A stretch of 40,940 bases of DNA from a virus. Both the position numbers and the translations under genes were made by a program. The notes below the pieces were generated by a model that was not told where the DNA came from, searched no databases, and was given only the letters and a program-made list of their open reading frames with translations. Positions 1 through 40,940 of this stretch are shown here, piece by piece. Each line of letters begins with the position of its first letter. Within the stretch, counting starts at the first letter, position 1. The stretch lies in IMG/VR virus record IMGVR_UViG_3300021254_000005; one strand, written 5' to 3'.

Positions 1-9827: not shown

Positions 9828-10222
9828 TTCTTTTCATTTTGTTTTGCCATGGATAAAAACATATTTTTTATGCTTTCCATAGCCTTATCGTAATTCTCAC
9901 GACTTATTTCTTTTGCATTTTTAGTTTTTCTATTTAACCATTCCGACCTTATTTTCTTTTCATTTAGAGAGAAATCTTTAATAACTTTAGGATCCTTTTC
10001 ACTTCTAATTCTTACAATATTTCCAAGTGCAGTATCGCCATTTAGTCCACTTAACAGACTTGAAAATTCTCCCCATTTCATAGTATCTATTTCATTTCTA
10101 ATTCTAATGCCATATTGTTGAGCAAATGAACTCTCAATTAGGTCAAAATCATTAATTAAATCGTAAAATGCTTCATCACTGTTTTGGAAATCGTTTCTCC
10201 ATTTCCTCGTAAGATATTTCAT
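9824..10222 (-). CDS. tail assembly chaperone, downstream (T-like) frame
   Basis: Overlaps the upstream chaperone ORF by 47 nt in the +1 frame. Lies between the major tail and tape measure genes. Confidence 0.6.
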   Translation of the reverse strand: MKYLTRKWRNDFQNSDEAFYDLINDFDLIESSFAQQYGIRIRNEIDTMKWGEFSSLLSGLNGDTALGNIVRIRSEKDPKVIKDFSLNEKKIRSEWLNRKTKNAKEISRENYDKAMESIKNMFLSMAKQNEKK

Positions 10223-10490
10223 TTATAGCTGCCATTAAACCAATGATTACACATTCAGTTCCTTGTACAGACAATTTCATGTCTTTTATTTCTTTTAAAG
10301 CATCCTTTCCCATTAGCATTTCAATTACTTCATACATAATTTCAATACTAAATTCTTTATCCTTTAATTTATCTTGCACTATTACAAAAGTTTCAGCACT
10401 ATTGTCTACCTCATACTCTTTGCCCTCTGCTAACTTTATTTTAATAGGCTCCTTTTTTAATTTTGCACTAATATCAATACTATTTGACAT
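10176..10490 (-). CDS. tail assembly chaperone (G-like)
   Basis: 104-aa acidic ORF between the major tail and tape measure genes. Confidence 0.65.
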   Translation of the reverse strand: MSNSIDISAKLKKEPIKIKLAEGKEYEVDNSAETFVIVQDKLKDKEFSIEIMYEVIEMLMGKDALKEIKDMKLSVQGTECVIIGLMAAINEISYEEMEKRFPKQ

Positions 10491-10518
10491 TTTAATTCCT
10501 CCTAAATTTCAATTTTTA

Positions 10519-10556
10519 ATAAAAAAAATAAGCCCCAGTACCGAAATACTGAGGCT
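10519..10556 (-). terminator. rho-independent terminator after the major tail gene
   Basis: Hairpin at 10531-10556 (agcc-cagta / tactg-ggct, one mismatch, loop ccgaaa) followed on the minus strand by a T-run (plus-strand A-run 10521-10529). Confidence 0.65.
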
Positions 10557-10560
10557 CGTT

Positions 10561-11010
10561 TTAAGCTGCTGGTGTAACTGTTGGTTTGCCGTTTGACAAA
10601 ACCTCAAATTCTAAAGGTGCAACATTAGTACTATCCCCTGTTCCAGCATTAGTTACTGATAGAATACAATCAAATGCTACAGTTGTTCCATCCTTAAATG
10701 TCCATTCAAATTTTGTTTCTGCATTTGCTCCATTTGCAAATAATTTTGATGCAACATAATCGTTTCCACTATCTCCAATATTTCTTTTTCCAGAAATAGA
10801 AAGTGAAAATCCTTTTCCTGTTAACATTCTTCTTATCCAACCTTCTTGGTCCATTGGATTCCATTCTTCAACATTGTTATCCATTGATATAGAGAATGTT
10901 TCGCAATCTGCAATTGTTTTCATATCATTTGCAGTTGATTCTTTTCCAGCAGTTCCTATTTTAAATACATTATCATATACTGGATATACTCCACTTACTG
11001 AATTTGACAT
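10561..11010 (-). CDS. major tail protein
   Basis: ORF just upstream of the chaperone pair. GAGGAGG RBS before the ATG at 11010. A terminator follows. Confidence 0.7.
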   Translation of the reverse strand: MSNSVSGVYPVYDNVFKIGTAGKESTANDMKTIADCETFSISMDNNVEEWNPMDQEGWIRRMLTGKGFSLSISGKRNIGDSGNDYVASKLFANGANAETKFEWTFKDGTTVAFDCILSVTNAGTGDSTNVAPLEFEVLSNGKPTVTPAA

Positions 11011-11014
11011 GTTC

Positions 11015-11500
11015 CTAAACCTCCTCATAATAAAATCTTGCTTGTATCACTCTTTCATAAACATTGGCATTATCTGTTCCAACATCTATTGGCTCTGGTA
11101 CAAGCAAGTCAATATAATTTACTAAAATATTTTCGGTAATTTGAAAATTCCTAGCATTCATGAATTTATAATATAATTCGAGAGCTTTTGTTTCTGTTTC
11201 ATTTGCATTATTGTTCCAATGAATTAAAATACTTACATCTTTCTCTTTTATTTTTGTGTTATTCAATCCACCTACTGCCACATTTGGATTAATAGGATGC
11301 AATTGATAAACACCAATAGCTTTTGTTTTCTTTGTATCTAATTTACCTATATAAAAATGGTCTGCAACAATATAGCCATCTTTAAATAATTGTTTTACAC
11401 TTACATTATTAACATCCTTAACTGCCATTTTATTGAGTTGAGCAATTGTTATAGTATCTAATTTTACTAACCAGTTTTTAATATCAACTAACTTTAACAT
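11015..11500 (-). CDS. head-tail joining / tail completion protein (Minor_capsid_3-like, tentative)
   Basis: Position in the connector gene string; tightly coupled start and stop codons. Confidence 0.5.
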   Translation of the reverse strand: MLKLVDIKNWLVKLDTITIAQLNKMAVKDVNNVSVKQLFKDGYIVADHFYIGKLDTKKTKAIGVYQLHPINPNVAVGGLNNTKIKEKDVSILIHWNNNANETETKALELYYKFMNARNFQITENILVNYIDLLVPEPIDVGTDNANVYERVIQARFYYEEV

Positions 11501-11883
11501 TATAAACCAGCCTCCTTTTTATAGAATTTTGCAAATGCCTTACCAACAAAATTTTTATTCTTTCCACTAATCCAAGGCTCTAGCCATTGTCCTTGAGCAT
11601 GAGCATTTTCTTTAGTTTGGAAATTATATTCTGGATGATAATACATTCTTCTAGCATAAGGTGTAGAAGTAATTAAACTAACACTACCTTGTCTGCTTTT
11701 TGAAACATCTGTAAATGTAGAATTATTTTGCATGTTACCAGTATCGAAAGGCATTACTTGAGCCATTATAATTTCAGTTTTTAATGCCTCAATTGTTTCT
11801 TCCAATGCCGTAGTTGTTGCTTTATCTAATCTACTTATTCTTGGAATATTAAGCTTAATGGTTGATTTTACGAAGTTCGACAT
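11500..11883 (-). CDS. head-tail joining protein (Minor_capsid_2-like, tentative)
   Basis: Position; translationally coupled to its neighbours. Confidence 0.5.
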   Translation of the reverse strand: MSNFVKSTIKLNIPRISRLDKATTTALEETIEALKTEIIMAQVMPFDTGNMQNNSTFTDVSKSRQGSVSLITSTPYARRMYYHPEYNFQTKENAHAQGQWLEPWISGKNKNFVGKAFAKFYKKEAGL

Positions 11884-12221
11884 TATACAATATCCAATTC
11901 AACATAATTTACTGAACCATCTGGATTTCTTGCTTTTATTCCTTGTGCGATATCTCGCTCTTTACCAAAGATTATAACTTTTCCACTATGTAGGTCAGTA
12001 ATGTTAGGGGCAATATCTTCATGAAACAGACAGGTACCAGTAACTTGAACTGATACCTTTTCATCTGTTAGAACTCTTTTTGCTTTGTTTTGATAATTAC
12101 ATTTAAAATCATCTTCCAAAACAATTATAGGAGCTCCTTCTTCAGATATTTCATCACTATATAAAACTACATGAATGTCAGTTTTACAATCTTGTTTTCT
12201 TACTAGAGAAGGATATTTCAT
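11883..12221 (-). CDS. head closure / connector protein (tentative)
   Basis: ATGA start/stop overlap with the upstream gene at 12218-12221. Confidence 0.5.
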   Translation of the reverse strand: MKYPSLVRKQDCKTDIHVVLYSDEISEEGAPIIVLEDDFKCNYQNKAKRVLTDEKVSVQVTGTCLFHEDIAPNITDLHSGKVIIFGKERDIAQGIKARNPDGSVNYVELDIV

Positions 12222-12613
12222 TGATAATACCTCACATTCTTGCAAGTTAGTCCAGTCTGTCCCAGTAATTTATATAATCTAAAAGGTATTGCAATTCCCT
12301 CGATTACTTTAACATTAAGGTTATTATTTCCAAAACTTTGAGATACACCATTTATTGAATAACTAGATAAAATAGACTCAATAACATCAGCATTTTCAAA
12401 TTTGAAATCAGCAAACTGACAACATACCCTTTGAATAATATCTTTTTGGAAGTTAGTAAGATTATTAAAACCTTTTTTCACTATCCTATTAAAAGTCAAA
12501 GTATTTATATCATCTGTTGCTTCTTGTAAATATTTATTTAATTCATCATCACTAGAAAGACTACTACCTTTAAAAGTGTTTTGGTAGTAGTCCTTATCTG
12601 CATATAAACTCAT
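12218..12613 (-). CDS. head-tail connector protein (gp15/YqbG-like, tentative)
   Basis: 131-aa ORF immediately after the capsid gene. Confidence 0.55.
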   Translation of the reverse strand: MSLYADKDYYQNTFKGSSLSSDDELNKYLQEATDDINTLTFNRIVKKGFNNLTNFQKDIIQRVCCQFADFKFENADVIESILSSYSINGVSQSFGNNNLNVKVIEGIAIPFRLYKLLGQTGLTCKNVRYYQ

Positions 12614-12630
12614 AATTTATCAACCTTTCC

Positions 12631-13671
12631 TTAAGCTGATTGTTCAATATAGAATTGAATACCAGCATGTTTCTTATTGAAAATAAATACATCTTCAAAA
12701 GACTCTTCGAAATATGTCCATTTACCTTGTGATAATGAACTTGGTGCACCTAATTGTGCAAAGTCATAAGAAATTACTGGAATAACTGCTGATGGATGAA
12801 TTAACATCATTTTTACTGCTTTTGCAGCTTCAACAGTTTTTTCATAATAGTTTGAAGTAGATGGATTTCCAGTTGGTTCAGCAACTGCTGTGTATACATC
12901 TCCTGCTTTTGTATAATAAGTTTTACCAGTAACAACACTTGTATCTGTACTTTTCTTATACTCATCGCCTTGAACTTCAAATCCATCATCTGTGAATTTG
13001 TAAGCTGATTTCATTGCAGTAGTTGGAACACCAATTACTTCAACTTCTCCAATTCTATCTAGTGATCTAGCAACTGCTTTGTCTTGAGCTCCTAACATTC
13101 TTCCAGCTTCTTTTGCAGTATCTATCATTGTTTTAACATAAGTATCACAATATAATAGTCTACCAGCTGCTGGAACTCTAGCTTCATCCATAACATCCAT
13201 CATTGCATCGAATTTAGCTAATACATTTGAAACAGTTAATACATCGCTTGGTGTAATAGCTGCTTGTTCATTCTTTAATTTATATAAAGAAGTTATCATT
13301 TCAGCATCCATTTCTGGGAATTTTTGTTCCTCATTGAATACTTTTGTGATATTTTGAATTGAAGCAACATGATTTGTTTCCTCAATATCTCTTGGATGGA
13401 TTAATGTATTCCATGTTCTATGATTTGCAAGGACTTTTGTTTCCTCTGCATTATTGAAGTTTCTAGCGAAAGAGCCTATTGTATCTCTATCTCCATTACT
13501 TCTTCCTTTTACAGTTAAACTTGGTAATATAACTGTATTACTATTTAAGAATTTTACTTCTCCTTTTACTGCATTCCATAGTGCACCGAAATATAGCACA
13601 TAAGGATATGCTTGAGCTAAAGCTTGTGAATATTCTTTAGCATAATTTAAATCTGCTTTTACAAAACTCAT
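12631..13671 (-). CDS. major capsid protein
   Basis: 346-aa ORF following the scaffold gene; size and position are typical. Confidence 0.8.
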   Translation of the reverse strand: MSFVKADLNYAKEYSQALAQAYPYVLYFGALWNAVKGEVKFLNSNTVILPSLTVKGRSNGDRDTIGSFARNFNNAEETKVLANHRTWNTLIHPRDIEETNHVASIQNITKVFNEEQKFPEMDAEMITSLYKLKNEQAAITPSDVLTVSNVLAKFDAMMDVMDEARVPAAGRLLYCDTYVKTMIDTAKEAGRMLGAQDKAVARSLDRIGEVEVIGVPTTAMKSAYKFTDDGFEVQGDEYKKSTDTSVVTGKTYYTKAGDVYTAVAEPTGNPSTSNYYEKTVEAAKAVKMMLIHPSAVIPVISYDFAQLGAPSSLSQGKWTYFEESFEDVFIFNKKHAGIQFYIEQSA

Positions 13672-13689
13672 TTTAATTTACCTCTTTTC

Positions 13690-14334
13690 TTAATTATTTT
13701 TTTTAGGTCTTACACCAGTAAATCCAAAGTCAAATAACGGAGAATTTGAACCTTGATTATTATTAGTGTTAGCACCAACTGTGATGCCTACAGAATTTTG
13801 AACTTGTTTCTTTAATCCTGGTACATCATCAATGACCTTTTGTAGTGCTTGTTTTAAAGAGTCATCATTTACTTTTCCATCTTTATCAACACAATTAGAA
13901 AAATCAGCCATTTTCAATAAATATGGCATTGTTTTGTTATCTATATTTAACTCATCTACAAAGCTATAAGCTTTCAATGATATTTGTAACTTTTGATTTT
14001 TTAATTGTTCAGTTTTTAAAGAATTTTGAGTATCTGACAATTCTTTATTTTGTTGGTTTGCTTGGTTTTCTCTTTGAGCTTTGAAAGAACTAATTGCACT
14101 TTCCATTTCCTCTTGAGATAAACCTTGCTTTTGAAAATAGCTTTTTAAAATGCTATCTTCTGTTTTTGCATTTCTACCATCAATCATTTCTTGGATTTTT
14201 GCATAATCTATTACTCCAGTTGGTTGATTTTGATTTGCATTTTGATTTGTTTGTTGCCCTGTAGTGTTTTGGGCATTTGGATTTGAATTATTTACACCAT
14301 TGTTATTTGTGTTAGTTTCTCCATCCATTCTCAC
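13690..14334 (-). CDS. scaffolding protein
   Basis: 214 aa with a Q/N-rich N-terminus and a coiled-coil centre, directly upstream of the capsid gene. Confidence 0.7.
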   Translation of the reverse strand: MRMDGETNTNNNGVNNSNPNAQNTTGQQTNQNANQNQPTGVIDYAKIQEMIDGRNAKTEDSILKSYFQKQGLSQEEMESAISSFKAQRENQANQQNKELSDTQNSLKTEQLKNQKLQISLKAYSFVDELNIDNKTMPYLLKMADFSNCVDKDGKVNDDSLKQALQKVIDDVPGLKKQVQNSVGITVGANTNNNQGSNSPLFDFGFTGVRPKKNN

Positions 14335-14410
14335 TACCTCCTACTTTTTTAAGTCTTGAATTGACTATTAAATTTACACATGCTTTTACCCTCATCAGTG
14401 TTTGGAGCAT

Positions 14411-14434
14411 ATAAAAAAGAGCCTTTCAGCTCTT
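14411..14434 (-). terminator. rho-independent terminator
   Basis: AAGAGC-TGAAAG-GCTCTT followed by TTTT on the minus strand, just after the stop codon at 14437. Confidence 0.65.
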
Positions 14435-14436
14435 AA

Positions 14437-14856
14437 TTAATCAACATATAAACTTCTTTTTAATTCGGCATATCTATTTGTAGATACTTTGTATTGGCCA
14501 TCTTTTATTTTTACTGGAATATTATCTGTCATTGTTTCATCTTCAATAAAGATGTCTCCAACCTTATAAACCACTTTTTCATCGTATTTATCTCTAAATA
14601 CTTCTTTTACAGTAGGAACCTTTTCAGTTTCTTCTGTAACTTGCACCTCTGCATCTTCTTTTTCATTAGATGCATTTTCTTCAACTTTTGCATCTTCTGT
14701 TGTAGCTTCAACTGGTTCTCCAGTTAATTCTTCAGCAGTTTCTCCTGTGCTTGTGATTTCTTCAGCTTTTGGTTCTTCAACCTTTTCAGTTGTTTCTGTA
14801 ACAACTTCCTCCTTGATTTCTTCTTTTTCCTTGTTTTCGTTTTTTGTTCTTGCCAT
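14437..14856 (-). CDS. highly acidic hypothetical protein (head module)
   Basis: 139-aa Glu-rich ORF bracketed by terminators. Confidence 0.55.
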   Translation of the reverse strand: MARTKNENKEKEEIKEEVVTETTEKVEEPKAEEITSTGETAEELTGEPVEATTEDAKVEENASNEKEDAEVQVTEETEKVPTVKEVFRDKYDEKVVYKVGDIFIEDETMTDNIPVKIKDGQYKVSTNRYAELKRSLYVD

Positions 14857-14892
14857 TTTAAAATACCTCTACTTTCTTTAAAATTTTTTATA

Positions 14893-14915
14893 TTAAAAAA
14901 GAGCCTTTCGGCTCT
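14893..14915 (-). terminator. rho-independent terminator
   Basis: AGAGCC-GAAA-GGCTCT followed by TTTTTT on the minus strand. Confidence 0.7.
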
Positions 14916-14931
14916 AAAGTTAATAACATAT

Positions 14932-15078
14932 TTAATTATTTTTTTCTAATTCTTTCTGCAAATATTCTTCATATTCTTTCATTGTTTCTTCTCCATGAGC
15001 CCAACCTCTTGGAAAAGTTTTATATTTTTCCTCATATTTTTTGCATAATTCGTTGGCTTTTTCACTTAAATGTGCCAT
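14932..15078 (-). CDS. small hypothetical protein (48 aa, not in the ORF track)
   Basis: Hand translation gives MAHLSEKANELCKKYEEKYKTFPRGWAHGEETMKEYEEYLQKELEKNN. It overlaps the MuF stop and a terminator follows. Confidence 0.45.
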   Translation of the reverse strand: MAHLSEKANELCKKYEEKYKTFPRGWAHGEETMKEYEEYLQKELEKNN

Positions 15079-16856
15079 AGTTTCATGCACTCCTTTCTTA
15101 ATTCCTTCAATGGTGGTATTTCATTTAGTAATTCTTCTACTGCACTATTACCTACTATTTCAGAACTCAATAAATTAGCAGCTAATTCATTTATAACAGT
15201 TGTGTCATTTACCCAGTATTTTGGTTTATGACCAACTTTTACTGGTAATCTTCCATTACTCAATGCTGATAATATATCTCCGAAAGCCATATCTTCATAT
15301 TTTCTTGCATAATTATAAAAATAACTATAATTGTTGTTTATATATAATTTTGCTCTTTCGGTAATATCATCTAATGTTATGAAATTGCTATCAGTTATTT
15401 TTTCTCTAATGTCTTTCATGTGTATAATTTCATGAACTATACTCTCATCTATATTATAATAACTAATATCTTTATGGTTTGGATCTATGACTATTTTATC
15501 ATCATTTCTCCTATATGTAAATGGTCCTCTTTCCAATTTATCTTGAATAATGTCATCATCTGTTAAGTTTTTATTTATAAATTCCTCTGCTCTTTTATTT
15601 ATTGTTTGATTATTTGCTTTTATTGTTTTGTCTATTATTTGTGGAATATCCAACTCATTATTTTGTTTTATATCATTGAAAGATAAATTACTATTTGCTT
15701 TAAATTTTTGTTTGTATTCTTGCCATTGTATTCTTTTGTTATGATATTTTTCTATATTTTCTGGATCTAAACTTCCTAATTCTAATCGTTTGTATTTTTC
15801 AATGTTTCTGTCTATGTAATTAAGTTTTTGTTCCCTATTATATCTAATTCTTTTAGCCTCGACTTGCTCTGGTGTAGGTGGAATTGTTTCTGAATTTACC
15901 TCTGGAAAATATGTAACTGTTGTGTCTTTGCAATTAGGATGAAACAATCTTTCTTTCATTGCTTTGCTTAATAATGGATAACCTGTTGAATTACTTTCTT
16001 CAGCAGTTCCACTTGACCAAACATCATCAATAAAGACTTTTCCTTGAAATTTAACACAATAAGGACAACCACCACCACGATTTGGAACTAATATTGTGTG
16101 AACTCCCCAAGCATCTCTCTTTTCTCCCTCTCCTTGCATGTGTGCTCTTGAATTTGCAGTTCTTATTGCCATTTCAACATAAGATTTTATATTTACTCTA
16201 GCACCATTTGCATATTCAATATTATTTATTCCACCTTGTAAGAAATCATGTGTTGCCATGTCTATTGCTTGTTGTGGAGTTCCGCTTCCAGTATTAGCAT
16301 AAACTTGTGCATCAAATATTATGCTGCGGTATTTATCACTAGCATATCTTAATATTGATGTTTCAGCCTTTTTCAAATTTTCTGTGGTTTCATCTATCAA
16401 AGCATTTAGTTTCTTTTCATCAACCTTAAAGAAAGCTGATTCAGATTGATTTACTTTACTATAAATTCTACTAATTTGTTTTTTCTTAATTCTTGAATTT
16501 TTGCTTTTTTGATAGATGTGCCATAATTTATTTATCTGTTTATCATTAGATTGGAAATTTCCTTTATCAATTGCCTCTAAAATCAATTTTTCTTGTTCTA
16601 GTTTTCCATCATCTCGGCTTTTTCTTAATAGGTCCTTTATATCTGTATTTATATTATAAAAGGTTTTATTTAACCTTTTTTTGTTCCTAATCTTATATAC
16701 CTCTAATGATTTCAATTGTTCTGCTTGCCAAGCACTCCAATTCATTCCCTCTTTTGTTTCTTCTCGAAGATGTCTGCCTAGATTACTTGACATTGATTTT
16801 ATCAAGGTTTCTTCAATTCTTTGAAATGCTTGTGAAATATCATACTCATTATTCAT
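15066..16856 (-). CDS. MuF-like minor head protein (SPP1 gp7 family) with an extra C-terminal HExxH domain
   Basis: Follows the portal gene. CPYCVKFQGKVF-type MuF motif. The C-terminal ~200 aa contain VHEIIH (15420-15434). Confidence 0.75.
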   Translation of the reverse strand: MNNEYDISQAFQRIEETLIKSMSSNLGRHLREETKEGMNWSAWQAEQLKSLEVYKIRNKKRLNKTFYNINTDIKDLLRKSRDDGKLEQEKLILEAIDKGNFQSNDKQINKLWHIYQKSKNSRIKKKQISRIYSKVNQSESAFFKVDEKKLNALIDETTENLKKAETSILRYASDKYRSIIFDAQVYANTGSGTPQQAIDMATHDFLQGGINNIEYANGARVNIKSYVEMAIRTANSRAHMQGEGEKRDAWGVHTILVPNRGGGCPYCVKFQGKVFIDDVWSSGTAEESNSTGYPLLSKAMKERLFHPNCKDTTVTYFPEVNSETIPPTPEQVEAKRIRYNREQKLNYIDRNIEKYKRLELGSLDPENIEKYHNKRIQWQEYKQKFKANSNLSFNDIKQNNELDIPQIIDKTIKANNQTINKRAEEFINKNLTDDDIIQDKLERGPFTYRRNDDKIVIDPNHKDISYYNIDESIVHEIIHMKDIREKITDSNFITLDDITERAKLYINNNYSYFYNYARKYEDMAFGDILSALSNGRLPVKVGHKPKYWVNDTTVINELAANLLSSEIVGNSAVEELLNEIPPLKELRKECMKLWHI

Positions 16857-18396
16857 TTAATCCTTTCTCCTGTTTGTCTATTTCTTTATTTTCAGCATTT
16901 TCTGTATTTTGTGGAGTTTCTTCAATATCTATTTCATTTATGTCTAATTCTCCATTTACTGCTGGAATATCTTCTTCGACAACACCTTGTTCTGCTTTTA
17001 ATCTTGCAACTTCTTGTTGTTTCCATTCTTGTGTTTTAGAGTCTCCATATAATTCATCAACACTAGCCTCAATTGACATTATTCCTCCAGTTTTACCTTT
17101 GCTAATTGTTTCTATTTGTGCTTCAAATGATGGATTTGCATATTCTCCAAATTTAACTGAAATGTCTTTATCTTCTGGAAGTGTATGTTCTCCTTGCATT
17201 TGAGAATTAGCTTTTAAAACTGTATTTATTACTGCTGGAATAAATTCTGATAATGTATCAATTATAATTCCACGAGTATAAAGAGTTGTCTTTTCTTTTT
17301 CTCTTTGTGCCTCTGCATTATCTAATTTTTTATTATCAATTCCCAATGTTGATGGGCTTATAATTCCTTGCAAACATAAATCTAAAAATGTTATGTATGA
17401 TTGTAAATATTCTTCTGTTGGTATTTCTGGTTGTTCTACATCAATTTTATTTTGAGTATTTTCATTCATACTTGTTTGTGTTTTTATAAATTTATTATCA
17501 AATGGATTAGGCATTATTATTTCCCCAGTTTCAGCATCTTTTGGAAGTAAATCTTCTGGAATATATTTAACTGCTCTACCACTTCTAACTGCTTCTAACC
17601 ATTGAGAAGTAATTTCATCTATGCTATCGAAAGAGTCGTATTTTCCATCAAATATTGACTCTCCTCTTCCAACAAATTTAGAACTTTCATTGAACATTAT
17701 AGGAACAGCCCACATTATTTCTTTATCAAATGAAATATCTTTTAGGCTTCCTAATTCTTCAACTGTATTTAGGTTAACTTCTCTTTTATTATCATATAAC
17801 TTATATGTTATATAACCATATCCATAATCTTCTTCCAATAAATATACTTTATTGTTTTGCTCATGATATGATTTAAAGATAATATCTGTTAATCTACCTC
17901 TTTTATATTTAAACTCTACTTTTGAGCCATCAACCCATTCTAAAATTGCCTTATCTGAAATATTAGGATCATAATTTATTTTTAATGCTCCATCTCCATA
18001 GACTAGAGTATCAACAACTATTTTCTTTAACATTTTAGTATCGAATTTATTTTCTTTGTTTACCTCATTCCAATAGTCATCAGAGGCATCATCTCCAGAA
18101 TAATCAGTAACAACTGTATTAACCAATGTTTTTATTATTAACTTTGGAAGTCCAGTATGTGATTTTTTTATTCTAATATCAGCAGTTTGTACTGCTCCCC
18201 AGAATGTATCTGCTGCATAAGGTAACTGTCCGTAAAATTCGGATAGTTCATGACTATCGCCTCTATACCATATTTGATTTCTAATACAACTAGATTGATG
18301 ATCCATACTTTCATTAATTACAAATCCTTGACCTTGTGCTGGTCTAATATCTAACCATGATTTAACCATTTCTCTCAACTTATCTCCTAACCACAT
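16849..18396 (-). CDS. portal protein
   Basis: 515-aa ORF directly after TerL with an acidic C-terminus. Confidence 0.8.
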   Translation of the reverse strand: MWLGDKLREMVKSWLDIRPAQGQGFVINESMDHQSSCIRNQIWYRGDSHELSEFYGQLPYAADTFWGAVQTADIRIKKSHTGLPKLIIKTLVNTVVTDYSGDDASDDYWNEVNKENKFDTKMLKKIVVDTLVYGDGALKINYDPNISDKAILEWVDGSKVEFKYKRGRLTDIIFKSYHEQNNKVYLLEEDYGYGYITYKLYDNKREVNLNTVEELGSLKDISFDKEIMWAVPIMFNESSKFVGRGESIFDGKYDSFDSIDEITSQWLEAVRSGRAVKYIPEDLLPKDAETGEIIMPNPFDNKFIKTQTSMNENTQNKIDVEQPEIPTEEYLQSYITFLDLCLQGIISPSTLGIDNKKLDNAEAQREKEKTTLYTRGIIIDTLSEFIPAVINTVLKANSQMQGEHTLPEDKDISVKFGEYANPSFEAQIETISKGKTGGIMSIEASVDELYGDSKTQEWKQQEVARLKAEQGVVEEDIPAVNGELDINEIDIEETPQNTENAENKEIDKQEKGLNE

Positions 18397-19862
18397 TATT
18401 TATTATCTCCTATCCCAATTATCTTTGCATAAGGTATAAATGAATATTGAACAGAGTTTACCATGTGGTCGTTGCCATCTTCTGGAACACTGTCTTTATC
18501 CTCTTGCCATGAGTAAACTTCCAATTCATTTATATAATTTACACATGTGTCAACAACATAAAAATAATCGGTTGCAAACCATCCCAATTGTGTGTTTATT
18601 CTATCGATTATTTGCATTTTTGCTTTCCAAGCATTATTAAATACATAAATACTTCCAAATTGCCTTTTATATTTTTCAAATTCTTTAATTGTTGCTTGGT
18701 CTGCATTATCTATAAATACATCTTTTGCAAATCCCCATTCTTTACGATTTCTTTCTAGGAAATCAATAAAATTTCTAACTGTATCACTTGGTGCTAATGG
18801 TGTTTGCAATTCTGCATTGTTATAGACTTTTTCATCTAATAAAATGTATTTACCTTTATTAGTAATACCTGCAAATGACATTGCAATTGTGTCCGGACTT
18901 AAACTTGAATATGCAGTATCAAGTCCAGCAGTAAATTTTATAAAGTATTCCGACTCCTCTGTTTTTACCCTCATTTTAGGTAATAACTGAATTGTCTCTT
19001 CTTTATCTTCAGCCTTAACAAATTGTTTTGCTTTTTCTTTTGTAATACAATGTTTTGTTCTATCAAAATTAACAAAAACAAGACCAGTAGTCTTGCCTCG
19101 TAATCCTAATATTTTATTTTTATACAATTTTGTCCCAACTGGAACAGACTCTGTAATCTTTTTCAGTTTTTCTTCTGTTAAACTAGCATTATCTTTAAAA
19201 GTAAAATACCACCATGTCCAATCTTCTTTTTGAGGTTGATTTAATAAGTCTAATAATTGTTTTGGTGCACTATCTTTGTATTTTTCAATAGGTCTGCTTT
19301 TATTAACATATTGTTGGAAACATTCTTTGTTCGGATCATCTGGATTTAATGTGCATAATCTATAATCTGCTCTCATGAATGCTTCTCTAACATAGTCCAT
19401 ATCAGCAATATTAAACTCATCTATGAATAACCCAAAATATTGTCCTCCTAGTGCTTTCTTCCATCTTTTTTTATTGTCATAACCAAGAACATATATTATT
19501 TTTATTCCATTATGTGTATGAAACAATATATGTGGAAGTCTTATTTTACCTTTTCCAGTTGGATTATATTCTATCTTTCCAGAATTGTTTGGATTGTTCT
19601 TATCGTATTCTCCAAAAACATCAATTAATCCATGGTCTGAATTGATTATGTTTTTTTCAATTGTTCCTAAATCTAACCCAGAAATAATGCTTGGTTTTGT
19701 TCCCTTATAATCGGATATTCTAAACATAAATTTAGGAACTGCCACAGTGGTTTTACCAGCTGATGTAGTTCCCTCTAAAAACTCTGCACTTGCTACATAT
19801 CTCAAAAAGTCTAAATATTTTTGCGATAGTGGAAATGGACTATTCTGTGTTTCCGTCATCAT
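18396..19862 (-). CDS. terL: terminase large subunit
   Basis: Walker A-like GTTSAGKTTVA near the N-terminus; ~490 aa; follows TerS. The start could be any of the codons at 19868, 19862 or 19859. Confidence 0.88.
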   Translation of the reverse strand: MMTETQNSPFPLSQKYLDFLRYVASAEFLEGTTSAGKTTVAVPKFMFRISDYKGTKPSIISGLDLGTIEKNIINSDHGLIDVFGEYDKNNPNNSGKIEYNPTGKGKIRLPHILFHTHNGIKIIYVLGYDNKKRWKKALGGQYFGLFIDEFNIADMDYVREAFMRADYRLCTLNPDDPNKECFQQYVNKSRPIEKYKDSAPKQLLDLLNQPQKEDWTWWYFTFKDNASLTEEKLKKITESVPVGTKLYKNKILGLRGKTTGLVFVNFDRTKHCITKEKAKQFVKAEDKEETIQLLPKMRVKTEESEYFIKFTAGLDTAYSSLSPDTIAMSFAGITNKGKYILLDEKVYNNAELQTPLAPSDTVRNFIDFLERNRKEWGFAKDVFIDNADQATIKEFEKYKRQFGSIYVFNNAWKAKMQIIDRINTQLGWFATDYFYVVDTCVNYINELEVYSWQEDKDSVPEDGNDHMVNSVQYSFIPYAKIIGIGDNK

Positions 19863-20526
19863 TACCACCCCACAATTGCCTATTTATGCTCTCTAAAATA
19901 TCTGTAGAATTGTTCTTGCTATCACTATTTATATTGATATTTATGTTATTTTCATTGCTGCCTTCTTTGTTGCCTTGTCTTATTTTGAATTTTAGGTCAA
20001 TCGCCTTTCTTCTTTCATTTTGTACCATTATAAGAGATTTATTGAACTTATCTATTAGTTCATCTGTTCTTTTTGCCTCTGTTGAAACTTGTGTTCCATA
20101 TTTATTCATTGATACAATTGTTAAATCCTTTTGTTTTTCTTTGAGCTCTTGAATTTTCTTTAAATATCTATATTCTAGCATATCACATGTATCTATTTCA
20201 TGTTGAATTTGCTCTAACTCTGTTGGAACATTATCTGAATTTAGAATTGATTGTTCTTCTTCAGAAAATAAATTCCTAAACTTTGAATAATATCCCGTAA
20301 CAACTGCATTTTGGTTGTCTTTTGGTGGATGAGCATTTTTATTGCCTTTATTTCCTTTGACTCCTCGACCACCTTTATTGCCTTTTGTTCCGCCTCTCCT
20401 TTTTCTGTGCCAGCCTTGAGTTTTTATAATAGAATTTAATTTATTTAAAGTAATATGGTGTCTCTTGGCAATATCTTTTAATGGAACATTATTATCATAT
20501 TTTTCTTTAATCGCTTTAATATCCAC
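19840..20526 (-). CDS. terS: terminase small subunit (N-terminal HTH)
   Basis: N-terminal HTH (PLKDIAKRHHITLNKLNSI) followed by a basic Gly/Lys-rich tract. Lies directly upstream of TerL. Confidence 0.75.
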   Translation of the reverse strand: MDIKAIKEKYDNNVPLKDIAKRHHITLNKLNSIIKTQGWHRKRRGGTKGNKGGRGVKGNKGNKNAHPPKDNQNAVVTGYYSKFRNLFSEEEQSILNSDNVPTELEQIQHEIDTCDMLEYRYLKKIQELKEKQKDLTIVSMNKYGTQVSTEAKRTDELIDKFNKSLIMVQNERRKAIDLKFKIRQGNKEGSNENNINININSDSKNNSTDILESINRQLWGGNDDGNTE

Positions 20527-20547
20527 ATTACCTTATCATCCTTTCTA

Positions 20548-21561
20548 TTAAGATTTACCAAATATTGTATCGTAGAGCTCTTTATTATCTATGTATTCGG
20601 TTTTCATTCCATCTTCAAAAGTTTGTCCTTTATATTTTAGTTTTCCTAGAGTTGTCTGTTTCATTCTGCCTAAAATAGCAGCACTCCCTTTTTCTTTCAT
20701 GGAAGCGGTTACTTCTGTTTCCTTATTATTTATAATATGGCATAAATTATATGAATTTCCCTTAAATCCCTCTAGGTTATCTATTCCACAACAACACATT
20801 GCATCTCCTAAAGTTCTTAATCTGTTTTCTCCACAGTAGAATTTTAATCCATATTTGTGTGCCTCTTCTTTTAATTGGATGAAATCTTTTTGCAATACTT
20901 CTTTTGGATATACAAAATCGCCTCCAACTTTTATCAATTTGCCTCTTTTTTTAGCAAATTTCATTCCCTCAACAACAACTCCATATACTCCCGCTTCTGA
21001 TAGTCTTTTCATATTATCTTTGACATCTTTAAATACCTGTGTCATATATGGTTGTATTCTGACAATTACTCTTTTTACTTTTTTCGACAAAATTCTACAC
21101 ATTTCAAGTCTTTCTTCATAAGTTGGTGCTCCTAATTCTAATTTATCATATTTAGAACATATCATGCTTATTTGAACCACACAATTGCATTTACTTAATA
21201 AATCTAAATAGTCTTTTTCCACAATTAGCTTTCCTTTTGTGGAAACAATAAAAGGATATTGAGTCTTGGCCAATACTTTTAAACATTCATAAGATAATCT
21301 ATATCTTTTTTCAGCTGGTTGAAATGGATCACTCATTCCACCCCAATGAATAGGAATATTCCAATCGCACCATTTTAAATCATTACCCCTATGACCATTT
21401 ATAAAGTTTTCTAATGCTTTTGCAGTTTCTCCTTTGTCTATATCAGAAATGTCTTTTTTTCTCTGTACAAAACAATATTTACAAGCATGTGAGCAACCTT
21501 TGTATGTGTCAAATCTTATTGGTACATCACATAAAACTACTTGACTTCCACAACTTGGCAT
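20548..21561 (-). CDS. radical SAM protein (SplB / DNA-photolyase-like, COG1533-type)
   Basis: CxxxCxxC cluster motif in YKGCSHACKYCFVQ. AAGGAGGTGG RBS before the ATG at 21561. Confidence 0.7.
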   Translation of the reverse strand: MPSCGSQVVLCDVPIRFDTYKGCSHACKYCFVQRKKDISDIDKGETAKALENFINGHRGNDLKWCDWNIPIHWGGMSDPFQPAEKRYRLSYECLKVLAKTQYPFIVSTKGKLIVEKDYLDLLSKCNCVVQISMICSKYDKLELGAPTYEERLEMCRILSKKVKRVIVRIQPYMTQVFKDVKDNMKRLSEAGVYGVVVEGMKFAKKRGKLIKVGGDFVYPKEVLQKDFIQLKEEAHKYGLKFYCGENRLRTLGDAMCCCGIDNLEGFKGNSYNLCHIINNKETEVTASMKEKGSAAILGRMKQTTLGKLKYKGQTFEDGMKTEYIDNKELYDTIFGKS

Positions 21562-21562
21562 A

Positions 21563-22165
21563 TTAGTCCACCTCCTTAACAACTTCAGCAGTCATTAATT
21601 CGATTAACTTATCTTTTCCAAATAGCTTAACATAAGCCAAATACTTTTCTTCATATATCTTGTCAATAGTAAATGTCATTGAGAACTTATCTAGTGGCTT
21701 ACTTCCCATGTCTGAAAAATCTTCATTTACTAAATCTTCAATGAAATCCATTTTTAGATTTTCAATTTCTTCATTTGAGAAACCAGTAATATACTGTTCC
21801 GCTTCATCAAAATCAATATTAGTAAATAAATCTTTCAATTTTTCATTGTCCCAGAAACCTGTGTTTTTATTTAGAGATAAATTAAGTTCTATTTCATCAA
21901 CTTCATCTAAATCTACTAAAACACATTGAATTTCTTTGTACCCTAGTTCTTTTAATATGTTGTATCTTTGGTGTCCACCAACTATTGTATATAATCCATT
22001 TCTTTTATTAACTACTAATGGATCTACCACTCCAAATTTGGTAATACTTGCCTTAATTCTTTTGTAAGTATCATCATCTGGTTGTAGTTCAATTCTTGGA
22101 TTGTATTTAGCTGGTTTTAATTTTGCTAAATCCATAGTTCTGATTTCTGCATTTTCAATTTTCAT
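21563..22165 (-). CDS. ParB-like nuclease domain protein
   Basis: ParB/Srx N-terminal domain signature ...KYNPR...VVDPLVV...IVGGHQRYNILKELGY. Confidence 0.75.
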   Translation of the reverse strand: MKIENAEIRTMDLAKLKPAKYNPRIELQPDDDTYKRIKASITKFGVVDPLVVNKRNGLYTIVGGHQRYNILKELGYKEIQCVLVDLDEVDEIELNLSLNKNTGFWDNEKLKDLFTNIDFDEAEQYITGFSNEEIENLKMDFIEDLVNEDFSDMGSKPLDKFSMTFTIDKIYEEKYLAYVKLFGKDKLIELMTAEVVKEVD

Positions 22166-22284
22166 AATATACCTCTTTTCTAAAACACAATTGAAAATAT
22201 ATTATAAAAATTAGAGGCAACCCCACATTTTTAAACGGAATTACCTCTACTACATAACTATGATAATACTATAATAGCACATTT

Positions 22285-22716
22285 TTATTTGCTCTTTCTT
22301 GCTTTTTTTTGCTCACTTTTATTTTTGTCTAATTTATCGAACTCATTTAGAGCCTCTCCGTTGAGATGACAAGTTTTATAATAACTATAATGAACTACTA
22401 CAGAAACCTCTTCTAATGTCTTTCCATTTATATAATTCTCTTGTAATATTGTTGCATAGAGTGGTTTCAATTGATTTAATTGGTCATATAATTCTTTTGT
22501 GTATTCTTTAAATTGCTGCAATTCTTTCTGTAATATTTCATTTTTTTCATCTAAAAACTTCTCTAGCTCATAGCTTGTCTTATTTTTTGCATGAGGCATC
22601 CCATCCATTTTTTGAGTTATATTCATTATTCTTGTTTCTTCTTCTTCAAGAAATTCCAATTTTGATTTTATGTATTTTTTTCTATTTCTAAAATCTTTTA
22701 AATCTTTTCTAGTCAT
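22285..22716 (-). CDS. late-gene transcriptional regulator (sigma-70 region-4-like / DUF1492-like)
   Basis: 143 aa. The C-terminal part LQENYINGKTLEEVSVVVHYSYYKTCHLNGEAL resembles a sigma region-4 HTH. Lies at the early/late boundary. Confidence 0.55.
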   Translation of the reverse strand: MTRKDLKDFRNRKKYIKSKLEFLEEEETRIMNITQKMDGMPHAKNKTSYELEKFLDEKNEILQKELQQFKEYTKELYDQLNQLKPLYATILQENYINGKTLEEVSVVVHYSYYKTCHLNGEALNEFDKLDKNKSEQKKARKSK

Positions 22717-22774
22717 TGCACCACTCCTAATCTTCTTTTGTATTATTAGGTGTCGTTAGATTCTTTAATTTTTA

Positions 22775-23176
22775 TTACATCTCTTTTATAAATTTGTTGT
22801 ATTTTACTGCTATCTCATGCTCTATTTTGCAACCTCTAGCATCTTCCCAACCTTTCATAAATATAACTGCATCTACTTTACTCATTGCATCAATAGATTT
22901 TGCTAAATAAAATAGTGGTTTATCTTGTGCCTCGTCTGGTGTTTCTGCAAATATTGTATTCACAACTTCGTAGCCTTTCTCCTCTAAACTTTTTACTAAA
23001 TCTGCTCTTTCTTCTTCTATTTGCTCTTGTGTTTTGCCATTCATTGGCTGACTAATCATTATTTTCATATTTTTATCTATCCTTTCTTTGTATAAGATTT
23101 TATATTTTACTAATTCATCATATTTATCCTGGTCAACTGTTACTGTTGGTGTACAAAATACTCTATCTAGTGCCAT
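22775..23176 (-). CDS. DUF4406 / nucleoside 2-deoxyribosyltransferase-like protein
   Basis: Pattern KIMISQPMNGK...YEVVN...DAVIFMKGWEDARGCKIEHEIA. GGAGGAGG RBS before the ATG at 23176. Confidence 0.55.
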   Translation of the reverse strand: MALDRVFCTPTVTVDQDKYDELVKYKILYKERIDKNMKIMISQPMNGKTQEQIEEERADLVKSLEEKGYEVVNTIFAETPDEAQDKPLFYLAKSIDAMSKVDAVIFMKGWEDARGCKIEHEIAVKYNKFIKEM

Positions 23177-23178
23177 TT

Positions 23179-23460
23179 TTATTCCTCCTCCATATTTATA
23201 CATCTATTTTCAAATTTCTTATAAGCATCTAAATATAGCTCTTTTTTGTCTCCATTATATGTACATTCATAATACATTCCATTAAATAATGTTGTACTTA
23301 ATAATGCCTTGTTATTTTGTAATGTTTTACATTGCCAAACAACAAAAACATCAAACTCTGGAACATTATCACTTTTATCCAAATGATCCATTTCATATTT
23401 TCTAACTATTTCTTTACACTTATTTATAAATTTTTCATCTCCCATTTTAAATACCTCCAT
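23179..23460 (-). CDS. hypothetical protein
   Basis: 93-aa ORF in the early operon, translationally coupled. Confidence 0.55.
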   Translation of the reverse strand: MEVFKMGDEKFINKCKEIVRKYEMDHLDKSDNVPEFDVFVVWQCKTLQNNKALLSTTLFNGMYYECTYNGDKKELYLDAYKKFENRCINMEEE

Positions 23461-23990
23461 TAAAATAATAAATTTCCATTTTCATCTGTCATACTGCCAG
23501 TTATGTTTTTAGTTTCTTCTGGCTTTTCTCTTGTAATTCCTTTTATTGCCCAAAATTGAGCCTCTTCTATTTTTGTAATTGCTAATGATGTCTCTCTGCT
23601 TGGTTTGCAGTTTGTTTCTATAAAATCGTACACATCAGAAAACATATTTCTAACATCATCAATTCTATTTTGCTGTTCTTCGGTTGTGTTTGTGTATTTT
23701 GCTCTATCATTCATTACTTCTTTCCCTCCTTTCTCCTTTGATTTTTTTGAAATTGCTCCCAAATTTTGTCGAATTTCACTTTTGCATGTGCTTTTTTGTG
23801 TTCTTTCATCAATTGTTGTCTTTGAATTTTCCTTGCTAAACTTCCCATAATCATCTTCCTTTCTATTTTCAATTTTTGATATTGTCCTATGTGCTTTAAC
23901 AAATTTTTCACAATAGGTTAAATGCTCACTTGCTAAATTGCAATTGAGAAAATATCCACAATCTAAACATACATTTCTAGCCATCTGCAT
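23460..23990 (-). CDS. hypothetical protein, N-terminal Cys cluster
   Basis: 176-aa ORF with CLDCGYFLNCN...YCEKF and a C-terminal SLAITKIEEAQFWAIKGI helix. Confidence 0.55.
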   Translation of the reverse strand: MQMARNVCLDCGYFLNCNLASEHLTYCEKFVKAHRTISKIENRKEDDYGKFSKENSKTTIDERTQKSTCKSEIRQNLGAISKKSKEKGGKEVMNDRAKYTNTTEEQQNRIDDVRNMFSDVYDFIETNCKPSRETSLAITKIEEAQFWAIKGITREKPEETKNITGSMTDENGNLLF

Positions 23991-24120
23991 CCCTCACATT
24001 ATATTTAATTTTTAATTCATCTAGATTTTTAGCAGCCTTTATGTCATCTTTTATTCCATAATAACTAACTGCGAAACCTATTAAAAAACTTACCACAAAA
24101 ACGAATAGTATTGTTCCCAT
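23977..24120 (-). CDS. small single-pass membrane protein (47 aa, not in the ORF track)
   Basis: Hand translation gives MGTILFVFVVSFLIGFAVSYYGIKDDIKAAKNLDELKIKYNVRDADG. AAGGAGG RBS upstream. Confidence 0.45.
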   Translation of the reverse strand: MGTILFVFVVSFLIGFAVSYYGIKDDIKAAKNLDELKIKYNVRDADG

Positions 24121-24271
24121 TTTTCCTTGCCTCCTTTATTATTTCACTTCTTAATTTACAAGCTTGATAATTTAATTGATAAGATAGGAAACCAAATGTA
24201 TTTCCTATCGACTCATCATAAGGAATGTGAATTTTTCTACAATATTTTTCTAATAAAGTTTTTTTCCTCAT
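24065..24271 (-). CDS. hypothetical protein
   Basis: 68-aa ORF with an AAGGAGAA RBS. Its 3' end overlaps the small membrane ORF. Confidence 0.4.
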   Translation of the reverse strand: MRKKTLLEKYCRKIHIPYDESIGNTFGFLSYQLNYQACKLRSEIIKEARKNGNNTIRFCGKFFNRFRS

Positions 24272-24282
24272 TATATTTCTCC

Positions 24283-24573
24283 TTAATTCCCTAATATTTG
24301 ATAAGCTATCAATCTATGTAATTTTTCGTTTTCTTCTAGATCACAATCTCTTGTGTGTGACCTAAATAAACCTAATCTATATAATCTATTATGTGTTTTC
24401 CATTCTTTTAACCAACTTTTATAACTTCTTTTGCTCTGATAGTTTGTCCTCTTTTTAAATAATATCAATATAAGTGTCATTTTCTTTTCATCTGTAATTA
24501 AATAGGAATTAACTATTCTTACAAAACATGAATTATATTGAATTTTTACACCCTCAATTTCAATTTCATTCAT
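24283..24573 (-). CDS. hypothetical protein
   Basis: ORF with a GGAG RBS before the ATG at 24573. Confidence 0.5.
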   Translation of the reverse strand: MNEIEIEGVKIQYNSCFVRIVNSYLITDEKKMTLILILFKKRTNYQSKRSYKSWLKEWKTHNRLYRLGLFRSHTRDCDLEENEKLHRLIAYQILGN

Positions 24574-24988
24574 TAGTTTTCTCCTTTTTCTTTTTTGCAC
24601 ATTTCAAATCTTTCAAAATCCTAGGTGTATATTGCCTATTCTCTTGATTTCTTTTTAATGTATCTATGTTTTCTACTACCTGCTCTAAATCTCCAACTAT
24701 TCCTTTTACTATGTAATTGTCAACAAAGCCTTTTGTGGTTTTTATAAGCTCCAGCTTTTCCTTTATTATTCTTCTTTCTTTCCTAGAATGAATTAACTTT
24801 TTAGCTGTTGCCATAACTTCAATAGCATTTAAATTTCCTAATTCAAGTTCATGTAAGTAATCTGTCGTTTCATCATCTTTTATTGATAGTTGGTCCTCTA
24901 ATTCTTTTTTTACATCATAAATATTTGTAAAAATACTTTTAAAATCAGTAATTACCTTTTTTACCTCTTCCATATTGTCTAGCTGCAT
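24566..24988 (-). CDS. hypothetical coiled-coil protein
   Basis: 140-aa ORF. Confidence 0.5.
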   Translation of the reverse strand: MQLDNMEEVKKVITDFKSIFTNIYDVKKELEDQLSIKDDETTDYLHELELGNLNAIEVMATAKKLIHSRKERRIIKEKLELIKTTKGFVDNYIVKGIVGDLEQVVENIDTLKRNQENRQYTPRILKDLKCAKKKKEKTNE

Positions 24989-25006
24989 GGTATTGCCTCC
25001 TTTGTA

Positions 25007-25477
25007 TTATTTATTTTTAAATTCATTTTTTAATTTGTTGATATATGAATAATGTGGCTTTCTGTGTGCTATTTCCTTAATAATTTCACATGTACTTTTC
25101 TTGTCATTCCAACTCAAACAACTGCCAAAATATTCTCTTCCAAATCTGCATTTGTCAATTAATTCGTTTTGTTTTTCTCTATCCATTTTGCAAAATATTT
25201 CGTATTCTATTTCTCTATCGGCTTTATCTAATATTTCTTGAAACACATCTAACCAATCAAAATTTGGTTCAACTTCATATTTTGGCTCTGTTACTCTTAT
25301 TATTTCCTTGCCACAATACGGACAGAATTTTATTTTTTCTGTTTCTTCAAAATATAGTGGAATAAATATATCTTCTTGAAAATATAATTTGTTTTTACAT
25401 TCTGAACATTCATGATATTGATATTCTGTGTCATTATATATTGGTATTAATATAGTTCCAGCATTATCTTTATTCAT
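25007..25477 (-). CDS. zinc-ribbon hypothetical protein
   Basis: CSECKNK...CPYCGKE pairs. Confidence 0.5.
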   Translation of the reverse strand: MNKDNAGTILIPIYNDTEYQYHECSECKNKLYFQEDIFIPLYFEETEKIKFCPYCGKEIIRVTEPKYEVEPNFDWLDVFQEILDKADREIEYEIFCKMDREKQNELIDKCRFGREYFGSCLSWNDKKSTCEIIKEIAHRKPHYSYINKLKNEFKNK

Positions 25478-25958
25478 TTATGTTTTTCCCCCTTGGCAAA
25501 TATATTGTTCCACCATGTTTTTCTATAATGTCAATAAATTCTTCCATTGTTATTCCAGCTAATATGTTATATTTATCTGTATGTATCCATGCAACTGCAT
25601 GTTTGTTTATTCCTTCTACTGAATATGGACTATTTGAAAAATTATCACATGGCAATACCTCATCCCAATCTTCAGTTTCAAAATATAATACTTTGTGTTT
25701 TATTTCATGATGTTTCCATTTCCTTTTGAATATATCCTCATTATCTTCTATAAGTTCGCTCCAATGGTCATAAGGCAAACCAGCATTGTGTTCGTATGGT
25801 GCATCATCCCAGTCATCTCCCCATTGTTTCTCAAAATTATTTGTGAACCATGCTTTATGTCCATCAACATAACACAATTTATATTCATCATAATGGCAAC
25901 CAGTACATCCCATTTTTTCCACTCTGCAATGATCCCATTCTTTACCTGTGCATTTCAT
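25470..25958 (-). CDS. hypothetical protein
   Basis: Start placed at MKCTGKEW after an AAGGAGGGAGAGG RBS. Confidence 0.5.
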   Translation of the reverse strand: MKCTGKEWDHCRVEKMGCTGCHYDEYKLCYVDGHKAWFTNNFEKQWGDDWDDAPYEHNAGLPYDHWSELIEDNEDIFKRKWKHHEIKHKVLYFETEDWDEVLPCDNFSNSPYSVEGINKHAVAWIHTDKYNILAGITMEEFIDIIEKHGGTIYLPRGKNINE

Positions 25959-26346
25959 CTTTTGCCTCTCCCTCCTTTTTCTGAATTTGATAACATGCTT
26001 CTCTAACTTCCTTGTATATTTCTTCTGTGGTCCATCTTTTTCCACCACTTCTAAATTCTAATGGTAATAGTTCCTCATAGCCTCCATAATCTCCATAATG
26101 TCCATAATCCCAACCAATAAACTTTCCATTTATTTTTTCATTATCACTTATCCATAAATGGTCATTTGAATATGTAACTCCTCCATGCACATCTATATCG
26201 TTTTCATCTATTTTTGAATTGTTAGGCATTTTTATATATGCAGTTGGATGTAATCCTAAATTCATAATAAAATATAGTAATCCAAAACAAAAACCTGTTG
26301 CTAATACTTCTCTTTTTGATTCTGTAGAATAAATCATTTGCTTCAT
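25942..26346 (-). CDS. hypothetical protein
   Basis: ATGA coupling to the upstream ORF at 26343-26346. Confidence 0.5.
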   Translation of the reverse strand: MKQMIYSTESKREVLATGFCFGLLYFIMNLGLHPTAYIKMPNNSKIDENDIDVHGGVTYSNDHLWISDNEKINGKFIGWDYGHYGDYGGYEELLPLEFRSGGKRWTTEEIYKEVREACYQIQKKEGEAKDEMHR

Positions 26347-26576
26347 TCGGCTTTCTCCTCTCTTCCACAACATTCACATTTCAGATATGTAATATGTTCT
26401 CTTGGAACTCTTAATATTTTATTGTGTCCATCTTCTTCAATAATTGGTTCGTATGTTATTGTTTTTGAATGTAGTAGATAATTGTGTTTTCCTTTTTTGC
26501 ATAGAAATTTAGATTTAAAATGGGGAAAAATACACCATATTATTTTATGTATATTGTAGGTATCTTCAATTTTCAT
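26343..26576 (-). CDS. hypothetical Cys-containing protein
   Basis: 77-aa ORF. Confidence 0.45.
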   Translation of the reverse strand: MKIEDTYNIHKIIWCIFPHFKSKFLCKKGKHNYLLHSKTITYEPIIEEDGHNKILRVPREHITYLKCECCGREEKAE

Positions 26577-26578
26577 AA

Positions 26579-26983
26579 TTAAATCTCCTCTATCATTACT
26601 GCAACATTTGCATTTTGTGAATAATATTTTTCAACCTCTAATTTAACAACTTGCTTATCATCTAAATATGCAATTCCATTTAATGAATCCAATATACTTT
26701 TTGCAATATTGTCTGTGTCTGGTTTTACAGTTGGATATATTTCATCATTCAGCATTTGTTGTTTTTTCTTTTTGCTTGCACTTTTTGGAACTTCATAATA
26801 TGCAATTATTTTTACTTTTAATGGTTTTTCTAATGGCTGTTGCCCTCTGTATTTTTCTAAAAAGCATGTTCTAACCCAGTTTTCATAGGCAATTGTTTCT
26901 TTCGGTGTATATGCAAATTTTCCATTAAATCTAGGTCTTTGCTTGGCTTGTACTTTTCCTTGAACAATAAAATTAATCTTCAT
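26579..26983 (-). CDS. rusA: RusA-family Holliday junction resolvase
   Basis: Pattern ...GKVQAKQRPRF...TPKETIAYENWV...KPDTDNIAKSILDSLNGIAYLDDKQV is typical of RusA. Confidence 0.85.
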   Translation of the reverse strand: MKINFIVQGKVQAKQRPRFNGKFAYTPKETIAYENWVRTCFLEKYRGQQPLEKPLKVKIIAYYEVPKSASKKKKQQMLNDEIYPTVKPDTDNIAKSILDSLNGIAYLDDKQVVKLEVEKYYSQNANVAVMIEEI

Positions 26984-27159
26984 AATTTATCATTTCTCCT
27001 TTTTTCTTATCAGTTAGTTTCGTTTTAAAATTTTATACAATGATGGTCATTTTTTTATACCAAATTTGATAAAATTTATGGCTGATTTTAATTTTTTATC
27101 ATGCAATAATAAAATTACATGTCTAAAAAATAAATCGCCTTAAAATTGATTTTGAGATG

Positions 27160-27360
27160 TCATATTTTTAATTGTTGATAATCTGATACCATTTTGCCGA
27201 CATCGGGAAGATGTTCTTTCTTCCCAATATCAACATATTTGCAGTAATTCACTCCAGTAAAATTATAATCTTCTAACTTCTGACAACCTAAACACCAATT
27301 ATTTTGAATTGCCTTTTCACAAATTCCAGTTAACTTTGGATATTTTCTTCTTTCAACCAT
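27160..27360 (-). CDS. hypothetical Cys-rich protein
   Basis: ATG at 27360 overlaps the replisome organizer stop (ATGGTTGA). Confidence 0.45.
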   Translation of the reverse strand: MVERRKYPKLTGICEKAIQNNWCLGCQKLEDYNFTGVNYCKYVDIGKKEHLPDVGKMVSDYQQLKI

Positions 27361-28166
27361 TCTTTTTCTCCAGTTCATTTCTAAAACATACAATAAAGTA
27401 ATTCATAAAATCTTCTAATTTATCTTCATCATCAATTGTAACAGGACAATACTTTTTTGCTGCTAGAAATATTCTTGTAAATAATTTCTCTTTTAAATTT
27501 AATAAATATATCTTATATGGGCTTAAATATATTTGAGTTATTGCATAATATTTTAATTGTAAATCGAATTTCATTTCTTCTGGTAAATATGTATCATGTT
27601 CTCCTATGTATAATTCCAGTTGTTTTAATGTATTCTCAATTGATATTCTATCTGTTTCATTCAGCCCTTTGAATTTGTTATTCTTTTTATTTATAAATAA
27701 ATACAAAGAATTTAATTTTATTTTATTTAATTTATTATTTTTATTATCCTTATTATTATTATTATCTTTATTATATTGTTGTTGCTCGTTTGTTATTTGT
27801 TTGTTATTTGAATGTTGCTCGTTTGTTGATTTGTTTGTTATCTTTTCGCCTTTAGATTGATAAAGTCCATAGTTTTCAATGGTTATGAGAGTATATTTGT
27901 TTGTTGTTTTGATTGTTATTTCTCCGAGTTTTTTCTAGTTTATTCAGTACCGTTCTTACTTGTTGAGTTGATAAATTAGTTTCATTTGCTAAATTTCCAA
28001 TAGATGTTATTTTCTGTCCAGGAAGAATTTCTATGCCATGCCATTTTGCTTTTGTCCAGTTAGTTGTTAATAATAAATGAATAAAAACAATTTTGACATT
28101 ATTATCATCATACCATTCCCAATCGAGAATTTTTCTATGTAAATTGATAAAACCCTCTGTGTACAT
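27353..28166 (-). CDS. replisome organizer (phage replication initiator, winged-helix N-terminus). Needs a +1 shift at CGG 27924-27926
   Basis: The two track ORFs (27876-28166 and 27353-27706) join as ...VLNKLEKT | GEITIKTTNKYTLITIENYGLYQSKGEK... if C27926 is skipped. The +1 frame is open from 27934 to 27356. Confidence 0.8.
27781..27841. repeat. direct repeats inside the replisome organizer gene (candidate origin iterons)
   Basis: gttgctcgtttgttatttgtttgttat (27781-27807) and gttgctcgtttgttgatttgtttgttat (27814-27841), next to an AT-rich tta/tat tract at 27700-27780. Confidence 0.5.
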
Positions 28167-28189
28167 AACTTTCTTCCTTTCATACTAAT

Positions 28190-29050
28190 TTATTTTTGTA
28201 AAAATGGATCATCTTCATTTGTAGTTTGATTTTGTTCTTCTGTAACTGGTTGTTGTTCTGGTTGTTGTTCTTCTTCTTGAACTGATTCTGTTACTTCAAA
28301 TTCATTATCAACATATTCATAAGTTCCATCTTCTTTTATTTCTGCCATGTCGCTTTCCATAGCTTTTTGCATATCAACACTCATGATACCCCATTTAGAA
28401 ATTAATTGTCTTAACATTGTTTTATATGCCATTCCATCAAAGTCTTTTTCCCAGAATGTGTATCCTTTATGTGCTTTATAGCCCATTGAATATTTTTCAG
28501 CATGTGCTTCCATGTGTTTCTTTGTCCAATATAATGTTTTTCTGAAACCATTTAGATATTCAAACATAGCATAATAACCAATTGTTGGAGCTTTTTCTCT
28601 TTCCTCCTCATCTTCTATCAATTTAACTTCAATATCTTCATTAAGTGCATCATATTTTACTAATTCGCCCTCTTTAATTGCTAATACATTTAGTTTTTTA
28701 TAATATCCGCTTCTGATTGCTAATTGAATATAACCTTTATAACCAATTTGGAATTGAGCAACCTTACATCCTCTTTTATTATCATTAAAAGGAACCATAT
28801 AATATTGTCCTAATTGTGGACTAGGGCTCAAATTAAGAGCCTGTCCTACTAATGCAGCAGAGAGAATTGTTGAATGGTCACATTCTGCTAATTGTGGATT
28901 TGTACTAACTGCTGATATAATTGCAGTAATAAACTGTTGACCTTTTTCTCCTCCTACCATTTCATTGATTTTCTTTTTCATTGCATCTGTGCTTAAAAAT
29001 GCACTAAATGTTTGTTTCTGTGTTTTAACTAAACTATTTTTAACTTCCAT
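28190..29050 (-). CDS. recT: RecT-family single-strand annealing protein
   Basis: ...LAECDHSTILSAALVGQALNLSPSPQLGQYYMVPF...QIGYKGYIQLAIRSG... is typical of RecT. Confidence 0.85.
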   Translation of the reverse strand: MEVKNSLVKTQKQTFSAFLSTDAMKKKINEMVGGEKGQQFITAIISAVSTNPQLAECDHSTILSAALVGQALNLSPSPQLGQYYMVPFNDNKRGCKVAQFQIGYKGYIQLAIRSGYYKKLNVLAIKEGELVKYDALNEDIEVKLIEDEEEREKAPTIGYYAMFEYLNGFRKTLYWTKKHMEAHAEKYSMGYKAHKGYTFWEKDFDGMAYKTMLRQLISKWGIMSVDMQKAMESDMAEIKEDGTYEYVDNEFEVTESVQEEEQQPEQQPVTEEQNQTTNEDDPFLQK

Positions 29051-29067
29051 TTTTCGTTCCTACCTTT

Positions 29068-29403
29068 CTAAAATAAACTTTGTTGTTCATTTACATTTTT
29101 TACAATAACATCATTTTCTTCGTTTATTTCAACTGCATAATCAAATCCCGCCATACCTTTATATGCTGTCTTATCTTCTTTTACTTTTTCTGTAAATTGA
29201 AATTCATAAGTAGGTTGTAAATATTTTTCAATTTTATCGTTAAATTCCCTCTCTTTTTCAATAACTCCAACACTTATTTTTAGTGTTATTTCTGATTCTT
29301 TTCCTGTTAGAATTGCATTTTTTGTGTACATGCTTATTGCATCTTCCAATTTTTCTTTCATAGGTTTTAATAACTCATTATCTAAATTTAATTTTTCTTG
29401 CAT
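29068..29403 (-). CDS. hypothetical protein
   Basis: 111-aa ORF in the recombination module. Confidence 0.5.
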   Translation of the reverse strand: MQEKLNLDNELLKPMKEKLEDAISMYTKNAILTGKESEITLKISVGVIEKEREFNDKIEKYLQPTYEFQFTEKVKEDKTAYKGMAGFDYAVEINEENDVIVKNVNEQQSLF

Positions 29404-29406
29404 TTT

Positions 29407-29706
29407 TTATTCCTCCCCAGTTATTTTTTTTAATAATTCTTTAAATTCATTTTCATTTTCTTTTGTAATGTGAATTTCTTTCACTTGTATTTTTGGTTGT
29501 TCGTCTTTAATTCCCATTCCTAAATTAAAAGCATATCTGATTTTGTGTTCTGCTATATGTCCATGCTCTTTTATTTCTTTAACAAACATTGCTAATGCTG
29601 TTAAAACACTTTCTTCATTTTTAGCTTTAACTTCAATTCGTGTTTCCTCTTCATTTTCGATTAATCGAACATCAAATTTGCAATCTTGTTTTTTCTTCTT
29701 TTCCAT
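29407..29706 (-). CDS. hypothetical protein
   Basis: 99-aa ORF. Confidence 0.5.
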   Translation of the reverse strand: MEKKKKQDCKFDVRLIENEEETRIEVKAKNEESVLTALAMFVKEIKEHGHIAEHKIRYAFNLGMGIKDEQPKIQVKEIHITKENENEFKELLKKITGEE

Positions 29707-30537
29707 CTATTTTTCCTCCTTTCTTGGAACTGGTCCATATTTAATATTGTTTTGAATTAAAAATTCTCTAATTTTCATCTTTTGTTCTTGAGTAACCATT
29801 ACTCTAAAATCAATAACTTGTAATTTTTCTTCCACTGGTGCTTGTTCTTCTTTGGTAGGAACTTGTACTTCTTTTCTAGCTTCTTGTTGTTGTTTTAATT
29901 CTTCTAATTTCTTATTGCTCTCAATAACATTCATTCCATATTTTAAAGAGCTACTTAAACAGTCTGACTCTGCAATATGTGAAAAATAAAATGCTTGTAC
30001 TTGTTTTAAAATCACTTCATCTTTTATTTGTCCTTCTAAAACTTTCATATCATCTGATGTTTTAACTACTAAATGGTTTATTTCTTCTTCAATTTTCTTC
30101 ATTGTGTATGTTTTATTTAACCATCTAGGATTAAATATTAAGTCAAATAAAATTAAATCTTTGTAATCTCCTATGTAGATATCGAACAATGCTTTTATTT
30201 GTTCTTTTTTCTCATTTTGTTCTTTTTCTTCAAATGCTTTTACCTGTGCATCTATTGAACTTGATGCATCTGTAATTATTCCTTGAAGTTCTTTACACTT
30301 ATTTTCAAAATCTTCAAATGGTTTTAAAACCTCTTTCTTAATTCTAATTTTTTCATCGTTTATTGCTTTTGCAACCTTATTTAATGTAGCTCTATCTGAT
30401 TTTGCAGCAGTAATTGTTTCTTCTGTATATACTACTGACTTATATTCCTTTGCTTTCTCTGTTACCCATTTCTTAATATCTTCATAATTGAATTGAATAG
30501 GTGCTAATGATTTTATTTCCTCAACTTTTAATTCCAT
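29707..30537 (-). CDS. DUF1351-family phage protein
   Basis: The N-terminus ...APIQFNYEDIKKWVTEKAKEYKSVVYTEETITAAKSDRATLNK... is typical of DUF1351 proteins encoded next to RecT. Confidence 0.65.
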   Translation of the reverse strand: MELKVEEIKSLAPIQFNYEDIKKWVTEKAKEYKSVVYTEETITAAKSDRATLNKVAKAINDEKIRIKKEVLKPFEDFENKCKELQGIITDASSSIDAQVKAFEEKEQNEKKEQIKALFDIYIGDYKDLILFDLIFNPRWLNKTYTMKKIEEEINHLVVKTSDDMKVLEGQIKDEVILKQVQAFYFSHIAESDCLSSSLKYGMNVIESNKKLEELKQQQEARKEVQVPTKEEQAPVEEKLQVIDFRVMVTQEQKMKIREFLIQNNIKYGPVPRKEEK

Positions 30538-30542
30538 TATTA

Positions 30543-30824
30543 ATCCTCCTTCTTAACTACTATAAATTTCATAATATTGTCATCAATTCTATATTATCTT
30601 TCTAGCTCTGTAATAAAAGATGCCTCGCTTTCAAAGTCAATCTCAAAATAAATTCCATATTTATTCTTTTTGATTTCATAAGCTAACATTTTCTTTCCTA
30701 GACTTTTAAATTCTTCTAGCTTTCCGTTTTCCTTAATTAGATTTGAATATTTGTTTTCAATCTCCTTTTGAGTTTTTTCATCTACAGTTGGAGCAACTAT
30801 AATAATACTTTCATATTTATTCAT
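30543..30824 (-). CDS. ribosomal protein bS6 homolog, interrupted by an in-frame TAA at 30594-30596
   Basis: MNKYESIIIVAPTVDEKTQKEIENKYSNLIKENGK...GKKMLAYEIKKNKYGIYFEIDFES...ELER, then TAA, then YRIDDNIMKFIVVKKED. It aligns along the full length of bacterial S6 (KYE..P..DE...NG...GKR.LAYEI...G.Y...EFDR.L.I.D.IIRH.VVKEE). Confidence 0.75.
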
Positions 30825-30840
30825 TTTAAAATCTTCCTTT

Positions 30841-31464
30841 CTACATATTTGGTAATACTAGCGGAGGTCTTTTATCCTCTTCAACATATTTCCAAAATTC
30901 AATTTCTTTTTCTTGTAAATAATCTATATCTTCTGCTAAATTATTTCTGTCAAACTTAAATGTTTTAGTCATCTGTAAATCATCTGAATAGGTTAGTTCT
31001 GCAAATAAGAATGCAAAAGAGAATCCAGTTACATTTAGATAATGTAATACCTGTATAAAATAATTATCCGGAACACGATCATTCCATTTTTCTTTTTGCA
31101 TACTCCTTAAAATCTCTGATGTTTTTATTTCTAGAACTCCCTTTTCTCCAGTTTCTTTATTGATTAGAATACCATCTAAACTAGCAAATAAAAATGGATA
31201 TTTAGGATGTCTAATTATTGTATTTTCTTGATGTATCACTTCAAATTCTGGATGTTTTATCGCAAAACTTTGTCTCAAATTATCTTCCATAGCAACACCA
31301 TATTTTACATAGGGCTTGTCTGAAATATCATCTTGCTCTGCTCTTTTAGTTTTGATTTCCCATAATTTAATGTTATCGCTATATGGATTTAATCCTACTA
31401 TTGCAGAGGCATCCGAGCCACCTATTCCAGTTTTCCTTTCTTCTAACCATTCTTCTCTAGTCAT
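30841..31464 (-). CDS. YqaJ-like viral recombinase exonuclease
   Basis: The motif GIGGSDASAIVGLNPY and the PD-(D/E)xK-type core (ASLDG...LEIKT) are typical of YqaJ / lambda Exo-like nucleases. Confidence 0.85.
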   Translation of the reverse strand: MTREEWLEERKTGIGGSDASAIVGLNPYSDNIKLWEIKTKRAEQDDISDKPYVKYGVAMEDNLRQSFAIKHPEFEVIHQENTIIRHPKYPFLFASLDGILINKETGEKGVLEIKTSEILRSMQKEKWNDRVPDNYFIQVLHYLNVTGFSFAFLFAELTYSDDLQMTKTFKFDRNNLAEDIDYLQEKEIEFWKYVEEDKRPPLVLPNM

Positions 31465-31466
31465 TT

Positions 31467-31640
31467 TTACCAACCTTTCATATCTGATTTTTTTTGTGGT
31501 TTTATACTCATTGAAACTTCAATTCTTTTAGGTATTACTACTTTATAATTGCAATCATCACAACATCTGCCATCATTTACTGGTCTAGCATTGTTGCCAT
31601 AACCTTTATACTTTTTTCCACAAATACTGCATGTTTCCAT
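31467..31640 (-). CDS. small zinc-ribbon protein (57 aa, not in the ORF track)
   Basis: Hand translation gives METCSICGKKYKGYGNNARPVNDGRCCDDCNYKVVIPKRIEVSMSIKPQKKSDMKGW. Confidence 0.5.
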   Translation of the reverse strand: METCSICGKKYKGYGNNARPVNDGRCCDDCNYKVVIPKRIEVSMSIKPQKKSDMKGW

Positions 31641-31645
31641 TTTAT

Positions 31646-31840
31646 CTACCTCTCTTCAAATTTCTTTCCTTTGCACCACATATAATCTTCTGTTGGACAA
31701 AATTCATCATATACTAGAGCAAAATCTTCGTGCTCATCACAATACATATCTCCAGCTTCTTGATACATACAATTTATACAATTCTCACAAGTTTTTACTG
31801 TTTTATTTTTATTTCTGTTTCGTTGCATTGGCTTTCCCAA
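31646..31840 (-). CDS. small Cys-rich hypothetical protein
   Basis: 64-aa ORF with CENCINC...CDEH...C...C. Confidence 0.5.
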   Translation of the reverse strand: MGKPMQRNRNKNKTVKTCENCINCMYQEAGDMYCDEHEDFALVYDEFCPTEDYMWCKGKKFEER

Positions 31841-31924
31841 AATTTTCTCCTTTCTATTGCACCAAATTTACTTTTATGATAAAATGCAAATAAAGTGAAT
31901 TTATATAAATTTTCTTTATAAAAA

Positions 31925-32218
31925 CTATCTATGGCTTTGGTCGGTTGTAGGTAGTTTTATTACTTTTGCTTTTTCTTTTTGGTAAAATCCATCTATTTCA
32001 TCAATAAGTAATTCATATCTTGTATCTGTACACAATTCTGAAATTTTTCTTCTTTTTACTGATGGATCCCCATAATCGTTTGACTCATTTAAGTTTCTAA
32101 TTCTTAATAAAATATCTGCCAAACTAAATTTAATATCCTTAATTTCCTTATCTTTTGCAGCAACTGTTTCTTCTAATTGCTTAATTTTTTGAGCTTCCTC
32201 TGTGTGTTTTCCTATCAT
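31925..32218 (-). CDS. hypothetical coiled-coil protein
   Basis: AGGAGGG RBS before the ATG at 32218. Confidence 0.5.
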   Translation of the reverse strand: MIGKHTEEAQKIKQLEETVAAKDKEIKDIKFSLADILLRIRNLNESNDYGDPSVKRRKISELCTDTRYELLIDEIDGFYQKEKAKVIKLPTTDQSHR

Positions 32219-32302
32219 TTTATTTTCCCTCCTTTTAATTCTCTTAATAGATATTTCATTTTTGCTAATGTTACAATGTGCCATATATAACACTTATGTA
32301 AT

Positions 32303-32527
32303 TTATCTTCTGGCATGTGCTTTTACCTCTCTTTCCTCTAGAATTGTTTCAATAACTAATATTGCTATTAATCCTAAAACTGGAACTAGGTATTCTCCTC
32401 CAAATCCTTTGTAACCTCTCCATGCATTTGCATAAGAAATTGCTTTTGGTGTAATAATAATTGTACCTACTATAATAAGTAACTCAATTATTCTTGAAAT
32501 AAACTTTCCTTTGTTTACAACTTTCAT
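32303..32527 (-). CDS. small two-pass membrane protein
   Basis: Two hydrophobic segments (IIELLIIVGTIIITP and LVPVLGLIAILVIETI). Confidence 0.5.
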   Translation of the reverse strand: MKVVNKGKFISRIIELLIIVGTIIITPKAISYANAWRGYKGFGGEYLVPVLGLIAILVIETILEEREVKAHARR

Positions 32528-32528
32528 T

Positions 32529-32807
32529 TTATTTTCCTCCCTCTAAAACTTTCTTAAGTAAATCTAATGTTGTTTCTGCCTTAATTCTAGCAGCCTGTTC
32601 TTTTTCGAACATCTCTCTAGGAACAGTGTTTTTACTGCCAACCTTAATTTTGTACCTTGTGCCTGTTCTGATGTACTCGACTTCATGATTTGCTATCATT
32701 TGTAAGACTGTGTTATGTCCTAAATTAAATCGTTTTTCATATTGATTTAGGCTTATCCACTGTTCTTCCAAAATACTCCCTCCTTTCTCGGTCATTTTTT
32801 TGACCAT
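32529..32807 (-). CDS. excisionase-type / MerR-like HTH DNA-binding protein
   Basis: ...WISLNQYEKRFNLGHNTVLQMIANHEVEYIRTGTRYKI... is typical of small Xis-like HTH proteins. Confidence 0.5.
   Translation of the reverse strand: MVKKMTEKGGSILEEQWISLNQYEKRFNLGHNTVLQMIANHEVEYIRTGTRYKIKVGSKNTVPREMFEKEQAARIKAETTLDLLKKVLEGGK
32790..32806. promoter_or_regulatory. operator-like palindrome copy 2
   Basis: GGTCATTTTTTTGACCA, identical to 33054-33070. Confidence 0.5.
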
Positions 32808-33023
32808 TTAAGGTAAAAAAATATAGTTTTTGTAATTAAGGTGTTTCTTTTCGCAATAAGCTACTAGATGATTGATTACTTTAGTGCTGTCATCTTTTTG
32901 CTTACCATTTAATATCATAGTTAGGTAGCTTCTATTTACACCAATCTCATCAGCAAACCATGTTGTATTACCCCTGTATTGTGACTCAATTAGCTTGTTT
33001 ATTGCTTCAATATTTAACCTCAT
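32808..33023 (-). CDS. Cro-like XRE-family HTH regulator
   Basis: 71 aa with the HTH FADEIGVNRSYLTMILNGK. Divergent from the repressor gene. Confidence 0.75.
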   Translation of the reverse strand: MRLNIEAINKLIESQYRGNTTWFADEIGVNRSYLTMILNGKQKDDSTKVINHLVAYCEKKHLNYKNYIFLP

Positions 33024-33051
33024 TTTTTGCCTCTTCCTTTCTTATATTTTC

Positions 33052-33071
33052 TTGGTCATTTTTTTGACCAA
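33052..33071. promoter_or_regulatory. operator palindrome in the cI/cro intergenic region
   Basis: TTGGTCA-N6-TGACCAA perfect inverted repeat just downstream of the early promoter -10. Confidence 0.65.
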
Positions 33072-33075
33072 ATTC

Positions 33076-33104
33076 ATTTTATTATATTAAATAAAAAAAG
33101 TCAA
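33076..33104 (-). promoter_or_regulatory. early lytic promoter (sigma-A type)
   Basis: On the minus strand: TTGACT (33099-33104), 17 nt, TAAAAT (33076-33081). Confidence 0.55.
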
Positions 33105-33136
33105 CACTTTTTGTTAAAAATTTTCAACTTTTTTTG

Positions 33137-33165
33137 TTGACTTTTTTGAACGCTTGTTGTACAAT
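33137..33165 (+). promoter_or_regulatory. repressor-gene promoter (sigma-A type)
   Basis: TTGACT (33137-33142), 17 nt, TACAAT (33160-33165), followed by the GGGAGG RBS. Confidence 0.6.
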
Positions 33166-33184
33166 AGTTTTGGGAGGTTTTATT

Positions 33185-33841
33185 ATGTTTGATAAAAATA
33201 AATTTGCGAAAATTTTAAAAGAAATATATGAAACCTTTGATACACAGAGAGAATTTTCCTCTAAAGTTGGTGTTAGCAGAGGTTATTTATCAGAATACAT
33301 GAATATGAAAAAAGAAAAGCCACCTTCTCCAAAAATACTTGATAGCATTGCTACAAATTCTAAAGGCATGACTAATTATAGAGAGCTAATGCAAGTATGT
33401 GGATATACTGATTATTTGACAGATGATTTTTTTGATGACAATGTTGCTAATAAAAATAATAAAATTCCAGTTGTTATTAGAATTAATTATAATAAAGAAA
33501 ATAATTCTTTTATAACTGATCCAGCACAAGAATATATATATGCTAATTTCAAATTAGAAAAAAACAAAGAATATATTGCATTTGTTGCTAGAGATGACTC
33601 AATGTTGCCACTTTTAGGAACAGAGGATACTGCAATAATTGAAAAGTGTTCTAGTATAAAAAATAATAAAATATATTTATTGATTAATGATGATAAATTA
33701 CTTATTAGGAAAATTCTAATATTAGATAACAATGAATACGAATTAGAACCATTAAACCCATACTTTCCGAAAGAAAAAGCTACAGATTTACACATTATAG
33801 GTAAAGTTATTAGAGTTGAAATGAAATCAGCATTTTTATAA
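33185..33841 (+). CDS. CI-like repressor (XRE HTH plus S24 LexA-type peptidase domain)
   Basis: N-terminal HTH (QREFSSKVGVSRGYLSEYMN). C-terminal FVARDDSMLP...IGKVI is S24-like. The ATG at 33185 follows GGGAGG; the track's TTG start at 33134 lies inside the promoter. Confidence 0.8.
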   Translation: MFDKNKFAKILKEIYETFDTQREFSSKVGVSRGYLSEYMNMKKEKPPSPKILDSIATNSKGMTNYRELMQVCGYTDYLTDDFFDDNVANKNNKIPVVIRINYNKENNSFITDPAQEYIYANFKLEKNKEYIAFVARDDSMLPLLGTEDTAIIEKCSSIKNNKIYLLINDDKLLIRKILILDNNEYELEPLNPYFPKEKATDLHIIGKVIRVEMKSAFL

Positions 33842-33868
33842 TATATATTTTTAGAAAGGAGAATAATT

Positions 33869-34132
33869 ATGAAATATTGTGAACATTGTGGAAATCAAAT
33901 TGAGAATGACAATGCAATCGTATGTCCTACATGTGGAGAACCTACAAAGAGTTATAATAAACAATCTGATAAAAACATAATAATAAACAATTCTGCTTCA
34001 GCAGCAGCATCTTCTACTGGTCCTACAAAACAAAAAAAGCATTATAATCTTTTATTAGATTTAATTTTAATACTTTGTACTGGTGGTCTTTGGATAATAT
34101 GGATGTTAATTAGACCTAAATATGAATACTAA
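33869..34132 (+). CDS. zinc-ribbon membrane protein (possible superinfection-exclusion moron)
   Basis: CEHCGN...CPTCGE zinc ribbon plus a C-terminal TM segment (LLLDLILILCTGGLWIIWMLI). Co-transcribed with the repressor. Confidence 0.6.
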   Translation: MKYCEHCGNQIENDNAIVCPTCGEPTKSYNKQSDKNIIINNSASAAASSTGPTKQKKHYNLLLDLILILCTGGLWIIWMLIRPKYEY

Positions 34133-34135
34133 AAA

Positions 34136-34179
34136 ATAGTTAGAGCCTAAACCCCTCATAATGATTTAGCTCTAACTAT
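34136..34179 (+). terminator. 11-bp-arm inverted repeat (possible terminator of the repressor operon)
   Basis: atagttagagc (34136-34146) and gctctaactat (34169-34179), with a 22-nt spacer. Confidence 0.35.
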
Positions 34180-34284
34180 CCCTTTAATTCAAAAAACTAA
34201 AGAATCTATAGTAAGTGTACAAAAGATAAAACACTTACACGACTATTTGTATTATATATGAATAGTCATTTATTTGCAAGTGTT

Positions 34285-34301
34285 TGGTCAAAAAAATGTG
34301 C
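34285..34301. promoter_or_regulatory. degenerate operator copy upstream of the integrase gene
   Basis: TGGTCAAAAAAATGTGC matches the reverse complement of the 17-mer operator at its first 14 positions. Confidence 0.4.
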
Positions 34302-34318
34302 ATTGGAGGTAGAATAAA

Positions 34319-35468
34319 TTGGCAAGAAAGACTAATTTCAATGTAAATGGCTATAATTATTATAAAGTAACTAAAACTATAGGACATAAAGAAAATAGAG
34401 AACCTATTAAGAAAGTTTTTTATGGATCTAGTAAATCAGAAGCGGAACAAAAAGCAATAGATTATATCCAAAATCTAAAATTAGGATTACAATTTAATGA
34501 TTGTATAACTATTACAGATTTATTCCCTAAATGGTTATTTGAGCATAAAAAACATGAATTAAAACCATCTACATTTGAAAGTTATGAAGGCTTATACAGA
34601 AATTACATTGAGCCAGATGATATTTCAACTCAACCAATTAAAGATTTAAAATCAATAAATATTCAGAACTTTTATGATAGGTTGATGAAATTAAAATTAA
34701 AACACACAGAAAAACCAATGACTCCATATAGAGTAAAAGCTATTCATAAATTGCTGCATTTGTTTTTTGTGTATTGTGAAAAAGATGGATATACAATTAA
34801 AAATCCTTGCAATAATGTAACACTACCCAAAGATAATAAAAAGGATTTAGAAATATTAGAACGAAAAAACAAAATTGATTTTTTTACAGAAGAGGAAATA
34901 AAAATACTGATTCCAGCCTTTGATGGTAGCCATTATCAAGATATAGTTATTTTTGCACTCGCAACAGGAATGAGGCAAGGCGAAATTCTAGGATTACAAT
35001 GGTCTGATTTAGATTTTAAAAATAAACTAATTCATATTATTCATAATTTAAGTAATTCAGCAGATTATGATGAAAAGAAAAAAAGAAGTTATAGTTTGAA
35101 ATTGCAATCGCCTAAAAGTAAAAACTCTATTAGAACTATACCAATGAATGATACTGTTTATAATATGCTTATAAATAAAGAAAGAACTAATACAATGGTG
35201 TTCCCTCGGTAGAGATAACACATATATAAATAGTAAAAATTTATTGAAACAATGGCAAAGAAGATTAAAAAATGCTGGATTAAGATATAGAAAATTCCAT
35301 GATTTAAGACATACTTTTGCAACTCAATTACTAATGCATGGAACGGATTTAATTACAATTAAGAATTTACTAGGTCATTCATCTATAAAAATAACTGAAA
35401 TATATTTAGATAGTTTACCAGAAAAAAAGGCAAATTCTACAAAATTAATGGACTCTATTCTAAACTAA
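34319..35468 (+). CDS. int: tyrosine integrase. Needs a +1 shift at CGG 35207-35209
   Basis: ORF 34319-35212 carries the catalytic Arg region ([16 protein letters not shown]). ORF 35244-35468 carries HDLRHTFAT...[13 protein letters not shown]. Skipping C35207 gives ...MVFP | [20 protein letters not shown]... with no stop codon. Confidence 0.8.
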
Positions 35469-35489
35469 GTAGATAAAAAGTAGATAAAT
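35468..35489. repeat. 22-bp direct repeat, copy 1 (candidate integrase arm site)
   Basis: agtagataaaaagtagataaat, itself a doublet of GTAGATAAA. Identical to 35687-35708. Confidence 0.55.
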
Positions 35490-35686
35490 AAGAAAATAGC
35501 AAGGTGCTACAAATCTCTGTAACCCTTGCTATTACTGTATTTATTATTCTAATATATCGGCAACAACACCGCTTCCTACTGTTTTGTTTTAAATCAAATC
35601 CCTTTGTCGCAGTTTGCTTAAAATAGCATAAAATCAATACTTTTTATCTGTAATTTTGTTCAGTTTTATTCAGTTATTTCCAACTT

Positions 35687-35708
35687 AGTAGATAAAAAGT
35701 AGATAAAT
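35687..35708. repeat. 22-bp direct repeat, copy 2 (candidate integrase arm site)
   Basis: Identical to 35468-35489, 219 bp away. Confidence 0.55.
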
Positions 35709-35709
35709 C

Positions 35710-35853
35710 CTATTTTTTATCTATTTTTTGATAGCAATCAATATAAGCCATCCTATATATCTCATGAATGAGATTTTTATTAATCATAATTAGCAATTTA
35801 TATCTTAATGGTTGTTTCTTCATGAGTCTTTGTGTCAATTCTTTTTCTTCCAT
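35710..35853 (-). CDS. small hypothetical protein (47 aa, not in the ORF track)
   Basis: AAAGGAGGT RBS. Hand translation gives MEEKELTQRLMKKQPLRYKLLIMINKNLIHEIYRMAYIDCYQKIDKK. Confidence 0.45.
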   Translation of the reverse strand: MEEKELTQRLMKKQPLRYKLLIMINKNLIHEIYRMAYIDCYQKIDKK

Positions 35854-35959
35854 TAATATTACCTCCTTTTAAAAGTCGGAGAATATTCTCTTGCTAATTA
35901 TATTATACCATATTATGTAAATATTTTTAACCCCTCTAGACTTTATATAAAGTATGTTT

Positions 35960-36121
35960 TCACTTTATATCATTTTCTAAATCATTTATAATATTCAATT
36001 CTTTGTCTAGATTTGCTTTTATAACATCTTCTTTTAATTTTTTTAATGTGTTTCCGCAACCAGTATAATTACCATCTTGTAATTTTTCTAGTGCTTCATC
36101 AATGAGTGATAGAACTTGCAT
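35960..36121 (-). CDS. small hypothetical protein (53 aa, not in the ORF track)
   Basis: GGAGG RBS. Hand translation gives MQVLSLIDEALEKLQDGNYTGCGNTLKKLKEDVIKANLDKELNIINDLENDIK. Confidence 0.45.
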   Translation of the reverse strand: MQVLSLIDEALEKLQDGNYTGCGNTLKKLKEDVIKANLDKELNIINDLENDIK

Positions 36122-36280
36122 TCGTAAGCCTCCAATCATTTTTTATTTATTCATATTTTAGCACAATTATTATAACCCTGCAATATATACACCCAACTTT
36201 ATATAAAACACAGTATAGTTAAAATAAATTTTACTTCATTCTATAATATATACAGTTGCAATTATAGAAAGGAGGCTAAT

Positions 36281-36524
36281 ATGATACATCTAAAAATCGA
36301 AGAATATCTGAAAGAAAATGGAAAATCACTTTATTGGTTAACTGTACAAACTGGAAGAAGTTATCAGTCTCTAAAAAATTTAACCAAGAAAGATTTATAT
36401 GGCATACATTTTGATACTCTTGAAATGTTATGCAGAGCTTTTGGTTGTACTCCTCGGAGAACTACTAGAAATGATAGATGAAAAGGAGAGTGAAAAACAT
36501 GAGCAAAATACTGAAGCAGTATAA
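36281..36524 (+). CDS. XRE-family HTH protein. Needs a +1 shift at CGG 36455-36457
   Basis: The zero frame ends ...LCRAFGCTPRRTTRNDR*. Skipping C36455 gives ...LCRAFGCTP | GELLEMIDEKESEKHEQNTEAV*, restoring the usual C(T/Q)PG(E/D)LLE last helix of this family. AAAGGAGG RBS. Confidence 0.7.
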
Positions 36525-36900
36525 TGAATTAAAAGAAAAAGATGCATCCTCGATTTATATTTTTAGAATCGGCATATTCTATAATATTTTAAATGAAGAT
36601 GCAAAAATTCTAAATGAGAAATTAGGATTAAAAATCACATCATTAAGTCCTGAAATTATTAAATGTGGATTTCCTATATCCTCTTTAGAAAAATATACTA
36701 AAAAATTAGATAATTTGCAACTACAATACAAAGTGATAGATGATCTACCACAAAATTCTAATATTGTTGATTATGCAAATAATGTTGAGATTAAAAAAAT
36801 ATTAAAAAAAATTACTGAACTCGACATGAATAATACAACTTTTCAACAATCATTCAACATTTTATTAGATATTCAAAACAAATTGAAAAAAATACCGTAA
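36499..36900 (+). CDS. stand-alone MutS domain-I (mismatch-binding domain)-like protein
   Basis: ILKQYNELKEKDASSIYIFRIGIFYNILNEDAKILNEKLGLKITS...KCGFPISSLEKYTKKLDNLQLQYKVID follows the MutS N-terminal pattern QY..LK......FR.GDFYE.F..DA......L...LT....MAG.P.....Y..KL...G..V.I. AAGGAGAG RBS before the ATG at 36499. Confidence 0.6.
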   Translation: MSKILKQYNELKEKDASSIYIFRIGIFYNILNEDAKILNEKLGLKITSLSPEIIKCGFPISSLEKYTKKLDNLQLQYKVIDDLPQNSNIVDYANNVEIKKILKKITELDMNNTTFQQSFNILLDIQNKLKKIP

Positions 36901-36916
36901 TTTTTTTACGGCATAA

Positions 36917-36957
36917 TAACAATACCAGAAGTTTTTTATATTTTCTTCTGGTATTGT
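36917..36957. terminator. 14-bp-stem hairpin between convergent genes (putative bidirectional terminator)
   Basis: aacaataccagaag (36917-36930) pairs with cttctggtattgtt (36944-36957) around a T-rich 13-nt loop. Confidence 0.5.
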
Positions 36958-37017
36958 TAAAAATCAACCCATGAGAATTGATTTTAAGCCTTTTTTATTT
37001 TTTATTCAATAACTTAC

Positions 37018-40940: not shown

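Follow-up and report, generated by a model that had tools for sequence, protein, structure and literature searches.

Fourteen ribosomal proteins have been reported in viral genomes, their genes being under purifying selection; among them, bS6 is enriched in phages of animal-associated bacteria, and bS21 and bL12 are the only two for which incorporation into ribosomes was shown (Mizuno et al., 2019; Nat Commun 10:752, PMC6375957). The bS6 gene considered here likewise is a gene of cellular origin in a small tailed phage genome and features purifying selection in its intact relatives, but the copy under study is interrupted by a nonsense codon. Furthermore, the conserved position of bS6 in a YqaJ/DUF1351/RecT early module is an arrangement for which no description was found in the survey of Mizuno et al. 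(2019). A deposited protein of the same phage family, DAO42229.1 ("30S ribosomal protein S6 [Caudoviricetes sp.]", P0051 in our numbering), is 65% identical and shows the same YqaJ-S6-DUF1351-RecT arrangement, but unlike the interrupted copy it is intact at 94 aa and extremely widespread (1009 blocks of the collection). Compared with the bacterial chromosomal gene rpsF, which lies in the order rpsF-ssb-rpsR, fold and length are the same, whereas the context is a phage recombination module, the clade a separate one and the protein truncated.

Recoded phages use alternative codes with suppressor tRNAs, in which TAG is read as Gln or TGA as Trp. The locus resembles such stop codon recoding in that a stop stands where relatives have Gln, but it differs in concerning a single site in one clone, in the codon being TAA instead of TAG, in lacking a suppressor tRNA and in TAA being the main genuine stop.

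The gene is located in the virus record IMGVR_UViG_3300021254_000005, the whole 40,940 nt of which are referred to as the window. Phage-encoded bS6 being already known, the window copy is a broken member of a known gene class. With a probability of roughly 85%, it represents a fresh nonsense allele, i.e., a natural knockout, by which a single rumen phage clone lost a dispensable bS6 gene, and neither programmed read-through nor recoding.

The bS6 Gene and Its Premature Stop

The gene and its surroundings comprise the following features, all on the minus strand and given in the direction of transcription:

30841..31473 (-), YqaJ-type exonuclease, the upstream neighbour (PF09588, E=1.9e-33)
30597..30824 (-), bS6 codons 1-76, i.e., β1-α1-β2-β3 and most of α2 (Pfam PF01250, TIGR00166, AF2 models)
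30594..30596 (-), codon 77 with a premature TAA in place of the CAA (Gln) of all relatives compared (DNA alignments, codon tables)
30543..30593 (-), 17 untranslated codons, YRIDDNIMKFIVVKKED, corresponding to the end of α2 and all of β4 (profile completion, identity to the C-terminus of P0122)
30545..30551 (-), AAGGAGG Shine-Dalgarno sequence of the DUF1351 gene, inside the bS6 tail codons (direct sequence reading)
30537..30542 (-), tandem TAA TAA with which the bS6 gene originally ended (direct sequence reading)
29707..30537 (-), DUF1351 protein, the downstream neighbour (PF07083, E=3.9e-39)
28190..29050 (-), RecT single-strand annealing protein (PF03837, E=8.1e-42)

The ORF at 30594..30824 (-) encodes 76 aa, MNKYES...SFITELER, and ends with the TAA at 30594-30596. 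Past this codon the bS6 frame stays open for the 17 codons of the tail and then reaches TAA TAA, the second of which overlaps the ATG of DUF1351 at 30537; read through codon 77, the bS6 protein would have 94 aa. The mutated base is position 30596 of the plus strand, which corresponds to C>T on the coding strand at nt 229 of the gene. As the DUF1351 gene, starting 56 nt downstream of the premature stop, has its own AAGGAGG inside the S6 tail, it may initiate independently, and a polar effect of the stop on this gene is unlikely.

The assignment to bS6 was supported by profiles as well as by structure. The 76-aa ORF matched the Pfam family Ribosomal_S6 (PF01250) with 66.5 bits (E=2.5e-18, profile positions 1-75 of 90) and TIGR00166 with 61.7 bits, both exceeding the curated cut-offs of 27 and 42.9 bits, respectively. 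For the 94-aa reconstruction, the Pfam score rose by 20 bits to 86.9 bits (E=1.1e-24) with the profile covered from 1 to 90 of 90, and the TIGR00166 score rose to 82.9 bits. Thus, the profile comparison of both versions that had been suggested with the initial annotation gave matches above the cut-off in each case, the longer version scoring higher, and the following statements made there are borne out: that the phage encodes a bS6 homologue, that the frame behind the stop is the bS6 C-terminus with a full length of 94 aa, and that the gene lies between YqaJ and DUF1351/RecT. An open stretch of 17 codons is in itself unremarkable at this base composition (P ~0.19). It is because of the profile completion and the identity of all 17 tail residues to the C-terminus of P0122, an intact natural protein, and not because of the length of the open frame, that the similarity behind the stop is real homology and not a coincidence of AT-rich sequence. 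Sequence matches in the PDB were exclusively bS6, with the Bacillus subtilis protein ranking top and aligning end to end. The alignment with Bacillus S6 in the initial annotation was right with respect to homology, but the residue replaced by the stop is a phage-invariant Gln and not the Leu that Bacillus suggests. Searches of PHROGs yielded no significant family for either the 76-aa or the 94-aa version, and megablast of the region against 50,697 GenBank phage records yielded no match.

The AF2 model of an intact relative, P0001 (94% identical to the window protein), had a pLDDT of 94 and superimposed on the bS6 chains of solved ribosomes with TM values of 0.91-0.96, around 0.93, and an rmsd of 0.9-1.4 Å. 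It consists of β1 (residues 2-10), α1 (16-33), β2 (34-51), β3 (54-66), α2 (68-80) and β4 (84-92). Measured against this model, the stop after residue 76 deletes residues 77-80, the last turn of α2, and the whole of β4 (84-92), so that the complete β1-α1-β2-β3-α2-β4 fold is encoded by the 94-aa reconstruction and by no single translatable ORF of the window. The truncated 76-aa protein was still modeled confidently (pLDDT 92), with AF2 giving no measure of stability; the fragment is probably destabilised or inactive, although it may retain some residual activity.

A Single Recent Change at Codon 77

A homologue search of a collection of 5.8 billion proteins returned 1,277 homologues, of which the best 120 are nearly all 93-94 aa long. 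In more than 90% of 37 aligned relatives position 77 is Gln, rarely another sense residue, and in none of them a stop. The survey of relatives for a sense codon at this position, proposed together with the initial annotation, gave a uniform picture at the DNA level: CAA was found at codon 77 in every phage locus examined by alignment, and 14 further loci, all 14 with CAA, were detected in JGI metagenomes by a pattern scan open to CAA, CAG, TAA or TAG. The TAA allele itself was not found in the scans of IMG/VR and of the JGI metagenomes.

The intact counterpart of the window gene is P0122, which consists of the window's 76 residues, a Gln and the window's 17-residue tail and belongs to the same 90%-identity cluster; contigs of several ruminant metagenomes encode it. 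Three loci (L117, L119, L121) differ from the window only at nt 229, where they have C and the window T, across the gene and 30-40 nt of each flank; L119 is moreover 99.6% identical to the window over 8.4 kb. In the neighbouring genes of the four closest loci, 88 synonymous vs. 35 non-synonymous differences were counted. Because these three loci differ at nt 229 alone and the changes in neighbouring genes are mainly synonymous, the stop goes back to one C>T transition, which is very recent and lies on a haplotype that is intact in all other respects.

Reality and Spread of the TAA Allele

The exact 76-aa protein occurs on 10 contigs, which represent at least five assemblies among the places listed. 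The listed carriers are ERZ1756110 (34x), ERZ12302814 (25x), ERZ12302822 (5.8x), Logan SRR873598 and NCBI GCA_001684375.1, each of the five matching the window with 100% identity along 3.9-20 kb. Since the same T is present in five assemblies that are identical to the window, a random consensus error is ruled out and TAA is a real allele of one clone. The NCBI assembly (AUXO01) represents the sheep-rumen metagenome published by Shi et al. (2014). Judging from the names of metagenome-assembled genomes, e.g., SRR873597_bin.111, that project is probably also the source of SRR873598 and of the ERZ1230xxxx reassemblies, and the persistence of TAA carriers may reflect one flock and not a wide spread. 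Since several libraries yielded the clone as an entire circular genome with good coverage, the loss of full-length bS6 is clearly not strongly deleterious; such a tolerated loss fits a pseudogene and equally fits a tolerated functional variant.

The Phage bS6 Clade, Its Selection and Its Origin

Among seven distinct intact phage alleles, pooled dN/dS was 0.19, and 0.20 for codons 78-92, values that refer to the intact relatives, with the window's clone itself showing no variation. The tail deleted in the window is under purifying selection in the intact phage lineages.

A scan with one genome per species identified 79 loci with the chromosomal order rpsF-ssb-rpsR in uncultured gut Clostridia, among them Clostridium sp. 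CAG:440 and 26_22; the S6 proteins of these loci are 53-64% identical to the window protein. In a neighbour-joining tree of 18 phage and 79 host copies, the two groups were split in 192 of 200 bootstraps. The phage clade is marked by fixed signature residues, mostly in α1 and α2 (K17, Q19, I22, N24, Y26, S66-F70, Q77 and D81, protein numbering); position 77 is V, I or N in the host S6 and Gln in the phage clade. Phage bS6 was captured once from a host-type rpsF and has been maintained since.

Two variants were noticed among the relatives. P0004 and P0127-P0129 are S6 proteins of 141-142 aa with an in-frame, Cys-rich N-terminal extension of 48 residues (MFCTRYKKNCDEALY...CQECVFYEDRKED), which could be a true fusion with an upstream zinc-finger-like ORF or an artefact of gene calling. 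Besides, the S6 of L105 (an ERZ773224 contig, 1.8x) ends with ...KFIVKEWRTKN vs. the usual ...KFIVV(K/R)xED, which looks like a 3' frameshift and is probably a sequencing error.

The Phage Genome and Its Cargo Slot

The window (29% G+C) carries an exact terminal direct repeat of 127 bp at 1-127 and 40814-40940. A repeat of this kind marks a circular sequence that was assembled with k=127, so that the actual genome measures about 40.8 kb and is circular or circularly permuted. Genes for a terminase, an integrase, an S24 repressor and an SH3 lysin are present, and the circular contig together with these phage genes places the S6 gene within a bona fide viral genome and not in a cellular contaminant. 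Relatives were found as prophages flanked by host genes, one of them integrated beside tuf, and as IMG/VR contigs.

Down to about 65% identity, every homologue with its context read displayed the order YqaJ - S6 - (optional small ORF) - DUF1351 - RecT. This order characterizes the window and 22 relatives, and S6-SSB-S18 the 79 host loci; the chromosomal rpsF-ssb-rpsR context is absent from the window. Neither the window nor the phage loci contained a match to SSB or S18 that would point to co-captured ssb or rpsR, and the ORFs adjoining S6, inspected in the same test for co-capture, belong to no Pfam family. Related YqaJ-DUF1351-RecT phages without S6 have either an empty slot (L128, L131) or an unrelated ORF of 109-142 aa in its place. 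Because of these S6-less relatives, bS6 is considered optional cargo: the slot between YqaJ and DUF1351 is a cargo hot-spot in which bS6 is dispensable. In L126 (3573-4001), L127 (3657-4001) and L129 (3697-4026), the slot is filled by a conserved small protein with the motif KIVGVKYED.FEKKTF.GREYSYY...VEVPTRYGKS.

Further elements of the genome were recorded. The tyrosine integrase (297 aa, 34319-35212, plus strand) matched only positions 2-79 of the 172 of the catalytic-domain profile; the integrase has 390 aa in L001, and an extra integrase fragment of 54 aa adjoins it in L116. The short match could result from lineage variation or from truncation. A protein of 176 aa encoded at 23460-23990 (-) has an Acb2/Tad1 hairpin domain (E=1.8e-13), is conserved in related phages and is a candidate anti-CBASS or anti-Thoeris nucleotide sponge. 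An RT-18 RNA (Rfam RF03021, 65.7 bits) at 40484-40565 (-) lies just upstream of two ORFs overlapping by 38 nt, the first of which (39890..40456, minus strand, 188 aa) has no Pfam match, while in the second (39400..39927, minus strand, 175 aa) the match is confined to the C-terminal part of RVT_1 (profile 125-205 of 205). Together they look like a reverse-transcriptase module in which the reverse transcriptase gene appears to be split or frameshifted.

Proposed Course of Events

The carrier is a temperate phage of AT-rich gut and rumen Clostridia that, as many related phages do, holds bS6 as accessory cargo between YqaJ and DUF1351/RecT in an early operon. By analogy with other virus-encoded ribosomal proteins, the phage bS6 presumably enters host 30S subunits or replaces the host bS6 in them. 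A single C>T change at Gln77 converted CAA to TAA, so that translation should end after residue 76, and the 76-aa product without the last turn of α2 and without β4 would most likely be a loss-of-function or destabilised protein. The 17 downstream codons have stayed undamaged simply because so little time has passed since the mutation. The early operon should still work, with DUF1351 retaining its own Shine-Dalgarno sequence.

Recoding and Alternative Explanations

Of the 45 ORFs of gene size on the gene strand, 27 end in TAA. The premature stop stands in a TAA-T context, which is also the one most often found at genuine stops (14 of 45). ARAGORN predicted no tRNA anywhere in the window, the only match of an Rfam scan of the window was the RT-18 RNA, and thus neither a suppressor tRNA nor another recoding apparatus was found. 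A tblastn comparison of the window with the ORFs of 13 related loci gave 36 HSPs containing stops, among which S6 was the sole convincing mid-gene stop in the early region; the others were antisense or spurious ORFs or differences at the C-terminal end. One of the ORFs with stops in the aligned region, encoding 96 aa downstream of RecT (27876..28166, minus strand), aligns with a 120-aa ORF in L002 and L003 even beyond the window's stop, with two stops in the tail region, probably a C-terminal length variation. The initial annotation had counted the S6 stop as a possible sixth translation-level oddity of the genome; the missing tRNAs, the ordinary TAA-T context and the lack of a second convincing mid-gene stop in the early region speak against this view.

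A genome-wide reassignment of TAA to Gln in phage or host would be in line with the stop replacing a Gln codon, as in known codes that read TAA or TAG as Gln. It conflicts with the use of TAA at the end of most genes, with the dense, compact and contiguous gene map that the standard code yields, with the absence of other mid-gene TAA codons relative to relatives in the early region and with the missing suppressor tRNA; it is effectively refuted by the gene map, and its probability is practically negligible. Functional read-through at this one site, with UAA77 being decoded by a near-cognate tRNA-Gln or a host ochre suppressor to give a small dose of full-length bS6, draws on the open tail frame, identical to that of the intact allele, and on the fact that Gln insertion would restore exactly the ancestral protein. 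When UAA is misread by near-cognate tRNAs, the residue inserted tends to be Gln, Tyr or Lys. Still, a stop at codon 77 is shared by no relative, the phage encodes no tRNA and TAA-T is its preferred termination context, while the integrity of the tail is accounted for by the recency of the mutation. Because the flanks are identical to those of the intact alleles, no context that promotes read-through has evolved around codon 77. Functional read-through is hence rated as very unlikely. Among the three options offered in the initial annotation, the fresh nonsense pseudogene is the one favored here, whereas the read-through substrate is not supported, given the unchanged context and the missing tRNA. 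A leaky UAA in the natural host, at which near-cognate tRNA-Gln would provide a little wild-type bS6 next to an excess of a 76-residue fragment competing for bS18 or rRNA, is a highly unlikely variant. If it were true, one step would have shifted the gene from a "ribosome supplement" to a "ribosome modulator," and the two alleles would form a natural isogenic pair for testing phage bS6.

It is likewise conceivable that the truncation was selected, the 76-aa protein serving as a decoy for bS18 or 16S rRNA or acting as a dominant-negative that alters the assembly of host ribosomes. The recovery of the clone as a complete circular genome in several libraries and the preservation of the remaining fold by AF2 agree with this, but only one clone without diversification since the mutation is involved, purifying selection acts on the deleted segment in every other lineage, and the loss of a β-strand and part of a helix from a single-domain fold of 94 residues is expected to be destabilising. 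Selection for the short protein is judged very unlikely. An artefact of sequencing or assembly, the true base being C and the gene intact, might be suspected for a single-base difference in an AT-rich region, but different pipelines gave the same T in the five separate assemblies (NODE contigs of SPAdes style with 25x and 34x, Logan, NCBI AUXO01), which makes such an error extremely improbable.

Significance

That an accessory gene acquires a nonsense allele belongs to ordinary mutational turnover and matters little in itself. The CAA- and TAA-bearing natural phages, near-isogenic with 99.6% identity over 8.4 kb, are a ready pair of wild type and knockout. Moreover, the large, monophyletic and selectively maintained clade of phage bS6 offers concrete material on what a phage gains from bS6.
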